DNA of 64,000 nucleotides. Origin: a virus. The stretch lies in IMG/VR virus record IMGVR_UViG_3300042934_000619, positions 1-64,000 of that record, one strand, 5' to 3'. The translations under genes and the position numbers were made by a program. The notes beneath the pieces were generated by a model, which saw nothing but the letters and a program-made list of their open reading frames with translations, did no database searches and had not been told where the DNA came from. Positions 1 to 64,000 of this stretch are shown here, one piece after another (the first letter of the stretch is position 1; the number at the start of each line of letters is the position of its first letter).

Positions 1-68
1 CCGTCACCTCAAGCCGAGCACCCCGCCACCTCTCCCCGGCGGGGTGTTCCCTTGACCTGACGGCGCAA

Positions 69-84
69 TGTTCCACGTGAAACA
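69..84. repeat. parS-type palindrome 1 (TGTTCCACGTGAAACA)
   Basis: Matches chromosomal parS consensus TGTTNCACGTGAAACA; lies directly before the RBS of 103..312. Confidence 0.85.
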
Positions 85-102
85 TCGACGAAAGGACACC
101 GC

Positions 103-312
103 ATGCCGGTGAAGGAATGGATCATCGAAGGCAAGTACACCAGCGGTCTCGGATCGGAGTGGGAGGAGATCGAAACCGTCACGGAGGAGGACACCGGCGG
201 ACCGGGCGACACCCTGAAGGGACACGAGTACGGCAAGTGGCTGGTCAACGAGTACCGCGTGGCGCACGTCCCTCACCCGGTGCGCATTCGCCCGAAGCGC
301 AGCACCGACTGA
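103..312 (+). CDS. hypothetical protein
   Basis: RBS AAAGGA, high-GC3 codon usage. Confidence 0.75.
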   Translation: MPVKEWIIEGKYTSGLGSEWEEIETVTEEDTGGPGDTLKGHEYGKWLVNEYRVAHVPHPVRIRPKRSTD

Positions 313-326
313 CCAAGATCACGGAA

Positions 327-342
327 TGTTCCACGTGAAACA
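327..342. repeat. parS-type palindrome 2
   Basis: TGTTCCACGTGAAACA, intergenic, before RBS GAAGGAG. Confidence 0.85.
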
Positions 343-363
343 TCGACCGAAGGAGACACACGC

Positions 364-849
364 ATGACCACACTGACCGAGCTGATCAAGCACGACAACG
401 TGCAGGCGCACTGGTTCTGGACGCACAGCGTCAGCACCGGACCGTACGACCAGTACGAGGTGTACGACGTCGTGTTCGTGCGGAACACCGACGAGACCGC
501 CCTCAACGGCGGCAACACCCGAACCACCCTGCACCTGCGAGGCATCAGCGATTGCACCGCCAACGGCATGAACAAGCACGGCGGGAAGCTGATCTACCCC
601 GACCCCGTCGAAACGCTGGCCCACGTGGTGGCCGACGCGCACATCGCGAACATGTACCGCACGTTCGCCGGATGGGCGGACGACCAGCGCGACATGAGCC
701 TCAGCTACCGGGAAGCGCTGGCTGACTTCGAGGACTGGGAGATCCATCGTGCCCGGCACGCGGAGATCTCACGCTGGCTCGGGCAGGAGGACAGCGACGC
801 TTACGACGAGTACGTGAAGGCGGCGCAGAAGTACGCCGCCGAGCACTGA
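364..849 (+). CDS. hypothetical protein
   Basis: RBS GAAGGAG, high GC3. Confidence 0.85.
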   Translation: MTTLTELIKHDNVQAHWFWTHSVSTGPYDQYEVYDVVFVRNTDETALNGGNTRTTLHLRGISDCTANGMNKHGGKLIYPDPVETLAHVVADAHIANMYRTFAGWADDQRDMSLSYREALADFEDWEIHRARHAEISRWLGQEDSDAYDEYVKAAQKYAAEH

Positions 850-850
850 A

Positions 851-866
851 TGTTCCACGTGAAACA
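851..866. repeat. parS-type palindrome 3
   Basis: TGTTCCACGTGAAACA just after the stop codon ending at 849. Confidence 0.85.
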
Positions 867-924
867 TCGACGTGCCGTCGGCATCGCACCCCGCTCGCCG
901 GGGTGTGGTGCCGGAGCCATGCAT

Positions 925-940
925 GGTTCCACGTGAAACA
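925..940. repeat. parS-type palindrome 4
   Basis: GGTTCCACGTGAAACA upstream of GTG at 960. Confidence 0.8.
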
Positions 941-959
941 TCGAGACAGGGGAGAGACC

Positions 960-1226
960 GTGAACAACCGTGTGCGCACCTACCTGATGGACGCCGACGG
1001 GCCGCCTGTCCTGCGAGTGATCCTGCCCGGCGGAGTCGGCACCGTGGAGATCGAGACCGGCCTGACCACCGCCGACGGCAGGCCGCGCGTGCGGGTCGAC
1101 GTCACCTCCGACACCACCCGCTACGGACCGGCCACCGACGGCAACTCCTACGCCGTGACCAACGGCGACCCCGGACCGGGCGTCGTGTTCGTGACGGGGG
1201 AGCAGCCGGGGCAGGAGCAGCCATGA
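960..1226 (+). CDS. hypothetical protein, paralogue of 11993..12304
   Basis: GTG start after GGGGAG; shares LP.G.G.V.I.TG...G.P.V.V.V.S.T...PA.DG..Y. Confidence 0.8.
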   Translation: MNNRVRTYLMDADGPPVLRVILPGGVGTVEIETGLTTADGRPRVRVDVTSDTTRYGPATDGNSYAVTNGDPGPGVVFVTGEQPGQEQP

Positions 1227-1402
1227 GCTACCGATGGTGCCGACGCTGCGCACAGGGCAAGTGCAGCAGACTGCGCCACTGGCGCATGCGCTGCCGCCTG
1301 TGCGATCGGTTCAAGGTGTTCAGGGGTCCGGCGTGTGCACCCTGCCGCATCGACGCCCGACGCCTGGTCGCTGATCTCTTCAGCGACCGTTGTTCCACGT
1401 GA
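1223..1402 (+). CDS. small Cys-rich protein
   Basis: ATGA overlap with upstream gene, three CxxC motifs. Confidence 0.55.
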   Translation: MSYRWCRRCAQGKCSRLRHWRMRCRLCDRFKVFRGPACAPCRIDARRLVADLFSDRCST

Positions 1403-1406
1403 AACA
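1391..1406. repeat. parS-type palindrome 5
   Basis: TGTTCCACGTGAAACA; supplies the TGA stop of 1223..1402. Confidence 0.85.
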
Positions 1407-1424
1407 TCGAGACAGGAGACACGC

Positions 1425-1697
1425 ATGCCGAAGTTCGACGTGACCGACCACTCAATCAGCTACCGGCCGACCACCCTGCGCCCCTACGTGAGCGGGTACA
1501 ACGCCACGTGGGGCCTGAGCGTCAACGGCAAGCCGATCGGCACCGTGTGGGAGACCGAGGACGACAAGTACGCCGGGCAGATCCAGGGCACGACCTCCGA
1601 CGGCCAGCACCGGGGGTACACCTGCCCGCGCCTGCCGTCCCGCGAGTCCGTGATCGAGCGGCTTGAGGAGATGGCCGAGCGCATCGGCATCGCCTGA
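1425..1697 (+). CDS. hypothetical protein
   Basis: RBS CAGGAG, high GC3. Confidence 0.8.
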   Translation: MPKFDVTDHSISYRPTTLRPYVSGYNATWGLSVNGKPIGTVWETEDDKYAGQIQGTTSDGQHRGYTCPRLPSRESVIERLEEMAERIGIA

Positions 1698-1698
1698 C

Positions 1699-1714
1699 TG
1701 TTTCACGTGAAACA
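1699..1714. repeat. parS-type palindrome 6 (perfect TGTTTCACGTGAAACA)
   Basis: Perfect 16-bp palindrome containing the Streptomyces parS core GTTTCACGTGAAAC. Confidence 0.9.
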
Positions 1715-1725
1715 TTGAGAGGAGC

Positions 1726-2007
1726 ATGACAATGCCGACCTACGGTGGCACCCCCGTCCTCACCCCTGACCAGGCCGAACACGCACAACGCGTGGCCAAC
1801 GACTGGTTCAAGGCGCAGGGGTTCGAAGACACCGAACTGCCCGCCATGTACCAGCCCGGACACGAGGGCCCCATGTGGGTGCTCTCCCTCGAAGGCGGGC
1901 CCGAAGACTGGCCGATCCTCCTGTCCCACGACGACACCGTGACGTGGCCCGACGGCATGTACGTCGAACCGGTCACCCACTGGTGCCTCGGCCTGTACCC
2001 GGCCTGA
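1726..2007 (+). CDS. hypothetical protein
   Basis: RBS GAGGAG, high GC3. Confidence 0.8.
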   Translation: MTMPTYGGTPVLTPDQAEHAQRVANDWFKAQGFEDTELPAMYQPGHEGPMWVLSLEGGPEDWPILLSHDDTVTWPDGMYVEPVTHWCLGLYPA

Positions 2008-2010
2008 CCG

Positions 2011-2232
2011 ATGACGTTCGCATTCGGCCAGCGCATCCGCACAACCATTGACGCAGGCGGCGTCATCACCCCGTTCGTGCCGGTCGGATCGTTCGGCACC
2101 GTCATCTACCCGATCGACGACGCGGGTGACATCGGCGTACTCATGGACGGCGACTCATCCGGTGCAACACACGCCTACGGAGAGGACGAAATCACCGTGA
2201 TCGCCGACGCCCCCGACTGGCTCCGCGACTGA
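2011..2232 (+). CDS. hypothetical protein
   Basis: Tight spacing to upstream stop. Confidence 0.65.
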   Translation: MTFAFGQRIRTTIDAGGVITPFVPVGSFGTVIYPIDDAGDIGVLMDGDSSGATHAYGEDEITVIADAPDWLRD

Positions 2233-2233
2233 A

Positions 2234-2249
2234 CGTTCCACGTGAAACA
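2234..2249. repeat. parS-type palindrome 7
   Basis: CGTTCCACGTGAAACA after the stop ending at 2232. Confidence 0.8.
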
Positions 2250-2305
2250 TCGAGGACACCGGCCACTAAGGTCGGTGCCCTCACCCGACAAGAAAGGACA
2301 CGACA

Positions 2306-2563
2306 GTGCGCAGCATCCGCATCGAGACCCGCACCCTGCCCCCGACCGAAACGAAGGACAAGCGCGTCCGCGTCCGCTCGCAGGACGGCACCGTGGCCGA
2401 CTACCCGTGGGACCACAGGTACGACGCCCACGAGGTGCACTACTTCGCCGCCCGCAAGGTCGCCGTCATGGAGAACCCCAACCAGGAGATCACCGTGGTC
2501 AAGTCCGCCGACGCGGACATGGGCTACGTCTTCCTCGCCGTCATCGGGCGGGTCGCACAGTGA
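2306..2563 (+). CDS. hypothetical protein
   Basis: RBS AAAGGA, GTG start. Confidence 0.75.
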   Translation: MRSIRIETRTLPPTETKDKRVRVRSQDGTVADYPWDHRYDAHEVHYFAARKVAVMENPNQEITVVKSADADMGYVFLAVIGRVAQ

Positions 2564-2856
2564 CCGACCACGAGATCCAGGTCGACTACGTCGTCAACTA
2601 CCAGAAGGTGGGCGACCTCACCTGGTACGGGTTCACCAACACCAGCGACGTGTTCGAGCACGCCCGGGAGTACGGCCCGTGGAACTCGACCACCGACCTG
2701 GCCGAGGCGCAGGCCGCAGCGCAGGGGCTGATCGAACGGACCGTGTTCACCGACTCCCGGCCCAAGTACCAGTACCAGATCGCCGCCGCACAGGTCGTAC
2801 AGGTGATCTCGTCCGGCGGCGTGATCATCACCTTCGGCAAGCCGCAGGAGGGGTGA
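2560..2856 (+). CDS. hypothetical protein
   Basis: GTGA overlap, high GC3. Confidence 0.75.
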   Translation: MTDHEIQVDYVVNYQKVGDLTWYGFTNTSDVFEHAREYGPWNSTTDLAEAQAAAQGLIERTVFTDSRPKYQYQIAAAQVVQVISSGGVIITFGKPQEG

Positions 2857-2907
2857 CGAACCGGCCCGAGGGTGGGGACCCGACAACGACAACCGAAGGA
2901 GACAACC

Positions 2908-3126
2908 ATGAACCAGGGACCGTACGAGTACGGCGGAACGTGGAAGCACAAGACCACCCAGCGCACAGTGCGCATCCTGACCTCCATCGAGGACACGTCG
3001 GGACTGGTGGTCGGCTTCCCCGAAGGGACCGCGTTCGTCGTCACCGCCTGCCCCCTGTTCGGCATCGACACCATCGAGGTCAGCACCTTCACGGAGTGGT
3101 TCGAGAAGGTCGAGGCGACGTCGTGA
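2908..3126 (+). CDS. hypothetical protein
   Basis: RBS GAAGGAG. Confidence 0.75.
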   Translation: MNQGPYEYGGTWKHKTTQRTVRILTSIEDTSGLVVGFPEGTAFVVTACPLFGIDTIEVSTFTEWFEKVEATS

Positions 3127-3344
3127 CGCAGCAGATCATGGACACCTGCGAGGGCGCAGCCTGGCGCGTGCAGCTCGATGGCATGCTCCGCACCCTCGAA
3201 CCGCTGGAACAGGCCGCCATCGAGGCACGGGACGACAGCGTGATTGTCCTCCTCAACCACCTGCGCCTGGCACGGGAGGCTGCCGTGTCCATCGAGGACC
3301 GGGCCCCGTTGCAGTACAAGGGGGTGAAGCTGACCCGAGACTGA
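3123..3344 (+). CDS. hypothetical protein
   Basis: GTGA overlap. Confidence 0.7.
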   Translation: MTQQIMDTCEGAAWRVQLDGMLRTLEPLEQAAIEARDDSVIVLLNHLRLAREAAVSIEDRAPLQYKGVKLTRD

Positions 3345-3376
3345 CGCACGACAGCACGACAACCGAAGGAGACAGC

Positions 3377-3505
3377 ATGGCCGACAAGCGGCGACCGGCG
3401 AACCGTCCGAAGGGACGCCGGGCAGCGATCACGGACGGGTTCTACCGTCGCATGATCGCCAACCCTGACCGCCGGATCCCGTTCGTTCTGGTCGAGCGGG
3501 CCTAG
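3377..3505 (+). CDS. 42-aa basic micro-protein
   Basis: Strong RBS GAAGGAGACAGC-ATG; MADKRRPANRPKGRR... Confidence 0.6.
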   Translation: MADKRRPANRPKGRRAAITDGFYRRMIANPDRRIPFVLVERA

Positions 3506-3813
3506 TCGGAGGCGGACGTGTCCCTGGTGATCTGCTTGATCAGTGGGGGCACGCCCGGACCACGCCGCACCTCGATATACCCGATGGTGTGCGCCTTGAT
3601 CGGCTTGCGTGTCCGGCCATCCTGTGCCACGCCCGCATGCGGGTCGTCCTCCAACCACCACACGGTGAGCTTGAGGTTGCCCCTGTTGTTGCGCCTGGCC
3701 CGAGTCACTGCCGCCCGTGTCCACCTGTCGACCGGGTTGCGGCGGGCCAGAACGATCTCCCCTATGTCCGGAGAGAAGGTGAGAGGAACTCCGCTGTATC
3801 CCTTGATGATCAT
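3502..3813 (-). CDS. hypothetical protein (only minus-strand gene in the left cluster)
   Basis: RBS AGGAGGT upstream of ATG at 3813; MIIKGYSGVP... Confidence 0.7.
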   Translation of the reverse strand: MIIKGYSGVPLTFSPDIGEIVLARRNPVDRWTRAAVTRARRNNRGNLKLTVWWLEDDPHAGVAQDGRTRKPIKAHTIGYIEVRRGPGVPPLIKQITRDTSASD

Positions 3814-4000
3814 GGTCCCACCTCCTATATAGACGTGCCGGAAGCATCGCACATCGTGCGCCCTGCCTCTAGAAGCGGGGACTGTCTCCGGATTTCCATG
3901 ATCATTTTTGCTATAACCGTGATGCTTAGTATCCCAAATACGAACAATGTCTTTTGTTCCGAACGGGAACAAAGTCCCCGCCTGAATGAGAGGTCCGTCC

Positions 4001-4609
4001 ATGTACGTCCTGGTTTTCACCCTGCCTCCGGTCAACGGTGCCGCCTTCGGCAAGGCGGCGGTGTTCGACCCGTGCCCTGAGCGAAGGAACCTGCACACTC
4101 TGGCGTACCGGGCACTGCGCAAGCACAACCCTCACATGGACATGGGTACGGCCAGCCGGTACGCCGAGCAGATCACGCGGAAGGACACGGGGACCGAGTG
4201 CGTCGAGACGAGCACGGGGATCACCTTCCGCATCGACACCGAGGACAAGGCACCGAACGCCTGCCCCTGCTGCGGTCGGCTGGTCAAGTGGGGTGATCAC
4301 GCCTTCGCCGGTAGCGACGACGCCTACTGCGACGGCTGCTACACCTGGGGCGACGACGCCAAGATCAGCTGCGACCCGAACCACACGGCGCACGCCAACC
4401 CGTGGACCACCGACACCGCCGATGCCCGCTTCTGCATGGAGGTGATCATCGACCGGGGTGACGAGACGGACAGCGATTACCGCTACGCCATCACCGACGA
4501 CCACGAGATGTGGGACGACGACGAGGACAACGCGCTGATCGCCTGGCCCGGCCTGACCCGTGACCAGATCATCGAGGTCACCATCACCGAGATCGACAAG
4601 GAGAGCTGA
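4001..4609 (+). CDS. hypothetical Cys-containing protein
   Basis: CPCC and CDGC motifs, high GC3. Confidence 0.8.
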   Translation: MYVLVFTLPPVNGAAFGKAAVFDPCPERRNLHTLAYRALRKHNPHMDMGTASRYAEQITRKDTGTECVETSTGITFRIDTEDKAPNACPCCGRLVKWGDHAFAGSDDAYCDGCYTWGDDAKISCDPNHTAHANPWTTDTADARFCMEVIIDRGDETDSDYRYAITDDHEMWDDDEDNALIAWPGLTRDQIIEVTITEIDKES

Positions 4610-4611
4610 TC

Positions 4612-4833
4612 ATGGCCACCACGACGGACGAGATGGCTCGTTCCCTTCTGGAGCACATCAAGAACGAACACGCTGCTGAACTCGCACTCACGCAGCACAG
4701 GGTGGCGGCGGTACTCGGCTACCTGGAAGGCATCACCAACCCCACGCCTCCGGCGATCGACGCTGTCCGGTCGATCCTGACCGGCAAGTGGGACTCCGTT
4801 CTCGACTCGTTCACCCTGCCCAAGGAGAACTGA
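4612..4833 (+). CDS. hypothetical protein
   Basis: Coupled to upstream gene, RBS AAGGAG. Confidence 0.75.
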   Translation: MATTTDEMARSLLEHIKNEHAAELALTQHRVAAVLGYLEGITNPTPPAIDAVRSILTGKWDSVLDSFTLPKEN

Positions 4834-4835
4834 CC

Positions 4836-5297
4836 ATGAGCATGCAGCCCGGCGAACTGATCAACGGCGACGACGTGGCGCCCTACCCGATCCGGCACTT
4901 CCTCGACCGTGAGGAGGGCTACCCCAACACGCGTCTGCTGATCACTCCCGACACTCCGTACGCCTGGGCGATCGTCGCCCGGCAGGTGAGCGGGTGGCGG
5001 TGTCTGGCCACGGGCGAGATGCCCGACGCCCCGAACACGAACACGGTGGCGGCCACCCTGACCGTGTACTTCGGGACCGGCCACGACTACCTGCCCCGTG
5101 ACCAGTTCGCCCTGACGGGACCGGACAATCTGGACATCCACCTGCTCCGCACGGTCGGCGAACCCGCCACCTACTGCGACACGAACGCCCCCAACCCGTA
5201 CGTGTACGAGCGTGGCCGGTACTTCCAGCACTGCACGACGTGCACCACCAACTACCGCGCCGAGCACTTCGGCCGTCACCCCTTCGAGGAGCACTGA
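4836..5297 (+). CDS. hypothetical protein
   Basis: RBS AAGGAG, high GC3. Confidence 0.8.
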   Translation: MSMQPGELINGDDVAPYPIRHFLDREEGYPNTRLLITPDTPYAWAIVARQVSGWRCLATGEMPDAPNTNTVAATLTVYFGTGHDYLPRDQFALTGPDNLDIHLLRTVGEPATYCDTNAPNPYVYERGRYFQHCTTCTTNYRAEHFGRHPFEEH

Positions 5298-5299
5298 TC

Positions 5300-5608
5300 A
5301 TGACCGACACCACGATCACCACGCACACCGCCACGGACGGCTCGGTCTACCTGCGCACGCAGCACGGTCGGACGCCGGAGGAGATCGCCGAGTCCCTGCG
5401 TCCGTACATCGGCCGCTTCGCCCGGTTCTACCCGCCCAACATGTACGGGCACATCAACCCGCACCGGTCCACCCGTGGGTGGATCCGGTCCATCGACGGC
5501 ACCCGCGTGACCGTCTACGTGCCCGCCCTCGGCTACACCGGAGAGGTCGACGCGGGCGAGGCGTTCGGTTCCTACTGCACGGTGATCGACCCGAAGAAGG
5601 AGAACTGA
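5300..5608 (+). CDS. hypothetical protein
   Basis: RBS GAGGAG. Confidence 0.8.
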   Translation: MTDTTITTHTATDGSVYLRTQHGRTPEEIAESLRPYIGRFARFYPPNMYGHINPHRSTRGWIRSIDGTRVTVYVPALGYTGEVDAGEAFGSYCTVIDPKKEN

Positions 5609-5610
5609 TC

Positions 5611-6048
5611 ATGACCATCAGCTACAGCATCGAGCTGCACGAGATCACCGACCTGACCTGGCCGATGTGGGAGTCGTGCGGCATCGAGTGCCCCGCCATG
5701 ATCGGCGGCACCTGCCCCCGTGAGATCCGAGACCAGCGCACGGGCGGGTTCCTGACCTGCCCCGGCAACTCCTCCAAGTTCACGAACGCCGCTTCCGAGG
5801 TGGTCCACTCCTGGACGCTCGACTCGGGGCAGTCCGACGAGTGCGGCAACTCGGTCGACGGGGACTGCTGGTTCGCCCTGTTCAGGAACCCCGACGCCGG
5901 TACGTTCGACGGTCCGATGGGGGCGGGCGTGATCCTGTGCGAGACCTCGATGGGGTTCGTGCAGGCGACCCGCTTCACCACCATGGAGGAGCTGACGCGG
6001 GACTGGGCCAAGATCCAGGCCGAGTACGAGGACGACGAGGAGATCTGA
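5611..6048 (+). CDS. hypothetical protein
   Basis: RBS AAGGAG. Confidence 0.8.
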   Translation: MTISYSIELHEITDLTWPMWESCGIECPAMIGGTCPREIRDQRTGGFLTCPGNSSKFTNAASEVVHSWTLDSGQSDECGNSVDGDCWFALFRNPDAGTFDGPMGAGVILCETSMGFVQATRFTTMEELTRDWAKIQAEYEDDEEI

Positions 6049-6050
6049 TC

Positions 6051-6647
6051 ATGAACGAGATCATCGAGGCGCACGGCAGGTACCGGGTGTACTTGAAGAT
6101 GGAGCCGGACTCCTACGACTTCAACCCTCGCACGTGGGACGACACCCCCCTGGCCAACGTCATCACCCCCACGCAGCAGCGGTACATCGACATCGACGAG
6201 GACGGCGGCCCGCTCCAGTACGGGTGGGACTACTACTCCACGCGCGCACTGGACTGCATCCGACGGACGGGCGCCGAGGACTTGTTCGTCCGCTGGGCGA
6301 AGATCTTCCACGGCGTGACGGTGATCGAGGACCGCCCGTACGACGGGGCCTGGGCCTTCTGGTACCTGATGCCGGACAAGGCGGCGGAGACCACGTGGTC
6401 GCCGGAGAAGCTGATCAACTTCGAGATCAAGCGCTACCGGGACTGGGCGCAGGGTGAGGTGTACGCCTACGTCATCGAGCGGTCGGTGAAGTGGGTCCCG
6501 GAGGAGGGGCAGGAGTTCGACGACGACGAGTCGACGCCGGAAACCATGATCACGTGGGAGACGGCCGACTCGTGCGGCGGATACATCGGCTACGACGAGG
6601 CCGAGAAGGCGGCGCTCGAAGCGTTCGCTGACTACAAGGAGGACTGA
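6051..6647 (+). CDS. hypothetical phage protein
   Basis: RBS GAGGAG; W..GEVY and DSCGGYIG motifs. Confidence 0.85.
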   Translation: MNEIIEAHGRYRVYLKMEPDSYDFNPRTWDDTPLANVITPTQQRYIDIDEDGGPLQYGWDYYSTRALDCIRRTGAEDLFVRWAKIFHGVTVIEDRPYDGAWAFWYLMPDKAAETTWSPEKLINFEIKRYRDWAQGEVYAYVIERSVKWVPEEGQEFDDDESTPETMITWETADSCGGYIGYDEAEKAALEAFADYKED

Positions 6648-6649
6648 GC

Positions 6650-6859
6650 ATGCGGGACACCGGACCGACCAAGTGCCAGAGCAAGGTGCACGACAACAAC
6701 CCGCCCGCCGCAGAGGGGACGTTCGATCTGTCCTGGCCGGTACTCGACGCCGACGCCGACGTGAAGCGGACTGCCTCAACGGTGAAGCGCCTGTGCCACG
6801 CCTGCCTGGACACCTTCCGATCGCACGGCGGGACCGCCTTCTACCACCGCTTCAACTGA
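6650..6859 (+). CDS. hypothetical protein
   Basis: RBS AAGGAGG. Confidence 0.7.
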   Translation: MRDTGPTKCQSKVHDNNPPAAEGTFDLSWPVLDADADVKRTASTVKRLCHACLDTFRSHGGTAFYHRFN

Positions 6860-6879
6860 CCGAGACAGGAGGGCTGATC

Positions 6880-7683
6880 ATGCGCACCTACCGCAACCCG
6901 ATGATGGACCGGCCGATCACCGACCTGATGGGGTTCGACCACGTGGTCGCCGTCATGCCGGACGGCCGGGTGATCGACACCGACGAGGGCTTCAACCACC
7001 TGGACGTGCACGCCCCGGAGGTGGTGATCGACTACGACGGGCCGTTTGCCGAGGCGCAGATCTCCAAGGAGCACGACGACGCCATGGTGGAGAACCTGCG
7101 GGAGCAGGGGTGGGAAGTGCTGTCCGGCTACTCGGGGCAGTACCAGTACGCCGGTCCGATCATGCACGCTTCGGAGTTCATCGGCGGCGGGCTGGAGGAA
7201 CGCATCCGTGAGGAGCCGGGCTACTGGGTGGCGCTGACGGTGGACATCCACCCGAGCGAGGACGACCCGGAGCACGAGGAGAACGGCGGAAGCGGGGAGT
7301 CGGACTACGTCGGGTGGATCGTGGCCCGCAAGATCGGCAGCGAGGACGAGATCGACGCGCGTACGGGATGGATCGCCGAGGATCTGGCGACCTGGCACTT
7401 CGACCCGGAGTGCACCCGCCGTCCGATGCGGGACGAGGACGCCGCCATGAGTGATGTGCAGGTGTTCTACAAGGGTGACAGCGAGGACGCCGCCCGCCTG
7501 CGCCTGTCCACGTACTGGATCGAGTGCGCGCACATGAACCACGTCAGGATGGGCGGTGAGGACGCCGTCTACCTGGACGCCGCCGACAAGATCGTGCAGG
7601 ACGGTGAGGTCTACAGCATCAAGCCCACCTACCGCACCGGACGGGTGCGGGCGTTCCTCAAGCCGAAGGAGACCAGCAAGTGA
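6880..7683 (+). CDS. hypothetical acidic protein
   Basis: RBS AGGAGG, high GC3. Confidence 0.85.
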   Translation: MRTYRNPMMDRPITDLMGFDHVVAVMPDGRVIDTDEGFNHLDVHAPEVVIDYDGPFAEAQISKEHDDAMVENLREQGWEVLSGYSGQYQYAGPIMHASEFIGGGLEERIREEPGYWVALTVDIHPSEDDPEHEENGGSGESDYVGWIVARKIGSEDEIDARTGWIAEDLATWHFDPECTRRPMRDEDAAMSDVQVFYKGDSEDAARLRLSTYWIECAHMNHVRMGGEDAVYLDAADKIVQDGEVYSIKPTYRTGRVRAFLKPKETSK

Positions 7684-7868
7684 TCGTCAACATCATCCGC
7701 AACGCACACCCGGACCAGATCGTGCACGCCATCGTCTGGACGGCCGACAACCTGCACGTCCCGCCCAGCCTGGTCAGCTACGAGGTGGCCGTGGCGTACG
7801 TGTGCAAGCACTTCGCCGCCGGTCAGCTCACCGGCTGGGACGGGTTCATCGAGGACATCGGGCTCTGA
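7680..7868 (+). CDS. hypothetical protein
   Basis: GTGA overlap. Confidence 0.7.
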   Translation: MIVNIIRNAHPDQIVHAIVWTADNLHVPPSLVSYEVAVAYVCKHFAAGQLTGWDGFIEDIGL

Positions 7869-7889
7869 CAACCGAAGGAGACGGACGAC

Positions 7890-9011
7890 ATGACTGAGAC
7901 GGTCTGGAAGGACGACGGCCTCGGCATCATCGAGGCGGGCGACGTGGGCGGTGACATCCAGATCGGGCGGGCGTTCTCCCGCCGGTTCGTGCACTCCCGT
8001 CTGGCGGGTCGTGCGATCACGGTGGATGCGTGCCCCGTGGCCAACAACCAGCCGGACCCCGGGGCGGAGCCGACCATCTCCCTGGATGTGCGCACCGAGC
8101 TGATGGTGGCGACCGACCCGGAGGACCTGGGGGGCACGGAGGTGTGGTCGGACCTGGAGTACAGCGACCTGCCCGAGGCGTTCGACCGGCCCTTCGCCAC
8201 TGTGGAGAAGGCGGAGCTGGCCGCCATGCTGTACCTCAAGCAGCTCGACCCGGCCTTGCACTTCAGCTGGGACGGCAAACCGGAGATGGGACCGGTCTCC
8301 GTCCTGAAGTATGGCGAGATGGTCGGCAAGCTGTCCCATGAGTTCACCCCCGAGCTGTTGGGTGAGCACCACAGCGTGACCGCCTACGCCCTGAACCTGG
8401 CGCGCAGGAACAACAGCTTCGAGCACCACGCCATCGAGCTGGACTACTGGTACGAGACGGTGGTCGATCCGGTGGGCAACGCCTGGCGGGTGTCCTGGCT
8501 GATGGACACCACCCGCTGCCTCAAGGCCGAGGACGAGGGGGGTGGTTGGGTGTTCGGCGTGTACTGGGAGCCCATCGCTCCGACGCACACGCACTACAAC
8601 CCGTACGGTCCGCCGTTCCAGGCACCGGGCACGTTGGTGGGGTGCGCCAACGAGGCGGCGCACAACCCGAAGGACTCGGAGTTGTGGGCGGACTACCGCT
8701 ACAGCCCCCGGCTGGAGAGGTCGGGGGTGACGGGCCTGCCTGCTCACATGGAACGGGATGTGCTGTCCGCCTACGGGAAGAACCGGCAGGAGGGTGTTCA
8801 GTACGCGATCACGGATGTGCTGCCGGACGCGGACTTCACCTTCCGGGTGCGCATCACGAACCGGACCGGCTACGCCTTGGGTGAGGCGGGTCCGGTCTAC
8901 CACACGGAGGAGTGGGGGCTGTACCCGGACGGGTTCTGGCACGTCATCCCCATGAACCCTCACCCGCCGTACGAGCACTGGCCCGCCTTCTGCCCGAACT
9001 GCGGCTACTGA
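7890..9011 (+). CDS. hypothetical protein (373 aa)
   Basis: RBS GAAGGAG, long high-GC3 ORF, terminal CPNC. Confidence 0.88.
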   Translation: MTETVWKDDGLGIIEAGDVGGDIQIGRAFSRRFVHSRLAGRAITVDACPVANNQPDPGAEPTISLDVRTELMVATDPEDLGGTEVWSDLEYSDLPEAFDRPFATVEKAELAAMLYLKQLDPALHFSWDGKPEMGPVSVLKYGEMVGKLSHEFTPELLGEHHSVTAYALNLARRNNSFEHHAIELDYWYETVVDPVGNAWRVSWLMDTTRCLKAEDEGGGWVFGVYWEPIAPTHTHYNPYGPPFQAPGTLVGCANEAAHNPKDSELWADYRYSPRLERSGVTGLPAHMERDVLSAYGKNRQEGVQYAITDVLPDADFTFRVRITNRTGYALGEAGPVYHTEEWGLYPDGFWHVIPMNPHPPYEHWPAFCPNCGY

Positions 9012-9230
9012 CCAGGCGTGGACGACATGGACAAGGTGCTGAGCGCGGCGGCTGTGGCCGTCGTGCTCGGCGCCTTGCTGTCGTGGGAGCGGATGCTGTC
9101 CGGGCCGGACCGTCTCCTCACGGCAGGGGTGGTGGTGTGTGCGGTGGTCGCCATCGTGGCAGTCGGCATCGCCACCGTCTGCGCCCTGTACGAGCAGGGC
9201 TCGGGCAACGAAAAGTGAAGGAGACATGAC

Positions 9231-9449
9231 ATGAACGACCGGCAGGCGGTCTTCACCTATCTGATGAACTGCCGTTCGCAGATGAAGGTGTCGACGTTTC
9301 TGGTGATGCAGTCCGGGGTGGTCAACCACAATTATGTGGTGGTGCACGACGCCCCTCCCGCCGTGGTTCAGGAGATCGTCGGCAACTTCAAAATGGTGGG
9401 GCTGAAGGAAGGCAAGGGCCTGCTGATCCCGCTCACCCCTGAGCAGTAG
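9231..9449 (+). CDS. hypothetical protein
   Basis: RBS AAGGAG. Confidence 0.7.
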   Translation: MNDRQAVFTYLMNCRSQMKVSTFLVMQSGVVNHNYVVVHDAPPAVVQEIVGNFKMVGLKEGKGLLIPLTPEQ

Positions 9450-9528
9450 CGGTTGGCCGCCGACCGAACAGGCTGGGCATCTGCGGGTGCCTGGCCTCTT
9501 CGGTTTACGGACAGTGAAGGAGAAAAGC

Positions 9529-9744
9529 ATGAGTACCTGGCGACCGGGCAAGGGGTACGACTTCACCGGGACCCCTCCCCTTTACCAGTCCAGGCCGAAG
9601 CTCACCCCTGCGCAGCGTGACTTGATACGGCAACGCTGGGAGCAGGCGCAGGAGGGGGATGTCCCGCCTGTCCGGTGGGACTTCTGCAAGGCGCTGGCAC
9701 TGGAGTTCAAGGTGTCGGTGCACACGATCAACGGACTGCTCTGA
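9529..9744 (+). CDS. putative HTH-containing protein
   Basis: KLTPAQRDLIR...KALALEFKVSVHTI resembles an HTH. Confidence 0.55.
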   Translation: MSTWRPGKGYDFTGTPPLYQSRPKLTPAQRDLIRQRWEQAQEGDVPPVRWDFCKALALEFKVSVHTINGLL

Positions 9745-9907
9745 GAAGGGTGACATGAACACGAAGAAAGCTCTGAGCGCCCGCCTGATCGACGTTCAGA
9801 CCCCCACCTAGGCAACCACACCAGACCACCACTCACAGGGCCCGAGACGGGCACACAGCCACGTCTCGGGCCCTTCCCGCATCACACCACCGAAGGAGAC
9901 AGCGGAC

Positions 9908-10618
9908 ATGACCGACAACGACAGCACCAACGAGACGGTGTTCGGCTCCGACACCGCCAGCATCGTCACCACCTACGACAAGGAGAGCGCCGAGGCACAG
10001 CGGGCGTTCGACCTCGTCATCGACACCCACGAAGCGAACAGGCGCGCTGCCGAATCCGCCATCTACAAGGCGGCGGGCAGCACCCCCATGGCCCGACACC
10101 TGGCCAGCATGCTGAGCACCCTGGCCGCCGAGAGCGATCTGATCGTCAGGGCGAGGGAGGCCCGGCGCACCGCCGAGGCCGAGGCCGTGCAGAAGCGGGA
10201 CCTGGCCCTGTCCGAGCTGGACGACCCGTTCACCACGTACGTTCACGGCGCCTTCGCCGAGGACCAGGGCATCTACCGCGCCAACACCCTGCTGGAGAAC
10301 GCCCCCTTCACCTTCACCTCGCTGCGCAAGCTGGCCGACGACGAGGGATGGTGCGACGACTTCGAGTACCTCGCCCTCAAGGCGCTCAAGGAGGGAGCCC
10401 TGCCGGACGACACGATCGAGGTCCGCACCCGTGTTCCGTACCACGCCGTGCCTTCCTCGTACGGCGCCGAGGCGGGCGAGGAGTGGGCGGAGGTCTTCCA
10501 GGTTCACGCCTTCGTCCGTACGCACGACCAGTCTGGCAACCAGCACAGCCGTTACGCGCTGGAGCGCTACCGGGTGGGCTGCAGCACCTACGTGAAGGTC
10601 AGCGACGGCGAGGGCTGA
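9908..10618 (+). CDS. hypothetical protein
   Basis: RBS GAAGGAG, high GC3. Confidence 0.85.
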   Translation: MTDNDSTNETVFGSDTASIVTTYDKESAEAQRAFDLVIDTHEANRRAAESAIYKAAGSTPMARHLASMLSTLAAESDLIVRAREARRTAEAEAVQKRDLALSELDDPFTTYVHGAFAEDQGIYRANTLLENAPFTFTSLRKLADDEGWCDDFEYLALKALKEGALPDDTIEVRTRVPYHAVPSSYGAEAGEEWAEVFQVHAFVRTHDQSGNQHSRYALERYRVGCSTYVKVSDGEG

Positions 10619-10686
10619 CCTCTCGTTGCACCACCGGGAGGCGGGCATCCGGCCCGCCTCCCTTTCCATCAGCCCTGGAGTGTCCG

Positions 10687-10869
10687 GTGATCCACTTCTT
10701 CATCGGCCTGCTGCTCGGCCTGCTGGCCGCCGAACTCACCTTCGCCGTCACCGGCGACCGCACCCTCTACCTGATCGCGGGCATCGCCACCCCTGTCCTG
10801 TACTGGCTGATCGTCGCTGTGGCCAAGGGCAAGATCCGGTTCGACTTCGACTTCGACTTCTTCGACTGA
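10687..10869 (+). CDS. small two-TM membrane protein
   Basis: Two hydrophobic segments, FDFDFDFFD tail. Confidence 0.65.
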   Translation: MIHFFIGLLLGLLAAELTFAVTGDRTLYLIAGIATPVLYWLIVAVAKGKIRFDFDFDFFD

Positions 10870-10879
10870 GAGGCACGCC

Positions 10880-11461
10880 ATGAACCAGCCCATCCCCACC
10901 GGACCGGACCGCTTCGGTTTCGCCGAGGCCGACCACGACAAGGCCCGGCAGTACGAGTACGGCGACCCGGAGGAGGCGTACCACCGGCAGGCGGCGCAGT
11001 ACCACGCCACGCAGGCACAGACGGCGGTCTTGGTCATGCTGGTTGAGGTGATCGCCAATGCCACGGGCACCGACCACGACGACCTCGACGCCTGGCGGGA
11101 GAAGATCGGCCTGACGTGGCTGAAGGAGTGCCGCTCCTTCACGCAGCGCCGCCCGCAGTGCGCCGAGCAGCACACCGATGACTGCGACTACGCCAACAAC
11201 CGGGTACAGCCCCACCCCGAGCAGCCGCCCGCCGAAGAGCCCATCTCCGAGCCGGACCCCGCCCTGACCAGTCTGCTGGCCCGCTTCGAGCGCAAGTGGT
11301 CGTGCGAGGTGTTCCGCACCGGCTACCACAACGGCGACGAGTGCGGTCCGTCGGACCCGCACGGCGGGTGGAACTGCGGCTACGTCTGGGCGTTCCCGCT
11401 GCTGACCGACAAGGGCGCACGGGAGATCGGCCTGATCACCGACTCCACGAAGGAGGACTGA
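10880..11461 (+). CDS. hypothetical protein
   Basis: High GC3, coupled to downstream gene. Confidence 0.8.
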   Translation: MNQPIPTGPDRFGFAEADHDKARQYEYGDPEEAYHRQAAQYHATQAQTAVLVMLVEVIANATGTDHDDLDAWREKIGLTWLKECRSFTQRRPQCAEQHTDDCDYANNRVQPHPEQPPAEEPISEPDPALTSLLARFERKWSCEVFRTGYHNGDECGPSDPHGGWNCGYVWAFPLLTDKGAREIGLITDSTKED

Positions 11462-11748
11462 TGCCCGCCTGGTCCTGGACCCCTGTCCGGCTGCGCGTCC
11501 TGGCCGCACTGGTGGAGGCCGACTCCCTTGTGTGGCCGCAGGACCTGGCCCGCAGCCTCGACATCCCGTACGGCACCGTGTACGACACGCTGCGCCGGGC
11601 CTACGACGTGGGGTGGGCGGTCGGCATCACCCGGAAGGTGAGCCCCAGCCGCCCGGCCCGGGTTCTGTACCGCCTGACCGAGCAGGGCCGCGCCGAGGCT
11701 CCGGCTCTGCTGCGTCAGGCCGACACCGACACATCGAAGGAGACCTGA
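11461..11748 (+). CDS. winged-HTH (PadR-like) regulator
   Basis: GTVYDTLRR...GW...RVLYRLTEQGR pattern. Confidence 0.75.
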   Translation: MPAWSWTPVRLRVLAALVEADSLVWPQDLARSLDIPYGTVYDTLRRAYDVGWAVGITRKVSPSRPARVLYRLTEQGRAEAPALLRQADTDTSKET

Positions 11749-11996
11749 TGAAGACCACCATGCCCCGCTTCCACGCCCACTTCGCCGACGCCATCTCCAA
11801 GGGGGATACGTTCTCCCTGCGCCGGGACGGTGACAGTCCGGTGAAGGTGTACGCCCCGCCCATCAACATCAAGAACCTGGTGGGGGAGCGCCGCCACGTC
11901 ATCCTGCATGTCCATCTGCTCGACGACGACCGCAAGACGGGGCGGATGATCTTCTCCCCGTCGAACGTGGTGTACGTCCTGACCGAGGAGTCGTGA
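11748..11996 (+). CDS. hypothetical protein
   Basis: TGATG coupling. Confidence 0.7.
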   Translation: MKTTMPRFHAHFADAISKGDTFSLRRDGDSPVKVYAPPINIKNLVGERRHVILHVHLLDDDRKTGRMIFSPSNVVYVLTEES

Positions 11997-12304
11997 TGCC
12001 CCGCACCTACCGTTACGAGACGATCGGCCCGAAGGAGGTGCTGTCGGTCGCACTGCCGAACGGTATCGGCGTGGTGCACATCCGCACCGGCAGCGTCGAG
12101 GGCCGCACCGGTGACCCGGTGGTCGCCGTCGAGGTGGTGTCCGAAACGCTCGACACCCCCGCTGCCGACGGCCGGTACTACGAGTCCCGCTTCGACTCCA
12201 TGACCTACACCATCCGCCTGACCGGCCGCTTGCCGGACGCCGACTCGACCCGCTCCTGCGGATGCGGCGGCACCGGCATCCACGGCGTCGACCACGAGGA
12301 CTGA
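11993..12304 (+). CDS. hypothetical protein, paralogue of 960..1226
   Basis: Shared motif pattern. Confidence 0.8.
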   Translation: MMPRTYRYETIGPKEVLSVALPNGIGVVHIRTGSVEGRTGDPVVAVEVVSETLDTPAADGRYYESRFDSMTYTIRLTGRLPDADSTRSCGCGGTGIHGVDHED

Positions 12305-12305
12305 C

Positions 12306-12590
12306 ATGAAGTTCCGCTACCATCTCCCACTCACCACCCGCATCGAGGATGCCGAGCACGCGCACCTCCCCCGTTGCCAGGAGCCCACGGGCGTGATCGA
12401 ACGCGCCTGTCTGGGGTTCGCCGAGTTCACTCTGGCCTGGACGGTCAACGAGTCCGGTCTGCCTGGGCTCGGCGAGGACCGCATCGCTTACGTCTGCGGT
12501 CCGCACGTCCTCAAGCGCATCGACAAAATCCCGTTCGAGTACGCGGGGTCTGTCACCGTCACTCCCCTGAAGGAGATCCATGAGCAGTGA
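12306..12590 (+). CDS. hypothetical protein
   Basis: RBS GAGGA. Confidence 0.7.
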   Translation: MKFRYHLPLTTRIEDAEHAHLPRCQEPTGVIERACLGFAEFTLAWTVNESGLPGLGEDRIAYVCGPHVLKRIDKIPFEYAGSVTVTPLKEIHEQ

Positions 12591-12843
12591 CATCGAGCTG
12601 GCCGTCATGCAGTCCACCGCCCGCCCCACCGCCGAACGCCGGGCTGCCTTCCGTGCCCGGAACAAGCGGCTGCTGGCCGCCGGTCATCCACCGCAGGCCA
12701 GCTTCTACTACGGGGTGCCCGGCGAGGGCATCGCCATCGACTGCGGGATGTGCTCGTACTCGACGGGCACGTGGCCGGACGACGGCTCGGCGGAGGAGAA
12801 CTTCCACCGCCACTCCAAGACACACGACACGAAGGAGATCTGA
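12580..12843 (+). CDS. hypothetical Zn-finger-like protein
   Basis: CGMC...H...H. Confidence 0.65.
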   Translation: MSSDIELAVMQSTARPTAERRAAFRARNKRLLAAGHPPQASFYYGVPGEGIAIDCGMCSYSTGTWPDDGSAEENFHRHSKTHDTKEI

Positions 12844-13157
12844 TGCCCACCTACCTGAAGCTCCAGGAGTCCTCCCTGCCCAACGGCGTGCTGCCGTGGG
12901 CGGTGATCGGCGATGAGGAGGGAACCGTCGTCGTCCCGTCGTCCCTGCTGGGGATGGAGCGGGTGGTCGGCTTCCAGCGTGACGCCGACGTTCAGCAGGT
13001 GGACCTGTGGTGGAGGGACGCGCTCGCCGACCCGGCGCAGGCCGTCGGGATGTACGTGGTGACGACCACCACCGACGGCAGGATGCAGCACGGCATGTCG
13101 CCGGTCTCCACGGTCACGCTCTCCGACTACGAGCAGCCACTGCCGGTGGAGCGCTGA
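12843..13157 (+). CDS. hypothetical protein
   Basis: TGATG coupling, RBS AAGGAG. Confidence 0.75.
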   Translation: MPTYLKLQESSLPNGVLPWAVIGDEEGTVVVPSSLLGMERVVGFQRDADVQQVDLWWRDALADPAQAVGMYVVTTTTDGRMQHGMSPVSTVTLSDYEQPLPVER

Positions 13158-13383
13158 CCATGACCATGATCGAGGGCTTCCCTCTCCCCGCCACCGCCCG
13201 TCACGACGCCAACGGCAACCACATCCCGCCGCACATCCCGGCATGGCACAGGACCCCCGGCGCTCACACAGTTAAGGGCTCGGAGGTGGAGGCGGACCAG
13301 CGCATGAAGGCGCAGTTCGCCGCCCACCTGGCGGAGCACCGCCGCCGTGGCGAGTCCGCCGTTGTGGTCGAGAGGATCTGACC

Positions 13384-13671
13384 ATGACGTACATCGACCG
13401 CTTCGCGTCCGAGTGCGGCGCCGAGAACGTCTACCAGATGCTGAGCCGGGCACGGCAGGAGCTGGAACACCGCTTCCCCGATGACGAGCGCCGCGAGATC
13501 CCCCGGGTGCTGGCCGCCTTTGAGGCGATCGACGAGGCGATGCGGGCAACCCGCCGCCTCCGTGACATCTTCAAGGGCAACGGCACTCAGACGGTGGCCG
13601 ACTTCATGCCGGACGACACCGGCTTCTCGGTCAACGACCGGCAGATGAACCCGAACTGCGACAAGTTCTGA
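13384..13671 (+). CDS. hypothetical protein
   Basis: RBS GAGGA. Confidence 0.7.
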   Translation: MTYIDRFASECGAENVYQMLSRARQELEHRFPDDERREIPRVLAAFEAIDEAMRATRRLRDIFKGNGTQTVADFMPDDTGFSVNDRQMNPNCDKF

Positions 13672-13686
13672 TCCACCACCCCATCG

Positions 13687-13713
13687 GCCCGGCACCGCAT
13701 GGTGCCGGGCTTT
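13687..13713 (+). terminator. hairpin, putative terminator
   Basis: GCCCGGCACC-GCAT-GGTGCCGGGC-TTT. Confidence 0.55.
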
Positions 13714-13732
13714 CCGCTGAAGGAGACATGAC

Positions 13733-14173
13733 ATGCCCGTCAACCGGGAGATGTTCGCCGAGATCGACAAGCTCATCACCGCCTTCCCCGAGCTGCACCG
13801 CCAGAACTACTGGCAGGAGGACGACACGGAGGCGACCGGCTCGTGCGGTACGACCCGCTGCGTGGCGGGCTGGGCCGTGTGGTTGAAGGCCAAGGAGATG
13901 GGGCTGGTCACCCGCAAGCGGGACTACGTCGCCCTGGACGTGCTGTACGCGGTGGCCGAACACCTGGGCATCAACACGAAGGACGGGTACGGCGCCAGGT
14001 ACGGCCAGGACCGCATGTACATGACGGTCGGCGCTCGCCTGCTGGGTCTGAACAAGGACAAGGCGCACGCCCTGTTCATGAACATGAGCGACGACCTGGT
14101 CGCCGCGCGGGTGAAGTCGTACGCCGAGGCCGGTGAGGGCAACCCCGACAAGGAGATCGCCGCGCTGCGCTAG
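13733..14173 (+). CDS. conserved phage hypothetical protein
   Basis: H.Q..W...CGT..C.AGWA motif. Confidence 0.8.
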   Translation: MPVNREMFAEIDKLITAFPELHRQNYWQEDDTEATGSCGTTRCVAGWAVWLKAKEMGLVTRKRDYVALDVLYAVAEHLGINTKDGYGARYGQDRMYMTVGARLLGLNKDKAHALFMNMSDDLVAARVKSYAEAGEGNPDKEIAALR

Positions 14174-14303
14174 GCCGCCGCGCCGAAGCAGCCGCCCAGG
14201 GACGTGGCTCCTCGGACGGCTGCGCACCACCCGGCCGGGCGCGGTGAGGTGATGCTTCGCCAGCCTGGCATGGCGTGGCCCCTGTTCAGGGAGCCACGCC
14301 GTT

Positions 14304-14879
14304 TCAGATCCTGACCCGCTTGAATCCCCGCCACGACCGGGAGGCGGTGGGTCCGCTCTGCCCGTGGTACCGGGAGCCGTGTTCCGCGCTCCCGTATCCG
14401 GCGACGGCGGGTGTCTGCATGCGGAAGAAGCACAGCTGCCCGATCTTCATCCCGGACCACAGCTTGATCGGCAGGTTGGCGAGGTTGCTCAGCTCCAGCG
14501 TGACGGTTCCCCCGAAACCGGGGTCGATGAATCCCGCTGTCGAGTGGGTGATGAGCCCGAGCCTGCCGAGTGAGGACTTCCCTTCGAGCCGGGCCGCGAT
14601 GTCCAGCGGCAGCTCGATGCATTCGTACGTCGAGGCGAGAACGAACTCGCCGGGGTGCAGGATGAACGGCTGCTCGTGCGACACGGTGACGAGGCTGGTC
14701 ATCCCGTTCTGCTCGATGGCCGGGTCGATGCAGGTGTACCGGTGGTTCTCGAAGACCCGGAAGTCGGCGTCGAGCCGGACGTCGAGGCTGGACGGCTGGA
14801 TCATCTCGTCGTCGAACGGATCGACCGTGATGTGCCCGGCCTCGATCTCGTTGCGGATGTCCCTGTCACTGAGAAGCAC
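14304..14879 (-). CDS. dcd: dCTP deaminase
   Basis: [50 protein letters not shown] motifs. Confidence 0.97.
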
Positions 14880-15330
14880 GCTGCCATCCTATCGACGGAA
14901 CCCGGGCCACTGGTCACGGAGGCCCGGGTCCACCTCGTCGTCCCCTGACTGTGTGGTCAGATGACTCGTTCATCCTATCGCTCAAAGGTTCGGTTGCGCC
15001 CCGTGGATCACGCGCCGGTGTTCGGCGACGGCCTGGTTCCCGCCTTGGATGATGAGCCAGCACCCCTCTTCGGGGCATTCCCTGGTGAACTCGCCCTGTG
15101 CCTGGTCTACGAGTTCTTGTGACTTGATGACGCCGTACCGGAACCCGGTGCGGGTCTGCTTGCTCTCGCTCATTCGCCTGTCGCCTTCCTCCACACGTGC
15201 CGTCCGAGCCGCATCCAGAGGTTCCGGTACATCCGGTGCCGCACGTACCTGTGCATGTTGTCGCTGTGCTCAAGCCAGACCCCGCCCCAGCGGATGCGGG
15301 GCTGTCCGCATTCGTCGCACGGAAGCACGC

Positions 15331-15627
15331 CTACCGCCTGACGATGATCTCGCGTGCGCGCTGGGCTGCGGTCCGCAGCGCCTCGTCGGAGTCGTCGGCC
15401 AGTTCCCAGTCCTCGGCGAGCAGGTGGTCGCTCAGCAGGTGGAAGTGGCCGCGCTGCCCGTTGTGCCGCTGGTGCATCAGCTCGGGTTCGTGACCGTCCC
15501 GGTACTCCAGGTACACGAACTTGTAGAGGGTGGGCTCGGCTCCGTTCGGCCTCGTCTCGGGGGCCCAGCGCTCACGCCGGACCTCTTCGCCGTTCTTCAT
15601 GGCACGCAGCGCCCATCCGAAGTCCAT
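15331..15627 (-). CDS. DUF2829 / Tad2-like protein
   Basis: MDFGWALRAMKNG..V.R..W N-terminus and LLAEDW C-terminal motif. Confidence 0.7.
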   Translation of the reverse strand: MDFGWALRAMKNGEEVRRERWAPETRPNGAEPTLYKFVYLEYRDGHEPELMHQRHNGQRGHFHLLSDHLLAEDWELADDSDEALRTAAQRAREIIVRR

Positions 15628-15697
15628 GCGCTCCACCTTCCCACAGTCCGGCGCCGGGCTTCCCGTGTTTTGCCCGGGTGGCTCGGCGCCCATCACG

Positions 15698-16009
15698 TCA
15701 GTTGTCGCGCATCGCCTTCCCACGGGCGTAGTTGATGTGGAGGGTCTTTCCGCACACGAGTGTGCCCTTGATCATCGTGACAGCACGCAGATCGATCATC
15801 TGTCCGTTGACGACCACCCGGGCCGACACGCGTCCACCGGTGACGTCGGCCAGGTGAGCTGCCACATCTGCTACACGATCCTCATCCGTGTCGTAAATCG
15901 GTGACCTCTCCTGCACAAGATCCAGTACACATTCGGCACACAGGTGCGGGGAGGGGCGGGGTCGGGAGCGTTCAGCCTCAAGGGCTTCGTTATACGTCTT
16001 GTACGTCAT
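15698..16009 (-). CDS. hypothetical protein
   Basis: ORF coupled within the minus-strand block. Confidence 0.65.
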   Translation of the reverse strand: MTYKTYNEALEAERSRPRPSPHLCAECVLDLVQERSPIYDTDEDRVADVAAHLADVTGGRVSARVVVNGQMIDLRAVTMIKGTLVCGKTLHINYARGKAMRDN

Positions 16010-16044
16010 TGTTCCATTTTCTCACATCTTCCGCTCATGCAGGG

Positions 16045-16491
16045 CTAGTTGAGGAACGACGTCACCGTGCCGTCCCTCCGCAGCCGGAAGTGACGACGGT
16101 TGATCTCCCCGCCCTGTACCAGCGTGGTCTCGCCGACCTCGACCCAGTGTTCGGTGCTGGCGACGAGCCCTCCGTGGTTACGTCCGTTGCACTGGCACTC
16201 GCACTCACTGCCCACCGCCTCGATGCACCGGGCGTCGCACCGGTTCAGCGGTCGGCTGTCGATGAAGATGTCCACCTCCCCAAACCGGTCGGCCATGGCC
16301 TCGGCCAGCGTCATCAGGTGGGGTCGGCTGATCTTCCAGACCTTCTCCACTCCGTCCCAGTCCGGACGGACCCTGTCTCCGAGCACCTCCCGTATCCAGC
16401 GCCGGTTGCCCGGTGCGTACGGCATCCGTGCTCTCAACCTTCCCTTGCCTGCGGGCCGGTGTACGGCGGCAGGCAGCACTGTCACTGTCAC
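16045..16491 (-). CDS. Cys-rich hypothetical protein
   Basis: CDARC..A....C.C.C.G.NHG motif. Confidence 0.75.
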   Translation of the reverse strand: MTVTVLPAAVHRPAGKGRLRARMPYAPGNRRWIREVLGDRVRPDWDGVEKVWKISRPHLMTLAEAMADRFGEVDIFIDSRPLNRCDARCIEAVGSECECQCNGRNHGGLVASTEHWVEVGETTLVQGGEINRRHFRLRRDGTVTSFLN

Positions 16492-16609
16492 ACCCCCGAC
16501 ACTACTGCACCGGTGCGTTACCTGGCAGTAACTTGTGGTGCCGGAGGTCGGTTTTCCTTCTCCGGGCCGTCCTCCGGAGCACATCAGTGCAGGTCAAGGC
16601 AGCTTTTCC

Positions 16610-17060
16610 CTGCCGTTCCGGAGGTACGGGGGTGATAGTGACCCCCCTCCGCCCTACATGCGTAAAACAAAAAAACATTTCCCCTCTCTCTGAGAAATTT
16701 TTTTCTTCCACATACACGAGGGGTTCTATATCTATCTCCGTATCTCCGGATAGAAGAGAGTAGAGAGTAGTAGTAGGTAGTTGACCTGCGAAAACGTGTC
16801 ACGGAGGTAGAGCCGGAGGTGGCCCGGAGGTGGGATCGCCGGGGATCCATCTCCCCCGGATGTCGAGGACATGACACCCGGAAAACAGCACCTGAGACAC
16901 CCTCCGGGGATGGTGTTCTCATCTCCGGAGGTAGAGAAACCGCAGGTCAGAGGGCATACGGGGAGGGAAAGAGCCATCTCCGGGGATGGGATCGCCGCTA
17001 TCTCCGGGGATGGGCATGCCGGACGAACCCCGGAGCTGGTCATCCTGTGCTCCGGGGGGT
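16610..17060. repeat. putative replication origin (iteron-like CTCCGG(G/A)G(A/G)T(G/A)G repeats plus AT-rich tract)
   Basis: Non-coding; repeated (AT)CTCCGGGGATGG / CCGGAGGT; A/T runs at 16664-16710; immediately downstream of the primase gene. Confidence 0.65.
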
Positions 17061-17071
17061 GTGCACCCCGA

Positions 17072-20000
17072 CTACGTCCGGTGCGGCTCGAAGAATCCCT
17101 GCTGCTCCGGTGCAGATTCGCCAGCCTGTTCGAGGCGTTCGGCTCTCCACTCGGAGCTGTTGGTCGTGGGGTTCTTCCGCCATCTCAGGACGAACCCGTG
17201 ACGGGGAGTGTCCTTGCGGGCCCCGAGCCACTTGCCGAACCCGACGGCGCTGTACGGCCTGCCGTTCTGGCGGACGGGGAACGACCCCTGCCACTGGTCC
17301 ATGCCGATACCGCCGGTGAACGTCGTGTACCGGGCCTGGTCCATGGTCTGGTACTTGGTGATCAGGTCCGAGGCTGACAGCCACTCGTCGCCGACCAGCT
17401 CGGTCCACTTCTGGAGGAAGAGCGCGTCCTGCTGCTTGTCCTCGTCGGTGTCCTTGACCGCCTCGCGGTTGCCGAGGAAGTCGTGGATGCCGTGGTGTGC
17501 GAGCAGCCCGCCGACGGCCTGCGCCCAGGGGGTGAAGGTCCGCATGGTCTGGTTGCCCTTCGGCATTCCGGCCGCCGCCCAGGACCGGATGAGGATGAGC
17601 AGGGAGCGCACGAGGGCCGCCCGGTTCTCTGCTTCTCCGATCCACTGGAGCATGTCGCCCAGGCAGAACGACTCGACCGGCCGTTCGTCGGGGTTCTCGG
17701 TCCCGGCGTCGAGCTGGATCAGCACGGTGCGGGTGGAGATGTCCGTGTTGACCTTGAGGTTGTTGCCGGTGGCGATCCACATCTTGTCGTTGGGCAGCGT
17801 GACGGTGGTGTTGCCGCCGAGCACGCGGTCCTTCCATACCTCCATCGTCAGCAGTGCGGCCAGAGCCGGGGAGTCGATGGTGGATCCGGTGGCGATGTTG
17901 TCGAAGTTCACGACCGGCGACGCCTGGTCCATGAGGATGGACGTGACGGTCTTGCGAAGTTCCTCGTCGCTGTTGCGGGGGAAGGTGTAGTCGCCGCCGC
18001 CGTGTGCTGCGGTGGCGAGCTGCGCGAGCAGGGTCTTGCCGGTTCCGGCGGTGTGTGCGCTGATGAGCTGGAGCGGCACCGGGCAGTTGGTGATGTTGCG
18101 GATCATCGGCGTGAACAGCATGCCGACAGCGTTGGCCCGGTCTGCGGTGGAGGCGAACGGGAAGTCGCGCAGCACCTGGTTCATCAGGAGGTCGAGTGCA
18201 CTCTTGACGTCCTCGCCGGTGGGGTTGTCGGGTACCGGGACGTAGCCGGACGGGAGTGCCAGCCACATGCCGGTGGCCCGGTCGAACCCGTGGTCCTGGC
18301 AGATGGTGCCGTCGGCGCGGACGAACGGTGCGTCGATGAGCCCGTGCAGGGTATCGACGCCGTCCCATTCCGGGTTGTCGAGGATGGATTCGCACAGGGC
18401 GCGGGTCGGAAGCGGGCTGTCGGTGCCCTTCTCCGTCTGCCGGTAGGGGATGGTGTAGGTGGCGACCAGGCGGCGCAGGGTGGGGGGCGTGATGTCCTTG
18501 GCCTGGTAGGTCGAGGTGTTGATTTTCCCCTTGGCGACGCGGACACCGCTGACCGGCTGGACGTGGACGAGCTTGCCGTCCCGGACGTAGGTCTCGGGGA
18601 AGACGCCGTTCTCGATCAGCTCGACGAGGTTGCTGTACTCCCGCAGTTCGTCACCCATGACGTAGACCGGGCGGCCGTCGCTGCCGTCCGGCGTGGCACG
18701 CGTGGCGTCTCTGTGTGCCGTGGCGTACAGGGACTTGAAGTCCCCGGCGGTCAGCTTGCAGGTGGCCTTGAGGAAGTCGCGCTCTTCCTGGCGTTCCTCT
18801 TCCCCGGCCCCCTTGTGGGCGAGCTGCTTGACGCGCCTGCGGGCCTCGTTCTTGCGGACGTTCGGATCATCGATCCGGTTCATCCGCTCGGCGAACGCAT
18901 CCCGGCTCTCGAACTCCTCTTCGACTTCCTGTTCCGGCTCAGGCGTGGGTCGCGCATCCTGCTCGACTTGCTCAACCTGCACGTCCGGGGCAGGTCGGGG
19001 TGCGGGGACGTTCTTCCACTGGTCGTACTGTGCCTGTGCCTGCTCGGGCTTGATGCGGGCGGCCCAGGCGCGCGGCTTGCCGGTGGCGTAGTTGCGCGCG
19101 TTGGTGATGGTGCGGGGGATCTCGGAGTCGTCGAGTCCGCAGACGCGGGATGCCTGCTCGAAGATGAACTCGACCTCACGGTGCGGGATCTGTCCGGCCT
19201 CGGCGTACTGGAACGCCATGCGGGCGTTGCGCAGGAGGGTCTCGTTGCGTCCGCCCTGTCCGGCGCTGGCGACCTCGTCGGCCAGTTCGTTGACGCGGGT
19301 GAGGACTTCGTCCCGGTCGGCGTCGGGCCGGGGCCCGAAGGGCAGGGCGACCGAGGGGGCAGGCTTCGGCCGGGCTTCCCGCTTCTCGATCTCGCCGACG
19401 ACCCAGGTGGGGAGGTCGGGGATGGTCTGCCCTCCGGTGGGGTCCCACTGGTACTGGCCGGTGACTTCGCCCTTGGTGTCGTCGTACACGAGGGAGGGGG
19501 TGGCGACCATGAGTCCGCCGACGGCCTTGATGTCGACGTGGTCGGCGAGTCCGTGCTTGCGTCCCTTGGCGTCGGTCGAGCCGGTGGAGGAGCGCAGCTC
19601 GTGTCCGTCGGGCAGGGCGAAGATCCAGTGCCAGCCGCCGGATGCGGTGACGGCTCGGGGTCCGAGGGGGAAGGGTTCGTATGTGGCTTCGAGGGACTGG
19701 ATTGACCGGTCGCCGTACTTGCCCTGGTGGTGTTTGATGTCGACGTCGACGCAGGCGATGCCGGACATTCCGCAGTTGATGCCGATGTTCGCGTGCGGGT
19801 TGTCGGTCCACCACTGGCGGATGACGTCGGGGTTGCGGGTTGCGGACCACAGGCCGTGGCATTTGCCGTAGCCCTCGGGGTGTGCGGTGCAGCTGTCTTT
19901 GCCGCTGGTGTGGGCGTCGGCTTCGTACCGGTCGCCGCCTTCTCGGCAGCGGGGGCAGTTCGCGAAGAAGCCCTTGGTGCCGGGCCGCATCTGGAAGACG

Positions 20001-20278
20001 TGCCAGCCGCGCTCTGCGTAGGCGAGTGCCCAGTCGACCATCCGGGTGCCCTGGTAGGGGCCGAGGAGGAAGGTGCCATCGCCGTCGAGCCAGCCGGTTG
20101 CACCGGGGGCGGCCGAACGGGTCAGCGGGATGCGCGGGTTGACGGATTCCTGGGTGAGGTTGACACGCTCTCCCGGCTCCGTGCTAACGTCATCCTGCGA
20201 GTTGACAGAAGTCGACTCCGCACCTGAAGCTGGCGGGTTTACCTCGTCAGAAGAAGAGAACGAGTCAACATCCGTCAT
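17072..20278 (-). CDS. bifunctional primase-polymerase (Prim-Pol) fused to a C-terminal P-loop helicase
   Basis: ALAYAERGWHVF, NIGI, VDVD, TASGGWHWIF (Prim-Pol); GGRNETL (PriCT-like); GTGKT Walker A and FDN; RBS GGAGG before ATG at 20278. Confidence 0.9.
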   Translation of the reverse strand: MTDVDSFSSSDEVNPPASGAESTSVNSQDDVSTEPGERVNLTQESVNPRIPLTRSAAPGATGWLDGDGTFLLGPYQGTRMVDWALAYAERGWHVFQMRPGTKGFFANCPRCREGGDRYEADAHTSGKDSCTAHPEGYGKCHGLWSATRNPDVIRQWWTDNPHANIGINCGMSGIACVDVDIKHHQGKYGDRSIQSLEATYEPFPLGPRAVTASGGWHWIFALPDGHELRSSTGSTDAKGRKHGLADHVDIKAVGGLMVATPSLVYDDTKGEVTGQYQWDPTGGQTIPDLPTWVVGEIEKREARPKPAPSVALPFGPRPDADRDEVLTRVNELADEVASAGQGGRNETLLRNARMAFQYAEAGQIPHREVEFIFEQASRVCGLDDSEIPRTITNARNYATGKPRAWAARIKPEQAQAQYDQWKNVPAPRPAPDVQVEQVEQDARPTPEPEQEVEEEFESRDAFAERMNRIDDPNVRKNEARRRVKQLAHKGAGEEERQEERDFLKATCKLTAGDFKSLYATAHRDATRATPDGSDGRPVYVMGDELREYSNLVELIENGVFPETYVRDGKLVHVQPVSGVRVAKGKINTSTYQAKDITPPTLRRLVATYTIPYRQTEKGTDSPLPTRALCESILDNPEWDGVDTLHGLIDAPFVRADGTICQDHGFDRATGMWLALPSGYVPVPDNPTGEDVKSALDLLMNQVLRDFPFASTADRANAVGMLFTPMIRNITNCPVPLQLISAHTAGTGKTLLAQLATAAHGGGDYTFPRNSDEELRKTVTSILMDQASPVVNFDNIATGSTIDSPALAALLTMEVWKDRVLGGNTTVTLPNDKMWIATGNNLKVNTDISTRTVLIQLDAGTENPDERPVESFCLGDMLQWIGEAENRAALVRSLLILIRSWAAAGMPKGNQTMRTFTPWAQAVGGLLAHHGIHDFLGNREAVKDTDEDKQQDALFLQKWTELVGDEWLSASDLITKYQTMDQARYTTFTGGIGMDQWQGSFPVRQNGRPYSAVGFGKWLGARKDTPRHGFVLRWRKNPTTNSSEWRAERLEQAGESAPEQQGFFEPHRT

Positions 20279-20549
20279 CGCGCGACCTCCACGGTCGTAG
20301 TGGTGGTGCACGAACCCGTCACTGAGGTGGCGACAGTGGAGGTGGAGCAGTAAGGGCGATACCGTAGACGCATCAGCGCAATTCCCGCTTCTGTTCGGGA
20401 GTGAGGATCCGAGCCGCAAACTCGGAGTCTCGATCATAGCTCCTGATGGGGTTGCGCTTTCAAGGGGCGGCCATGAGACCTTCGGGCAGGCCGCCCCTTT
20501 CGCATGGGCGGGGGAGGGTCCCCGCCCTGGGGTACCGGAAAGGGTGGAC

Positions 20550-20807
20550 ATGGCAGTTGATCTGAAGTATGGGCGCGTCAGCCTGGAGAACGCGGACATC
20601 GGCGAGGACGAGCCGGTGGTGGTGTTCCGTGCGAAGGACGAGCTGGCGGTGAAGGTGCTGGAGTTCTACGGGGAGCTGTGCCGGGAGTCCGGTTCGCCGG
20701 AGCGGCACCTGAACCGGCTGGACGAGAACGTCCGCCGGTTCGTCGCCTGGCAGGCGGAGAACGACACGCAGACTCCGGGGACGTCGCCGTTCTCGCAGTC
20801 CGTGTGA
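20550..20807 (+). CDS. conserved phage hypothetical protein
   Basis: DEPVVVFRAKD..A...L..Y motif. Confidence 0.75.
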   Translation: MAVDLKYGRVSLENADIGEDEPVVVFRAKDELAVKVLEFYGELCRESGSPERHLNRLDENVRRFVAWQAENDTQTPGTSPFSQSV

Positions 20808-20910
20808 TGTGAGGGGCGGCCGTGAATCCCGAGTCGGGTGGGCCGCCCCTTCTGTTTGTCCTAACACCGGGCATTTTGTCCGTATATGAGAGGAAGAAGA
20901 AGGAGGCAAG

Positions 20911-21122
20911 ATGTTCGAGAGCTTTGGGTTCTGGGTGATCGCTGCCTACCTGTTCGGTGCGGTCGTGATGACGGTGGGGCTGATGCACTGGATTCGGACG
21001 AACCCGTGGATGCGGACGACCTCGGCTTCTACAAGGCGCTCTGCGTGCTGATCGTGGTGTTCTGGCCCGCCGTGCCGGTAGCGCTGCCGGTGTTCCGTGC
21101 GATCACCCGCCGGGTCAGCTGA
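20911..21122 (+). pseudogene. two-TM membrane protein gene with apparent frameshift near 21003
   Basis: RBS AAGGAGG; N-terminal TM in one frame, second TM ending ..VFWP.. in another. Confidence 0.55.
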
Positions 21123-21264
21123 GTGACGAGGCGCGGTACCGTCATGAGCTGGCGTTCCTGACGGAGTTGACCGAGCAGCGACGCCGCTGACAAGCAGGGC
21201 GAACAGACTTCCCGGCCCGGAAGGGGTCGGGGATGGAGAAAGATGAACGAGAAGGAGAAGAGAC

Positions 21265-21482
21265 ATGTCCGAAGAGCTGCCTCCGCAGGGTCCGCAGCAG
21301 CAGCCTCAGCCCACCCCTCCGCAGGGACCGCAGTCCCCTCCGCAGGGACCGCAGGGGCCCCAGCAGCAGCCCGGTCAGCGATGACTGAACTGCCTCCGCA
21401 GGGACCGCAGTTCCGGGAGGATCAGCAGTGCCAGAGTGAAGAGGATCCGGCGCCGGTCGAGGAGACCGGGCAGGACGACTGA
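21265..21482 (+). CDS. two coupled PPQGPQ-repeat micro-ORFs (21265..21384 and 21381..21482)
   Basis: RBS GAAGGAG; CCTCCGCAGGG(T/A)CCGCAG x4; ATGA overlap. Confidence 0.55.
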
Positions 21483-21537
21483 CTGACGGTGTGGGGCATC
21501 GGCTTCGGCCGGTGCCCCACGGGAAGGGGTGGTGCGG

Positions 21538-21852
21538 ATGAGCGGCGGGAACGCGTGCAAGGTCAAGGCGCACCGTCCGTTCTGGGTGGTGCTTCAGCGC
21601 AACCACAACACATCCGCTTTCAACGGGTACCGGCGGACCCCGTCCGAGTACTCGGAGGTGTGGTGCACGGTCGGCGGATGCTCTTCGGTGTGGCGTACGA
21701 AGGCGGCGTACGTGGGCGAGCTGCCCGACGTGTGCCGGGGGTGCGGTGTGACTTCCGGTACGGGGTGCCGGATCTGCCGACGTGCGCTGTGTGCGTCGTG
21801 CATGACGGACCATCACCACGAGGGCTATGGCACACCGGCCGAGTCCTGGTAG
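21538..21852 (+). CDS. Cys-rich Zn-finger protein
   Basis: SAFNG....S.YS...C...C...WRTKA plus several CxxC. Confidence 0.7.
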   Translation: MSGGNACKVKAHRPFWVVLQRNHNTSAFNGYRRTPSEYSEVWCTVGGCSSVWRTKAAYVGELPDVCRGCGVTSGTGCRICRRALCASCMTDHHHEGYGTPAESW

Positions 21853-22075
21853 AGGGAGGCAGCAATGCCGAAGGATGGCAGCAATGACGAGCAGGCGCGG
21901 GCGGCGATCGGTCAAGCCGTGATCAAGATCGTCGAGGCGGAGAGATGGCTGGAGGACGCAGCCGCCCTGTCCCCGGCGGCCGAGGATGAACTGCTGCGCT
22001 TGCGGTGCGCTCTGCACCAGACCCGCATCGACGTGCTCGATGCGAGGGATCTGCTGGAGAAGGGGGAGAGCTGAC

Positions 22076-22324
22076 ATGCCGAAGGTGGAGATCGAGGTCC
22101 GGCGTACCGTCGAGACCACGCGCGAGGAGTCCATCATCGTCGAGGTGGACGTGCCGTCGCACATCCTGGACCTGGCGGACGACGAGGAGCTGCACGACTG
22201 GGTCGTGCAGCAGTCGAAGTACAAGAGCAGCGAGGTGACCCGGGCGTTCACCGGCGCGTGGGACGTGCTCGACAACCGGGACGACGTGACGTACGACGAG
22301 GTCATGCTGCTCGACGAGAGCTGA
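22076..22324 (+). CDS. hypothetical acidic protein
   Basis: High GC3, RBS GGGGAG. Confidence 0.75.
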   Translation: MPKVEIEVRRTVETTREESIIVEVDVPSHILDLADDEELHDWVVQQSKYKSSEVTRAFTGAWDVLDNRDDVTYDEVMLLDES

Positions 22325-22350
22325 CAAGACACTGGAAGGAGACGGCAGAC

Positions 22351-22653
22351 ATGAAGCTGACCGACAAGGACTGGGATCTGTCCATGTTCCTGAGCAGGCG
22401 CGGCAAGGCGGACGGGGAGGGGCGCACGCTGCGCAGTCTGCTGGTCCACCGGCTCCGGCTCGGTGAGAAGGCGGTGCTGCGAGTGCCGCTGTCCGAGAAC
22501 GTCAAGCGGATCAACAAGCGGCAGAGCATCTACTGCGAGCCGTGCGGGCAGTGGTTCCCCGTTGACCGGGGCGGCGAGCAGTTCGACTGCCCGGAGTGCG
22601 AGCGGATGTACGTGATGGAGTTCGCCGTGTTCGCCGAGGTGACCGGCGAGTAG
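22351..22653 (+). CDS. Zn-ribbon protein
   Basis: CEPC and CPEC. Confidence 0.75.
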   Translation: MKLTDKDWDLSMFLSRRGKADGEGRTLRSLLVHRLRLGEKAVLRVPLSENVKRINKRQSIYCEPCGQWFPVDRGGEQFDCPECERMYVMEFAVFAEVTGE

Positions 22654-23084
22654 AGAAGGAGACAGGTACATGACAGACCCGCGCATGGATGTGCTGGAGA
22701 TCCTGAAGCGGATCGCCATCCTCCTGGAGATCCCGGTCCGGGAGGGCCGGGACACCTTCGGTCAGAAGTTCCTGGACATCGACACCAGGGGGCTTCAGTA
22801 CCTGCACGAAGTGTCCGTGGACAGGGGGCACGTGGAGGTGGCGGAGTACATCCGTCAGATGCTGGCCCGTGGTGAGCAGAGGGAGATGGAGACATGAAGA
22901 GTTACGTGACGATCCGGCCGAACAGTCTGACCAACCCGTCGGACGACTACCTGGTGGTGGAGTACGGCCACTGGTCGGCCTTCCGCAACGGTGAGGTGTC
23001 CCGGCTGGTCCCGAAGTCCACGCACGCCGATGCGGCCGACGCGCACAACGCTGCGGTCGAGCTGAACCGGGACGTGGTGCTGGG

Positions 23085-23429
23085 GTGAGCGACGGCCGGG
23101 TGCAGTGGAAGAGGGAGCTGTCCGCCGATGACGTCCGGCTCCTCGTGAAGTGGTTCGTTGAGACGTATGCGCAGGGGAGCACCCCCATCATCTGGACGCC
23201 CAGCGCGGCCGAGGAGCTGTACCAGAAGATCGAGGGCTGGAAGAGGAGCGTGGACGCCGCCGACCCGGAGCCCGAGGTGGGTGATGAGGTGATCTTCCCG
23301 GACTGGGTCGCGGTGATCGACAGTGCCGACGATGACGGGATTCATCTGGCCAGCGGCGGGTGGGTCTCCCAGGGGCGGCTGAATCCGGCCGGTCCGGGGC
23401 GCTGGCGCTTCGTTGGAGGTGGTAGGTGA
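23085..23429 (+). CDS. hypothetical protein
   Basis: GTGA overlap. Confidence 0.7.
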   Translation: MSDGRVQWKRELSADDVRLLVKWFVETYAQGSTPIIWTPSAAEELYQKIEGWKRSVDAADPEPEVGDEVIFPDWVAVIDSADDDGIHLASGGWVSQGRLNPAGPGRWRFVGGGR

Positions 23430-23833
23430 TGGGTACCAACTACTACATCAGGACCCCGGGGTGTGAGAACGGCTGTTCGCACTGTACCGAGGCGGAGCTG
23501 ATCCATCTCGGCAAGTCGTCGGCAGGGTGGAGGTTCGGGTTCTACATCCCTCCGGACTGTCCTCGGGAGGCGGCGTACGAGGCGTGGACCGTCCGGCTCG
23601 AAGCGCATCTGCGGCTTGGTGGTCACATCGAGGACGAGTACGGGGTGCGGGTCACCAAGGAGGAGCTGCTCGACCTGATCGAGTCCAAGCAGCACCTGCG
23701 CAGTCACCTCAACCCGCTCCCGGATGAGCGCCGGTCGTGGAGGGAGCGAGGCATGTCGGATCTGTACCGCAGCCTGATGAAGTCGCACTTCCTCAGCGAC
23801 GGCTACGACTTCAGCGACAGGGAGTTCAGCTGA
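23429..23833 (+). CDS. conserved phage hypothetical protein
   Basis: MGTNYY...HLGKSS.GW.F...DEYG...FS motif. Confidence 0.85.
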   Translation: MGTNYYIRTPGCENGCSHCTEAELIHLGKSSAGWRFGFYIPPDCPREAAYEAWTVRLEAHLRLGGHIEDEYGVRVTKEELLDLIESKQHLRSHLNPLPDERRSWRERGMSDLYRSLMKSHFLSDGYDFSDREFS

Positions 23834-24120
23834 TGGCCAGGCGTAAGCAGGCCGACGGCGAGCGGTACATCGAGGCGGACAACGGCTTCGGATGGACCCG
23901 CTGCTCGGACAACGGGAACTACCAGACCACAGTCTTCGGTGTCACCTACGAGCTGGAGAGGCGTGGCGGCACGCAGGAGGACTTCGGCTGGTACCTGTAC
24001 ACGATCAAGGGCAGCACGTACTTCTTCGGGGAGTACTGCGCCCGCAACCTGTTGCCCGCTATCGACGAGGCCAGTGAGCTGATCGCGAAGACGGACCTGC
24101 GGGGCAAGGGCTACGAGTAG
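23833..24120 (+). CDS. hypothetical protein
   Basis: TGATG coupling. Confidence 0.7.
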   Translation: MARRKQADGERYIEADNGFGWTRCSDNGNYQTTVFGVTYELERRGGTQEDFGWYLYTIKGSTYFFGEYCARNLLPAIDEASELIAKTDLRGKGYE

Positions 24121-24124
24121 CAAC

Positions 24125-24168
24125 TACACAACGTACCGGCGTCCTTCGGGGCGCCGGTACGTTGTGTA
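24125..24168. terminator. 20-bp hairpin with TTCG loop
   Basis: TACACAACGTACCGGCGTCC-TTCG-GGGCGCCGGTACGTTGTGTA. Confidence 0.65.
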
Positions 24169-24188
24169 TTGCAGACACGTGGAAGGAG

Positions 24189-24680
24189 ATGAGTGTGCCC
24201 AAGGGAACCCCGCTGGACCTGGTCGGGCAGCGGTTCGGTGCGTGGACCGTGCTTGAGCGGTCCGGGAGGAAAGGCAACCAGACGACCTGGCGGTGCCGGT
24301 GCGACTGCGGAACGGAGCGCCCGGTTCTGGCAGGCAACCTGCGATCCGGAAGGTCGACTCGCTGCATAGGGTGCTCCAACCGAGCCCGTGCCGTAGAGAA
24401 GGCCGCCGGACGCCCTGTTGTTCGACCCAAGCCGGTGAAGCCGCCGATGCCCAAGGGCCCTGTGCCGGAGGATCTGAACGGCCGGAAGTTCGGCGAGTGG
24501 ACGGTGCTGTACTACGTCGGCCCGACGCCGTCGCGGCAGCATCTGTGGAAGTGCGAGTGCTCCTGCGGGAGCAAGGTCACGGTGCAGGCAGGCAACCTGC
24601 GCTCGGGTCGTTCGACGCGCTGCAAGTCCTGCGGTGCGAGGCGACGGAGCGAAACGCGATGGAGAGCGAAGGAGACATGA
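24189..24680 (+). CDS. tandem Zn-binding domains of the type found N-terminally in HNH/AP2 homing endonucleases
   Basis: Two copies of DL.G..FG.WTVL...W.C.C.CG....V.AGNLRSGRSTRC..C. Confidence 0.8.
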   Translation: MSVPKGTPLDLVGQRFGAWTVLERSGRKGNQTTWRCRCDCGTERPVLAGNLRSGRSTRCIGCSNRARAVEKAAGRPVVRPKPVKPPMPKGPVPEDLNGRKFGEWTVLYYVGPTPSRQHLWKCECSCGSKVTVQAGNLRSGRSTRCKSCGARRRSETRWRAKET

Positions 24681-24681
24681 T

Positions 24682-24930
24682 ATGAGGGAGGGTGTCGAAC
24701 CCCTGTACCTGGTTCTCGGACAGGCCATGGCCGAGCTGAGGCGGCAGAGGGGAATGACGCAGAGGGAAGTGGCGCAACGGATGGGCGTGCATTACACCAC
24801 CGTCGCGCACTACGAGATGGCCAACAACCGCATGCTCCTGCACTCCTTCATCGAGTGGTGTCGCATCGTCGATGTGGATCCCCTGCACGTGCTGCACTGG
24901 GTCATGGCGGAGGAGGAGGGCGCAGAGTGA
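24682..24930 (+). CDS. XRE-family HTH regulator
   Basis: LRRQRGMTQREVAQRMGV...V..YE. Confidence 0.9.
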   Translation: MREGVEPLYLVLGQAMAELRRQRGMTQREVAQRMGVHYTTVAHYEMANNRMLLHSFIEWCRIVDVDPLHVLHWVMAEEEGAE

Positions 24931-25601
24931 AGGTCCTGTTGTCCGGGGTCGTGGGGTCCACGGCCTACGGTCTGGCGCACGAGGGTTCGGACATTGACCG
25001 GCTCGGCGTGTTCGCCGCCCGGACCCGTGCGTTCCACGGGCTGAGCAAGCCGCAGGAGTCCATCGTCGAGACGGACCCCGACATCACGGTGCATGAGGCG
25101 GGCAAGTTCTGCCGCCTCGCGCTGAACGGCAACCCCACGGTGATGGAGCTGCTGTGGCTGGAAGGGTACGAGACGCTCACCCCGCTGGGGCAGGAGCTGA
25201 TCGACATTCGGTCGGCGTTCCTGTCGGCAACTCGGGTGCGCAATGCTTACCTCGGCTATGCCACCCAGCAGCTGACCCGGCTGGAGGATCTGAGCGACGT
25301 GCATCTGTCGAGTCGCAAGGCGAAGCACGCCCGGCACATGTACCGGCTGCTGATGCAGGGGCTGTGCCTGTGGACCAGGGGTGAGCTGCCGATCAAGCTG
25401 GAGAACCCGGATGTCGTGTTCTCGTTCGGTTCGAGGGTGGCTCTCGGCGACCTGAACCACGCCCGGCTGCTCCTCCTTCAGTTCGAGCACACCTTCAACA
25501 GCGTTCCCACAGTGCTGCCCGACCGGCCCGACGAGAGGGTGGTGGAGGAGTGGCTGCACCGGGTGCGTGACGAGTTCTACGAACGGAAGGAGACGAGGTG
25601 A
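24927..25601 (+). CDS. RlaP-like Pol-beta nucleotidyltransferase
   Basis: GS.AYGL....SD.D..GVF, HE..KF..L...NP...E.L, K.A.H..RLL. Confidence 0.85.
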   Translation: MKVLLSGVVGSTAYGLAHEGSDIDRLGVFAARTRAFHGLSKPQESIVETDPDITVHEAGKFCRLALNGNPTVMELLWLEGYETLTPLGQELIDIRSAFLSATRVRNAYLGYATQQLTRLEDLSDVHLSSRKAKHARHMYRLLMQGLCLWTRGELPIKLENPDVVFSFGSRVALGDLNHARLLLLQFEHTFNSVPTVLPDRPDERVVEEWLHRVRDEFYERKETR

Positions 25602-25602
25602 C

Positions 25603-25866
25603 ATGGAAGAGTTGTCCGGCCCGAAGCAGAAGGAAGTGATCGGGCGAATACTGAGGGTCGCGCATCCGGAGATCAAGTCGATGCTTCGGGCAGCCCATGA
25701 TCAGGGGTTCGTGGTGTCGAAGACACGGAACGGCCACTACAAGATCGAGACTCCTCCGCACTGGCGGGAGAAGGACTCGCGGTTCGCGCCGGGCACGCCG
25801 AGCGATACGCGCGGGTTGCACCGGGTGCGGGCGAAGCTGAGGCGGCTCGGGGTCGAGTTGCCCTGA
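25603..25866 (+). CDS. HicA-like protein
   Basis: QGF.V..TRNGHYK...TPSD.R.......LRRLG. Confidence 0.65.
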   Translation: MEELSGPKQKEVIGRILRVAHPEIKSMLRAAHDQGFVVSKTRNGHYKIETPPHWREKDSRFAPGTPSDTRGLHRVRAKLRRLGVELP

Positions 25867-25938
25867 CGGTGCGGTAGTTTGGCGGGGTGTCACTTCGGTG
25901 GCGCCCCGGGCTTATGTTCGGTGCAGGGAAGGAGACAG

Positions 25939-26205
25939 GTGACAAGAACGACGGAGTCGGACGTGTTGTACGCGGGGGCCCGCGCCTATCTGAAGGGTGC
26001 GCGGCTCAACCGGAATCTGACGCAGCTGGCGGTGGCCCGGCGCCTCGGTGTCAGGCAGCACACGGTCACGTACTACGAGCGTGGGGGTACCCGGCTGTCG
26101 CTGGATCTGTTCACTCGCTGGTGTGAGGTGCTGGGTCTGGTGCCGGGTGAGGTGCTGAGCGCGGTCGTCGCCAGCACGGCGCGGCAGCGCGAGAGGGAGA
26201 AATGA
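25939..26205 (+). CDS. XRE-family HTH regulator
   Basis: ARLNRNLTQLAVARRLGV.Q.TV..YERG. Confidence 0.88.
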   Translation: MTRTTESDVLYAGARAYLKGARLNRNLTQLAVARRLGVRQHTVTYYERGGTRLSLDLFTRWCEVLGLVPGEVLSAVVASTARQREREK

Positions 26206-26549
26206 GCAGGCGACAGTACGGTACCCGCTTCACGGCAGGGTGCGGGCACTCGTGGCGCAGGCGGTATCCGAAGTGGCACGTCCACAGCCTGGCGGATGTC
26301 GACACCGACTGTCCGTTCGTCGTGGACAAGGCGACAGGGGAGCGGTGCAACGCGCTGCTGTTCATCCCGGCCGAGCAATTCGAGGGCCTGGACCCGTGCG
26401 TCTACCCGGTTGAGGTGCACGCCCCGCTGTTCCACAAGTACCTGCACCAGCAGGACGAGAGCTGCCCCGAGGACGGCGCCGGGACCGGGTTCGTCGAGTT
26501 CGGCCTGGACGGCGACATGTACGTGATGCACGGGCGGCGGTTGAGCTGA
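26202..26549 (+). CDS. hypothetical protein
   Basis: ATGA overlap. Confidence 0.7.
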   Translation: MSRRQYGTRFTAGCGHSWRRRYPKWHVHSLADVDTDCPFVVDKATGERCNALLFIPAEQFEGLDPCVYPVEVHAPLFHKYLHQQDESCPEDGAGTGFVEFGLDGDMYVMHGRRLS

Positions 26550-26842
26550 TGAATCACCCCTCGGAGCGGAAGGACATCGCGCCGCTGACGGTGGCCGAGC
26601 TGTGGCTGGGCGGGAAGTCTCTTCTGGTCATCGCCACGCAGTTCGATGCCGCCCCGGAGACGATCCGTAAGCGTCTGCGCAAGGCGCGGGAGCTGTACCC
26701 GGATCTGCCGTGGGGCGAGCGGAAGGTGCGCCCGACGCGCAGCGCTGTCGCGGGGTACGTCAACATGAACGACGGTGTGCTGGGCCATCCCGGGTACCAG
26801 GCCGGATCGATCGTCGACGGCCGTGCCCGTCGGCGCTACTGA
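26549..26842 (+). CDS. putative HTH protein
   Basis: GKSLLVIATQFDAAPETIRKRLRKAR. Confidence 0.6.
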   Translation: MNHPSERKDIAPLTVAELWLGGKSLLVIATQFDAAPETIRKRLRKARELYPDLPWGERKVRPTRSAVAGYVNMNDGVLGHPGYQAGSIVDGRARRRY

Positions 26843-26977
26843 CCGAAGGGGCCGGGCAGCCGGGTAAGGGGGAGCGGCACGGCATCGGGCTGATTGGGTG
26901 CCGTCGCCAAAGGTGCCGCTCCCCGCCCCTCACCTGATAGATATACCGACAGTAGGCAACGAAGGAGAAGGCAAGAG

Positions 26978-27496
26978 ATGAGCTACACCTACCCCGGACA
27001 CCAGGCGCCGCAGCCGGAGCCGCAGCACCGGCGGGGCATGAGCACCGGCAAGAAGATCGCGCTGTTCGGGTGCCTGCCCGCCACGCTGCTGGGGCTGCTG
27101 GTCGCCGGTGGCTGCGCCGTCGTGGGTGGTGCCGTGGTCGACAAGGCGGTGAAGGCGGACGAGTCCGACGACAAGCGTGCCGCCAAGGAGGACGTCACGC
27201 TGCTGTCCTGCAAGCTGGTGGACGAAGAGTTCGTCGGCAAGGACGTCAAGGCCAAGGTGAAGATCACCAACAACGGCAAGAAGCGGGCGAACTACCTGGT
27301 CGAGGGCGAGTTCCTCGACGACAAGGGCAACAAGGTCGACGCGCTGCTGGCCACGGTCGAGAACCTGGAGCCGGGCAAGTCCAGCACGCAGAACTTCGGC
27401 AATCTGTTCACCTCCGACCAGCTCGACGGCGTCGACAAGGGCGAGTGCAAGATCCTGGACGTCAGCCGCGACGAGTGGCTGGCCTCGAACAACTGA
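26978..27496 (+). CDS. membrane-anchored FxLYD-like Ig-fold protein
   Basis: N-terminal TM/lipobox-like GGC; ITN....ANY....EFLD..G......A....LEPG. Confidence 0.75.
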   Translation: MSYTYPGHQAPQPEPQHRRGMSTGKKIALFGCLPATLLGLLVAGGCAVVGGAVVDKAVKADESDDKRAAKEDVTLLSCKLVDEEFVGKDVKAKVKITNNGKKRANYLVEGEFLDDKGNKVDALLATVENLEPGKSSTQNFGNLFTSDQLDGVDKGECKILDVSRDEWLASNN

Positions 27497-27562
27497 CCTG
27501 CACAGACTGAGGGCATCCCCGCCCCCACGGGGGTGCCCTCTTCTCGTACCAGAAGGAGAGGC

Positions 27563-27967
27563 ATGCAGAACCTGAATGATGTTCCGTACTTCGAAGGGCG
27601 GGGCTTCCAGCGTGTGCCCGAGTTTTTCTTCGGTGAGGCCGTGAGGATGGTCATCGCCGAGGCCGGGCCGATGGGGAACGAGGAGGCGATGCGCATCGTC
27701 GAGGCGGTGTTCGGACCGCTGCGTCTGCTGTCGCCAGTCAACGAGGTGAGTGAGGAGTACTACAGCTCCACGTGCGGGCACCGGTACTTCCGCTACGAGG
27801 GTGGCTGGCGTCACTGCGTCAAGGAACATGACGCTCAGGACGGCGATCCCCATGCGCACCGGAACTACAGCGATGACGACGAGTGCGATGACGCTGTCGA
27901 GTACACGGAGTGGATGAGCAACAGCAACGACGACCGCGCGTTCGCTCCGAAGGAGTCCCGGCGATGA
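27563..27967 (+). CDS. hypothetical protein
   Basis: RBS AAGGAG. Confidence 0.75.
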   Translation: MQNLNDVPYFEGRGFQRVPEFFFGEAVRMVIAEAGPMGNEEAMRIVEAVFGPLRLLSPVNEVSEEYYSSTCGHRYFRYEGGWRHCVKEHDAQDGDPHAHRNYSDDDECDDAVEYTEWMSNSNDDRAFAPKESRR

Positions 27968-28154
27968 GTGACGACTACAAGTTCATCTGGGGCCTGATCC
28001 CGGTGTGCGGCCTGTTCCTGCTGATCCAGCAGGGCATGCACCTGACAAAGGCGCCCAGCCTGTGGCTGGCGGGTGCCATGTTCGCGGTGTACACCGCTGG
28101 CTTTCATGTGTGGACGGACCTGATCCGTCCCATCAGAGAGGGCGGCAAGGGGAC

Positions 28155-28520
28155 ATGAGAACGTTCAACGATTCCGGTCCCAAGCAGGCGGCGTTCCGGT
28201 TGGGCGGCTTGTACGATGTGGCACGCCGGATCAAGCGTCTGGGTGTGTCGAAGATTCGTGTTCGCCCCGAGCTGTTGGCAGTTCAGTTCTATGACCCGCG
28301 CATCGCTGCGGAGGTCACGCTGACGATCGAGCCGTGGTTCGATGGCCAGCCTGGTTGGTTCTGGTACAGCCACATCGATCTTCCTGGCGGCTTCATCATG
28401 GGGGCGATGGAGGTGGACCGGACGATCCTGGCGAGCCCGCGCGCGTGCTGGGTGGTGCGCGCGTATCAGGAGGATGCGCGGTGGCAACTGGGGCCGCTGC
28501 GCATCAAGCGACGTTCGTGA
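28155..28520 (+). CDS. hypothetical protein
   Basis: ATGA overlap. Confidence 0.65.
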   Translation: MRTFNDSGPKQAAFRLGGLYDVARRIKRLGVSKIRVRPELLAVQFYDPRIAAEVTLTIEPWFDGQPGWFWYSHIDLPGGFIMGAMEVDRTILASPRACWVVRAYQEDARWQLGPLRIKRRS

Positions 28521-28527
28521 TACAAAC

Positions 28528-29064
28528 ATGAGTGTGCGGAGACGGGATGCCGACGCTGTGTACACAGCGGTCGGCGAGGAGCTGCGAACTGCGCGTGTCA
28601 TCAGGTGGAAGACGCAAGACGACGTGGCGGAAGCGCTGGGGATCAGCCGGACCACGGTGACCAACCTCGAAGCGTCACGGCACCGGCTGCGTATGGACCG
28701 GTTCCTCGACTGGTGCGACTACCTGAACGTGGACCCGGCGGACATCATCACCAGGATTGCGGAGCAGACGCGCCCAGCCCTGGTGACAGAAGGAAACAAC
28801 ATGGACAAGCAACCCACGGCTGTCGACGTACTGGCGGCGAAGGTCAACCTTGACCCTGACGCGCTGGCTGTGATGCGCAACTGCCAGGACCGGCTGACGG
28901 CTCTGGTGGGGGATCTGGACCGGGCGATGGCCGATCAGCAGGGATACCCGGACGAGACCGGCCAGCGGATCGTCCGTGCGCTGCTGCTGCGCGGCACCCT
29001 GGAGAACCTGGTGCACAACGCCATCCTCGCCCAGTCGCAGAAAGAGAAGGAGACACAGGAATGA
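28528..29064 (+). CDS. XRE-family HTH regulator, possibly fused to a second ORF starting at 28801
   Basis: KTQDDVAEALGISRTTVTNLE; internal RBS AGAAGGA before ATG at 28801. Confidence 0.75.
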   Translation: MSVRRRDADAVYTAVGEELRTARVIRWKTQDDVAEALGISRTTVTNLEASRHRLRMDRFLDWCDYLNVDPADIITRIAEQTRPALVTEGNNMDKQPTAVDVLAAKVNLDPDALAVMRNCQDRLTALVGDLDRAMADQQGYPDETGQRIVRALLLRGTLENLVHNAILAQSQKEKETQE

Positions 29065-29702
29065 GCGACTACAGGGGCCCGCGTGCCCGCATGACCCTGA
29101 CCGTACCCGAAGGGGAGGTCGACGGCCTGAAGGTGGAACGCTTCGAGGTCAAGCCGTTCGACCGGCACAACCTCCGGCAGGAGATCAAGCACGGACGAGG
29201 CACCAGGCCCGGCATGTACACCCGTCTCATCGACTACAAGTCGGACGAGTTCTGGATGTCGGACACCGACGCCGAGAAGGAGGACCACGTCGAGCCGGTC
29301 AACGCCATCGAGTTCGAGAAGGCGGAGCGGGTCCTGATCAACGGCCTCGGCCTCGGCATGGTGCTGACGGCGGCACTGTCCTACGACCACGTCAAGCATG
29401 TGGACGTCGTCGAGTCCGACGAGCGGGTCATCAAGCTGGTCGGCCCTCACTACACCAAGGACCCACGGGTCAACATCATCCACGGCGACGCCTACAAGAC
29501 GGCGTCCCCGAAGGTGTGGGCTCGTGGTACCCGGTGGGACGTGGTCTGGTCGGACATCTGGCCCGCGATCAGCACCGCCAATCTGCCCGGAATGGATCAG
29601 CTGCACAAGTTCTATCGGCGCCGGTCCGTCTACCACGGCATGCGGGCACGCAAGATGTGCCTGCGCCTGCGCCGTGAGGAGAAGGCGTACGGCCTGGTGT
29701 GA
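29061..29702 (+). CDS. SAM-dependent methyltransferase-fold (spermidine-synthase-like) protein
   Basis: WMSDT..E, VLINGLGLG, VDVVE....VI.LV, IIHGDA, WD..W.DIW. Confidence 0.8.
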   Translation: MSDYRGPRARMTLTVPEGEVDGLKVERFEVKPFDRHNLRQEIKHGRGTRPGMYTRLIDYKSDEFWMSDTDAEKEDHVEPVNAIEFEKAERVLINGLGLGMVLTAALSYDHVKHVDVVESDERVIKLVGPHYTKDPRVNIIHGDAYKTASPKVWARGTRWDVVWSDIWPAISTANLPGMDQLHKFYRRRSVYHGMRARKMCLRLRREEKAYGLV

Positions 29703-29733
29703 CACCCACCGATACAGCGAAGGAGAAGGAGAC

Positions 29734-30051
29734 ATGACAGCCGAAACGCAAGAGCCGACGGAGCCGACCGAGTTGACGACCGGGATGTTCGAGCTGCTGC
29801 TGAACATGACCGGCGGCGACGTCGAGTGCCAGCAGCCGAACACCCGGACGCTGGTGCGACGGCTGCACGGGGCGAAGTACGTCAACAGTTCCCGGTGGAG
29901 GGTCGAGCTGTCCGACGAGGACATGCGGACCATCGACTACATCTTCCAGGTGTACACCCTGAACCACCGGGCGATGGGGATCCGGTTCCACCGCTACCTG
30001 TACCACCGCTCCGAGCGGTACCGCCAGGTTGTCGGGCGGTGGGATGCGTGA
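29734..30051 (+). CDS. hypothetical protein
   Basis: RBS GAAGGAG. Confidence 0.75.
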   Translation: MTAETQEPTEPTELTTGMFELLLNMTGGDVECQQPNTRTLVRRLHGAKYVNSSRWRVELSDEDMRTIDYIFQVYTLNHRAMGIRFHRYLYHRSERYRQVVGRWDA

Positions 30052-30079
30052 GCGAGCGTGAGAAAAGGAAGGAAGTCTG

Positions 30080-30316
30080 ATGGAAGAGAACAAGATTGAG
30101 GTGGCCTTCTTCTCGATGGGCCAGACCCTTTACCTGGACGTTCCGCGTGCGGAGATCCCCCGGATCGGCGAGACGGTCCGGTTCTGGGGCGAGTCCGTGG
30201 AGGGATCCATCTGGGCGGACATCGAGTTCATCATCACCGGCGTGACCCGCTCCTACGACAAGGATACCCAGGAGCTGACGTTCGTGGGTGTCCAGCTCAC
30301 CCGTGATGACATCTAG
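30080..30316 (+). CDS. hypothetical protein
   Basis: RBS AAGGAAG. Confidence 0.7.
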   Translation: MEENKIEVAFFSMGQTLYLDVPRAEIPRIGETVRFWGESVEGSIWADIEFIITGVTRSYDKDTQELTFVGVQLTRDDI

Positions 30317-30821
30317 TCTCATCGCCCACCTGCGCCTGCTCGGTCGACATGACCGGTCGGTGTGGGTGGGCGGGTTCATGTGGCGGTACTGCCTGCACCG
30401 GTCACACCGTCACGGGCTCCCATGCTTCCGGTGGTTCGTCTACGACAGCTACTGCACCCATCACAACGGGCGCTGCTACGTTGGCTGTTCGACGGACAAC
30501 TGATGGTTGTTTGGTGGAGGATCTGTGGATGTGATCGCTGAAATCCTGATCGGCTGGTGCACGATCCACGGCCTTATCTACTTTTCACTGGCCGTGCTGA
30601 TCGTCTCCATCGTGCTGTACATCTCCCACGTGAGATGGGAGAGGCGGGCGTGGTCCCCGAGGCGGGGTCCGCTGCATGCCCGGACACAACACAAGTGAGA
30701 GAAGGAGAAGGAAGAGTGAAGACAAAGCGTATGCTCGCCGCGCTGGCAGGTGTGGCCCTGACCGGAGCCCTGCTGACGGGATGCAACGGCGGGGACGACG
30801 ACTGCGACGACGACGGCTGAC

Positions 30822-31064
30822 GTGTCCCTCGTCGACCTGGTCTACGGAATCGTGATGGTCGGCTGGCTGGTTGGCGTGGGCCTGTTGACCCACGCCGTAC
30901 CGCTCGCACTGAACGACAACGAGGACATCCCGGACTACATTCAGACGGCGATTTTCCTGTATCCCGAGCGGGCTTCCATGGTGCTGTCCATCGTCATCGT
31001 GGTGTGGCCGCTGACCGTTCCGGCACTCCTTGGCATGGCCTACTACAGGAAGGAGGAGAGATGA
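30822..31064 (+). CDS. small two-TM membrane protein
   Basis: Two hydrophobic helices, ..VVWP.. Confidence 0.65.
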   Translation: MSLVDLVYGIVMVGWLVGVGLLTHAVPLALNDNEDIPDYIQTAIFLYPERASMVLSIVIVVWPLTVPALLGMAYYRKEER

Positions 31065-31446
31065 CTGAGCGACCGCCGATGCTCGATGACCTGCTGAACT
31101 ACGTCAGCGAGCGACTCGACGAAGAGATCGTCGATGAGCGTGTTCGTGTGATCCGTGAGCTGCGGGCAACGATTCCGGAGGAGGAGTTCCGGAAGCTGAT
31201 GTTCTCCGGCGACACGGTGCTGTACCTGCTGGACCGCCTCGGTGTGCGGGTGTCCGTCAGGCGGATGAGGACGGCCTGTTCAACTGTCAGCAGCCGTACC
31301 TTCTGGAGAAGGCGGGCGCGGAGCTGCGCGCCTCTCACGTCGCGGCGGCCTGTGAGTTCGTCAAGGACAAGCTCCGCCCTGCGGTCAGCGCGATGCAGGA
31401 CGACGCCAAGACGGAGCCGGGAGAGTGTGATGAGGAGGACGGATGA
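31061..31446 (+). pseudogene. hypothetical gene with apparent 1-nt frameshift at about 31259
   Basis: Coding-like sequence continues in another frame whose TGA overlaps the next ATG at 31443. Confidence 0.6.
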
Positions 31447-31680
31447 TCAACAGCTGGGATGACTACCTCGATGTCGCTTTCGCGGAGAACGAAGACGGAA
31501 CGCTCGGCGTCAACCGGGACCTGCGGCTGGAGATGACGCCGAAGTTCCGGCGCATCTACGACCGCACGGTCCGGCGCATCGTCAACGAGAACACGGTCTA
31601 CCCCTACACCCGACGGTATGTGGAGGTGACGGCCCGCAAACACCGGGCCCGTCGCCGCAGGAAGAGGGGGTGAGGCGGAC

Positions 31681-31989
31681 GTGAGCTGGGCCAGGAATCG
31701 GCTGCACGACGAGTTCGGGTGCGACGGCACGTTCGAGTGCTGCCGTGTCGGTGACCTGCTTCAGCAGGTGGCTGACGACCGTGCGCACAGGGATGCCGAG
31801 GTGCTGCGGGCGCAGGCCCGTAGGATCGAGGTCGAGTACGGCGACAAGCACGGCGAGGTGTACAAGCTGTACCTGTACGGCGCGAAGGAACTGCGCCGCG
31901 CGGCCAGCAACCTCGACCCGTACGACAACGTGCCAGGCACGAACATCCTGGTGCGGAAGTCGGACGGCAGGCACGTGATGAGAGAGTAG
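31681..31989 (+). CDS. hypothetical protein
   Basis: High GC3. Confidence 0.7.
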   Translation: MSWARNRLHDEFGCDGTFECCRVGDLLQQVADDRAHRDAEVLRAQARRIEVEYGDKHGEVYKLYLYGAKELRRAASNLDPYDNVPGTNILVRKSDGRHVMRE

Positions 31990-31999
31990 AAGGAGACAC

Positions 32000-33400
32000 G
32001 TGACAACGCTCAGCCCGGAGCAGGATAAGGCGCTCGATCAGATACTCGACTGGTACGAGCGCCAGCCTCGCAACTGGATCCACTGCAACGGGGCCACCGA
32101 CTGCCCCAGCTTCCCGCATACGCACGGCACCGGCGCGCTGGCTCCGGTGTTCGCCGTCGGCGGGTGGGCCGGGTCCGGCAAGACGACCCTGATGCGGGTG
32201 CTCGACGAGACCATCGGCGGCGAGGTGATGTTCGGTACGCCCACCCACAAGGCGGCGGGCGTGCTGCGCAAAAAGCTCTCGTCGGCGCAGGCGGAACGGG
32301 TGCGCACCTACCACTCGGTGGTCTACCAGATGACGCCGACATACCGGTGCTCGGCGACGAACCGGCTCGTCATGAAGGTCAACACCAAGTGCACCTGCGG
32401 GAAGGAGGACGCGTGCGAGTGCCCGGTGTCCTTCCTGCCCTGCGGATCCGGCGGCACGCACGAGTGCAAGGTGACGCAGGAGCTTCGCGCCGAACGGCGG
32501 CAGCATCTCGGCGGGCACCGTGACGTGATTGTGATCGACGAGTCGTCGATGCTGTCCAAGCAGCACGTCGAGGATGTGCGCCGCTTTGGTGTGCCGGTCA
32601 TCCTGGTCGGGGACAGCGGCCAGCTGCCGCCGATCAAGGAGCCGATGAATCCGTGGATCATGAACCCGGACGTGGAGCTGAAGGAGATTCACCGGCAGGG
32701 TGCCGACTCCGGCATTCTGCTGGCGGCTCACGATGTCCGTATCAAGGGGTTCATGTCGCAGTCGTCGTACGGCAAGGGCGACACGGTCCGGATGGTTCGC
32801 CCGGATCCTCGGGTCGGTGAGCTGTTGAACCGCTTCACCCCTGGTGAGGATGGTGCGCTGATCACCTACACCAACAAGATGCGGGCCATGTTCAACCGGG
32901 TTTACCACGACTCCCGGACCGGCGGTGGCCCTGTTGCCGAAGGTGATCGAGTGGTGTCCCTCGGAGGCCAGCCCTACGAGGCGGACCTGGTGGAGATGGA
33001 CGGCGGGACGCCGCGCCTGAAGGCGCAGATGACCCGGGTCCACAACGGGATGACCGGCACGGTGGTCAAGGTGTCGGTCCGCAGCGTCATGGCGGAGCTG
33101 TACATCCAACTCGACGATCATCCGCTGGCCACGAAGGACGAGCCGGTGATCATCTACACCGGCGCTGTGCCTGTCGCCCAGTTCGGAGCGGAGAAGGAAC
33201 TTCCGTTCAACTCCCCTGATCGCCCCAAGGGTTCGCGTCTGTGGGACTACGCGTATGCTCTGACCGCGCACAAGGCGCAGGGTTCGGAGTTCCCGAAGGT
33301 GATCGTGGTGGATCAGGGTCCCCGCGAGTACCGGCAGTGGATGTACACGGCACTGACGCGGGCTCAGGAAGCTGCGGTCGTCATCGACTGGACCAAGTGA
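32000..33400 (+). CDS. RecD/Dda-like SF1B helicase
   Basis: GWAGSGKTT, PTHKAA, IDESSM, GDSGQLPP, YALTAHKAQGSE, YTALTRA. Confidence 0.95.
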   Translation: MTTLSPEQDKALDQILDWYERQPRNWIHCNGATDCPSFPHTHGTGALAPVFAVGGWAGSGKTTLMRVLDETIGGEVMFGTPTHKAAGVLRKKLSSAQAERVRTYHSVVYQMTPTYRCSATNRLVMKVNTKCTCGKEDACECPVSFLPCGSGGTHECKVTQELRAERRQHLGGHRDVIVIDESSMLSKQHVEDVRRFGVPVILVGDSGQLPPIKEPMNPWIMNPDVELKEIHRQGADSGILLAAHDVRIKGFMSQSSYGKGDTVRMVRPDPRVGELLNRFTPGEDGALITYTNKMRAMFNRVYHDSRTGGGPVAEGDRVVSLGGQPYEADLVEMDGGTPRLKAQMTRVHNGMTGTVVKVSVRSVMAELYIQLDDHPLATKDEPVIIYTGAVPVAQFGAEKELPFNSPDRPKGSRLWDYAYALTAHKAQGSEFPKVIVVDQGPREYRQWMYTALTRAQEAAVVIDWTK

Positions 33401-33601
33401 CAACGGAAGCGAAGGTGACAGGAACGTGACAGGTATACGTTACGTGCTGGTGGTGCTGGCGGTGACGGTGATCATCGTCGGTTTCAGTGTGGCGCTGTCC
33501 GGCAGCGGTGTGTAGATAGTTGCGCGGTTGTCGGTAGACTGCGCAACAACGGCGCAGGGGTGGTCAGTTCGCTGGCCACCCTTTTGCCTTGAGAAGGAGA
33601 C

Positions 33602-33880
33602 ATGACATACAAGCCAGCGCTGGCGATAGCGGATGAGCTGACGGACGATCTTCGCTTGATCTTGGCAGAGATCGCCAACGGAAAGTCTGTCGCCCAGATC
33701 GGCAGGAACATGGACCTGACAGTCGGTCAGGTGGCGTATCGAGTGCATCAGCTCTTCTGCCTCTTCGGTGTCAACAACAGGCATCACCTGGTGGGGGTGG
33801 CGTTCCGGTTCGGCTACCTCAAGCCGGATCAGGTGCTGAATGTGCACGAACAGAAGGAAGCGAAGGAGACAGAGACGTGA
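33602..33880 (+). CDS. LuxR-type HTH protein
   Basis: LT.....IL..IANG.S..QIG......TV......LF..FGV.NR..LV..A...G. Confidence 0.8.
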   Translation: MTYKPALAIADELTDDLRLILAEIANGKSVAQIGRNMDLTVGQVAYRVHQLFCLFGVNNRHHLVGVAFRFGYLKPDQVLNVHEQKEAKETET

Positions 33881-34348
33881 TCGATGGAGAAGGGGAGCCG
33901 GAGCGCTACGCCTTCAAGGTGGAGGGCGCCCTGGTCTCCGGGACGCTGGACGACTACGCGCAGGCGTGCAAGTGGGCCCACTACGGGGATCTGTCGGTGT
34001 CCGCCACGGTGCTGACCTGGTCCGGCACCCACCACAAGGTGAGCACCAAGCGGTCCAGTGACGACGGCGACATGATCCGTTACGAGATCTCCGCCAACGG
34101 TGAGCGGGCCTGGTACAGCATCGACGGGAGGGCCTGACCATGAACGAGATGCTTCCCATGGGTGTCACGGTCACCGTGACGCCGACCAGTTCGGTGCGCG
34201 GCCCTGCGTACCGTGCGCGGATCGTCGGCTACAACCCGGAACGGACCAAGTACCACCTCGGTGCCGAGGTGGCCCCCGGGCAGTTCGCCAAGGGCGGGTC
34301 GTGGGCTCTGCCCGGCGAGGTCCAGCCCACGCAGAAGCGGAGGAAGGC

Positions 34349-35239
34349 ATGAAGGAGACGGTGAAGCGGCGCGTGATGGCCGCTGTAGAGCAGGCCAAGG
34401 AGATCCTCGGGGAGAAGGAGCCCGCCATCGTGCGGGTGACGGACGTCGCCGATCGTGTCGCTGGACGCCTTGGCATCTCGCAGGTGACGGCGAAGAAGTA
34501 CCTGCGCATCGGCTGCGACGAGGGTGAGCTGGTCGAGCTGGAGCCGAACAGCAGGTTCTACGTGGATCTGCCCGAGGCGACCGAAGCAGGTATCCGCGAC
34601 CTGCGGATCGTCCAGCAGCACGCGTACAAGGACGGACGCTACGCCGCGTCGTACCTGATCCTGTCGACGGACGAGGAGAAGAATCCGCCGAGCAGCTACG
34701 GGCCCGGCAACACCACGTACCTGGTCACCACCGGGTACGTGACCCGTCTTGTCGCGCAGATCGCCGCCGAGAGGAAGGCGAAGGAGGAGCAGGAGAAGGC
34801 GGAGCGCGAGGAGCGGAAGAAGGCGGAGCGCGCGGAGATCCGGCGCCGTAACCCCGATCTGCTCACGACGGCGCGACGCCTGTCCCTGATCCTGGGAGCC
34901 GCCGACGGCTATGACGGGCGTGTGCGGGCGTGGCTGCACGAGCCCGCGCTGTCGGGCTACAAGGGACGCCCCAAGGAACCGATCGAGGAGTGGGACCTGC
35001 ACTTCGACGTGGGCAGCAGTGGCGGCGTGGTCCCGGTCCTCATGGAGATCCTGGATCACGGGCTGGGCATGTACCTCGTCGGCCAGCCGAAGGTGCACTG
35101 CGTGCACTGTGGCGAACGCATCATGCGCTTCGAGCGTCAGGGCGGCTGGTGGTGGCACCTGAACTCCACCAACGCCAAGTGCAAGGACGCCGACACCAAG
35201 GCTATGCCGCCGGAGGGTGAACGGAATCCGGAAGCGTGA
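34349..35239 (+). CDS. hypothetical protein (N-terminal wHTH-like, coiled coil, CxxC)
   Basis: VAGRLGISQVTAKKYL; EK-rich helix; CVHC. Confidence 0.8.
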   Translation: MKETVKRRVMAAVEQAKEILGEKEPAIVRVTDVADRVAGRLGISQVTAKKYLRIGCDEGELVELEPNSRFYVDLPEATEAGIRDLRIVQQHAYKDGRYAASYLILSTDEEKNPPSSYGPGNTTYLVTTGYVTRLVAQIAAERKAKEEQEKAEREERKKAERAEIRRRNPDLLTTARRLSLILGAADGYDGRVRAWLHEPALSGYKGRPKEPIEEWDLHFDVGSSGGVVPVLMEILDHGLGMYLVGQPKVHCVHCGERIMRFERQGGWWWHLNSTNAKCKDADTKAMPPEGERNPEA

Positions 35240-35637
35240 TCTTCAGGTTCCTGGACCCGGTGCTGCGATGGCGGCGCCGGGTCCTCTGGCAGGTGGACAA
35301 AGACACTGCTCTGGAGATAGAGAAAGGCTGGGCGATGGTGCCGGACGAGAAGCTGAACCATCACAACCGGCTGTCCAGGCGCATGTTGCAGGATCCCCGC
35401 GTGCGTCTGACACTGCTCCCGTGCATTCTGACCGATCGGGAGCTTGAGGTGCTGATCGGGGCGGCACGGGGTGAGACTGCGGGGAAGACGGCACGTCGTC
35501 TGGGGATCCAGCTGGACACGGTCAAGAGGCACCGGTTTCGTCTGATTCACCGGATGGCCGCCGACAACATCGCGCATGCTGTAGCCCTGGCGGTGCTGGC
35601 GAGGTGGATAACGGAGAAGGATCTGAGAGGGGAGTGA
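35236..35637 (+). CDS. LuxR-type HTH protein
   Basis: LTDRELEVL..AARG.T....A.RLGI..DTVK.H. Confidence 0.85.
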   Translation: MIFRFLDPVLRWRRRVLWQVDKDTALEIEKGWAMVPDEKLNHHNRLSRRMLQDPRVRLTLLPCILTDRELEVLIGAARGETAGKTARRLGIQLDTVKRHRFRLIHRMAADNIAHAVALAVLARWITEKDLRGE

Positions 35638-35644
35638 GGGGCGC

Positions 35645-36118
35645 ATGACGCGGTGGAAGTTCGACGCGGACCGTAAGGATCCGCTGACGGCGCGCAGGAT
35701 CCCGGTCACTCCGCCGTGGCCGATGTGGGGGTACTTCGCGGCGTTCGACAAGGACAGTCCGCAGCGGCCGACCGAGGTCGAGGTGCGGATGATCCAGTCG
35801 TACATCGCCATGGTGCGGCAGGGGTGGGAGGCAGCCATCAAGGGTGCGGAGATGGACCAGGAGCCTCTCGACTGGTTCCCCGGGTACAACACGCTTGTGT
35901 TGCACAAGTACGCCCGCGACGACTGGGCGCACCGTCGACCGTCGTGGGTCACGCCCCCTGTGTATCCGCCCTCTCCGAGGGGTCGCCGTCCGCAGCAGAA
36001 GGCGATGACGCTGGTGCAGGTCATGGATTACGTGTGTGTCGACCCGCGCACCGGCGAGGTCGGTGAGGGCTGGCAGAAGTGGAAGGCCGAGCGCCCGGAG
36101 ATCTTTGACCAGGGATAG
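35645..36118 (+). CDS. hypothetical protein
   Basis: High GC3. Confidence 0.8.
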   Translation: MTRWKFDADRKDPLTARRIPVTPPWPMWGYFAAFDKDSPQRPTEVEVRMIQSYIAMVRQGWEAAIKGAEMDQEPLDWFPGYNTLVLHKYARDDWAHRRPSWVTPPVYPPSPRGRRPQQKAMTLVQVMDYVCVDPRTGEVGEGWQKWKAERPEIFDQG

Positions 36119-36135
36119 ACGAGGATGAAGGTGAC

Positions 36136-36810
36136 ATGACAGAAGGTAACGGGGCGCTGTGCCCGACTCCGCGAAAATCCAGGTACGCCACGATGGAGGC
36201 GGCGATTCCCGCCGCCCGTCGTGCCAGCAACGCGTTGAACAAGAGCCTCGCGCCGTACGAAAACTGTCCGTGCGGGTGGATCCATCTCACCAGCCGGAAA
36301 GGGCCGAAGGTCAATGAACCTGCGCTCGGCGACGGGCCGGTGGACGATGTGACGTTCGCGCTGGTTGTCCGGGATGAGGTGGTGGGACGCGCTGCTGAGG
36401 AAGATGCCGAGAAGTTGCGCTCCCCTGTGTATCTGTTGCGGTGGGCGGATGCGCTGAAGACGTTCCAGATTGATCTCGGGGCGCAGATGGCGGAGAAGCG
36501 GGGGCTCCAGGACGCGGCGACCAGGGAGTGGCGCAAGCGAATCCGGAAGGTGGAGAGCGGGCTGGCGGAGCGGCGTGCCGAAGCCAAGAACCTCACCCGC
36601 GAGAACCACATATGCCTCCGTAACGACAAGGGAAGGGGCAGATCCCCTGATGTTGTTGAACGGCGCAGGGTGGCAGGGGAGCGGGCGATCCGTCGACTGA
36701 AGGACGCGCATCCCGACGAGTTCATGACGTACCTGGCCGAGGAGTACGCGGCCGAGGGGCTTCCCCTGGGCGGGAAGCTCGCAGAGTACGCACCGAAAGG
36801 AGACGAGTGA
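36136..36810 (+). CDS. hypothetical protein with CP...K.RY...Y.C.CG..HLT motif
   Basis: N-terminal Cys/His motif, helical C-terminus. Confidence 0.8.
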   Translation: MTEGNGALCPTPRKSRYATMEAAIPAARRASNALNKSLAPYENCPCGWIHLTSRKGPKVNEPALGDGPVDDVTFALVVRDEVVGRAAEEDAEKLRSPVYLLRWADALKTFQIDLGAQMAEKRGLQDAATREWRKRIRKVESGLAERRAEAKNLTRENHICLRNDKGRGRSPDVVERRRVAGERAIRRLKDAHPDEFMTYLAEEYAAEGLPLGGKLAEYAPKGDE

Positions 36811-37265
36811 CCGACGATCAGGTGTACTGGCTCTACGATCACAGAGACGTCGATCCGCTCTGGGATCAGATGGCACCTGGCGAGCAGCCTGCGATGGCTG
36901 AGCTGCTGGGAACGATCGATATCCCCATGGTGCACCGGGAACTGTTGCGTGCGGCGTTGCCCGGTCTTCAGATTCTCGTAGATGTCAAGGGCAAGGGTAC
37001 GCAGCGGCTGGAGACTGCGCGGCTGCGGCAGCGGCTGTTCTTCCGGGAGAAAAACGGCCTGGTCACCCGGTGTGGTGACGACTTGCTCCGCATCCTTGAT
37101 CCGGCGGGGCTGCGTGACTTCGCCCTGAAGCACGACCTGTACATGCCGCTCGACGGACTCCGTCGCGCGCATGCCTGGGCGATTGCCGGTCATACCATGC
37201 TGCACCACCAGGAGGCAGAGGCTCTGATGGAGCTGATGCAGATGAGAGAAGGGATGGAGACGTGA
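36807..37265 (+). CDS. hypothetical protein
   Basis: GTGA overlap, RBS AAGGAG. Confidence 0.75.
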   Translation: MTDDQVYWLYDHRDVDPLWDQMAPGEQPAMAELLGTIDIPMVHRELLRAALPGLQILVDVKGKGTQRLETARLRQRLFFREKNGLVTRCGDDLLRILDPAGLRDFALKHDLYMPLDGLRRAHAWAIAGHTMLHHQEAEALMELMQMREGMET

Positions 37266-37600
37266 AGAAAGTACTGACCCGAGACACCCTGGAAGAGATC
37301 CTCGACGATGCCGGGCTCGACCCGGAGGACGTCGTCTACGACTGGCCGTCGGGGATGTACGGCGGCTATGGCGGCCACATGAGCTTCGCGATGAGGTTGA
37401 CCGACGAGCAGATGGCGCAGTTCTTCATGGCACTCGGTGCCCTGATCTCCTACGCCACGTACTCCAGCGACAAACGAACGTACCCCGAAGGCTTCGCCAA
37501 CCTGGCAAGCCTGCTCCCCAGTGGAACGGATTCTCTCGGCAAGGGAACCGTCACCTACTTCAGGGGCTGGGAGCTGGAGTCGGAGGACGGCGATGAGTGA
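37262..37600 (+). CDS. hypothetical protein
   Basis: GTGA overlap. Confidence 0.75.
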   Translation: MKKVLTRDTLEEILDDAGLDPEDVVYDWPSGMYGGYGGHMSFAMRLTDEQMAQFFMALGALISYATYSSDKRTYPEGFANLASLLPSGTDSLGKGTVTYFRGWELESEDGDE

Positions 37601-37885
37601 GACCGACTACACCGAAGGCGACGGGCCGGTGCCCATCGGTGCGCTGATCGAGTACTTCGGCAGCGAGGGGCATGGTCGATACAGGATCACCAAGCACGAC
37701 AGCCCCGACGACCACCCGTACCGGCAGTTCATGCCGGAGGACATCGCGGAGTTCTACCCCGACGGCGTGGCCTACGAGCTGTGGCCGGTGGGCGTGCCTC
37801 GGAAGTTCGGCAACAGGGACCGGGCTGTGTACTACGTGCGGCGCAAGTCGTTCCGTGTGCTGAGGAAGGAGAAGGAGAAGTAGAC

Positions 37886-38248
37886 ATGACGTTGTTGACG
37901 AAGGAGAAAAGCCACACCGGTGAGGAGTGGTTCCGCCTGCTCCTGAAGTACGAGCCGGAGGACATGACTTCCGTTCGGAGGGTGACCGGGGCGGGGCAGA
38001 TCGTCCCCGACACCTTCACGCTGGTGTGGAAGCGGTCTCTCGGCGAGCCGTGGAAGCGGGTGACCGGCGGTACGTACGGGTGTCTGGCCACCGGCCACGT
38101 CAAGGTTGAAGGACTGGCGGGCGCGCGTGGTCCCCGTCAGAACCGGGAGATCTTCACCCGGAATCTCGGTGAACTGAGGGGGTGGGCGGAGCGTCTGCCC
38201 GGCCTGCGACCGGCGATCGAGGAGGCGGAATCCCGGCTCCCGAAGTAG
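37886..38248 (+). CDS. hypothetical protein
   Basis: RBS AAGGAG. Confidence 0.7.
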   Translation: MTLLTKEKSHTGEEWFRLLLKYEPEDMTSVRRVTGAGQIVPDTFTLVWKRSLGEPWKRVTGGTYGCLATGHVKVEGLAGARGPRQNREIFTRNLGELRGWAERLPGLRPAIEEAESRLPK

Positions 38249-38269
38249 TACGACAAGACGAGGAGTTGA

Positions 38270-38300
38270 TTGACACAAGCTGTCGATTCGCTGCTAGTCT
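38270..38300 (+). promoter_or_regulatory. possible sigma70/HrdB promoter for the non-coding locus
   Basis: TTGACA-N19-TAGTCT (spacer slightly long). Confidence 0.45.
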
Positions 38301-38404
38301 GTCGGCATCTCGTCGGGGGACGAGAGTGCGGTAAACCTGCACAAGGAATCAACGCCTAGTGCAGAACTTCCCCACCCGGGCGCCGATCCGGGTGGGGATC
38401 TCAT

Positions 38405-38533
38405 CGGAGCGTGCGTCGGGTGACAACGGCGCGCAGTTGGACAGTTGAGGCATAAGACGACAGGGATAGCGCTCTGGTGCTAGCTGCTCCGTAGCGGGTC
38501 TCAGCGAGGGTGGTTCGAGTCCATCCGCTCCGG
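38405..38533 (+). ncRNA. tRNA-like RNA with enlarged anticodon domain
   Basis: Acceptor CGGAGCG/CGCTCCG, D-stem CGTC/GGCG, T-arm GGTGG-TTCGAGT-CCATC, 8-bp stem GCAGTTGG/CTAGCTGC enclosing 39 nt. Confidence 0.65.
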
Positions 38534-38727
38534 CTGCTTCTTCGTCTGTGGGGATGGGCGAGGGGGTCAGCACCACCTCTGCGAGTGGCTGAGGTCATTG
38601 AGGGTCGGCTCCGCCCAAGAAGTGCGCAAGGAGTCTCACCGTGTCCGCTGCTTGGCGGTGCCGGGCACGATGGAACGCGCACCCATTCATCCGGTGGGTG
38701 CGCGTTCCACGTACAGAAGGAGACAGT

Positions 38728-38973
38728 GTGAGTAATTCACACGCAGCAGAAGGTCTTATCGGTTCACTCGACACAACGCCATGGCTTTACCCTCTGGTTA
38801 TCGGGCTTGTCCTTATCTTCGTGTCCGCCCTTTTGTTTCGTGCGGCCGATCGTTTCACCAAGGGTGGCGCCAGTTCGGACGGATGCATCAACGTGCTGCT
38901 CGTCATGGTCGGGCTTGTACTGGGGGCCACGGGATTCATCTGCCTGTGCCTCGGACTCTTCGGGTGGTTCTGA
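38728..38973 (+). CDS. small two-TM membrane protein
   Basis: RBS AGAAGGAG, two hydrophobic helices. Confidence 0.7.
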   Translation: MSNSHAAEGLIGSLDTTPWLYPLVIGLVLIFVSALLFRAADRFTKGGASSDGCINVLLVMVGLVLGATGFICLCLGLFGWF

Positions 38974-39047
38974 ACACACCCGAAGGGCGTGCTTTACCCG
39001 GCCCTGGATGAAAAAATTCAAGGCCGACAGACAGGCGAAGGAGAAGC

Positions 39048-40166
39048 GTGAAGGATCAGCAGAACTTCATCAACCACATAGCTCTGGTGCTCGACGCCTC
39101 CGGATCGATGGGGCGGCACAAGCGCAGCCTGATCAAGGTGGCCGACGAGCAGATCGCCTACCTCGCCCGGCGCTCCGAAGAGCTGAACCAGGAAACCCGG
39201 GTCACCATCTACACCTTCGACGACCAGGTGAAGTGCCTGGTCTACGACAAGGACGTGCTCCGCCTCCCCAGCATCAAGGATCTGTATGTGGTCGGCGGTA
39301 TGACCGCTCTGATCGACGCCACGATGCAGTCGCAGGACGACCTCGCGCACACCTGGGAAGGGTACGGCGACCACTCGTTCCTGACCTTCGTCCTCACCGA
39401 CGGCCTGGAGAACGCCAGCGGTACTACCGGCGGCTACTACCGAGAGTCCCGGGATGTCCTGGCCGAGCGCCTGACCAGCCGCCTGGAGGCAATGCCGGAC
39501 CACTGGACCGTGGCCGTGCTCGTGCCCGACCAGATGGCCAAGCGGGAGGCGATGGGCTTCGGGTTCCCGAAGGACAACATCGCCATCTGGGACACCAACT
39601 CCTCGGACGGCGTGGAGGAGGCGGTCAGCACCATCCGAACCGCCACTGACACGTACATGACCAACCGCACCAAGGGTGTGCGCGGGACCAAGACCCTGTT
39701 CGTCGGCGAGAACGTGGACGCCAGCGCGATCAAGAACGCCAAGCTCACGCCGCTGTCGAACAGCGACCGGAAGATCGTCGTCGTCGCCAAGACGAGGGAC
39801 ACCGAGTCCCTGTTCTTCGAGAAGCCGATCAACCGGGCCACGAAGACACGTCCTGTCCCGGACAAGGCGCTGCACGTGGAGATCAAGCCGTTCGTGGACG
39901 CCGCCTTCCCTCCCTACCGGGTGGGCATGGCGTACTACGAGCTGATCAAGTCCGAGCGTGTCACCGGCGACAAGCAGATCGCGGTGGTCGACGTGGACAC
40001 CAATCAGGTGTACGTCGGGGACGGTGCCCGGCAGCTCCTTGGGCTGCCTGCCGGTCAGTGCCGGGTGAAGCCGACGCTCAACCCGAACTACAAGGTCTTC
40101 GTCGAGTCGACGTCGCTGAACCGGCACCTGCGTGTCGGCTCGCAGCTTCTGCTGCTGACGAAGTGA
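39048..40166 (+). CDS. vWA-domain protein
   Basis: MIDAS LVLDASGSM, GGMTALIDA, LTDG.EN. Confidence 0.9.
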   Translation: MKDQQNFINHIALVLDASGSMGRHKRSLIKVADEQIAYLARRSEELNQETRVTIYTFDDQVKCLVYDKDVLRLPSIKDLYVVGGMTALIDATMQSQDDLAHTWEGYGDHSFLTFVLTDGLENASGTTGGYYRESRDVLAERLTSRLEAMPDHWTVAVLVPDQMAKREAMGFGFPKDNIAIWDTNSSDGVEEAVSTIRTATDTYMTNRTKGVRGTKTLFVGENVDASAIKNAKLTPLSNSDRKIVVVAKTRDTESLFFEKPINRATKTRPVPDKALHVEIKPFVDAAFPPYRVGMAYYELIKSERVTGDKQIAVVDVDTNQVYVGDGARQLLGLPAGQCRVKPTLNPNYKVFVESTSLNRHLRVGSQLLLLTK

Positions 40167-40649
40167 CATGGCGGAGCCGGGGCCGAACAAGGCCCGGCTC
40201 CTTCATCGAAGGAGACATGACAACCAATGAGACGGCGGAGTCGTCCTCTCCCTGCGTACCGTGCCCTCCTTGAGTGTGGGCGTGAGATCTGGCTGGCGGA
40301 CTCACCAATCACGAGTGCGGTGAAGTACGGCTGCAACATGGGGCTCGGCTGTGGATACCGACTGAACTGGATCTCTTGGTGGCACGTCGATGATCCCGAT
40401 AGCAAGAGGCCGAATCGAGGGAGTGAGGGCGCTGAGTAGTCCACGCGTCTACAAGAAAGTGATCAGAGGTCGCCTGGTCGTCGCTCGCCCGCGCCGAGGC
40501 TTCTGCGAGGTGCTGGTGTACGCCGGTGAGACCCCGGACACCGAGCTGGTCGGCGACTGGGAAATGCCCAGGGAGATGAACAGCGTGCTGTATCTGGCAG
40601 CTCAGCAGGCGGAGCTTCAGACTCCGCGCAACTACGAAGGAGACAGCGC

Positions 40650-41261
40650 ATGACCACGAACACCGTCCCGTCCCTGAGCAAGGACCAGGTCGCCACGCTC
40701 AACGGCAAGATCCGTGTCGGGGCCGCCTGGGACACCTCCACGCGCGGACACGGCGGGTTCCTCGGCCGCATCTCGAAGAGGGCGGGCGCCGACCTCGACG
40801 CTGTGGCCGTGCTGTTCGAGGATGGCGTGCCCGTCCGTATGGCCGGGCTCGACAACAACGACCCGCTCAAGAACGGCTCCGTCCTGCACTCCGGCGACAA
40901 CCAGACCGGCAAGGGTGAGGGCGACGACGAGTCCATCGACTTCGACCTCGGGCGGATCGACGAGGAGATCGACAAGATCGTCGTCATGGTGGCCGCCTTC
41001 AAGGAGGCCAACAAGCGCATGGGAGACCAGGGGTTCCAGGGCGCCGACAACGTCGAGTTCACCGTCTACGACATGGATGGGGGTCGCCCGGAGAAGGCGT
41101 TCCGCATCCGCCCGTCGCTCATGGGCCGGGAGAACTGTGTCATCGTCGCCACGCTTGAGCGCGTGGGCCAGGGGTGGCTCATGAAGAAGGCCAACGCCAA
41201 GGTCCACGTCGAGCACGGCAACCGCGACAAGCTCCTCATGGCGGCCGTCAACGCCGACTGA
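40650..41261 (+). CDS. terD: TerD-family stress protein
   Basis: VGAAWD, DLDA, HSGDNQTGKGEGDDESI, ..W. Confidence 0.88.
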   Translation: MTTNTVPSLSKDQVATLNGKIRVGAAWDTSTRGHGGFLGRISKRAGADLDAVAVLFEDGVPVRMAGLDNNDPLKNGSVLHSGDNQTGKGEGDDESIDFDLGRIDEEIDKIVVMVAAFKEANKRMGDQGFQGADNVEFTVYDMDGGRPEKAFRIRPSLMGRENCVIVATLERVGQGWLMKKANAKVHVEHGNRDKLLMAAVNAD

Positions 41262-41269
41262 GTATGTTG

Positions 41270-41300
41270 AGGGCCCGGACGCTTCGGCGTCCGGGCCCTT
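41270..41300 (+). terminator. hairpin after terD
   Basis: AGGGCCCGGACG-CTTCGG-CGTCCGGGCCCTT. Confidence 0.6.
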
Positions 41301-41324
41301 GTTCAACGGAAGGAGACAACTGAC

Positions 41325-41912
41325 ATGGGACTGACCGCATCCGCGCAGCGGATGGACGAGCACCTGCTGCCGTTCGTCGACAGCTTGCTGGCGGTGCACC
41401 CGGACAAGCTGGTTGCCCGAAGCCACCTGTGCGCAGCGGCTGCCTCGTTCCTGACGGTGACCCGGCAGGCGGTGTCTGGCCGTATCGCCGACGCCGTGGC
41501 GGACGGGAAGTTGATCGAGATCTTTCCCCGCTCGGACTGGCTGGTCATGCTGCTCGGCGGCACGGATCTGCCGAATCTGTACGCCGTGCAGAGCGGCAAG
41601 AACAGCGGCCTCTACGGACTGGTCAGGGATCGGCCGGTCTCTCGGGGTTCCGGCGGGGTCAGCTTCATCACCACCGGCGCCGCGCTGAGAGAACTCGTGA
41701 CCGGGCTGCGGAAGGAGTACGGTCTTCCGGACCCCGGAGAGGCGTTTTACTACGTGCCCGCCATCGAGCGGCATGTGCGCGCCGACGCCTATATGCAAAT
41801 GCTGGAGGTTCTGTCCCGTTACCGCGCACATAGCCCCGGTGATGCGTCAAATGCACTCGTCGTCAACGAACTGCTGGCGGTTGTCAATCTGAAGCCGCCG
41901 CAAGGGCACTGA
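41325..41912 (+). CDS. hypothetical protein
   Basis: RBS GAAGGAG. Confidence 0.75.
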   Translation: MGLTASAQRMDEHLLPFVDSLLAVHPDKLVARSHLCAAAASFLTVTRQAVSGRIADAVADGKLIEIFPRSDWLVMLLGGTDLPNLYAVQSGKNSGLYGLVRDRPVSRGSGGVSFITTGAALRELVTGLRKEYGLPDPGEAFYYVPAIERHVRADAYMQMLEVLSRYRAHSPGDASNALVVNELLAVVNLKPPQGH

Positions 41913-42488
41913 AGCCGTCACGATGGGCAGCGATATGAAGACGCGAAGGACGTGGCACGACCGTCCTGTGATTGCCCCGCTGGTGTACGGAGTCTCGACC
42001 GTGGCGATAGGCGGTGTCGGGTATGCATCCGGCTTCCTGGCCACGGATTCCGTTATCCACGCAATCTACGCATCTCTATTCATAGAGGCGTTGCTCGTGC
42101 TGTACTTGCGAGCAAGTCACAAAGAGGCGAGGAGGAAAAGCGCATGAACCATGCGATGAGTACCGTCCCGTTCGGTGAACGATTCAGTGCGTCCTGTGAG
42201 TGGGCGCAGAGCCGGGCCGCCAAGTCCGTCAGTCCGGAGCGGTACATGGAACTGTTCCACAACGCGATGGCGGAGGCTCGACGGAACGGGGAGAACGCGA
42301 TCGTCGACCAGTCCCCTGACTGGGGCGACCCCACACACCTGGCCGCCGAGGTCGAGGCACTGGCCGCACGCCGGGCGATGAGGCACTGGGGTACCACGTG
42401 GGGGATCTGCCTGAGACGCCGCGTGAGCAAGCAGGATCTGGCAGCATAGGTCCAACGAGACAGACGGAAAGAGCGGAAGGAGACGGTC

Positions 42489-42749
42489 ATGTCGTGCGCA
42501 GAGGCGGACGAGGAGCCGACGCACCACATCTCGAAGGAGCTGGAACAGAAGCTGGTCGAGGCCAAGGAGTGGTACGACCGGCGTGCGAGGCTTGAGTTCG
42601 TCATCCGGACCTACGGCGGCAGTGCTCAGCGCAACCAGGAAGACCGAGACGAGAGCGACCGTGAGGGCGCGTCCCTGCTGACCGAGATCGCCGAGATCGT
42701 CGACGAGACGTGGGGCTTCGAGAAGCCGCTGCGGGAGGCGGGGGAGTGA
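42489..42749 (+). CDS. hypothetical protein
   Basis: RBS GAAGGAG. Confidence 0.7.
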   Translation: MSCAEADEEPTHHISKELEQKLVEAKEWYDRRARLEFVIRTYGGSAQRNQEDRDESDREGASLLTEIAEIVDETWGFEKPLREAGE

Positions 42750-42967
42750 CTCACTTCAAGGACGTCGGGCGTATGGTCCTGGAGATCACGATCGAGGACC
42801 GGCTCGGGGACACGGCTGCGCTGTACGACCTCTTGGCGCTGGTCGAGGGGTACGTGGAGCGCTTCGGCTTCGTGGATCTCGATGAGGTGGACACCGCCGA
42901 GTTCGAGGCGCTGGCCAAGCGGTACCTTCGCAGCTGACACAGGGCTCCGGCCGAGTGTGTAGAACAC

Positions 42968-43822
42968 ATGACCGGCGCCCTTCAGCGTGTGGTAGGTTTC
43001 GACCCGTCAGGCGGTGCGTCTGAGGAAAGAGACAACGTGGAACGAGACAGCGCCTCCGAGGTAGAAGGTTGTCGGAGGCAGAACGAGCGTCTGCGTGAGC
43101 GTCTGCGTCAGGAGCAGAAGCAGACGGAAGCCCTGCGTGCGAAAGCCGACCGTTGGTATCAGTCGGCAGCGAATCTCACCTGGGCGCTGGTCGACGCCAA
43201 CGCGAGGCTGAACGAAGCGCAGAACGACCTGGCGGAGCTGAGCAAGTTCAACGGTGTGCAATGGCTGCGCGACGAACTGGCTTGCGAACGCGGCAAGGTC
43301 GCGACACTCAAGGCGCGGAGACAGGGATGGAACGACCTGGCCCGTCGAGCCACCACCGCCAAGGCGGAGGAAGCGCAACGGGCCCGTGACCTCGACGCGG
43401 TGGTCGAAGAGCTGCGAGGCAAGCTCGTAAAGAACGAGCAGAAGCTGGAAGGCGTTATCAGCCGAGCTGAGGGGATGGTCTGGGAGCGCGACAAACGTGA
43501 GCGCCGTTTTTTGCAATGGTGTGAGCGTTGGCAGCGGGGCGAGGTGGGAGCCCATGAGGTAGTCGCGGGCATCACCGCCGAACTGGGCGGCCACCAGATG
43601 GAGGAGACCTCCGTACTGGACCGGCGCCGCGCGATCGAGCATGCCAAGACGGTGTCGATCATGAACGAGGCGACCGATCAACTCTCCGCTATCGTGCGGC
43701 TGTTGGCTGCTGAGGGTGTCCCGTTCAAGGGGACGGCGGTCGAGCTGGTAGGGGACTACATCGCCCGGGTCAACGGGCGAGTGGCAGCGTCGGAGGGTGA
43801 CGCTGAGAAGAAGCGGCAGTAG
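42968..43822 (+). CDS. coiled-coil protein (start uncertain)
   Basis: Heptad-like E/R/L-rich sequence. Confidence 0.75.
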   Translation: MTGALQRVVGFDPSGGASEERDNVERDSASEVEGCRRQNERLRERLRQEQKQTEALRAKADRWYQSAANLTWALVDANARLNEAQNDLAELSKFNGVQWLRDELACERGKVATLKARRQGWNDLARRATTAKAEEAQRARDLDAVVEELRGKLVKNEQKLEGVISRAEGMVWERDKRERRFLQWCERWQRGEVGAHEVVAGITAELGGHQMEETSVLDRRRAIEHAKTVSIMNEATDQLSAIVRLLAAEGVPFKGTAVELVGDYIARVNGRVAASEGDAEKKRQ

Positions 43823-43844
43823 CCGCACAAGGGAGGGGAAAGTA

Positions 43845-44015
43845 ATGTCCGACAACGGACAGCTCGCACAAACCGGTCTGGGCACGGTCGTGGTGGGCGG
43901 TACCGCCTACTACGTGGGTGGGTGGATGATCACCGCCGCCGCCGTGCTCGTCGTCGCCGGTGCTCTTCTGGTGCGCATGCGCTTCCGGCGCGGGCGCGGT
44001 GTGGGAGAGGTGTGA
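43845..44015 (+). CDS. 56-aa LAxTG sorting-signal micro-protein
   Basis: LAQTG, then hydrophobic segment and RMRFRR basic tail; RBS GGAGG. Confidence 0.75.
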   Translation: MSDNGQLAQTGLGTVVVGGTAYYVGGWMITAAAVLVVAGALLVRMRFRRGRGVGEV

Positions 44016-45520
44016 CCGGCAAACGCCGTCGGACCACGGTGCTGGCTGCGCGCCAGCACCGTTCCGGCACGGTACTGATAGGTATCGCTGTCCTTGGTCT
44101 GGCGGCCCTGTGGTCTGCTCATCACGCCATCGCGGCGGCCGACTGGGACGAGCGTACGGCCAGTCGCCTCACCGTGGTCTGGCTTGCTCTGTTCTTCGTG
44201 TTCATGGCGCAGACCCTCATGTATCACTTCGAACGTCCGTACCGTCCGACGCCCCGTCAGAAGCGGCAGCTCGACAGTCTCCACGTAGCGATCCTCGTAC
44301 CGGCGTACAACGAGGACCCCGGGTATTTCGAGCTGTGCCTGAAGTCCTTTCTTCGTCAGACGCGTCTCCCTGACTCCGTCCACATTGTCGACGACGGTTC
44401 GACGAACGGGGATTACGCGGATATACGGGCGTGGTGGGAACGCGAGGCGGGGAAGGCGGGGGTTGCCACTACCTGGCAACGCGTTCCGAACGGCGGAAAG
44501 CGCCACGCGCAGGCGCGGGGGGTGGATGTCAGCCCTGACGCGGACGTTTACATAACCTGCGACTCCGACAGCTGCTTTGCCCCTACCGCAGTGGCAGAAG
44601 TCATCGCCCCGTTCGTACGTCCTCGGGTTCAGTCGGTGGCAGGAATCGTGGTCGCCACCAACAACCGAGCCAATCTGCTGGCGCGGATCACGGACCTTTG
44701 GTTCACCACCACGCAGCTTGTCGACCGGTCCGGGCAGTCCGCCGTCGGAGCTGTCATGGTCAACTCCGGCCCGCTCGCTGCATACAGGGCGGAGGTGGTT
44801 CGCGACAACCTGGGATCCTACCTCAACGAGACATTCATGGGTCGCCCCGTCATGTTCTCGGACGACAGCCTCCTCACCCTCTATGCGCAGGAGCGTGGGC
44901 TCACCGTTCAGCAGCCATCGGCTGTTGTCTTCACGGCGATGCCGGAGAAGTGGTCACACTTCTGCCGCATGTACCTCCGGTGGATGCGCGGGTCGACGAT
45001 CCGGTCTGTGTGGCGGATGAAGTATCTGAGCCTTGCGCGCCCCGCGTTCTGGCTGCATCTGCTGCGCTGGTTCCAGATGTTCCTCGTCCAGATGGTCACC
45101 GTCTGGCTGCTCCTGGTCGAGCCGATTGCGTACAGCAATCTCCCTCCTGCGAGCATGCTGTGGGTGCCCTTCTTCATCGGATGGGCACAGGGCCTGCGCT
45201 ACATCAGCATCATCCGGAGCGACGAGCGAATTCGTTCTCGCGCGGTGACGTGGCTGCTGATGCCGCTGGCCATCGTGTTCGCCTGGACGGTACTCCGCTG
45301 GCTCCGCTGGTATGGCATCGCCACCTGCTACGTAACGGGTTGGGGTACCAGGCAAAACGGCGCGGAAGTATCCCTCGGGACGCCGAGCATTCCAAAGCAA
45401 CGCACCGGTGAGACGGAGCAAGGGCATGAGGACACTGTCCCGCTCAAAGTGCTCCTCGACCCGTATGCGGAGATCACCACGGAGCTGGAGATCGAACAGC
45501 TCCGCAACACCAACCAGTAG
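44012..45520 (+). CDS. GT2 processive glycosyltransferase (hyaluronan synthase/NodC-like)
   Basis: VPAYNED, VDDGS, GKRHA, DSD, SGPLAAYR, SDDSLLT, YLRW (QxxRW position), TM helices at both ends. Confidence 0.9.
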   Translation: MTGKRRRTTVLAARQHRSGTVLIGIAVLGLAALWSAHHAIAAADWDERTASRLTVVWLALFFVFMAQTLMYHFERPYRPTPRQKRQLDSLHVAILVPAYNEDPGYFELCLKSFLRQTRLPDSVHIVDDGSTNGDYADIRAWWEREAGKAGVATTWQRVPNGGKRHAQARGVDVSPDADVYITCDSDSCFAPTAVAEVIAPFVRPRVQSVAGIVVATNNRANLLARITDLWFTTTQLVDRSGQSAVGAVMVNSGPLAAYRAEVVRDNLGSYLNETFMGRPVMFSDDSLLTLYAQERGLTVQQPSAVVFTAMPEKWSHFCRMYLRWMRGSTIRSVWRMKYLSLARPAFWLHLLRWFQMFLVQMVTVWLLLVEPIAYSNLPPASMLWVPFFIGWAQGLRYISIIRSDERIRSRAVTWLLMPLAIVFAWTVLRWLRWYGIATCYVTGWGTRQNGAEVSLGTPSIPKQRTGETEQGHEDTVPLKVLLDPYAEITTELEIEQLRNTNQ

Positions 45521-45945
45521 TGAAGGAGGGAGACGTGGACGAAGACAGCACCATCGAGGTGCAGGTAACGATGAAGCCTTACCAGGCGCTTCGATTCGCC
45601 TGCGCCATGCGGCGCCTCGCCGAAATGTCCACGGCGAAAGAAGACAGGGAATTCTGGCGGTCCATCTATCACGAGGTGGGCGACCAGTGTGCAGGGGTGT
45701 ACATCACCTCCCGTCGTCACGTCTGGCGGCCCGCCTACGACGATGAAGTGGCTCTGAAGCGCGTGGTCGACGGGGACGAACCGTTCCCTGTTCTGTCGCG
45801 CATGGATGCCCGTCGAGCGCTTGTCGCGCTCAAAGACAAGCTGAGTGCTCGGCAGTTGGGGGAGCGCCTGTACATGGACCGCCGCACGGCATCCATGTGG
45901 CGTGCGGCATACAACCGGGGGGAGTGGAAGAAGTATGGGTTCTAG
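45520..45945 (+). CDS. hypothetical protein with C-terminal HTH
   Basis: LSARQLGERLYMDRRTA..WR. Confidence 0.7.
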   Translation: MKEGDVDEDSTIEVQVTMKPYQALRFACAMRRLAEMSTAKEDREFWRSIYHEVGDQCAGVYITSRRHVWRPAYDDEVALKRVVDGDEPFPVLSRMDARRALVALKDKLSARQLGERLYMDRRTASMWRAAYNRGEWKKYGF

Positions 45946-46315
45946 GAGCAAGCCACTCAGCAGTGCCGAACAGGCTGTTCTCAGGAAGCTCATCGCGCGA
46001 GGCGGCACGTGGGCGAACGGGGACACTCCCCTGTGGGAGAGCAGGTACTGGACCCTGCATCTGCTGAACCGCCTGGCCAGCCAAGGACTGGTCAGCGAGG
46101 TGGAGCAGGACAGGAAATACCAGGCGACCCGCGACGGCCTGGCCGTCAACCGCTGGTGACTCTGGCCTTCCAGTGGCACTGCCGTTAGAGTTCAATCACC
46201 GCCTGCGTACCCTGTGTAGAACCAAGGGACGTAACTGAACGTCTTGCAGACAAAGGGCCCGGCTGACAGATGATGCGTAAGGGCATCACGAGGGGCCCGC
46301 TAGGAAGGAGACAGC

Positions 46316-47338
46316 ATGGAAAACGTCGAGATCGAGGTCGACGGTTGGATGTACCCGGTGGCGCCGCTCGACCCGGAGATGCACGACCGCCCCAGCCCCG
46401 CGTTCCCGATCGTCATCACTCCGGCGGTCGCCCAGTCGTGGCTGCGGTACAACTGGCGTAACCGCAACAAGCGCGGCAAGGGCATCAACGACTACAGCGC
46501 CGACATGACCAATGACCGCTTCGACCTCAACGGCACGACCATCACCTTCTCCCGTCCGCTCGGACAGGGAGAGGACCCGGACGTCCCCGGCGGCAAGCCG
46601 GTCCTGATCGATGGTCAGCACCGGCTGGAGTCCTGCGTCAAGAGTGGGAAGCCGTTCCTCACCTACGTCATCTACGGACTCGACCCCACCGCCCGGCGTA
46701 CCGTGGACGGCGGCATAAAGCGTCGCTTCCAGGACATCCTCCAGATGGATGGCGAGGTCAAGACGGACGTCCTCTCGTCGGTCACGGCGCGCTGTTTCGC
46801 CTGGACCATCGGCGACCGTCACCTCACCCTCAAGCGGGCGGGCATGACCAAGGCGGCGCTGGAGGGATTCCTCAAGGAGCACCCCGAGCTCCGGCGCAGT
46901 GTGGACGTGGCGGTCCAGGTTCACGGGGATTTCATCGGATCGGGCATCCGTAAGTCGGTGGTCGGCACGGCGCACTGGCTGCTCATGCAGGCCGATCCGA
47001 CCGTCGCTCCCGAGTTCTTCATCCGCCTCGGCGACGGAGCGGAGATGCCCAAGGACCACCCGATCATGGTCCTGCGTCGGCGCATCATGAAGGACAAGAC
47101 GGACCGGGAAGCGCGCAGCAAGCGTGACGTCCCGCACGTGCCGGACTGGCAGCAGCTCTGCTACATCATCCGTACGTGGAACGCGCTGATGGAGGACAAG
47201 TCGGACTTCGCGCTGGTGAGCCGGTACGACCACCAGCGTATGCCCGTCCCGATGACGGCCGTCGAGATCGATCCGTCGAAGAATGTCTGCCTCTCTCTGC
47301 TGGTGGACGACGACGACGAGATGCCCAAGGCATCCTGA
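46316..47338 (+). CDS. ParB/Srx-like N-terminal domain protein
   Basis: ITP..A..WL..N..NR...Y..DM...F..NG...LIDGQHRL. Confidence 0.8.
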   Translation: MENVEIEVDGWMYPVAPLDPEMHDRPSPAFPIVITPAVAQSWLRYNWRNRNKRGKGINDYSADMTNDRFDLNGTTITFSRPLGQGEDPDVPGGKPVLIDGQHRLESCVKSGKPFLTYVIYGLDPTARRTVDGGIKRRFQDILQMDGEVKTDVLSSVTARCFAWTIGDRHLTLKRAGMTKAALEGFLKEHPELRRSVDVAVQVHGDFIGSGIRKSVVGTAHWLLMQADPTVAPEFFIRLGDGAEMPKDHPIMVLRRRIMKDKTDREARSKRDVPHVPDWQQLCYIIRTWNALMEDKSDFALVSRYDHQRMPVPMTAVEIDPSKNVCLSLLVDDDDEMPKAS

Positions 47339-47392
47339 CGTAGCGCAGCCGGGGCACATCAGTGCCCCGGCTGTACGTATGAAGGTGATGAG

Positions 47393-47851
47393 ATGACAGC
47401 TGACTACCGTGTATTGGTCACAGCCAGCCGGGACCTGAAGGACCGGCTCCTGGTGCGGCAGCTGCTCGACGACTGCCTGACGATCGCTTTGTACGAAGAG
47501 TACGAGCGCCTCGTCGTGGTGCATGGCGCATGCCCGACCGGTGGTGACGCGTTCGCCGACGAGTGGGCCGTCGAAATGAAGAATGCGGGTATGCCGGTCG
47601 ACTACGAACGGCATCCCGCTCAAGGGCACCCCACGCAGGACTTCGGCCCGTGGCCGGGGTGCGGTCCGCGACGGAACGGCTACATGGTTTCCCTGGGTGC
47701 GCACGAGTGTCTGGCCCTCATCGGCCCGTGCACATCGACCCGCTGTCGACGGATTGATCCTCATGGCAGTCATGGCGCCAGTGGCTGCGCCGCCGCAGCG
47801 CTCAGGGCGGGGATCAAGGTGGATAAGTGGGATCTGTGGAAGGCATCCTGA
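47393..47851 (+). CDS. SLOG-family (DUF2493/YspA-like) protein
   Basis: RVLVT.SR, VVVHGAC.TG.D..A..WA, HPA, GP.RN..MV. Confidence 0.85.
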   Translation: MTADYRVLVTASRDLKDRLLVRQLLDDCLTIALYEEYERLVVVHGACPTGGDAFADEWAVEMKNAGMPVDYERHPAQGHPTQDFGPWPGCGPRRNGYMVSLGAHECLALIGPCTSTRCRRIDPHGSHGASGCAAAALRAGIKVDKWDLWKAS

Positions 47852-48191
47852 CGGCAGCCGGGCAGCTGGCCCACGTATCCGAGTTCCGGTTCGACTACTG
47901 GCACACCGATGTTGAGCACCGGTACTACACGGTGCGTCGTGGCGTAAATCGCTATGACGGCCGATGGGGTGTCAATGAAGGTGGCGTCATGGGTGTGTAC
48001 TGGGACGGTGAGGGCTGGGCCCACGTGCGTGGCTCGGGCGCGTATCGCTATGAGCTGGAAGAGGCGTTGCCGATTGCTCAGCGTCTTGCGTTCGAAGAGA
48101 ACCAACACGTCATCATGGTCATGGAGAACCGGTTCCCTGGAGAGTTCCGGGGTGGACCATATGACATGTCCGCAGGAAGGTAGGGAGAGGC

Positions 48192-48593
48192 ATGGCTGAG
48201 GAAAAGTACCCCAAGGGATTCACTGTCTGCGTCTACCTGCCGAACGGGGTGACCGACGAGCAGATCAACCGCGTTGCGGATCACATCTCGGAGGGGGTGT
48301 ACGGTGACCTGCTCGCCGATCGCGGGCAGTGGGCTCCGTTCGTGGTCGGGCATAAGGGCGACCTGCTTCAGATCGACCACGAGGGACACGACTGCTGTCC
48401 TCCGCACATCTACCTCTCGACGTCGTGCTTTCACGGCAACCACAATTACTGTCAGGCTGAGCGTGGCCTGATCGGGAACAAGACGCCCGCTGTTTGCAAA
48501 TTCTGTGATGCTCCGTGTACGTGCGTCTGTCATGCGCAGATGCAGGGTAAGAGGCAGGCGGAAGGAGAAGGGCCCCATGTGGATACTCCGTGA
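48192..48593 (+). CDS. Cys/His-rich protein
   Basis: HIYLSTSC.H..H.YC...CKFC...C.C.CH. Confidence 0.8.
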   Translation: MAEEKYPKGFTVCVYLPNGVTDEQINRVADHISEGVYGDLLADRGQWAPFVVGHKGDLLQIDHEGHDCCPPHIYLSTSCFHGNHNYCQAERGLIGNKTPAVCKFCDAPCTCVCHAQMQGKRQAEGEGPHVDTP

Positions 48594-48605
48594 AGGAGAG
48601 AGGTA

Positions 48606-48977
48606 ATGACCGGAATCCTGGCGGTATCCGTCTTCCTCAACGCGCTCCTGATCATCGCGCTCCTGATCAAGCGCGAGTCGCGGAACTGGATGGACGGAAT
48701 CAAGGAAGCGGATGTTCCGCTTCCGCAGGGGATTCATCGTCCCGCGTTCCGGCGGTTCGTCTTCGATCGAAAGGTCGACGTGACCGGCATCTCGGGTACG
48801 GGCATCCGCGTCGAGGGTGTCGTGTTCAGCGACGGATGGGGCGTGTCGCACTGGCTTGACATGCCCCCGATGAACGAGCCGAAGACCGAGGTGTGGCACA
48901 ACCCCGGTGTCGCACCACTCGTCAAGATCAGCGGACACAACGGGGCCAGCGAGGTAGTCTGGCTCGACAGGCCGTGA
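48606..48977 (+). CDS. conserved phage protein with N-terminal TM
   Basis: R..DVTGISGTG...EGV.FSDG. Confidence 0.75.
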   Translation: MTGILAVSVFLNALLIIALLIKRESRNWMDGIKEADVPLPQGIHRPAFRRFVFDRKVDVTGISGTGIRVEGVVFSDGWGVSHWLDMPPMNEPKTEVWHNPGVAPLVKISGHNGASEVVWLDRP

Positions 48978-49421
48978 TACCTTCAACTCGAAGGCGACAA
49001 GGGAGAGATGACATGACGGACAACCAGAAGGACAAGACGGTGCAGGAGATTCGAGAGGAAGAGCGCAAGCGCCTTGAGCGGTTCACTCGCGGCGCCGCGA
49101 GCGAGAGCGCCGCGACCGTGGTCGCGATTACCGTGGCTTCGGTCAGCTCCTCGTCTTCGTCGAGCTGCGACACCTCGTCCTCGTCGGACGGCGGATGCGC
49201 CGCCTGAAAAACCCCCGCCTTCCCTGAATGAGGGCGGGTCAGGGCAGCACCCGTCCGAGCCCCCAGCTCCTGCGGGTTGTGGTGAAACCGGCTGACGTCC
49301 CGGTGCCCGACGGCGTCATGCGTCACTGGTGGCCGTGCGTAGGTTTTCTTCCATTTCCTTACGTACGGGCCCGGGGCAACTCGGCTGACATGCCCGAGGG
49401 CGCATGCATGTCACCGTACAT

Positions 49422-49522
49422 GGGCGGGTAGCTCAATGGGCGCATGAGGAGGTGGCCACCTTCGATTGCATATGCCGATGGTAGAGCGCCGGAGGTTGCG
49501 GGTTCGAGTCCCGTCCCGTCCA
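49422..49522 (+). ncRNA. tRNA-like RNA: Ala-identity acceptor, 49-nt D-loop, no anticodon arm
   Basis: GGGCGGG/CCCGTCC-A (G3-U70, A73), TAGCTC...GAGC, GCGGG-TTCGAGT-CCCGT; only 10 nt between D and T stems. Confidence 0.75.
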
Positions 49523-49582
49523 CGCAGGGTGCGCCAGAGATGTCTGCCGTCGGGTGGACGCGCACGGAGACCCGACACCGCG

Positions 49583-49618
49583 AAGCGTCCGAACGTGTGA
49601 TCCAGTTCGGACGCTTTT
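49583..49618 (+). terminator. intrinsic terminator
   Basis: AAGCGTCCGAAC...GTTCGGACGCTTTT. Confidence 0.7.
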
Positions 49619-49661
49619 GCTGTATCATTCTGCATAGGCAGGCGAATGGAAAACCGGGGAA

Positions 49662-49907
49662 ATGAAGAAGATGGTTCAAGGCGCCACTATTGCTGGCGCC
49701 TTTTTCGTTCTCACTGGGTGTGTTTCCGGGGCGGTTGACGACAAGCGCGCCCCTGGAATGCCGGGGGAGAAGCAGTACGAGATACTGGTCGAGAACGACC
49801 AGCCGTACGGACCGGACAGATTCTGGCTTAAAGTCACCGAAAGAACGTGGGATAACTGCCATCTCGGTGACCAGATAGAGGACTGCCAGGTTGACGGAGC
49901 TTCTTGA
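49662..49907 (+). CDS. small lipoprotein
   Basis: MKK.. hydrophobic stretch, LTGC lipobox. Confidence 0.65.
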   Translation: MKKMVQGATIAGAFFVLTGCVSGAVDDKRAPGMPGEKQYEILVENDQPYGPDRFWLKVTERTWDNCHLGDQIEDCQVDGAS

Positions 49908-50627
49908 TCCCGAGTAGCCTCGGGATCAAGAAGGTGAAAGTGGAAGGTGACAATGACGATGGATGGTCTTTTCGGTGTGTTCGATGGTGTCGATCGTGTG
50001 GCGCAGTTCAGCGACGACGAGGCGGCCGAGGAGTTCCGGCGCGAAGCGCTCGAACTCGATGTCCCCGAGTTCTTCCGCCGACCGGCGTACGATGACCTCC
50101 AGGTCTACGAGGTCCCACAGGGTTACGATGTGCTGCACCGCCTGCTCCTGGGACTCCGACGGTCGCGGAACCAGGATCTCGCGGTGACGGCGGCCCTGAC
50201 CAGGCTGAACCGGGAGCGGAGGGCGGCGGACCGTGACGCGTGAGTGTGACAACGATGACTGTGACTACGAGACGTACGTCAACGACGACGGACGCCCCCG
50301 AGTCCGGTGGATTCACGTGGAGGGATGTGAGGGTCCTGTGCCCTTCGATGAACTTCGTGAAGAGAATGCGCCAAGGGACAGCTTCCTCGCCTACTTGGAG
50401 GCGCGCATGCCGGGAATCCGTAGCGTCAAGGGACCTGAGTTGACGGAAAGTTGACGGCGCTGTTCGTTGAACAGTGTTCCACAGGTGATCGTTTGTAAGG
50501 TGCAACCTGTCTGTTACTGTTCGGTCAGAAGGAGAAAAGAAGCGCCAGGAACTCACCGTTCGCCCCGCATCGTGTCGGGTAATCGGGAGGAAGCCGGAAA
50601 GCGCCTGGAGAAGGAGAAGGAAGACTG

Positions 50628-51185
50628 ATGACAGTGACCAATGAGAACGAACCGGGCGCAGCGCGGAAGATCGTTGTGAGAGACCAGGTGGGTCCCCTTG
50701 AGTTCTACGGGGAACTCGTCGCCGACCTCTCCTGGACCAACGTCGAAGCGGAACAGTACGGACACCATCGGTGGACGAACCTCACGCTGTACCGCGTCCT
50801 GCAAGACGGCTCGGCGTACGCGTACGCACTCCAGGTCGTAGGCCGGAGCGTGATGTACCACCGGGCCGGTGGGGATTGCAAGAGCGGCCAGCCACGCACG
50901 GTGGCGTCGCTGAAGGGTGACAGCAGGCGGTGGGACGAGCTTAAGGTCTGCCCGAAATGCTACCCGGAGGATCTTGAGGACATGACGCCGACCACCGTGG
51001 TCTTCGTGGAGGAAGACATCCCGACCCTCTTCCGGTGCGTCGATGCCTCGGAGGTGGTCAAGGTTCTGCATGGCCGGAGCAGGAGGGAGCGAGGCAGCAA
51101 CGGGCTCAGTCTGAAGCTGCTCCAGATCTCCTCGGAGCGTGACGAGGAGATCGCGAAGGTACTTCGTCAGGCGCGGAGTCTCTGA
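50628..51185 (+). CDS. hypothetical protein
   Basis: RBS AAGGAAG; L.F.G..VA...RW..L.LYR, CPKC. Confidence 0.8.
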   Translation: MTVTNENEPGAARKIVVRDQVGPLEFYGELVADLSWTNVEAEQYGHHRWTNLTLYRVLQDGSAYAYALQVVGRSVMYHRAGGDCKSGQPRTVASLKGDSRRWDELKVCPKCYPEDLEDMTPTTVVFVEEDIPTLFRCVDASEVVKVLHGRSRRERGSNGLSLKLLQISSERDEEIAKVLRQARSL

Positions 51186-51290
51186 GGGGTTACATCCTCG
51201 GACTCCGGGAACCCGTGCAGTAGCCCATCCCGAAGCGCCGCCCGTCGAGCATCCCCCCGCTCGACGGGCGGTCCTCATTTCCGGCCCAGG

Positions 51291-51319
51291 TTGACAGGTC
51301 GGGTTGACGAACGTATAAT
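51291..51319 (+). promoter_or_regulatory. consensus sigma70 promoter for the replication operon
   Basis: TTGACA-N17-TATAAT exact. Confidence 0.85.
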
Positions 51320-51376
51320 CTCCCATCCGGCGAGATCCGGTGTTATCTTCCTGCTCTGAGGCAGGAAGGCAGACAT

Positions 51377-53158
51377 GTGACATCACCACTCGCTGACGTA
51401 AGCCTTCACCTCGTCGAGAGCATCGACGACGCGATGGCGCTCAAGCGGTGGCTTGGTGAACGACACGACGGCATCGTTGCGTTCGACACCGAGTCCGGAG
51501 GGCTTTCGCCCTGGAAGACTGAACTGCGCATGGTTCAGTTCGGAGACAAGCGGACCGGCTGGGCTGTCCCCTGGGAGCGATGGGGCGGTGTCGCCCTGGA
51601 GATCTTCCAGTCCTACGAGGGTGAGTGGGCCGCCCACAACGGCATCCATGACTGGAAGTTCCTCTCCGTCAAGGCCGGGTACGACGTGCCGTGGGAGCGG
51701 ATGCACGACACGCTCACCATGGCCCGAATAGATGACCCCTCCCGGGCCAACGGCCTGAAGCCGCTGGGCAGTTCGCTGATCGACCGGCGTGCCGTCGCCG
51801 GGCAGAAGGCCCTCGACGAGGGCATGGCGGCGAACAAGTGGAACTGGGCTACGGTGCCCATCAACTACCCGCCGTACTGGATCTACAGTGCGCTCGATCC
51901 CGTGATCACGTCGCACCTGCATGACCACCTGGCCCCACGGGTCCTCGCCTCCGCGCCGGAGGCGTACGACCTGGAGCGCGCGGCCAACCGGATCTGCACC
52001 AAGATGATGATGAAGGGGATGCAGCTCGACGTCCCCTACGTCGAGCGGGCCATCGCGACGTACGAGGAGACCAGCGGCAAGATCCGGGACTGGCTGATCA
52101 AGGCTCATCAGATCACGAGCCCCGTGTCCGCCGGGCAGATCCGCCGGGCCTTCGAACGTCTCGGGCAGGACGTCCTGTTCTGGACGAGGACCGGCCAGCC
52201 GCAGTTCACCAAGGCGACCCTCGGCTTCTACGTGGAGCAGGGGCAGAACGATGCCGTCAAGCAGCTGGCCAAGTACCTGCTCGCCGTCCGCAAGGCCGAC
52301 AAGTTCCCGCGCGACTACCTGCACAAGTTCCTCAACCTGCGGGACGCCGGGGACATCCTGCGGATGAACATCAACGTCATGGGCGCGATCACCAGTCGCA
52401 TGTCCGTGTCGGAACCACCGCTCCAACAGCTCTCCCGTGACGAGGCGATGATCCGGGGGTCGTTCGTTCCGCGCGACGGGCTGGTCCTTCTCTCGTGCGA
52501 CCTCGACCAGATCGAACTGCGGATGATCGCCGACGCCTCGGCCGACGAAGGACTCATCCGGGCGATCCATGAGGCCGACGCCACCGGCACCAACGTGTTC
52601 CTCGTCATCGGCCGTGAGATGTACGGCGAGAAGATCACGAAGAAGGATCCGCGCTATACCTCACTGAAGGCGTTTGTGTACGCCCGTGCGTATGGCGCCG
52701 GGCCGGAGGAACTCGCGGAGACGGCTGGCATCCCTATCGAGACCGTGGTCCACATCGAGACCCTGTTCAACGAGAACTTCCCCGGCATGCGCCGGATCTC
52801 GGACGAGCTGATCAGCGCGGCCAGGCAGATGCGCGCACGAGGTGAACGAGCCGGTGTCCGGCTGAAGTCGGGCCGCTTCATCCCGCTCAAGCAGGGCAAG
52901 GACTACACCGCCCTGAACTACAAGACGCAGGGACCGGCCGCCGAGTACATGAAGCGCTCGCTCGTGAACCTCGACGCGTCCGGCCTCGGGGACAACCTGC
53001 TCCTCCCGATCCACGACGAAGTCCTCCTCGAAGCTCCGGCGTCGGAAGCCGAGGAAGTCCTGAAGGTCGTTGAGGAGTGCATGACAGACCGCGAGAACTA
53101 CGCGGTTCCTCTGACGGCGGGCGGTTCGATCCTGCCGGAACGGTGGGTGAAGACGTGA
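51377..53158 (+). CDS. polA: family A DNA polymerase (3'-5' exonuclease plus polymerase, no 5'-3' exonuclease)
   Basis: AFDTE, HN..HD, HDT, YSALD (exo); T.R.S...PPLQQ, D..QIELR, K...Y...YG, N...QG.AA, IHDEV. Confidence 0.95.
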   Translation: MTSPLADVSLHLVESIDDAMALKRWLGERHDGIVAFDTESGGLSPWKTELRMVQFGDKRTGWAVPWERWGGVALEIFQSYEGEWAAHNGIHDWKFLSVKAGYDVPWERMHDTLTMARIDDPSRANGLKPLGSSLIDRRAVAGQKALDEGMAANKWNWATVPINYPPYWIYSALDPVITSHLHDHLAPRVLASAPEAYDLERAANRICTKMMMKGMQLDVPYVERAIATYEETSGKIRDWLIKAHQITSPVSAGQIRRAFERLGQDVLFWTRTGQPQFTKATLGFYVEQGQNDAVKQLAKYLLAVRKADKFPRDYLHKFLNLRDAGDILRMNINVMGAITSRMSVSEPPLQQLSRDEAMIRGSFVPRDGLVLLSCDLDQIELRMIADASADEGLIRAIHEADATGTNVFLVIGREMYGEKITKKDPRYTSLKAFVYARAYGAGPEELAETAGIPIETVVHIETLFNENFPGMRRISDELISAARQMRARGERAGVRLKSGRFIPLKQGKDYTALNYKTQGPAAEYMKRSLVNLDASGLGDNLLLPIHDEVLLEAPASEAEEVLKVVEECMTDRENYAVPLTAGGSILPERWVKT

Positions 53159-53424
53159 CCCGGATCCTCAGGTACATCGTCCCGGTCGATGACGAGTGGC
53201 ACACCGTCTACACCGCCGGGCGCCCACTTCATGTCGCCTGCCGATCCGCCGACGTGGTGGAGTTCTGGGCATGGGAGTCAGCAACGGAACTCCCCACGGA
53301 GTACCGGGTCTACGGCACCGGACACCCGGTCGAGCCCGGCGCAACGTATGTTGGTACAGCACTTACTCCCGGAGGTCACCTGGTCTGGCACCTGGTGACG
53401 CGCGTGGCAGGAGGATCGTCGTGA
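53155..53424 (+). CDS. conserved phage hypothetical protein
   Basis: GTGA overlap; VYGTGH...YVGT...LVWHL. Confidence 0.75.
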   Translation: MTRILRYIVPVDDEWHTVYTAGRPLHVACRSADVVEFWAWESATELPTEYRVYGTGHPVEPGATYVGTALTPGGHLVWHLVTRVAGGSS

Positions 53425-53906
53425 GCGAAGAGCGGAACCTCGTCGTCTGGGCTGACCCCGGTCTCATGACCGGCCTGGCCTGGTATGACGTCGCGGCGGG
53501 AGACTTCCAGTCGGGCCAGTACGGACCCGACGACCTCGTGCGCAAGCTCGACCAGCTTGGCGCCGTCCATGCCGCTCGCATGGTGCTGGGGTATGAGAAG
53601 TTCATCGCCACGTCCGGTGGCGCGAGGACCAGTTCGTCTTCGCACTCGCAGCGAGCGATCAGGGTTCTCGACGACTGGGCGTACGGATCCCAGGTGCCGG
53701 TGCTCCGGTCGCAACCGTCGTCAGCTCGCAACCTCGGACAGGTCGTGTGGCTTCGTCGGCTCGGCTGGTACAAGCCCGGCAAGGGGCACGCAAATGACGC
53801 CGCTCAGCACCTTCTTGCGGATCTGCTCAAGCGTCAGCCCATGCCACACGCGATACGAGCGAAGCTCTTCCCGGGATACACAGCGCGTGGTAACCTCGCC
53901 ACCTGA
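53421..53906 (+). CDS. RuvC-like Holliday junction resolvase
   Basis: ADPG..TG.A, .E.F, H..DA..H. Confidence 0.75.
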   Translation: MSEERNLVVWADPGLMTGLAWYDVAAGDFQSGQYGPDDLVRKLDQLGAVHAARMVLGYEKFIATSGGARTSSSSHSQRAIRVLDDWAYGSQVPVLRSQPSSARNLGQVVWLRRLGWYKPGKGHANDAAQHLLADLLKRQPMPHAIRAKLFPGYTARGNLAT

Positions 53907-53957
53907 GCAAACAAGCAGCTCAGAGCGCTCTTCAAGCGCAGCACACAGGGAGATGGT

Positions 53958-54287
53958 GTGCCTGTCGCTGAGATAGTTGACGGAAGAGTCGCAATCCGTA
54001 CGCAGTACCACGAACGTCACCTGGTTCAACAGGTCCCCGGAGCACGCTATGACAAGCGCGGGGGATACTGGACGGCGCCGCTCAGTTGGCCGACATGTGT
54101 GGTCCTTCGTGGTCTCTTCGGAGAGCGACTAGAAATCGGTACCGACCTCGCCGAGTGGTCTTGGCGGATTTACAGGGCGAGGATCGGTCCCGCACTCCAA
54201 CTCAGACACGCAATGGAGTTGTCCCCGGACGACCCCGTGGCAAAGATCATCGACCTCGTGGAATCACGCATGGAAGGCGGCGGATGA
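53958..54287 (+). CDS. helicase-associated N-terminal (HARP-like) domain
   Basis: VPGARYD....W..P; ATGA-coupled to SNF2. Confidence 0.65.
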   Translation: MPVAEIVDGRVAIRTQYHERHLVQQVPGARYDKRGGYWTAPLSWPTCVVLRGLFGERLEIGTDLAEWSWRIYRARIGPALQLRHAMELSPDDPVAKIIDLVESRMEGGG

Positions 54288-55795
54288 AGCTCCTCGGCTA
54301 CCAGCGTTCTGGTGTCGCATTCCTTGTCAAGAGTCGACGGGCTCTGCTCGCCGATCCTCCGGGTACCGGCAAGACGGCACAACTGATCCGCACCTTGCAG
54401 GTGTTGCAGGAACTGGGCGAGAACCCCTTTCCGGCTCTCGTAGTCTGTCCGAACAGCCTGAAGCTGTCAACCTGGGCTCGCGAACTGTCAACCTGGGCTC
54501 CGGAAGTCACGTACCAGGTGGTGGATGGCAACGCGACCCAGCGTCGGAAGCAACTCGCCTCCGAAGCGCAGGTGTTCATCCTGAACTGGGAAGCCGTCAG
54601 GCTCCACTCCCGGCTCGCCGGGTACGGAACCATCGCGCTCAAGGACAAGGAGAAGGAGCCCAAGGAGCTGAACAAGCTCGGGCTCCGGACCGTCATCCTC
54701 GACGAGGCGCACAAGGCCAAGGACCCGAACGCCTCGCAGACCCGCGCAGTATGGGCGGTCCTGCACGACGCCGAGTTCCGGTACCTCGCGTCCGGTACGC
54801 CGGTGGCTCAGCACGTCGGAGACCTGTGGTCCCTGCTTCACGGCATCGACCCCGTGTGGTTCCCGGCCAAGACGAAATACCTCGACTACTTCGCCGACAT
54901 TTCCCTCAATCACTTCGGCGCCCTCGAAGTTCACGGCCTCAAGCCGGAACATCGCGACGAGTTCTTCCGCATCGTCGACCCGTTGATGCGACGGATCCCG
55001 AAGGAAGCAGCTCTCCCCCAGCTGCCCCCCGTCCTTCCGGTACAGATCCGGCATACGGTCATGTCGGCGAAGCAGAAGAAGTCGTACGACGAGATGGAGC
55101 GCGACATGGTCGCGCAGCTTGACGATCTCGTCGTGGCGCCGAACCCCCTCAGTCAGCTGATCCGGCTGAAGCAGTTCGCAGCCGCGTGCGGGGAGACGTC
55201 GCCGGGGGTCCGGCGGGAGAAGCAGCAGTTCTGGGAGAACGGCGAACTGGTCGAGAGGATCGTCGAGGTTCCGACGATCAACGTGAAGCTGCTCGCCCCC
55301 TCGGGGAAGGTGGACGACCTCGTCGACCTGCTCGACGAGATGGGAGACGACGAGCCCCTCGTCGTGGCCGCCGTCTCCCGGCAGCTGATCGAGCTGGCGG
55401 CCGAGAAGCTGACCAAGCTCAAGATCTCCCACGGCCTGATCACCGGCGCGCAGTCGCAGTACGAGCGCGACCAGGCGGTACAGCGGTTCCAGAACGGACA
55501 GATCCGCGTGGTCCTGCTGACGCTCGGAGCCGGAGCCGAAGGGATCACCCTCACCCGGTCCCGGACGATGCTCTTCATGCAGGAGAGCGACTCCGAGATC
55601 CAGAACCAGCAGGCCCGTGATCGGGTCCACCGCATCGGATCCGAGCGGCACGACGCGATCCGGATCATCAAGCAGGTCGCCCCCGGCACCGTCGAGGAAC
55701 GCCAGGAAGAACTGCTGGCCACCAAGAAGATCCGCATGGAAGAGGTCGTTCGCGACCGCGAGACGTTGGCGAAGCTCCTGGGAGTCGCAGCATGA
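54284..55795 (+). CDS. SNF2-family helicase
   Basis: L..YQ, ADPPGTGKT, LDEAH, SGTP, GAEGITLT, QARDRVHRIG. Confidence 0.95.
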   Translation: MKLLGYQRSGVAFLVKSRRALLADPPGTGKTAQLIRTLQVLQELGENPFPALVVCPNSLKLSTWARELSTWAPEVTYQVVDGNATQRRKQLASEAQVFILNWEAVRLHSRLAGYGTIALKDKEKEPKELNKLGLRTVILDEAHKAKDPNASQTRAVWAVLHDAEFRYLASGTPVAQHVGDLWSLLHGIDPVWFPAKTKYLDYFADISLNHFGALEVHGLKPEHRDEFFRIVDPLMRRIPKEAALPQLPPVLPVQIRHTVMSAKQKKSYDEMERDMVAQLDDLVVAPNPLSQLIRLKQFAAACGETSPGVRREKQQFWENGELVERIVEVPTINVKLLAPSGKVDDLVDLLDEMGDDEPLVVAAVSRQLIELAAEKLTKLKISHGLITGAQSQYERDQAVQRFQNGQIRVVLLTLGAGAEGITLTRSRTMLFMQESDSEIQNQQARDRVHRIGSERHDAIRIIKQVAPGTVEERQEELLATKKIRMEEVVRDRETLAKLLGVAA

Positions 55796-56022
55796 ATGCA
55801 CTGAATGAGGTCGAGCGGCTCCTGTACACCACGGAGGAAGCCGCCGCCGCGCTCGGGATCGGGGTCACCAAGGCCAAGGAGCTGATCCGCGAAGGTGACC
55901 TGCGCAGCGTGAAGATCGGTACGCTCCGCCGGATCCCGGTCAGCGCCCTCAAGGAGTACGTGAGCCTGCTGCACCTTGAGCAGGCGGTCGGTGCCCCTGT
56001 GCTGAAGGCGGAAGCCGCATGA
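55792..56022 (+). CDS. excisionase-like HTH_17 DNA-binding protein
   Basis: LLYT.EEAA..LGIG.....LI..G.L.SVKIG..RRIP. Confidence 0.85.
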   Translation: MNALNEVERLLYTTEEAAAALGIGVTKAKELIREGDLRSVKIGTLRRIPVSALKEYVSLLHLEQAVGAPVLKAEAA

Positions 56023-56387
56023 CGGCGCAAGGTATGCACCCTCCGGCGACCAGGCGGTGCCAGATCTACGTGGACGCCAGCGGTGACGGATCCGATCTGC
56101 ATCGGTGCATCAACGAAGGCACGCACTGGGAGGAGTGGCCGGGTTGTGGCTGCGCCGACGAGGACGAGGGCATGTGCGCCGAAGATTTCTTCACCTGGGA
56201 GTGCGGCGGCCCTCATCGCCTCCACGGAGGAACGGTATGAGCGAGTCGGGCGACCCCCTGGTCGGCATGGACGAAGGCGCCGTCACCCAGCACGAGCTGT
56301 ACATGTCGTGGGTACGTGCGGGATTCACCCCGGACCAGGCGCTGGACCTGGTGAAGACGGTGATCAGCGAGATCTTCCGGAGGAACG

Positions 56388-56723
56388 ATGAGGAATGAGC
56401 CCTACGAGGTGTCGGAGCGGGCGGCGATCCGTATCCGTGCCTTCCGGAAGACGCGCCGCATCAGTGCCGAACTGCTGGCGGAGAAGCTGACCAAGGCCGG
56501 ATACCCGATCACCCGCAGTGCGCTGGCGAACTTCGAGAACGGGCGGTTCCGTACTGTCCCGCTCGATCTGGTCGTGGCCGCGATGAAGGTCTTCGAGGTC
56601 GGCTTCGGGACGTTCATGCAGGGCCCGCTGTGCGGTACCTGCGCGGACAAGCCGCCGCTCGGCTTCGGCTGCCAGACGTGCAAGCGCACCATGACGGAAC
56701 GCGGGGAGCTGGTGGCGTGCTGA
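56388..56723 (+). CDS. XRE HTH protein with C-terminal Zn ribbon
   Basis: IRAFRK.R.IS...LA...ITRSALANFENGR; CGTC, CQTC. Confidence 0.8.
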   Translation: MRNEPYEVSERAAIRIRAFRKTRRISAELLAEKLTKAGYPITRSALANFENGRFRTVPLDLVVAAMKVFEVGFGTFMQGPLCGTCADKPPLGFGCQTCKRTMTERGELVAC

Positions 56724-57688
56724 AGGTCAGCCCGTCGGAGATCGCCAAGTTCAGGCGGTGCCGCCGGAGTTGGGCCCTCACGTACCACTACCGGTGGGGG
56801 CTGAACCCGCTGACGGCACCGGTGACCGGAGCCGCGCAGTTGGGAACGCGTATCCATGCCGCGCTGGAGGCGTACTACGGGTACGACATCGACCCGTGCT
56901 CGGCGATCGGGATCATCTACGACTTCGAGCGGGACCGGCGACCGGACGCGGCAGCGGAGCTGACGGCCGAACAGGACTGGGCCATGATCATGGTCTCCGG
57001 GTACCTGGACTGGGCCGCCGAGACAGGTATCGACGAGGAGTACGACGCGGTCACCGTCGAGCGTGCCGTCGAGGTGCCGATCCTGCTGTCCAGCGGCGAG
57101 ATGGCCATCGTCACCGGCAAGCTCGACCAGATCGTCAGGCGGCGGATGGACGGCGCACTGTGCGTACGCGACTGGAAGACCGTCGCATCCCTGCACAAGG
57201 CCGACCTCCTCGTGCTCGACGAGCAGATGCGTATCTACTCGGCCCTGTTGTCGATCGCCTCCGACGGGATGCGGGTGGACGGCGCCATCTACGCCATGCT
57301 GCTCCGCTCCAAGCGGACGGCGCGAGCCAACGGACCGTTCTACGAGCAGGTGCACATCGGCTACAACGGGGCCGACCACAACAGCATGATGATGCGTCTG
57401 CGCGGTGTCCTCGATGACATGGACCGGGTGACCCGACAGCTGAATCAGGGAGTCGTCGACCACAGGGTGGCGGCGTATCCGAACCCGATGACGGACCGCT
57501 GCAAGTGGGACTGCTCCTTCACTCACGTCTGTCCGCTGTTCGACGACGGCTCCCGTGCCGACGCGGCGATGCGTGCGAACTACATACAGCTCGACCCCTA
57601 CCACTACCGCAACAACGACCTGATCGACACGGTGAAGGCGGCGTTCGGCGTGACCTCTCCCGTGATCGGGGAGGGCTCCGATGGCTGA
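56717..57688 (+). CDS. PD-(D/E)XK Cas4/RecB-like exonuclease
   Basis: SPS....F..C...W, GT.IH.ALE, GKLD, DWKT, Q..IY, C.W.C.F..VC. Confidence 0.9.
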   Translation: MLKVSPSEIAKFRRCRRSWALTYHYRWGLNPLTAPVTGAAQLGTRIHAALEAYYGYDIDPCSAIGIIYDFERDRRPDAAAELTAEQDWAMIMVSGYLDWAAETGIDEEYDAVTVERAVEVPILLSSGEMAIVTGKLDQIVRRRMDGALCVRDWKTVASLHKADLLVLDEQMRIYSALLSIASDGMRVDGAIYAMLLRSKRTARANGPFYEQVHIGYNGADHNSMMMRLRGVLDDMDRVTRQLNQGVVDHRVAAYPNPMTDRCKWDCSFTHVCPLFDDGSRADAAMRANYIQLDPYHYRNNDLIDTVKAAFGVTSPVIGEGSDG

Positions 57689-58415
57689 CGACGGCCTCTC
57701 GATGATCGTCTACGGTCCCAGCAAGGGCGGCAAGTCCACGCTCGGCGACACCACTCCAGCTCCGCGCCTGGTGCTTGACGCGGAGATGGGGTCACGCTTC
57801 ACCCCCAGCAAGAAGATCAAGTGGGATCCGATACGTGAGGCTCCTCCGGAGGCCGACGGATCATGGGACACCGCGCTGGTGCCGGTCCACTCCTTCACCG
57901 CAGTGCAGAAGGCGTACGAGTGGCTCAACTCCGGTAAGCACCCCTTCCGTTCGGTCGTCATGGACTCGATCTCCGAGGTCCAGCAGCGGATGGTGGACTC
58001 CCTCGTCGGCACCAACCCGATGCAGCTTCAGGACTGGGGCACCCTGCTACGTCAGGCGTCCGACCTGGTCCGCAAGTTCCGTGACCTGACGACCAACCCC
58101 GTTAGGCCCCTCGACATCGTGCTCTTCATCGCGATGGCGCAGCAGCGGCAGGACGGGACGCAACACCCTTATGTGCAGGGGCAGCTGAAGACGACGCTCC
58201 CCTACTACACGGACCTGCTGGCGTATCTCGCGCCCGTCCCGGCGGAGGACGGCACCATCGTGCGGCGCCTGCTGGTCGGCCCGACTCAGGGCTACGAGAC
58301 CGGTGAGCGAGTCGGAGGGCGACTCGGTCACTTCATCGACAACCCGAACATCACAGACATGCTCAGCAAGGTCCGCGAAGACGCGGTCCCGGCGACGACG
58401 AACGAGGTGGCGTGA
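57681..58415 (+). CDS. AAA_24 (Sak4-like) ATPase
   Basis: YGPSKGGKST, LVLDAE.G, VV.DS.SE, QDWG. Confidence 0.88.
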   Translation: MADDGLSMIVYGPSKGGKSTLGDTTPAPRLVLDAEMGSRFTPSKKIKWDPIREAPPEADGSWDTALVPVHSFTAVQKAYEWLNSGKHPFRSVVMDSISEVQQRMVDSLVGTNPMQLQDWGTLLRQASDLVRKFRDLTTNPVRPLDIVLFIAMAQQRQDGTQHPYVQGQLKTTLPYYTDLLAYLAPVPAEDGTIVRRLLVGPTQGYETGERVGGRLGHFIDNPNITDMLSKVREDAVPATTNEVA

Positions 58416-58924
58416 ACATGGCGAGCGCGAATTTCTCTGACCTGCTCAAGGCAGCCGAGGACGCGGGTTTCAGCAACTGCCCGCCCGGAACCTATGACGT
58501 CCGCATCGTCGAGGGCGTCGCCAAGACGACCAGCGCGGGCAAGGACATGATCGTCGTCAAGTTCGAGATCGTCGGCGGCCCGCACGGTGGGCGCAAGGTC
58601 CCGAACAACTTCGTCATCTCGCCGGAGAACGCCAACGCGCTCGGCTTCTTCTTCCGCCACATGCGGGCCATGGGCCTGGACGGTGCGTACTTCAGCCAGA
58701 ACCCCGCGCCGCAGAAGGTGGCCGCCGACCTGGTCGGTCAGACCTGTCGTATCGAAGTCGGTACGCGAGTCTGGAACGGCGAGGAGCGTGAGGACGTTAA
58801 GAAGATCATGCCGCCTCTCACGGAAGCCGGACCGGCTCCGGCGGCGCCTGCTGTCGCCACCGCGACGACCCCTGCTGCACCCGCTCCGACCGCCGATCCG
58901 ATGGCTCCTCATGTGCCGTTCTAG
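58412..58924 (+). CDS. DUF669 ssDNA-binding protein
   Basis: P.G.Y.V.I, GK.MI...F.I..G...GR, L.G..C.I; follows Sak4-like gene. Confidence 0.8.
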   Translation: MNMASANFSDLLKAAEDAGFSNCPPGTYDVRIVEGVAKTTSAGKDMIVVKFEIVGGPHGGRKVPNNFVISPENANALGFFFRHMRAMGLDGAYFSQNPAPQKVAADLVGQTCRIEVGTRVWNGEEREDVKKIMPPLTEAGPAPAAPAVATATTPAAPAPTADPMAPHVPF

Positions 58925-58982
58925 TCGTTCCCTCGTCAACCTTCCGCACGGGTGCCTCGCCTGTTAGTGTGAGGCACCCTGG

Positions 58983-59450
58983 TTGGAAAACTTGGAAGAA
59001 GTGGAAAAAGGCGTGCTTTTCGACTCATGGTTGCACACGGTGCGCGCCCAGGAGCGGGACGGCGGGGTTGACTACCGGAACCTCGCGTGCTATCCGGACA
59101 AGCTCACGGACTACATACAGGACCACATGTCCACTGCGCTCCAGGGTCTTGAGGAGCTGTATGCCGAGCTTCCGTCCAAGGTTGCGAAGGACGATGAGCA
59201 GCGCGAGGCGTGGATCACGCAGCGCGAGAGCTTCATCATCAGGACGCGGGCTGCTCTTGATCATCTCGCTGCCGCTCTGTCCGCCGTCGGATGCACCGAC
59301 GAGGAGCTGAGCGGATCCACGAAGGGGCGGGAAGAGAGCGACGGGGCTCCTCGTACCGGTACACCGTCCTGGGTTCGCGTGGACATCGAGGGCGCCTCGC
59401 TGTCCCCCTCCGACGTCACGTGCGTCTCCGGCGACGTAATCGAAAAGTGA
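58983..59450 (+). CDS. hypothetical helical protein (possible degenerate MazG/dUTPase-like fold)
   Basis: Helical E-rich pattern only. Confidence 0.4.
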   Translation: MENLEEVEKGVLFDSWLHTVRAQERDGGVDYRNLACYPDKLTDYIQDHMSTALQGLEELYAELPSKVAKDDEQREAWITQRESFIIRTRAALDHLAAALSAVGCTDEELSGSTKGREESDGAPRTGTPSWVRVDIEGASLSPSDVTCVSGDVIEK

Positions 59451-59521
59451 GCAGGTAGAAGGGACCCCCACACCCTTCATTCGAACTGTTCGTCGTATCA
59501 TTCAGGGAGCGGTGGCCGCGT

Positions 59522-59596
59522 AGCGGGATAGCGCAGTTCGGTTAGCGCGCCGGGGCCATGACTCGGAGGTCGCAGGTTCAAATCCTGCTCCCGCAA
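59522..59596 (+). tRNA. tRNA-Met (CAT) with atypical anticodon loop
   Basis: Cloverleaf; A1:A72 mismatch; loop GC-CAT-GA; GCAGG-TTCAAAT-CCTGC. Confidence 0.8.
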
Positions 59597-59621
59597 CACC
59601 GCTCGGTTCGGGGAGGTTGGG

Positions 59622-59972
59622 ATGACGGAATCGGTTGCTGAACGTCCCGCTGAACCGGTTGGAATGGGCACCACGTACGGAGGATTCGCCGACATAGCGC
59701 GTCTCCTCAATGCACGGCACCCGGAACGACCGACACCGTTCAGCCGACAACTGGCAGCGAAGTGGCACAAGCATCGGGACACGAACGGCTTCCCCGAGCG
59801 ATGTCCTGTGGAGCTGGGACCCGGCAAGGTGAAGTATCTCTTCGACCTCGACGCTGTCGAACGGTGGCACACCGGCCGAAAGGTGATCCGCCGTCCCGTG
59901 AACCCCCCGATCGAGACGATCCCTCTGTTCCAGGTGGACAGCCGGGGGTTCTGGACTCCGCTCGCTTCGTAG
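59622..59972 (+). CDS. HTH (AlpA/MerR-like) DNA-binding protein
   Basis: G.ADIA..L...RQ...W...GFP....LFDL..V..W. Confidence 0.65.
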   Translation: MTESVAERPAEPVGMGTTYGGFADIARLLNARHPERPTPFSRQLAAKWHKHRDTNGFPERCPVELGPGKVKYLFDLDAVERWHTGRKVIRRPVNPPIETIPLFQVDSRGFWTPLAS

Positions 59973-59992
59973 CGGGAATTCGGAAAAAGCGT

Positions 59993-60022
59993 TTGACCTT
60001 GAGGGCGGGGACCCGATAGGTT
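59993..60022 (+). promoter_or_regulatory. HrdB-type promoter for the Y-RNA/ro operon
   Basis: TTGACC-N18-TAGGTT. Confidence 0.65.
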
Positions 60023-60080
60023 GAACACATCGAACGACAGGTGCGAAGGGTACAGCTGCTTCTTTCGTTCGGAAGTTTTT

Positions 60081-60217
60081 CTGTCTGGTGCGCAGACGAC
60101 GGATACTTCACTGTTAATGAAGAGGTCCGGGGTTCGAGTCCCCGCCCGCTGGTAAAAAGGTGGGTAGCTCAGTTGGTAGAGCACTTACGTTTCCGTTGTC
60201 GACTTGATCTCAGACAG
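60081..60217 (+). ncRNA. Y-RNA-like element 1 with permuted tRNA-Asn(GTT) domain
   Basis: Terminal stem CTGTCTG/CAGACAG; GTGCGCAG...TGATCT; arm order anticodon, T, acceptor hairpin, D. Confidence 0.85.
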
Positions 60218-60237
60218 TTCAATTCAAAAGTGCGCAA

Positions 60238-60312
60238 GCGTCCGGTGCGAAGGCAACGACGGCTACTTCTTTTGGTGAAATCACGCCGTCACGCCGTACT
60301 GATCTCGGACGC
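60238..60312 (+). ncRNA. Y-RNA-like element 2 (short, no tRNA domain)
   Basis: GCGTCCG/CGGACGC stem; GTGCGAAG, TACTTC, TGATCT. Confidence 0.75.
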
Positions 60313-60321
60313 GTACAACTT

Positions 60322-60461
60322 GTGCCTGGTGCGCAGATGAGGAGTTCTTCGCCTTGGGAGCGGGAGGTCGCGGGTTCAAATCCCGTTCGGTCGGCAGAGC
60401 TGACCGGTAGCTCAGTCTGGAAGAGCGCCTACGATCGCCTCGTCGACTTGATCTCAGGCAC
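60322..60461 (+). ncRNA. Y-RNA-like element 3 with permuted tRNA-Pro(TGG) domain
   Basis: GTGCCTG/CAGGCAC stem; TTCGC-CTTGGGA-GCGGG, T-arm, acceptor hairpin, D-arm. Confidence 0.85.
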
Positions 60462-60471
60462 GAAAATCAGA

Positions 60472-60592
60472 TGTCCGGTGCGCAGGACGACGCGTTCATC
60501 GATGGTTCGACCCCACCCGGGAGTCCCTCGCAAGAGGCTCGCTCCTGTTGCCCACTTGGGGGCAGCTCGCGTTTCCGATCTGATCTCGGACA
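60472..60592 (+). ncRNA. Y-RNA-like element 4 (YrlA-type, T/acceptor/D arms, no anticodon arm)
   Basis: TGTCCG/CGGACA stem; GGTTCGACCC T-loop; conserved flanking motifs. Confidence 0.78.
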
Positions 60593-60598
60593 GTACAA

Positions 60599-60750
60599 GG
60601 GTGCGTAGCTCAGAAGGTAGAGCGGCCCGAAAACGGACGGGCGGCGTGTCGAGACGGTTGCGGATGCACCGAATGGCTCTCGCAGGGTCTGTAGGGAAGC
60701 GCGTTTTCCAAGCTCGGCTCACGGCGCGGGTTCGAGTCCCGTCGCATCCA
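60599..60750 (+). ncRNA. tRNA-like RNA: Ala-identity acceptor, 8-nt anticodon loop, roughly 80-nt variable-arm insert
   Basis: GGGTGCG/CGCATCC-A (G3-U70, A73), TAGCTCAGAAGGTAGAGC, GCGGG-TTCGAGT-CCCGT. Confidence 0.75.
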
Positions 60751-60863
60751 CGGCACATAATCGGCTCCGACGTCCCTACTCGACTTCAGTCGTCGGAGAA
60801 ACGAGGACTCTGGCATTGACGATGGTTATGTCCTCGTTGCCCCGGCGCAAGCCGGGGTTACCC

Positions 60864-60938
60864 GGGAGGCCCTGGCCAGGCACACGGCTAAAACACCGGC
60901 GCACCCGGTGCGAGACGGTTCAAGTCCGTCAACTCCCA
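60864..60938 (+). tRNA. degenerate tRNA-Cys(GCA)-like element
   Basis: CACCG-GCGCACC-CGGTG, GACGG-TTCAAGT-CCGTC; acceptor only 5 bp. Confidence 0.4.
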
Positions 60939-60940
60939 CT

Positions 60941-61027
60941 GGTTCCTGGTGCGAAGCCACCACGGGTACTTCATTTCTCTCTCAAAGAAACCCGAACCCC
61001 GTATCGGCACCCCTGATCTCAGGAACC
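60941..61027 (+). ncRNA. Y-RNA-like element 5 (short, pyrimidine-rich loop)
   Basis: GGTTCCTG/CAGGAACC stem; GTGCGAAG, TACTTC, TGATCT; immediately upstream of ro. Confidence 0.78.
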
Positions 61028-61073
61028 GCATGACCACCGGCACGACCGGTGCGACAGGAAGGAAGATGGAGAC

Positions 61074-62756
61074 ATGGCGCGCTTCAACTCGCGTGGACAC
61101 CGGGCGAAGCCTGCGGTGGCGACGGTAAGCAGTCCGATCGGTACTGCCACGAAGAAGGCGAACACCCGTACGTTCGAAGGCGGCGCGGGATACACGCGTG
61201 ATGCCAAGACGGAGCTGTTCCTGCGTGCGACCGGTGCGTTCCACGGCGGCGAGGGCAGCTTCTACGAGTCCGCCGACAAGCGCGACAACCGGCTTCGTGA
61301 GCTGGTACGTACGATCGCGATCGAAGACCCGGACTGGGGATTCGAGTTCGCGCGCTGGCTCCGGTCCGAGGGTCACATGCGCACGGCATCGCTGATGTTC
61401 GCCGTCGAGTACGTGCACGAGCGACTCGATGCGGAAGCGCAGGAGCCGCGCACCACCAAGTACACCAACCGTCAGATCATCGACGTCGTATGCCAGCGTC
61501 CCGACGAGCCTGGCGAGATCCTCGCGATCTGGACGGCGTGGTACGGGCGGAACATCCCGCAGTCGGTCAAGCGCGGCGTCGCCGACGCGGTTCGGCGTCT
61601 GTACAGCGAGCGCTCGCTGCTCAAGTACGACACGGACTCGAAGGCGTACCGCTTCGCCGACGTGCTGGATCTGACGCACCCGACGCCGTCCCCCGAGAAG
61701 GCCGCATGGCAGGGCCTGCTGTTCTCGTACGCCCTCAACCGGCGGCACGGACGTGGGGATGACATCCCCAGCACGCTGGATATCATCCGCAACAACGCCT
61801 CGTTCCGAGCGCGGGCGGCTGAGACGCACTCGTTGCTGTGCTCGCCGGACGCTCTGCGTGCAGCGGGCATGACGTGGGAGGACGCGCTGTCCCTCGCGGG
61901 CCAAGTAGGCGTCGACAAGCGCAAGGTCTGGGAGGCCATGATCCCCTCCATGGGGATCATGGCGCTGATCCGCAACCTGCGGAACTTCGACCAGGCTGGC
62001 GTCTCCGACGAGGTGGCCATGACGGTCATGGAGCGCCTGGCCAACCCCGAGGAGATCGCCCGGTCCAAGCAGTTCCCGTTCCGGTTCCTCGCCGCGCACC
62101 GCGCGACCAAGGACTCCCTGCGGTGGGCGTGGCCGCTGGAGCAGGCGCTTGGTCACTCGCTGGTCAACGTCCCCCGGCTCGACGGCCGGACGCTGATCCT
62201 CGTCGACCGGTCGCCGTCCATGTTCCCGGAGTACGACCACTGGTTCCCGACGCTGAAGAAGTCGGACATCAGCCGCGCCGACCAGGCTGCGGTGTTCGGC
62301 GCCGCGCTGGCCGTCCGTGCAGAGCAGCCGACGCTCGTGGAGTTCGGCGGCGGCTCGCGGGTGATCACCTTCCAGCGCGGTACGTCCGTGCTGAAGCTGG
62401 TCGACAAGTTCTACCGGGACCCGGGTACGGACATCCCGAGCGCGGTGAAGAAGCATTACGACGGGCACGACCGGGTCGTCATCCTCACCGACGAGCAGAC
62501 CCGCCCCGGGTCCCTTCCGTCGAACATGTGGCGGAGCTACGGTGGCATGCGTGAGACGGAGGTCAACGACCTCGTCCCGAAGCACGTCCCTGTATTCATG
62601 TGGAATTTCGCCGGTTACTCGGCGGCGGCCATGCCGTCCGGGAACGAGGCGCGGTTCCACCTCGGCGGACTCACCGACAAGGCATTCCAACTCATTCCGA
62701 TTCTGGAATCCGGAGTGAATGGCAGCTGGCCCTGGGAACTGGACAGCACACCCTGA
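61074..62756 (+). CDS. rsr: Ro60/Rsr TROVE-vWA RNA-binding protein
   Basis: FYESA..R, WLR....MRT, QRPDEPGE, KRGVADAV, LKYD, L.HP.P, ALIRNLRNF, SKQFPFRF; C-terminal vWA (LVDRS.SM, GTD, LTDEQ). Confidence 0.93.
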   Translation: MARFNSRGHRAKPAVATVSSPIGTATKKANTRTFEGGAGYTRDAKTELFLRATGAFHGGEGSFYESADKRDNRLRELVRTIAIEDPDWGFEFARWLRSEGHMRTASLMFAVEYVHERLDAEAQEPRTTKYTNRQIIDVVCQRPDEPGEILAIWTAWYGRNIPQSVKRGVADAVRRLYSERSLLKYDTDSKAYRFADVLDLTHPTPSPEKAAWQGLLFSYALNRRHGRGDDIPSTLDIIRNNASFRARAAETHSLLCSPDALRAAGMTWEDALSLAGQVGVDKRKVWEAMIPSMGIMALIRNLRNFDQAGVSDEVAMTVMERLANPEEIARSKQFPFRFLAAHRATKDSLRWAWPLEQALGHSLVNVPRLDGRTLILVDRSPSMFPEYDHWFPTLKKSDISRADQAAVFGAALAVRAEQPTLVEFGGGSRVITFQRGTSVLKLVDKFYRDPGTDIPSAVKKHYDGHDRVVILTDEQTRPGSLPSNMWRSYGGMRETEVNDLVPKHVPVFMWNFAGYSAAAMPSGNEARFHLGGLTDKAFQLIPILESGVNGSWPWELDSTP

Positions 62757-62768
62757 ATGCAGTAGATT
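62740..62768 (+). promoter_or_regulatory. HrdB-type promoter for the downstream tRNA cluster
   Basis: TGGACA-N17-TAGATT. Confidence 0.55.
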
Positions 62769-62887
62769 CTTACACAACGGAGAAGGAACTCTAGCGCCAA
62801 CTCCGACACCAATTTACATCCTGCGAGTGAATTGGTGATCTGCCCAGAGTCCGGCTGATGCATGCCCACGCGTCGGCCGGACGGCAG

Positions 62888-62956
62888 GGGGCCGCCGGTA
62901 GCTAAAGGGAGGACTGAGCAGCTCCCCGAAGATAGGTTCAATTCCTACTGGTCCCA
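62888..62956 (+). tRNA. degenerate tRNA-like element
   Basis: GGGGCCG/TGGTCCC-A, TAGG-TTCAATT-CCTA; no proper D-arm, 10-nt anticodon loop. Confidence 0.4.
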
Positions 62957-62960
62957 CGAA

Positions 62961-63034
62961 GACCTCGTAGCTCAGTTGGATAGAGCGGTGGATTCCTAAT
63001 CCGCAGGTCGCAGGTTCGAGTCCTGCCGTGGTCA
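62961..63034 (+). tRNA. tRNA-Arg (CCT)
   Basis: Canonical cloverleaf, loop TT-CCT-AA. Confidence 0.93.
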
Positions 63035-63035
63035 C

Positions 63036-63109
63036 GGACGCGTAGCCCAATTGGTAGAGGCGTCTGGCTCAGGTCCAGAAGGTTGGGGGTTCGAATCCCT
63101 CCGTGTCCA
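63036..63109 (+). tRNA. tRNA-Leu (CAG), short variable loop
   Basis: Cloverleaf, loop CT-CAG-GT, A73. Confidence 0.85.
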
Positions 63110-63145
63110 CTTGCTTCACCGGGACAGTCGAAGGAGATATGGCAA

Positions 63146-63454
63146 ATGCTGGTTGTGACGGTGAGTGTGTGGCCCGGCGGAGACTTCGAACGGGGCACCG
63201 AGGTGGCCCGTGTCGGACTGTTGAACAGGACGCAGCTCGGAGACTTCGCGAACTACGATCTGGTGGCCCTGCTGGCTCGTGACAAGGAGGAGCGGGTCAT
63301 CCGGTCGGAGGTCAACCAGCATGAGCGGGCGCACGGTTGGGTGCCACTCGTCCGGCGGGCCATGACCGAAATTCACCTCAGCGATCCGTGTATGCATGGC
63401 GCCCCGTACGATGACCCCACCGCTGTACTACTTCGGAAGGGGAGCCATGAGTGA
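63146..63454 (+). CDS. hypothetical protein
   Basis: RBS AAGGAG; ML.VTV..WPGG. Confidence 0.7.
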   Translation: MLVVTVSVWPGGDFERGTEVARVGLLNRTQLGDFANYDLVALLARDKEERVIRSEVNQHERAHGWVPLVRRAMTEIHLSDPCMHGAPYDDPTAVLLRKGSHE

Positions 63455-63731
63455 CGAGGTTCTCGACTCAGGTGACGTGATTGATGCGCGGGAGCTGTGG
63501 CTGCCGCAGTTCCGACACGAGGGAGGTGCGTGGACGGACATCGCCACGCATCGCGCGGACCCCGCAGAAGCGCTGCGCATCTACGACTTCTGGGTGGGAA
63601 ATCATGCGGACGTTGAGCTTCGGATGACGAAGACATACGTGACGACTGTAGGCGTATCCCTCGATGTGCTACGTGAAGCGGTCGCGCAGAAGGCTGACGA
63701 AAAGAACGAGACAGCCGTACAATCCGAGTAA
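63447..63731 (+). CDS. hypothetical protein
   Basis: RBS GGGGAG. Confidence 0.65.
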   Translation: MSDEVLDSGDVIDARELWLPQFRHEGGAWTDIATHRADPAEALRIYDFWVGNHADVELRMTKTYVTTVGVSLDVLREAVAQKADEKNETAVQSE

Positions 63732-63944
63732 TCAGCACTGCGCTGAAGCGGGGTGACGGGCATGACACGAGAACAGCAAGTGTACGCCGACACACTGAAC
63801 CTCCTCGGGTCCGACGTGATGGACGACCCCGAGATACAGAGCCTCCTGGATCAGGAGCACGCGAGGGCGGATCGCTCCTTCGCCTTCACCCTCGCCAAGC
63901 GTTACGCGGTGAGGTGCCTGTCCAACCCGAGTTGACTAAAAACG

Positions 63945-63988
63945 AAAGAGCCTCCCCCGGACCAATACGGTCACGGAGGAGGCTCTTT
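63945..63988. terminator. putative bidirectional terminator
   Basis: AAAGAGCCTCC...GGAGGCTCTTT. Confidence 0.6.
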
Positions 63989-64000
63989 GAAGTTTCTGCA

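What the first reader, a model, noticed from the sequence alone, without database searches (positions are those of the whole stretch)
59993..62756. Ro60 operon led by an array of five modular Y-like RNAs sharing one handle but carrying different cargo domains
Seen: after a TTGACC-18-TAGGTT promoter, five elements (60081, 60238, 60322, 60472, 60941) each have a different, fully paired terminal stem, then GTGCG(C/A)AG on the 5' side, T(A/T)C(T/A)TC after a second stem, and TGATCTC on the 3' side, which is compensatory variation within one locus. Cargo differs: permuted tRNA-Asn, short loop, permuted tRNA-Pro, anticodon-less T/acceptor/D module, pyrimidine-rich loop. A 5'-half relic sits near 60035. 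The TROVE gene follows directly. Established: bacterial Ro (Rsr) binds Y RNAs encoded next to it, and YrlA RNAs mimic tRNA. Inference: a phage-encoded Ro RNP with interchangeable RNA adaptors, e.g. a decoy panel for different tRNA-targeting defence nucleases or tethers for different host enzymes. A five-member diversified array interleaved with other tRNA mimics is beyond what I know to be described.
Basis: partly seen in the sequence, partly recalled or inferred. Interest (0 to 1): 0.92.

Follow-up and report, generated by a model that had tools for sequence, protein, structure and literature searches.

The report
Phage Ro60 gene with Y-RNA array
A 102-kb actinobacterial phage carries a Ro60 RNA-binding ring protein gene preceded by five small RNA genes that share one Ro-binding "handle" but have different interiors; this is a large example of a known protein-RNA partnership, and such arrays turn out to be the rule in this group of phages and their hosts.

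Summary
Five elements (60081-60217, 60238-60312, 60322-60461, 60472-60593, 60941-61027) share a terminal stem that changes by compensatory substitutions, GGUGCG(A/C)AG, N(U/A)C(U/A)UC and UGAUCUC. They lie directly upstream of a TROVE/vWA Ro60 gene (61074-62756) in a complete phage genome.

A covariance model built from the five copies finds nothing else in the window. It finds 141 matches in 41 uncultured-phage Ro loci and 169 in 80 actinobacterial Ro loci. All are on the Ro strand and almost all lie just upstream of Ro.

So this is a Ro60/Y-RNA locus of the YrlA/YrlB kind:
- Two members are YrlA-type permuted tRNA mimics.
- One carries a T-arm plus hairpins.
- Two are short RNAs of classes conserved across distant phages.
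- A sixth, truncated copy follows the promoter.

Five members is at the high end, not unique: phage loci hold 1-6 and bacterial loci mostly 2-3. The "tRNA-Asn/Pro" identities are over-read. The hairpin is a conserved anticodon-loop mimic (C32 U33 N N U36 A37 A38, or G36 G37 A38) in which positions 34 and 35 vary freely.

The decoy-panel idea is untested. The same RNAs occur in bacterial chromosomes, which weakens it. This scan has noted similar multi-RNA Ro60 arrays on other phage DNA.

The parts
59994..60023 (+). Promoter-like element TTGACC, 18 nt, TAGGTT at the head of the array
   Evidence: Read. A counterpart sits at the same position before the first Y RNA in L013-L015. Not scored by the generic scan. 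Function inferred.
60031..60071 (+). Truncated sixth Y-like RNA. It keeps the terminal stem CGAACGA/UCGUUCG and the 5' handle GGUGCGAAG, but has lost stem 2, the cargo and the 3' handle.
   Evidence: Fold. Full-length orthologues with the same 5' end exist in L013-L015 (R1 matches at L013 1327-1399 and L015 1628-1697).
60081..60217 (+). E1, a YrlA-type Y RNA. It consists of the handle, a 5-bp hairpin with the anticodon-like loop CUGUUAA, the AGGUC variable loop, a T arm, a closed acceptor stem and a D arm.
   Evidence: Rfam YrlA 41.9 bits; fold; R1 147 bits; architecture supported by covariation in 106 homologues.
60238..60312 (+). E2, a short Y RNA with the UACUUC-N-UUGGUGAAAUCAC loop
   Evidence: Fold. 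The same loop motif is present in pSt2308, BRock and LuckySocke, with a variant (GGAUGAAAC) in Neville. BLAST similarity to about 16-20 other Ro loci.
60322..60461 (+). E3, a second YrlA-type Y RNA. Its anticodon-like loop CUUGGGA belongs to the G36 G37 A38 class.
   Evidence: Rfam YrlA 35.8 bits; R1 128 bits. It is 81.6% identical over 87 nt to the Gordonia phage VanLee element annotated as tRNA-Arg.
60472..60593 (+). E4, a Y RNA with the handle, a T-arm-like hairpin (GAUGG UUCGACC CCACC) and two further hairpins. No D arm is recognisable.
   Evidence: Fold. No Rfam match. No BLAST homologue in other Ro loci. Comparable in layout to M. smegmatis YrlB, which has a T arm (PMC4201824).
60599..60750 (+). 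Interleaved tRNA-like RNA without the Y handle. It has a 7-bp acceptor stem, D and T arms, a 5-bp stem with the invariant 8-nt loop AAAACGGA, and a conserved structured domain of about 75 nt in the variable-arm position.
   Evidence: Rfam tRNA 38.9 bits with a 95-nt insertion. Unannotated homologues in 13 Streptomyces phage records. 20 of 46 pairs show compensatory changes.
60863..60939 (+). Small cloverleaf-like RNA with a T arm GACGG UUCAAGU CCGUC, placed just before E5
   Evidence: 76-80% identical in L014 and L015. Consensus cloverleaf from only three sequences. Weak evidence.
60941..61027 (+). E5, a short Y RNA with the hairpin UUUCU CUCUCAA AGAAA followed by CCCGAAC
   Evidence: Fold. 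Class motif AAAG(A/G)AACCC(A/G)AAC is shared with Satis, VanLee, Neville and Rabbitrun. Orthologue in L015.
61035..61065 (+). Ro mRNA leader: hairpin CACCGG-CACGA-CCGGUG that overlaps a handle-like GGUGCGA next to the ribosome-binding site GGAAGGAAG
   Evidence: Read. Conserved in position in L013-L018. Any autoregulatory role is inference only.
61074..62756 (+). Ro60 (Rsr) orthologue, 560 aa, with a TROVE domain and a vWA domain carrying a DxSxS MIDAS motif
   Evidence: Pfam TROVE E=2.5e-21; PDB 9KOP/9L5Y phiLo Ro60 E=4.7e-26; translation; 41-65% identical to Ro genes in 43 phage contigs and 80 actinobacterial genomes.

Best explanation
This is the Ro60/Y-RNA system of an actinobacterial phage.

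One promoter probably drives a single transcript. It holds a truncated Y RNA, four Y RNAs, two other tRNA-like RNAs, a fifth Y RNA and the Ro60 mRNA, and the small RNAs are cut out of it.

Each Y RNA binds the outer face of the Ro60 ring through the shared handle. The handle is the terminal stem plus GGUGCG(A/C)AG opposite UGAUCUC, and it resembles the GGUCCGAAGG / CUUGACUAG helix of animal Y RNAs.

The variable interior of each RNA then sets what the particle touches:
- Two interiors are whole circularly permuted tRNA look-alikes. They should attract tRNA-binding enzymes.
- One carries a T arm.
- Two are short hairpin RNAs. They could tether an exoribonuclease such as host PNPase, as shown for Deinococcus Rsr and for Thermus phage phiLo Ro60.

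The net effect would be to redirect host structured-RNA decay or quality control during infection.

Shown here: the sequence and structure family, its strict linkage to Ro genes, and the conserved classes.
Inferred: transcription, processing, Ro binding, partners and benefit to the phage.
For: - Ro60 identity.
- Shared handle with compensatory terminal stems.
- Model R1, built from the five copies, gives 5 matches in the window and none elsewhere in 75 kb of this genome. It gives 141 matches in 41 phage Ro loci and 169 in 80 bacterial Ro loci, all on the Ro strand.
- Covariation in 106 distinct tRNA-like members: 91.4% paired, 32 of 39 pairs compensatory, 0 of 500 shuffles as high, covariation score 0.489 against 0.075 or less when slid.
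- Each phage lineage has its own handle variant, shared by all its array members. Examples are GAUGCG-N-AG with UUUUCUAG in the BRock group and GGUGCGA with UGGUUAACC in Satis. This fits co-evolution with the cognate Ro.
- Member classes are conserved across phages whose Ro proteins are only about 45% identical.
- Published precedents: YrlA and YrlB bind Rsr (PMC4201824). YrlA folds like tRNA (10.1101/312249). phiLo Ro60 binds two upstream Y-like RNAs and host PNPase (PMC12135203).
Against: - There are no expression or binding data for this phage.
- Rfam YrlA scores for E1 and E3 are below the family threshold, and E2, E4 and E5 match no Rfam family.
- The phage genome has no RtcB, RNA ligase or CCA-adding enzyme, so any link to RNA repair would need host enzymes.
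- The exact pairing inside the handle could not be made consistent across lineages.
- Partners of the short classes are guesses.
Confidence: 0.8

Rival explanations
1. The array is a decoy panel. The tRNA-like and anticodon-loop-like modules soak up host tRNA-cleaving defence nucleases or tRNA-modifying enzymes, so that real tRNAs survive infection. Ro60 would stabilise or present the decoys.
For: - E1, E3 and E5 carry 5-bp hairpins with 7-nt loops that have U33 and A37/G37.
- 91 of 113 homologous hairpins keep U33 and a purine at 37, and the hairpin is supported by covariation.
- The two loop classes match the determinants I recall for t6A37 (U36 A37 A38) and for m1G37 (G36 G37). This comes from my own knowledge and was not tested.
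- The phage has only three ordinary tRNA genes.
- Phage arrays are larger than bacterial ones: about 3.4 against 2.1 R1 matches per locus.
Against: - The same hairpins with the same loop consensus occur in 55 bacterial chromosomal Y RNAs, so they are not a phage-specific counter-measure.
- Positions 34 and 35 vary freely, even between close relatives: AUGCUAA in Neville against AUUUUAA in Rabbitrun. This is not what a mimic of one target tRNA predicts, although it could fit an arms race.
- There is no free CCA end.
- No tRNA-directed nuclease or repair gene lies nearby.
Confidence: 0.12
2. The elements act mainly in cis, as a long structured leader through which Ro60 controls its own synthesis, rather than as free RNAs.
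For: - No terminator separates the array from the Ro gene.
- A handle-like GGUGCGA sits in a hairpin beside the ribosome-binding site. It is conserved in position in the six closest phage loci.
Against: - In L041 and L053 the arrays lie downstream of Ro, which a leader cannot do.
- Conserved cargo classes and a full tRNA fold are not needed for feedback.
- Homologous RNAs in M. smegmatis and Salmonella accumulate as free RNAs bound to Rsr (PMC4201824).
- Enrichment of the leader motif over all loci is modest: 8 of 41 phage loci against about 4 expected.
Confidence: 0.06
3. The elements are decayed or rearranged tRNA genes in a phage tRNA cluster and have no tie to Ro60.
For: - The locus lies between ordinary tRNA genes.
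- Parts of homologous elements have been annotated as tRNA-Arg and tRNA-Ser in GenBank phage records.
Against: - There is strict linkage to Ro genes and to the Ro strand in more than 120 loci.
- The shared non-tRNA handle is also present on members with no tRNA parts.
- All helices show strong covariation.
Confidence: 0.02

Closest known systems
YrlA and YrlB Y RNAs with Rsr (Ro60) in Mycobacterium smegmatis, Salmonella and mycobacteriophages (Chen et al. 2014, PMC4201824; Rfam RF02553)
   Same: - The RNAs are encoded within 1 kb of Ro on the same strand.
- The 5' and 3' ends pair into a stem that carries a CG(A/C)A-type Ro motif.
- E1 and E3 have the T arm, closed acceptor stem and D arm of YrlA.
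- E4 has a T arm, like M. smegmatis YrlB.
- More than one Y RNA per locus.
   Different: - Five intact members plus a relic, against the two described per species.
- E1 and E3 score below the Rfam threshold.
- E2 and E5 belong to short classes that I did not find described.
- The stem-loop that the paper calls 'V' (variable arm) here has the size and loop signature of an anticodon arm and is followed by a 4-5 nt variable loop.
Thermus phage phiLo Ro60 with Yrl1 and Yrl2 (NAR 2025, PMC12135203; PDB 9KOP, 9L5Y)
   Same: - A phage-encoded Ro60, the best solved-structure match of this protein.
- Y-like RNAs lie upstream of the gene.
- That paper shows binding to the RNAs and to host PNPase.
   Different: - Two RNAs there, five here.
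- About 28% protein identity.
- No tRNA-like module is reported there in the passages I read.
Deinococcus radiodurans Rsr-Yrn1-PNPase (RYPER) particle
   Same: The Y RNA is modular: one part binds Ro and the other tethers an effector. Several small RNAs are encoded upstream of rsr (PMC4201824).
   Different: Yrn1 belongs to a separate lineage with a different arrangement of tRNA-like parts. The PNPase link is not tested here.
Animal Y RNAs (two to four paralogues per species)
   Same: The overall design is the same. The handle GGUGCGAAGG / CUUGAUCUC resembles GGUCCGAAGG / CUUGACUAG, a comparison made from my memory of the human Y1 sequence.
   Different: No match to Rfam Y_RNA at E up to 10. 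The interiors are unrelated.

Membership tests
Ro60 / TROVE (Rsr) proteins | TROVE (HEAT-repeat ring) domain | tested here: met
   Pfam PF05731, E=2.5e-21, 76.8 bits against a cut-off of 23
Ro60 / TROVE (Rsr) proteins | C-terminal vWA domain with a MIDAS motif | tested here: met
   The alignment to phiLo Ro60 covers residues 265-550. DRSPS (DxSxS) is present in the translation.
Ro60 / TROVE (Rsr) proteins | Ring fold that binds Y RNA on its outer surface | not tested
   No structure prediction or binding assay was done.
Y RNAs in general | 5' and 3' ends pair into a stem with a conserved, bulged Ro-binding helix | tested here: met
   Folds. Compensatory terminal stems and an invariant handle.
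Y RNAs in general | Encoded next to, and on the same strand as, a Ro60 gene | tested here: met
   All 310 R1 matches outside the window are on the Ro strand, and nearly all are within 1.9 kb upstream.
Y RNAs in general | Physically bound by Ro60 | not testable with these tools
   Needs immunoprecipitation or a gel-shift assay.
YrlA (Rfam RF02553) | Score at or above the Rfam gathering threshold (69 bits) | tested here: not met
   E1 41.9 bits, E3 35.8 bits, and no match for E2, E4 or E5. Homologues in eight GenBank phages also score 28-47 bits.
YrlA (Rfam RF02553) | T arm, closed acceptor stem-loop and D arm in permuted order | tested here: met
   Met for E1 and E3 only. Rfam alignments. T stem 99.3%, acceptor 85.9% and D stem 99.5% paired across 106 homologues.
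YrlA (Rfam RF02553) | GNCGAAN0-1G motif on the 5' strand | tested here: inconclusive
   Here the motif is (G/A)UGCG(A/C/U)AG. It shares the CGAA/CGCA core but not the first G.
Functional (decoding) tRNA-Asn or tRNA-Pro | Free acceptor end with a standard 5'-to-3' cloverleaf order, and an anticodon conserved among orthologues | tested here: not met
   ARAGORN does not call them. The acceptor stem is closed by a loop. Positions 34 and 35 vary freely among 104 orthologous hairpins.

The most novel reading that the evidence does not exclude
Actinobacterial phages and their hosts carry at least four anciently conserved, functionally distinct classes of Y RNA on one Ro60 handle. These include two classes of complete permuted tRNA whose anticodon-arm mimics copy the two universal position-37 signatures (U36 A37 A38 and G36 G37). 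The phage expands this set to five or six so that one Ro60 ring can be aimed at several host RNA enzymes at once, or can draw off tRNA-directed enzymes and nucleases during infection.
Probability: 0.2. Interest if true: 0.75.

Novelty: new variant of a known kind. Interest (0 to 1): 0.5.

Why it matters
Ro60/Y-RNA particles are conserved from bacteria to humans, yet what the variable part of bacterial Y RNAs binds is still largely unknown.

This locus and the 120-odd related loci gathered here add three things:
- The Ro handle marks a much larger RNA family than the current Rfam model finds.
- Arrays of 2-6 members are normal in this group.
- The members fall into a few conserved classes.

That gives a short, concrete list of RNA modules to use as bait for finding Ro60 effectors. 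It also gives a phage system in which single RNAs can be deleted.

There is a practical point as well. Parts of these RNAs are currently annotated in GenBank phage records as tRNAs, as small hypothetical proteins, or as the N-terminus of Ro.

Tried and rejected
- Rfam at gathering thresholds found only ordinary tRNAs. At E up to 10 there was no Y_RNA match, and YrlA matched only E1 and E3.
- A loose motif-plus-stem scan and a loose 5'-module pattern gave mostly noise. I do not use their counts.
- A stricter pattern undercounts, finding 3 of the window's 5. I treat it as a lower bound, and the covariance model replaces it.
- I could not write one base-pairing scheme for the inner handle that holds across all phage lineages.
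- I rejected the reading of E1 and E3 as tRNA-Asn and tRNA-Pro, because positions 34 and 35 are unconstrained in homologues.
- I rejected a general alanine identity (G3-U70) for the 60599-60750 tRNA-like RNA. At that pair only this window has G-U, and the other six homologues have U-A or C-G.
- RNA-repair partners (RtcB, RNA ligase, CCA-adding enzyme) were sought in the phage genome and not found.
- Neighbouring ORFs gave no informative Pfam hits.
- Two reviews by the Wolin laboratory (PMC10870794, PMC6047535) and the supplementary tables of Chen et al. 2014 were not available. I therefore cannot exclude that larger arrays are listed there.
Full report
**What is there**

The window is the first 64 kb of a single-contig virus record. 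The record is 102,442 bp with direct terminal repeats, is estimated complete, and has 64% G+C. DNA replication genes surround the locus: Prim-Pol, family A polymerase, SNF2 and RecD-like helicases, and a Cas4-like nuclease. The genome has only three ordinary tRNA genes: Met at 59522, and Arg-CCU and Leu-CAG at 62961-63110.

The ORF at 61074-62756 is a Ro60 orthologue:
- Pfam TROVE, E=2.5e-21.
- A DRSPS MIDAS motif in the vWA part.
- Best solved-structure match is the Ro60 of Thermus phage phiLo, E=4.7e-26.

**The five elements**

Their coordinates are 60081-60217 (E1), 60238-60312 (E2), 60322-60461 (E3), 60472-60593 (E4) and 60941-61027 (E5).

- Each has a 7-8 bp terminal stem of different sequence, then GGUGCG(A/C)AG, a second stem, N(U/A)C(U/A)UC, a variable interior, the return strand of the second stem, (C/U)UGAUCUC and the return strand of the terminal stem.
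- Folded alone, all five give the same base architecture.
- The strict 5' motif occurs six times in 60040-60948 and nowhere else on that strand of the window.
- On the alignment of the five, 98% of terminal-stem and handle cells pair and five of ten pairs changed on both sides. No shuffle reaches the observed covariation, and slid controls fall to 26-48% pairing.

**The relic and the promoter**

At 60031-60071 lies a 41-nt hairpin that keeps a terminal stem and GGUGCGAAG but lacks the rest. In the three closest phage contigs (L013-L015) the same position holds a complete Y-like RNA that begins with the same CGAACG(G/A)CAGGUGCGAAG. "Relic" is therefore the right word.

In those contigs the first RNA is preceded by TTGAC(G/A), a 16-nt spacer ending in GA, and then TAGTGT. 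The window has TTGACC, 18 nt and TAGGTT. A generic sigma-70 scan does not score this element. The promoter is plausible and conserved in position, but not demonstrated.

**Family-level test**

- In the window plus 11 kb downstream it finds only the five elements.
- In 41 uncultured-phage Ro loci from IMG/VR it finds 141 matches.
- In eight GenBank actinophage loci it finds 1-2 per locus, because their handles differ.
- In 80 actinobacterial chromosomal Ro loci it finds 169 matches.
- Every match is on the Ro strand. Almost all lie just upstream of Ro, except that in L041 and L053 the array is downstream.

My hand tally for the phage loci:

| R1 matches per locus | 1 | 2 | 3 | 4 | 5 | 6 |
|---|---|---|---|---|---|---|
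| Phage loci | 5 | 13 | 7 | 7 | 7 | 2 |

Bacterial loci mostly hold 2-3 matches. By eye, the eight GenBank phages hold 3-5 each, and each lineage has its own handle variant that all its members share. Five members is therefore high, but it is part of a continuum.

**Architecture and covariation**

I aligned 107 high-scoring tRNA-like members (106 distinct) to the model.
- 91.4% of cells pair.
- 32 of 39 pairs have compensatory changes.
- No shuffle reaches the observed values.
- The covariation score is 0.489, against at most 0.075 for slid partners.

Every helix is supported:

| Helix | Cells paired |
|---|---|
| Terminal stem | 98% |
| Handle pairs | 92% |
| Second stem | 85% |
| Hairpin before the variable loop | 82-88% |
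| T stem | 99% |
| Acceptor stem | 86% |
| D stem | 99.5% |

This alignment is fitted to the model, which favours the structure. Even so, the margin over the controls is large.

**What the cargos are**

E1 and E3 are YrlA-type RNAs. Rfam YrlA aligns their T arm, closed acceptor stem and D arm at 41.9 and 35.8 bits, below the 69-bit threshold.

Both also carry, straight after UACUUC or UUCUUC, a 5-bp hairpin with a 7-nt loop, followed by AGGUC and the T arm. That is the place and size of an anticodon arm plus variable loop.

Across 104 homologous hairpins, loop conservation is as follows:

| Loop position | Commonest base | Share |
|---|---|---|
| 32 | C | 77% |
| 33 | U | 90% |
| 34, 35 | any base | no base above 43% |
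| 36 | U | 68% |
| 37 | A | 72% |
| 38 | A | 90% |

A minority class has G36 G37 A38. Shifting the frame abolishes the signal. The hairpin is therefore a conserved anticodon-loop mimic, but not a mimic of a particular tRNA.

Chen et al. 2014 described this stem-loop as a less-conserved "V" arm, and Wang et al. 2018 state that Salmonella YrlA lacks an anticodon loop. The anticodon-arm reading for the actinobacterial and phage RNAs thus appears to be new, but it is a reinterpretation rather than a new object. The match of the two loop classes to the t6A37 and m1G37 determinants is from my own knowledge and is untested.

The other three members:
- **E2.** It shares its loop UUGGUGAAAUCAC with one array member in pSt2308, BRock and LuckySocke. 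Neville has a variant, GGAUGAAAC.
- **E5.** It shares AAAG(A/G)AACCC(A/G)AAC with members in Satis, VanLee, Neville and Rabbitrun.
- **E4.** It has a T-arm-like hairpin and two more hairpins, no D arm, and no detectable homologue.

The Ro proteins of these phages are only about 45% identical to this one. The classes are therefore old and presumably have distinct functions.

**Interleaved elements**

Between E4 and E5 lie two RNAs without the handle.
- **60599-60750.** This is a tRNA-like RNA. Its acceptor, anticodon-like, variable-arm-base and T stems all covary among seven phages. Its 8-nt loop AAAACGGA and a variable-arm domain of about 75 nt are nearly invariant. It occurs in 13 Streptomyces phage records, not always near Ro, and matches no Rfam family other than tRNA.
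- **60863-60939.** This is a small cloverleaf, conserved only in L014 and L015.

**Mechanism**

The best-supported reading is an ordinary Ro60/Y-RNA particle with an enlarged set of adaptors. The handle binds Ro, and the interiors choose partners. This follows from established work on Rsr-Yrn1-PNPase, on YrlA and YrlB, and on phiLo Ro60 with Yrl1/Yrl2 and host PNPase. Host Streptomyces Ro loci carry RNAs with the same handle, so cross-binding between phage and host components is possible.

The decoy idea stays open but is weakened, because bacterial chromosomes carry the same RNAs. The phage has no RNA-repair enzymes of its own.

**Novelty**

Already published: Ro60 in phages, Y RNAs next to it, tRNA mimicry, and more than one Y RNA per locus.

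Not found in the literature I could search:
- Arrays of 3-6 members.
- The short conserved classes.
- The anticodon-loop signature.
- A model that detects the handle itself.

This scan's earlier notes record comparable multi-RNA arrays beside Ro60-like genes in other, unrelated phages. I did not test those. I rate this locus a new variant of a known kind, of moderate interest.

Noticed in passing
window 60599-60750: A tRNA-like RNA with an invariant 8-nt loop AAAACGGA and a conserved structured domain of about 75 nt in the variable-arm position. It is present and unannotated in 13 Streptomyces phage records and matches no Rfam family other than tRNA. Function unknown. The G3-U70 pair seen here is not conserved in homologues.
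   Followed up: partly
window 61035-61065: The Ro mRNA leader has a hairpin carrying a handle-like GGUGCGA right beside the ribosome-binding site. It is conserved in position in the six closest phage loci (L013-L018). This may allow Ro60 to regulate its own translation.
   Followed up: partly
window 60863-60939: A small cloverleaf-like RNA with a good T arm but an odd D arm, conserved at 76-80% identity in L014 and L015 just before the E5 orthologue.
   Followed up: partly
L005 3204-3275; L004 3274-3347; L006 3423-3500; L008 3453-3500; L006 2963-3373: GenBank annotations overlie Y-like RNAs. VanLee tRNA-Arg(tct) and LuckySocke tRNA-Ser(gct) are pieces of YrlA-type RNAs. The Ro genes of Neville and Rabbitrun are annotated with starts that run into a fourth Y RNA. 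Neville genes 88-90 (small hypothetical proteins) cover the array.
   Followed up: partly
L003 5579-5742 and L004 5467-5699: Near-threshold matches to the manA RNA motif (49.7 and 47.8 bits against 55.2) between the two tRNA-Lys genes downstream of Ro in phages BRock and LuckySocke.
   Followed up: no
L041 5850-7537 and L053 5330-6095: In two phage contigs the Y-RNA array (4 and 5 model matches) lies downstream of the Ro gene instead of upstream.
   Followed up: no
window 60230-60238: A stray GUGCGCAAG in the spacer between E1 and E2, with no matching 3' handle or stem. It may be chance or a further remnant.
   Followed up: no
window 49422-49522: Rfam tRNA match of 39.4 bits spanning 101 nt, so a tRNA-like RNA with an insertion. 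ARAGORN does not call it.
   Followed up: no

What the first reader, a model, noticed from the sequence alone, without database searches (positions are those of the whole stretch)
60081..60461. Circularly permuted tRNAs that retain canonical anticodon arms (Asn GUU, Pro UGG)
Seen: order is anticodon arm (CTTCA-CTGTTAA-TGAAG; TTCGC-CTTGGGA-GCGGG), AGGTC variable loop, T-arm, acceptor 3' strand, short loop, acceptor 5' strand, TA, D-arm, so the backbone break lies between the D and anticodon arms and the acceptor end is sealed by a loop. Established: YrlA tRNA-like domains are usually described with T, acceptor and D arms. Inference: unchargeable full tRNA mimics that expose real anticodon loops as bait or modification substrates, or precursors that could be cut and ligated into working tRNAs.
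Basis: partly seen in the sequence, partly recalled or inferred. Interest (0 to 1): 0.8.

Follow-up and report, generated by a model that had tools for sequence, protein, structure and literature searches.

The report
Y RNAs carrying whole permuted tRNAs
Two small RNA genes just upstream of a phage's Ro60 gene are YrlA-type Y RNAs whose tRNA-like part keeps a canonical anticodon arm; this arm turns out to be common across the YrlA family, has a conserved loop frame but fast-changing "anticodon" letters, and so most likely mimics tRNA and does not decode.

Summary
At 60081-60217 and 60322-61461-type coordinates (second unit 60322-60461), a Ro60-binding stem encloses, in order, a 5-bp/7-nt hairpin (loops CUGUUAA and CUUGGGA), a 5-nt AGGUC linker, a T arm, a loop-sealed acceptor hairpin, U8-A9 and a D arm. 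A TROVE/Ro60 gene lies 0.6-1 kb downstream on the same strand.

These are YrlA-class Y RNAs. The permuted-tRNA layout is already published. The same hairpin was drawn as a "less conserved V stem-loop", and YrlA was said to lack an anticodon loop.

My survey shows the arm is common in the family:
- 76 of 107 modules beside Rsr genes have it.
- 99 of 107 modules from a hairpin-blind IMG/VR pattern have it.
- The inner stem pairs covary.
- U33, R37 and A38 are nearly fixed.
- 36-37 is almost always UA or GG.

Positions 34-35 change at least as fast as synonymous sites of rsr (11/22 versus 0.19). The Asn and Pro identities are therefore not conserved.

The acceptor hairpin is 1-10 bp, CCA is not encoded, nucleotide 73 does not track the anticodon, and the phage has no RtcB or CCA-adding enzyme. 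These RNAs are most likely tRNA mimics; bait for anticodon-loop enzymes is possible but untested.

The parts
59993..60022 (+). Possible promoter of the Y RNA array (TTGACC, 18 nt, TAGGTT)
Evidence: Read from the sequence. The sigma-70 consensus scan did not call it.
60081..60217 (+). Y RNA unit U1: YrlA-type with a complete permuted tRNA module ('anticodon' GUU)
   Evidence: The minimum-free-energy fold gives a closing stem plus four hairpins. Rfam YrlA scores 41.9 bits, E = 4e-7, below the gathering score of 69.
60087..60095 (+). U1 5'-strand motif GGTGCGCAG, a likely Ro60 contact
   Evidence: Shared by all five units of the array. It resembles the GNCGAAN0-1G motif of Chen et al. 2014. Binding is not shown.
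60106..60122 (+). U1 anticodon-like arm: CTTCA / CTGTTAA / TGAAG
   Evidence: The Rfam tRNA model aligns it as positions 27-43.
60123..60127 (+). U1 5-nt variable-loop equivalent AGGTC (C48 pairs with G15 of the D loop)
   Evidence: Nucleotides 15 and 48 covary in 107 of 107 modules: G-C 84, A-U 23.
60128..60144 (+). U1 T arm
60145..60164 (+). U1 acceptor hairpin: 6 bp (two G-U) closed by an 8-nt loop, with no free ends
60165..60182 (+). U1 U8-A9 and D arm
60183..60188 (+). U1 6-nt linker ACTTAC between the D stem and the closing stem (family pattern RCYUAC)
60241..60313 (+). Short Y unit without T or D arms that keeps the UACUUC motif and a small hairpin
60322..60461 (+). Y RNA unit U2: YrlA-type with a complete permuted tRNA module ('anticodon' UGG)
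   Evidence: Rfam YrlA 35.8 bits over T, acceptor and D. Homologous unit in Gordonia phage VanLee. The fold is supported by comparison and not by minimum free energy.
60348..60364 (+). U2 anticodon-like arm: TTCGC / CTTGGGA / GCGGG
   Evidence: VanLee has the same stem with loop CTTCTAA.
60370..60386 (+). U2 T arm
60387..60407 (+). U2 acceptor hairpin: 8 bp with a 5-nt loop. Compensatory changes against VanLee.
60408..60426 (+). U2 U8-A9 and D arm
60472..60595 (+). Y unit with a different, non-tRNA cargo
60941..61028 (+). Short Y unit just upstream of rsr
   Evidence: z = -2.9.
61074..62756 (+). Ro60/Rsr (TROVE) gene, the presumed protein partner
   Evidence: Pfam TROVE, E = 2.5e-21. Annotated 'Ro-like RNA binding protein' in related phages.

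Best explanation
U1 and U2 are YrlA-class Y RNAs, the RNA partners of the phage's Ro60/Rsr protein. A stem made from the 5' and 3' ends carries the Ro60-binding motif. That stem enters a complete, circularly permuted tRNA fold at the 26/27 junction. The acceptor end is sealed by a loop.

The fourth arm is homologous in form to a tRNA anticodon arm. Selection keeps it as a generic anticodon-arm mimic: 5 bp, a 7-nt loop, U33, UA or GG at 36-37, and A38. Positions 34-35 are free or diversifying.

The RNA therefore most likely presents a full-length tRNA look-alike to tRNA-handling proteins, such as modification enzymes, nucleases or other tRNA binders, while tethered to Ro60. It does not decode.

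Shown: the anatomy, the linkage to rsr, the family-wide conservation and the substitution pattern. Inferred: Ro60 binding, the three-dimensional stacking of the arm, and which proteins read the loop.
For: Identity and context:
- TROVE gene 0.6-1 kb downstream on the same strand.
- Rfam YrlA is the best non-tRNA match (41.9 and 35.8 bits).
- A homologous unit sits upstream of the Ro-like gene of Gordonia phage VanLee.
- The U1 minimum-free-energy fold equals the proposed fold.

The arm is real and widespread:
- 76 of 107 permuted modules next to Rsr genes (43 IMG/VR and 80 chromosomal loci) have a hairpin with at least 4 of 5 pairs and a 7-nt loop.
- AC helix covariation: pair 30-40 is CG 31, GC 31, AU 2, UA 1; pair 31-39 is AU 49, CG 10, GC 5, UA 5. 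Covariation score 0.455 against 0.178 in shuffles, exceeded in 0 of 500.
- A hairpin-blind IMG/VR pattern gave 99 of 107 with at least 4 of 5 pairs, U33 in 102, R37 in 106, A38 in 102, and the 15-48 Levitt pair in 107 of 107.
- 36-37 coupling: UA 72, GG 26, GA 2, UG 0. Fisher p = 5e-22, not corrected for relatedness.

The anticodon letters are not conserved:
- In 11 independent close pairs, positions 34-35 differ at 11 of 22 sites, the AC stem at 0 of 110, and 32/33/37/38 at 4 of 44.
- The acceptor loop plus post-D linker differ at 26 of 222 (Fisher p = 5e-5).
- Four-fold sites of rsr differ at 657 of 3429 = 0.19 (binomial p = 0.001).

Published support:
- YrlA is modified by tRNA enzymes and folds as a tRNA L-shape.
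Against: - Both units score below Rfam's gathering threshold for YrlA (69 bits).
- U2's own minimum-free-energy structure does not show the arm and its z-score is +0.6.
- No expression, Ro60-binding or modification data exist for this phage.
- The 5' strand of the arm overlaps the UACUUC motif, which also occurs in short Y units that lack T and D arms. Part of the conservation may therefore serve another function.
- The closing stem abuts the arm with no linker. In three dimensions the arm may stack on the Ro60 stem and not under the D stem.
- The rate comparison rests on 11 pairs, mostly chromosomal. Four-fold sites in high-GC genomes are not strictly neutral.
Confidence: 0.72

Rival explanations
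1. Programmable bait, decoy or sensor. The exposed loop imitates particular host tRNAs so that anticodon-loop nucleases or other anticodon-reading proteins are titrated, or their attack is sensed by the Ro60 particle. Letters 34-35 switch in an arms race. This is a sharper version of the best explanation and does not exclude it.
For: - Positions 34-35 change faster than any other part of the RNA and faster than rsr four-fold sites.
- Two units in one array carry different triplets: GUU and UGG here, GCG and CAU in L032.
- The phage's own tRNA-Met has an altered loop, G32 C33 ... G37. This is the kind of change proposed to evade anticodon nucleases.
- Hughes et al. 2020 proposed that YrlA is a competitive inhibitor of an anticodon nuclease.
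Against: - No nuclease is identified.
- The same pattern occurs in chromosomal YrlA of many Actinomycetota, not only in phages.
- The excess over synonymous sites is modest (11 of 22 sites) and could reflect plain neutrality at 34-35.
- The triplets are dominated by NNU and NNG and do not obviously match known nuclease targets.
Confidence: 0.3
2. Precursors of working tRNAs. The acceptor loop is opened by RNase P and 3' trimming with CCA addition. The Ro60 stem is then either excised and the ends ligated, or kept as a two-piece tRNA that decodes Asn and Pro codons.
For: - M. smegmatis YrlA, with a 7-bp acceptor, is cut by RNase P and receives CCA in vivo.
- U2 has a 7-8 bp acceptor hairpin.
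- After computational un-permutation, ARAGORN calls U1 tRNA-Asn(gtt) and U2 tRNA-Pro(tgg).
- Algal permuted tRNA genes show that such processing exists in eukaryotes.
Against: - Acceptor hairpins range from 1 to 10 bp, and CCA follows in only 6 of 107.
- Nucleotide 73 shows no relation to the anticodon. GUU modules have G 3, U 6, C 3, A 1.
- U1 has a 6-bp stem with an A1-G72 mismatch.
- The phage has no RtcB or CCA-adding enzyme, and no bacterial splicing endonuclease is known.
- The triplet flips between near-identical homologues.
- C36 and A36 anticodons are nearly absent, although GNN codons dominate in high-GC genomes.
- ARAGORN is lenient. It still calls about 58% when the hairpin is shuffled.
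Confidence: 0.05
3. The hairpin is not an anticodon-arm mimic. It is a variable-arm-like strut or a Y-RNA-specific protein-binding hairpin (the 'V' stem-loop of Chen et al. 2014), and its likeness to an anticodon loop is a relic of origin from a dimeric tRNA.
For: - Chen et al. drew it as V.
- The UACUUC motif and a small UUC...GAA hairpin persist in short Y units without T or D arms.
- 31 of 107 modules, including the M. smegmatis type, have only a 3-bp mini-hairpin.
- There is no linker between the closing stem and the hairpin.
Against: - A relic would not keep U33, A38 and loop length 7 in about 95% of very diverged phage modules, nor the UA/GG coupling at 36-37 that follows tRNA rules.
- The arm is followed by a canonical 5-nt linker ending in the Levitt partner. 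A class II variable arm would be followed by 1-2 nt.
- U1 keeps 5 bp and 7 nt despite a one-base register shift relative to the family.
Confidence: 0.2

Closest known systems
YrlA Y RNAs (Salmonella Typhimurium, M. smegmatis, mycobacteriophages; Rfam RF02553; Chen et al. 2014, Wang et al. 2018)
   Same: - Encoded just upstream of Ro60/Rsr on the same strand.
- A 5'/3' stem carrying a Ro60 motif.
- T arm, then loop-closed acceptor, then D arm.
- The Levitt pair covaries.
- Already described as resembling circularly permuted tRNA.
   Different: - The solved Salmonella YrlA has no anticodon loop, and its 'anticodon stem' is the Ro60 stem.
- Here, and in most phage and actinobacterial relatives, a separate 5-bp/7-nt arm with a tRNA-type loop is present.
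- Both units score below the Rfam gathering threshold.
D. radiodurans Yrn1
   Same: A Ro60-bound Y RNA for which a possible 'anticodon arm' with a 5-bp stem was noted.
   Different: Yrn1 has a 6-nt loop, no full D arm, a different arm order and no variable loop.
Circularly permuted tRNA genes of Cyanidioschyzon merolae and some archaea (Soma et al. 2007, as cited)
   Same: The 3' half precedes the 5' half, and the acceptor is first closed by a loop.
   Different: - Those genes are processed through a circular intermediate by a splicing endonuclease and a ligase to working tRNAs.
- Here the junction stem binds Ro60, no such enzymes are known, and the acceptor length and anticodon are not conserved.
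tmRNA and viral tRNA-like structures (TYMV TLS)
   Same: tRNA mimics that use the L-shape to recruit tRNA enzymes.
   Different: They have a free CCA end and are aminoacylated. These RNAs have a sealed acceptor.
Phage tRNAs with altered anticodon loops (van den Berg et al. 2023)
   Same: Phage-borne anticodon loops that evolve under pressure from tRNA-targeting defences. This phage's tRNA-Met is an example.
   Different: Those are working, chargeable tRNAs. They are not Ro60-tethered mimics.

Membership tests
YrlA (Y RNA-like A) | Encoded within about 4 kb of a Ro60/TROVE gene on the same strand | tested here: met
   TROVE ORF 61074-62756 on the + strand. U1 and U2 lie 0.6-1 kb upstream on the + strand.
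YrlA (Y RNA-like A) | The 5' and 3' ends pair into a stem carrying a GNCGAAN0-1G-like motif on the 5' strand | tested here: inconclusive
   The stems fold. The motif is GUGCGCAG in U1 and U2 and GUGCGAAG in two sister units, a near match only. Ro60 binding was not tested.
YrlA (Y RNA-like A) | T arm, loop-closed acceptor hairpin and D arm, in that order, with tRNA tertiary signatures | tested here: met
   The 15-48 pair covaries in 107 of 107.
YrlA (Y RNA-like A) | Reaches the Rfam RF02553 gathering score (69 bits) | tested here: not met
   41.9 bits (E = 4e-7) and 35.8 bits. The model's lower stem is not satisfied because a hairpin sits there.
YrlA (Y RNA-like A) | Bound by Ro60/Rsr in vivo | not testable with these tools
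   Needs immunoprecipitation.
Functional tRNA | Contiguous cloverleaf with free 5' and 3' acceptor ends, called by tRNA finders | tested here: not met
   ARAGORN finds only Met, Arg and Leu in the genome. Rfam tRNA gives only a partial 26.8-bit match, below the gathering score of 29. The acceptor is sealed.
Functional tRNA | Anticodon and identity elements conserved among orthologues | tested here: not met
   Positions 34-35 differ at 11 of 22 sites in close pairs. Nucleotide 73 is unrelated to the anticodon.
Permuted tRNA gene (processed to tRNA) | The 3' half lies upstream of the 5' half, joined through the acceptor | tested here: met
Permuted tRNA gene (processed to tRNA) | Excision and ligation machinery, and a mature circular or religated product | tested here: inconclusive
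   The phage has no RtcB or CCA-adding enzyme. Host enzymes and RNA products were not examined.

The most novel reading that the evidence does not exclude
The four-armed form of YrlA, widespread in phages and bacteria, is a Ro60-tethered, programmable anticodon-loop bait. The loop frame is kept so that anticodon-loop enzymes (t6A37 or m1G37 writers, or anticodon nucleases) accept it. Letters 34-35 are under diversifying selection to match whichever tRNA is being attacked or read. This would make Ro60-Y RNA particles players in conflicts over tRNA.
Probability: 0.2. Interest if true: 0.85.

Novelty: new variant of a known kind. Interest (0 to 1): 0.55.

Why it matters
What the tRNA-like domain of bacterial and phage Y RNAs binds has been an open question since 2014. 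The published structure, from Salmonella, has no anticodon loop. The hairpin seen here was filed as a poorly conserved variable arm.

This survey shows that most phage and actinobacterial YrlA RNAs carry a canonical anticodon arm, with tRNA-type rules at 33 and 36-38 and unusually fast change at 34-35. That narrows the candidate partners to proteins that read anticodon loops and gives direct tests: modification mapping, nuclease assays and anticodon swaps. It also fits the model that YrlA arose from a dimeric tRNA.

There is a practical point too. These arms cause false tRNA calls in phage annotations, for example VanLee's only 'tRNA'.

Tried and rejected
- **Rfam at gathering thresholds** found nothing at the locus. 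Only the E-value mode showed the YrlA matches.
- **ARAGORN on un-permuted sequences** called 100 of 107, and 76 of 76 canonical modules. It is a weak test, because about 58% are still called when the hairpin is shuffled. I do not lean on it.
- **RNAfold of U2 alone** does not recover the arm, so U2's arm rests on comparison.
- **The sigma-70 scan** did not call a promoter for the array. The TTGACC-18-TAGGTT site is only read from the sequence.
- **Close-pair rate analysis on the IMG/VR pattern set** gave only 3 pairs, too few to use.
- **RtcB and CCA-adding enzyme** were searched for in the phage and are absent.
- **Literature gaps.** The supplement of Chen et al. 2014 and the reviews by Sim & Wolin 2018 and Sim et al. 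2020 are not held. I cannot exclude that one of them already calls this hairpin an anticodon arm. Full-text searches found no such statement.
- **Recent capture from a real tRNA** was considered. I rejected it because the 5' strand is the fixed family motif UUC and the scaffold is shared across different triplets.

Full report
**What is there**

The genome is a complete 102,442-bp virus record with terminal repeats. The window carries phage replication genes: PolA, an SNF2 helicase, a PD-(D/E)XK nuclease and AAA_24. ORF 61074-62756 (+) has a TROVE domain (E = 2.5e-21). Its relatives in Streptomyces, Gordonia and Arthrobacter phages are annotated as Ro-like RNA-binding proteins.

Upstream, between 60081 and 61028, lie five units. 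Each has a terminal stem, GGTGCG(C/A)AG on the 5' side and TGATCTC on the 3' side. The order is a 5-bp/7-nt hairpin, AGGTC, a T arm, a loop-closed acceptor hairpin, TA, a D arm and a 6-nt linker back into the closing stem (coordinates).

RNAfold gives this structure as the minimum-free-energy fold for U1 (-50.9 kcal/mol, z = -2.7). It does not for U2 (z = +0.6), whose centroid keeps only the T, acceptor and D hairpins. Rfam's best non-tRNA match is YrlA at 41.9 and 35.8 bits, below the gathering score of 69. The tRNA model aligns U1's hairpin, linker and T arm as positions 27-63 (26.8 bits). ARAGORN does not call either unit.

**What is already known**

- Chen et al. 2014 (PMC4201824) found YrlA RNAs next to Ro60 in more than 250 bacteria and phages. 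They described T, acceptor (closed) and D arms. [quoted passage not shown]
- M. smegmatis YrlA, with a 7-bp acceptor, is cut by RNase P and receives CCA in vivo.
- Wang et al. 2018 (bioRxiv 10.1101/312249) solved the Salmonella domain. They state that 'YrlA lacks the anticodon loop'. [quoted passage not shown] They discuss origin from dimeric tRNA transcripts and possible processing like algal permuted tRNAs.
- Hughes et al. 2020 suggested that YrlA could competitively inhibit an anticodon nuclease.

The permutation and the cut-and-ligate idea are therefore not new. Reading the hairpin as a canonical anticodon arm appears to be new, within what I could search. Two reviews and the 2014 supplement were not available.

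**Is the arm real, and how general is it?**

Using the Rsr protein I fetched 43 IMG/VR loci and 80 chromosomal Actinomycetota loci. A script found 107 permuted modules: a T arm, a hairpin and a D arm, preceded by the Y motif. Of these, 76 have a hairpin with at least 4 of 5 pairs and a 7-nt loop immediately before a 4-5-nt linker. The remaining 31 mostly have a 3-bp mini-hairpin of the M. smegmatis type.

On an alignment of 72 arms (A1), the AC helix is 93.8% paired. This percentage is inflated because the set was selected for pairing, but the covariation is not affected in the same way. Pair 30-40 is CG 31, GC 31, AU 2, UA 1. Pair 31-39 is AU 49, CG 10, GC 5, UA 5. Neither has an unpaired cell. 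The covariation score is 0.455 against 0.178 in shuffles (exceeded in 0 of 500) and at most 0.12 for slid partners.

To remove the selection bias I scanned IMG/VR with a pattern that fixes only TACTTC, GGTY and the T arm and leaves 15 free letters. Of these, 110 are permuted and 107 are unique.

| Feature in the 107 unique modules | Count |
|---|---|
| 5 of 5 stem pairs | 82 |
| 4 of 5 stem pairs | 17 |
| U33 | 102 |
| Purine at 37 | 106 |
| A38 | 102 |
| 36-38 = UAA | 70 |
| 36-38 = GGA | 24 |
| 15-48 Levitt pair formed | 107 (G-C 84, A-U 23) |

Many of these come from low-GC phages. One locus is on a 308,141-bp contig, the record length of Caulobacter phage CcrPW. The four-armed form is thus common across the YrlA family and is not a peculiarity of this phage.

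U1 keeps 5 bp and 7 nt even though it has lost one base relative to the family register. U2 and its VanLee homologue share the arm stem but differ in the loop (CUUGGGA versus CUUCUAA), and they show compensatory changes in the acceptor hairpin.

**Do the anticodons mean Asn and Pro?**

No. Across modules the triplets include GUU, GCU, UGU, CUU, CAU, GAU, CCU, UGG, AUU, ACU, GGU, CUG, GUG and others.

I took 11 independent pairs of near-identical modules and counted differences per site.

| Region | Differences / sites |
|---|---|
| Positions 34-35 | 11 / 22 |
| Position 36 | 1 / 11 |
| Positions 32, 33, 37, 38 | 4 / 44 |
| AC stem | 0 / 110 |
| T arm | 5 / 187 |
| D arm | 5 / 199 |
| Acceptor loop plus post-D linker | 26 / 222 |
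| Four-fold degenerate sites of the adjacent rsr gene | 657 / 3429 (0.19) |

Positions 34-35 exceed the loosest regions of the RNA (Fisher p = 5e-5) and the synonymous sites (binomial p = 0.001). In two pairs (L021/L022 and L060/L070) the only difference in the whole module is one anticodon letter, while rsr four-fold sites differ by 18-20%.

So the frame is frozen and letters 34-35 are at least neutral and possibly diversifying. Position 36 is U or G and is tightly coupled to 37: UA 72, GG 26, GA 2, UG 0. From my own knowledge of tRNA biology, U36-A37 is the context for t6A37 and G36-G37 is the context for m1G37. C36 and A36 are nearly absent.

**Could they become working tRNAs?**

This is unlikely, for several reasons:
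- Acceptor hairpins range from 1 to 10 consecutive pairs.
- CCA follows in 6 of 107.
- Nucleotide 73 is unrelated to the triplet.
- U1 has only 6 pairs, with an A-G mismatch at 1-72.
- The phage encodes neither RtcB nor a CCA-adding enzyme.

U2's 7-8-bp stem could be an RNase P substrate, by analogy with M. smegmatis. That is an inference only.

**Topology caveat**

The closing stem runs right up to the arm. The UAC before the arm pairs with bases after the 6-nt post-D linker. The arm could therefore stack on the Ro60 stem instead of under the D stem. The UACUUC motif is also kept in short Y units without T or D arms, so part of the 5'-strand conservation may serve something else.

**Verdict**

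The interpretation as sealed full tRNA mimics is supported, and 'retained Asn/Pro anticodons' is not. The tRNA-precursor idea is improbable. The bait or modification-substrate idea is plausible and now testable. These RNAs are members of the YrlA kind, in a widespread four-armed form that the literature has not, as far as I could find, recognised as carrying a canonical anticodon arm.

Noticed in passing
window 60599-60750: A non-permuted tRNA-like gene (7-bp acceptor with G3-U70, normal D and T arms) has about 95 nt in place of a normal anticodon/variable region. Rfam tRNA scores it 38.9 bits. Similar DNA is unannotated in Streptomyces phages GiJojo, Comrade and others.
   Followed up: no
window 49422-49522: A second tRNA-like gene (Rfam tRNA 39.4 bits, above the gathering score) has a 44-nt insert in the D region and no anticodon arm.
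   Followed up: no
window 59522-59597: The phage tRNA-Met(CAU) has an unusual anticodon loop, G32 C33 CAU G37 A38, and so lacks the near-universal U33 (alignment). This resembles the loop changes proposed to evade anticodon nucleases.
   Followed up: partly
L001:2477-2548 (Gordonia phage VanLee, NC_073474.1 65454-65525): The record's only annotated tRNA, tRNA-Arg(tct), is the anticodon-like arm plus T arm of a YrlA unit upstream of the Ro-like gene. ARAGORN of 76 such units as tRNAs in their native context, so phage tRNA counts can be inflated.
   Followed up: partly
window 63006-63061: The junction of the adjacent tRNA-Arg and tRNA-Leu genes scores 30.4 bits with the Rfam YrlA model. This illustrates why a dimeric tRNA is a credible ancestor of YrlA.
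   Followed up: no
window 60241-60313, 60472-60595, 60941-61028: Three further Y-like units share the same handle but carry other cargo. The two short ones keep UACUUC and a small UUC...GAA hairpin, a pattern repeated in many loci.
   Followed up: partly
L032:2083 and L032:2246; L003, L004, L006, L036: Other phages also carry two tRNA-like Y units per array. Some have two four-armed units with different triplets (L032: GCG and CAU). Others have one four-armed unit plus one with only a 3-bp mini-hairpin.
   Followed up: no

Follow-up and report, generated by a model that had tools for sequence, protein, structure and literature searches.

The gene at positions 60599–60750 of the analysed DNA encodes, as judged by comparison with its relatives, a member of a real, conserved and uncatalogued family of tRNA-shaped RNAs. 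The DNA, hereafter the window, covers the opening 64 kb of an IMG/VR record of 102,442 bp that has direct terminal repeats and a GC content of ~64%. In the reading that we favour with moderate confidence, the gene specifies a stable, non-decoding RNA that presents a tRNA body together with a fixed arm to a host factor.

An RNA island around a Ro60 gene

The RNA genes and the Ro60 gene of the locus are arranged as follows.

59522–59597: tRNA-Met, first member of the RNA island, at its 5' end
60030–60592, + strand: Y RNA array upstream of the tRNA-shaped gene, with units framed by GGUGCG(C/A)AG ... UGAUCUC(A/G)G, recognised from repeats and folds
60599–60750, + strand: the tRNA-shaped RNA gene, 152 nt, CCA not encoded; 38.9 bits with the Rfam tRNA model and 173.8 bits with our covariance model R1
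60751–60943: structured stretch between the tRNA-shaped gene and the last Y unit
60944–61028: last Y unit, upstream of the Ro60 gene
61074–62756, + strand: Ro60 (TROVE) gene, 560 aa, 323 nt downstream of the tRNA-shaped gene (Pfam TROVE, E = 2.5e-21)

A small ORF lies between the tRNA-Met and the Y RNA array, and the array itself includes two YrlA-like units, which score 41.9 and 35.8 bits against the Rfam YrlA model (both under its gathering score), and Y stems that are not tRNA-like. The deduced Ro60 protein shares ~45% identity over 99% of its length with proteins annotated as 'Ro-like RNA binding protein' in Streptomyces and Gordonia phages. Downstream of its gene, tRNA-Arg(CCU) and tRNA-Leu(CAG) complete the island. 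Together with the tRNA-Met these are the canonical tRNAs of the 102-kb phage, three in all, and since each of them flanks the Ro60/Y RNA cluster (59522–63110), the entire RNA gene set of the phage forms one island. Genes for RtcB and for a CCA-adding enzyme, sought in the phage genome as a context of tRNA repair, were absent.

The tRNA-shaped gene starts 6 nt after a Y RNA on the same strand, with no + strand terminator-like site between the two. An earlier, sequence-only reading of this DNA had proposed co-transcription with the Y RNAs; the layout behind that proposal is as described, while co-transcription itself, like processing of the tRNA type, we infer from copies in other phages, which abut tRNA-Asp, tRNA-Glu or tRNA-Arg on the same strand at 0–8 nt from these ordinary tRNAs. 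The RNA would thus share a transcript with the Y RNA and tRNA genes next to it and be excised by the tRNA end-processing enzymes of the host.

The structured stretch at 60751–60943 contains a T-arm-like GACGGUUCAAGUCCGUC after CCGGUGCGAGA, the latter resembling the Y 5' handle, as well as GGGAG and CUCCC segments able to pair with each other, and CGAGACGGUU, the repeat of a 10-mer found in the tRNA-shaped gene. Over approximately 80 nt, this stretch has 82% identity to a related Ro phage (G011). The acceptor 5' strand of the tRNA-shaped RNA, GGGUGCGUAG (60599–60608), also has GGUGCG in common with the Y RNA 5' handle CUGGUGCGCAG; as GGUGCG in the acceptor is limited to the sub-lineage of the window, this likeness is probably a coincidence.

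A complete tRNA body with a non-decoding loop

The Rfam tRNA model (RF00005) spans 60599–60750 from end to end with a score of 38.9 bits (gathering score 29, E = 1e-5), taking 95 nt as an insertion, and the element was found to comprise a complete, non-permuted tRNA body with ~80 nt in the variable position. The parts of the body are listed below.

60599–60605, + strand: acceptor 5' strand GGGUGCG, pairing with CGCAUCC at 60743–60749, with G3-U70 and the discriminator A at 60750
60608–60623, + strand: D arm GCUC-AGAAGGUA-GAGC, with G18 G19, G15 and U at position 20
60625–60642, + strand: small stem-loop at the anticodon position, GCCCG/CGGGC, with double-sided changes at all five pairs in the family
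60630–60637, + strand: its 8-nt loop AAAACGGA, near-invariant in the family, with A where U33 would be expected
60726–60742, + strand: T arm GCGGG-UUCGAGU-CCCGU, 100% paired in the family, with double-sided changes at four of five pairs

The minimum-free-energy fold of the element is no more stable than that of shuffled sequence (z = −0.03); thermodynamics alone is therefore uninformative here, and the structural support comes from comparison with relatives. In the acceptor stem, double-sided changes occur at six of the seven pairs and 99.5% of the aligned cells pair. Position 15 covaries with position 48, mostly as G:C and as A:U in the Francob group and at loci L079 and L087, an argument that the tRNA core is a true one. 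The acceptor, D and T arms of a canonical cloverleaf are thus all present with covarying helices, and the tertiary pairs of elbow and core are in place at the level of sequence (G18 G19 with the T loop UUCGAGU, and 15:48). From this comparative evidence, the tRNA body of the RNA is full and competent to form the L shape.

The loop at the anticodon position departs from that of a decoding tRNA: AAAACGGA lacks the length of 7 nt, U33 and a readable anticodon, and ARAGORN made no tRNA call on the element. The RNA probably cannot read codons. Every anatomical feature that the sequence-only reading had described at 60599–60750, including the G3-U70/A73 acceptor of the window copy, was found in the sequence at its given position, in agreement with the Rfam tRNA match, and its view that the RNA is shaped like a tRNA, does not decode and carries a structured insert is supported.

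An uncatalogued family in Streptomyces phages and metagenomes

By blastn, the element was detected, unannotated and on the same strand as the surrounding tRNA genes, in 13 records of cultured Streptomyces phages, which fall into three groups: Alone3, LuckySocke, GiJojo and pSt2308; Comrade and Francob with their relatives; and Kela with JustBecause. The covariance model R1, against which homologues scored 47–182 bits, was built from four copies. As the window copy was one of the seeds, its own 173.8 bits are partly circular, and the family rests on the non-seed copies, with scores of 47–181 bits. Scans of IMG/VR and metagenomes with R1 and with sequence patterns yielded 39 copies, 32 of them distinct, and a pattern of D arm plus loop alone added eight further variants, for a total of 40 distinct copies, those of the cultured Streptomyces phages included. 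All copies are co-oriented with tRNA or Y RNA genes. The window copy combines the tRNA body, the loop AAAACGGA and the core GCACCGAAUGGCU..GGUCUGUAGGGAAGCGCGUU that mark the family, a description of which is absent from Rfam and from the literature searched. A strict core pattern, which divergent bacterial copies could escape, gave zero matches in 185,579 prokaryotic genomes and zero in plasmids; looser core patterns in IMG/VR returned only chance or coding matches.

Across the 32 distinct rows of the alignment, 94.6% of the cells assigned to helices pair, against 77.7% in shuffled alignments and 36–46% when the partners are slid along each other, and there are 213 double-sided changes, where shuffles lead one to expect 63. 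The covarying helices are the acceptor, D, small and T stems and the closing stem of the arm. These figures bear on a reading to which we give almost no credence, namely that the gene is a decaying tRNA gene with a mobile insertion or an intron, or a tmRNA relic. Its position among tRNA genes and a sub-threshold match of the Rfam tmRNA model to the copy at L070 (25.9 bits) would suit such a relic. Against it, core and loop are near-invariant in unrelated phages and all scaffold helices are compensated; the insert is far below the size of a self-splicing intron and gives no Rfam match; a tag reading frame was not detected by ARAGORN, and a true tmRNA is encoded elsewhere in a bearer (L056:5344–5641).

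When all ORFs of the window phage (G000) were compared by tblastn with five bearer and seven non-bearer genomes, no phage protein common to the bearers was found, the top 'hit' being an antisense ORF over the RNA itself. The constant partner of the RNA is therefore more likely to be a host factor.

Several features of the neighbourhood may be recorded here. The element repeatedly adjoins tRNA-Asp(GUC), often within 0–180 nt, and in several phages tRNA-Arg(ACG) as well (L048:2380–2728, L070:1233–1458, L300:4904–5157, L294:725–1157, L298:1989–2322 and L046:2247–2650 for the tRNA-Asp synteny), and this synteny block is kept across otherwise unrelated phages. Odd tRNAs were found beside the element in two loci (L295:3480–3556; L060:3121–3194 and 4292–4410), where ARAGORN proposed a 4-nt anticodon (cuaa) and a 2-nt anticodon; a 119-nt match to the tRNA model, with 43.1 bits, is among these neighbours. 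In LuckySocke (OR725497.1, 7771–7918), the homologous RNA is overlaid by the annotated 'hypothetical protein' gene 22, probably a spurious ORF.

Structure of the variable-position arm

The insert leaves the tRNA body as an arm, whose elements in the window copy are as follows.

60645–60653, + strand: closing stem 5' strand, CGUG plus UCGAG, pairing with CUCGG at 60713–60717 and CACG at 60720–60723, with a CU bulge at 60718–60719
60656–60668, + strand: GG, then hairpin A (U, UGC-GGAU-GCA); the GG is proposed to pair with CC at 60708–60709
60669–60695, + strand: hairpin B, made of CC, GAAU opposite UGUA, a GGCU-GGUC helix, a variable loop at 60679–60685, and GG
60696–60712, + strand: junction strand GAAGCGCGUUUU, then CCAAG, with CGUU at 60702–60705

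An unconserved insert had been named beforehand as a finding that would speak against the sequence-only reading; the insert is strongly conserved. The covariation looked for within it was found in part: in the closing stem, the five inner pairs all covary and are 93% paired across the family, whereas the outermost four (CGUG/CACG) are 48% paired and the core of the narrow group is invariant. This core, of ~55 nt, is near-invariant throughout, and GCACCGAAUGGCU...GGUCUGUAGGGAAGCGCGUU is unchanged in loci that range from 43% to 66% GC. Since the core helices do not vary, covariation cannot test them within the narrow group, and it is the variants that decide between models of the arm.

The model that we propose on this basis comprises the closing stem and a GG/CC pair, hairpin A (UGC-NNNN-GCA), hairpin B and the junction strand GAAGCGCGUU. 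The stretch of hairpin A is kept as GG-UU(G/C)C-NNNN-GCA in nearly all copies. For the putative pairing of the GG (60656 on) with the CC at 60708–60709, loss of the GG coincides with loss of its UCC partner at L064, L069 and L078, with changes that are not complementary. All 32 copies of the narrow group have the same hairpin B. Among the variants, its closing CC/GG becomes CG/CG at L297, its inner helix covaries at L300, L294, L295 and L301, and its loop ranges from 5 to 11 nt. The internal loop of hairpin B (GAAU/UGUA) has what we take to be a resemblance to the loop E or S-turn motif; it is replaced by GAAU/GCUA, AACC/GCUA or GG(G)/(C)A in variants and is not a constant of the family.

Three other interpretations of the arm were rejected. 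The helix AAUGGCU/AGCGCGUU of the minimum-free-energy fold suffers uncompensated breaks at L079, L053, L084 and L087, while the rival CC/GG hairpin is compensated at L297. A GGU-ACC pairing in hairpin A is likewise broken without compensation, and the ACC persists after loss of the GGU (L064, L069 and L078). Mimicry of 5S rRNA loop E was dismissed, as the likeness to a Streptomyces 5S rRNA is limited to CCGA...GUAGG and the Rfam 5S model (RF00001) gave no match. No match was obtained when the insert was scanned with Rfam 15.

Two long variants (L079:4282–4501 and L087:750–972) have in common an extra module, AAGCUGCGU(U/A)GUGGCGUUCCC, upstream of the core, which carries a second CGUU.

Probable pairing of loop and arm, and the likeness to tRNA-Arg(ACG)

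The loop bases AACG (60632–60635) are complementary to the CGUU of the junction strand, and four pairs can form in 33 of the 35 copies scored. The pairs flanking this stretch are A-U in about half of the copies, and L064 and L069 show double changes from A-U to C-G there (G in the junction, C in the loop). Against such a lock, L296 and L299 keep the AAAACGGA loop without a CGUU, and L087 alters both partners without complementarity. On balance, the loop is likely to be locked by the codon-like CGU(U) of the arm; paired in this manner, it would be unable to decode.

The last five loop bases, ACGGA (60633–60637), are those of positions 34–38 in the loops of phage tRNA-Arg(ACG), CUACGGA. The loop differs from such a real Arg loop by the replacement of CU with AAA, which is complementary to the U-run after the CGU; it has 8 nt and no U33, and ARAGORN rejects the element. 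Of 27 parsed copies, 22 have A at position 20, where the window copy has U. Given A34 C35 G36 G37 A38 in the loop and A20 in most copies, the body appears to descend from tRNA-Arg(ACG) or to imitate it. The nucleotides A20, C35 and G36/U36 are classical identity elements for ArgRS, and together with an acceptor stem that is free to vary they suit recognition of the ArgRS type.

Two further readings start from these observations. In the first, the RNA would lure away, as a decoy or sponge, one of the host factors that recognise tRNA-Arg(ACG), such as ArgRS, the A34 deaminase TadA, TrmD or a defence nuclease directed at the anticodon, or else an arginine-accepting RNA with a role outside translation. 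It draws on the kept A34–A38, on A20, on the unconstrained acceptor and on the want of a phage protein common to the bearers, which points to a conserved host partner; phage tRNAs are, furthermore, known to answer tRNA-targeting defences (PMC10264068). We nevertheless consider it improbable: the 8-nt loop without U33 is possibly sequestered by the lock, the window copy has U20, and the invariant arm is left unexplained. No tRNA-Arg-specific nuclease is known to us from these hosts, which also weighs against a decoy. The second, which we put forward tentatively and do not expect to be the likelier outcome, is that of a self-decoding tRNA mimic, in which an Arg-type loop would be clamped in cis by the CGU(U) of the conserved arm, and Ro60 or a conserved host factor would bind the preformed codon-anticodon minihelix on its tRNA body.

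Alanine identity

The sequence-only reading had assigned an alanine identity to the RNA and placed it in a family of three carrier scaffolds. G3-U70 is enough for AlaRS even on minihelices, and G3-U70 with A73 occurs in the window copy, at L070 and at L068. In the family, G3-U70 is found in 4 of 30 distinct copies (pair 3-70 being CG in 14, UA in 7, GU in 4 and GC in 3), and the nearest relative, L086, has the same 5' strand GGGUGCG but G3-C70 and G73; alanine identity is therefore unlikely to be a selected feature. G3-U70/A73 is a trait of a small sub-lineage, and alanylation might occur incidentally. The two companion scaffolds are one at 49422–49522, with a tRNA model score of 39.4 bits, G3-U70/A73 and a 49-nt D loop, and one at 38405–38533, which is tRNA-like with an insert. 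When the two were compared with 12 phage genomes, nothing but a T arm matched, so that the three-member carrier family finds no support. An alanine-accepting carrier RNA, one of three cargo scaffolds of the phage, is hence a very improbable explanation, even with the shared G3-U70 of the scaffold at 49422 in its favour.

The link to Ro60

A TROVE gene is encoded by 14 of 21 bearer genomes, among them representatives of all three cultured groups. By comparison, the Ro protein of the window matches 52 of 50,697 phage records (~0.1%) at E ≤ 1e-10. Among IMG/VR bearers, TROVE is present in seven of nine narrow-family members and in three of eight variants. In two lineages (L085/L059 and L081/L053) the element ends 44–45 nt before the Ro start codon, and in the window, at L086 and at L070 it lies 0.3–1.1 kb upstream of Ro. 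TROVE is missing from G008, a bearer with a complete genome of 153 kb, from another of 437 kb and from two proviruses, and none of 43 other Ro-encoding contigs, retrieved through Ro, was found to carry the element. It should be noted that phage Ro genes adjoin tRNA genes, by which the co-occurrence with Ro is confounded. The link to Ro60 is real and not obligatory; a Ro partnership of the RNA is plausible.

One rival reading is that of a new kind of Y RNA: the conserved arm or the 3' end would be the site bound by Ro60, and the tRNA body would act as effector module, after the manner of YrlA but not circularly permuted. The location inside the Y array, 323 nt upstream of Ro and 44–45 nt upstream in the two other lineages, and the excess of TROVE among bearers speak for it. 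Against it, the YrlA model (RF02553), scanned over 60599–60750 with E up to 10, gave no match, and the arm is devoid of the GGUGCG(C/A)AG / UGAUCUC handle that the five Y RNAs of this phage have in common. In addition, at least four near-complete bearers lack TROVE, and the element is in 0 of the 43 Ro contigs. We regard this reading as possible, with the odds against it.

Long R1 matches just upstream of Ro in other genomes were rejected as copies, being tandem permuted YrlA units scanned over unit borders. Such tandem units (L029:3721–3873, L028:3560–3873, L020:3536–3684 and L033:3614–3768) mimic 'tRNAs with a Y-handle insert' and could trap tRNA-shaped searches in Ro loci.

Comparison with known tRNA-like RNAs

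The closest known system in role and location is YrlA, a circularly permuted RNA whose two ends lie in a Ro-binding stem at the position of the anticodon stem and whose acceptor is loop-closed (RF02553; Chen et al. 2014, PMC4201824). Like the element, YrlA is a tRNA-mimicking non-coding RNA encoded beside Ro60 and found in phages, and it has a D arm, a T arm and the tertiary pairs of tRNA. The element differs in its open acceptor ends, closed insert, small stem-loop at the anticodon position and arm at the variable position, in lacking the Y handle, and in belonging to a family that also occurs in phages without Ro.

With tmRNA (RF00023) it shares tRNA-like ends around a large structured domain, G3-U70 (in the window copy) and the existence of phage-encoded examples. 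It has, in contrast, neither a tag frame nor a series of pseudoknots, its D arm is full, its length is 152 nt versus ~300–400 nt, and G3-U70 is not conserved in its family; neither ARAGORN nor Rfam identified the element as a tmRNA. RNA1 and RNA2 of phage T5 (NC_005859, 'tRNA-like stable RNA with unknown functions') are of comparable length (125–144 nt) and likewise lie in a phage tRNA region, but they are not homologous: their R1 scores of 11.9–14.3 bits are at the level of generic tRNAs, and the core is absent. Class II tRNAs (Leu, Ser and Tyr) resemble the element in the exit point of the arm, at the variable position and a single base beyond the anticodon stem, yet their arm measures 10–20 nt, compared with a branched arm of ~80 nt in the element. 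T-box RNAs offer an example of anticodon pairing away from the ribosome, in which a codon-like triplet of Stem I, next to a structured internal loop, pairs with the anticodon of a tRNA. The comparison concerns only the way of working, as the pairing in the element would be intramolecular; the element is also without the T-box sequence, the antiterminator and the leader context, and no T-box match was found with Rfam.

A phage RNA probably aimed at a conserved host factor

The reading that we prefer, a stable non-decoding RNA directed at a host factor, would have the loop base-paired to the CGU(U) of the arm and thereby locked against decoding, while a conserved factor of the host would meet a tRNA body joined to a fixed arm that binds protein or RNA. 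In phages that encode Ro60, the RNA may have a role inside the island of Ro60, Y RNAs and tRNAs, as a partner or as a regulated substrate. The invariance of the core in loci of such different GC content, taken together with the want of a common phage protein, points to a conserved cellular target.

Mimics of tRNA, such as YrlA, tmRNA and the stable RNAs of T5, are a recurring route for phages and cells into the tRNA-handling machinery, and the present family would follow it with another design, in which the tRNA body is intact, the loop does not decode and is probably locked, and a core of 55 nt stays constant. For annotation, it matters that the genes of the family currently go unannotated or lie under spurious 'hypothetical protein' ORFs. 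Carriage by cultured Streptomyces phages (Alone3, the Comrade/Francob group and Kela) makes deletion and pull-down experiments directly feasible, and these could clarify the Ro60/Y islands of phages. Should the self-decoding reading prove true, the RNA would stand for a new class of RNAs that partner Ro60, or else for a means by which phages counter defences aimed at tRNA.
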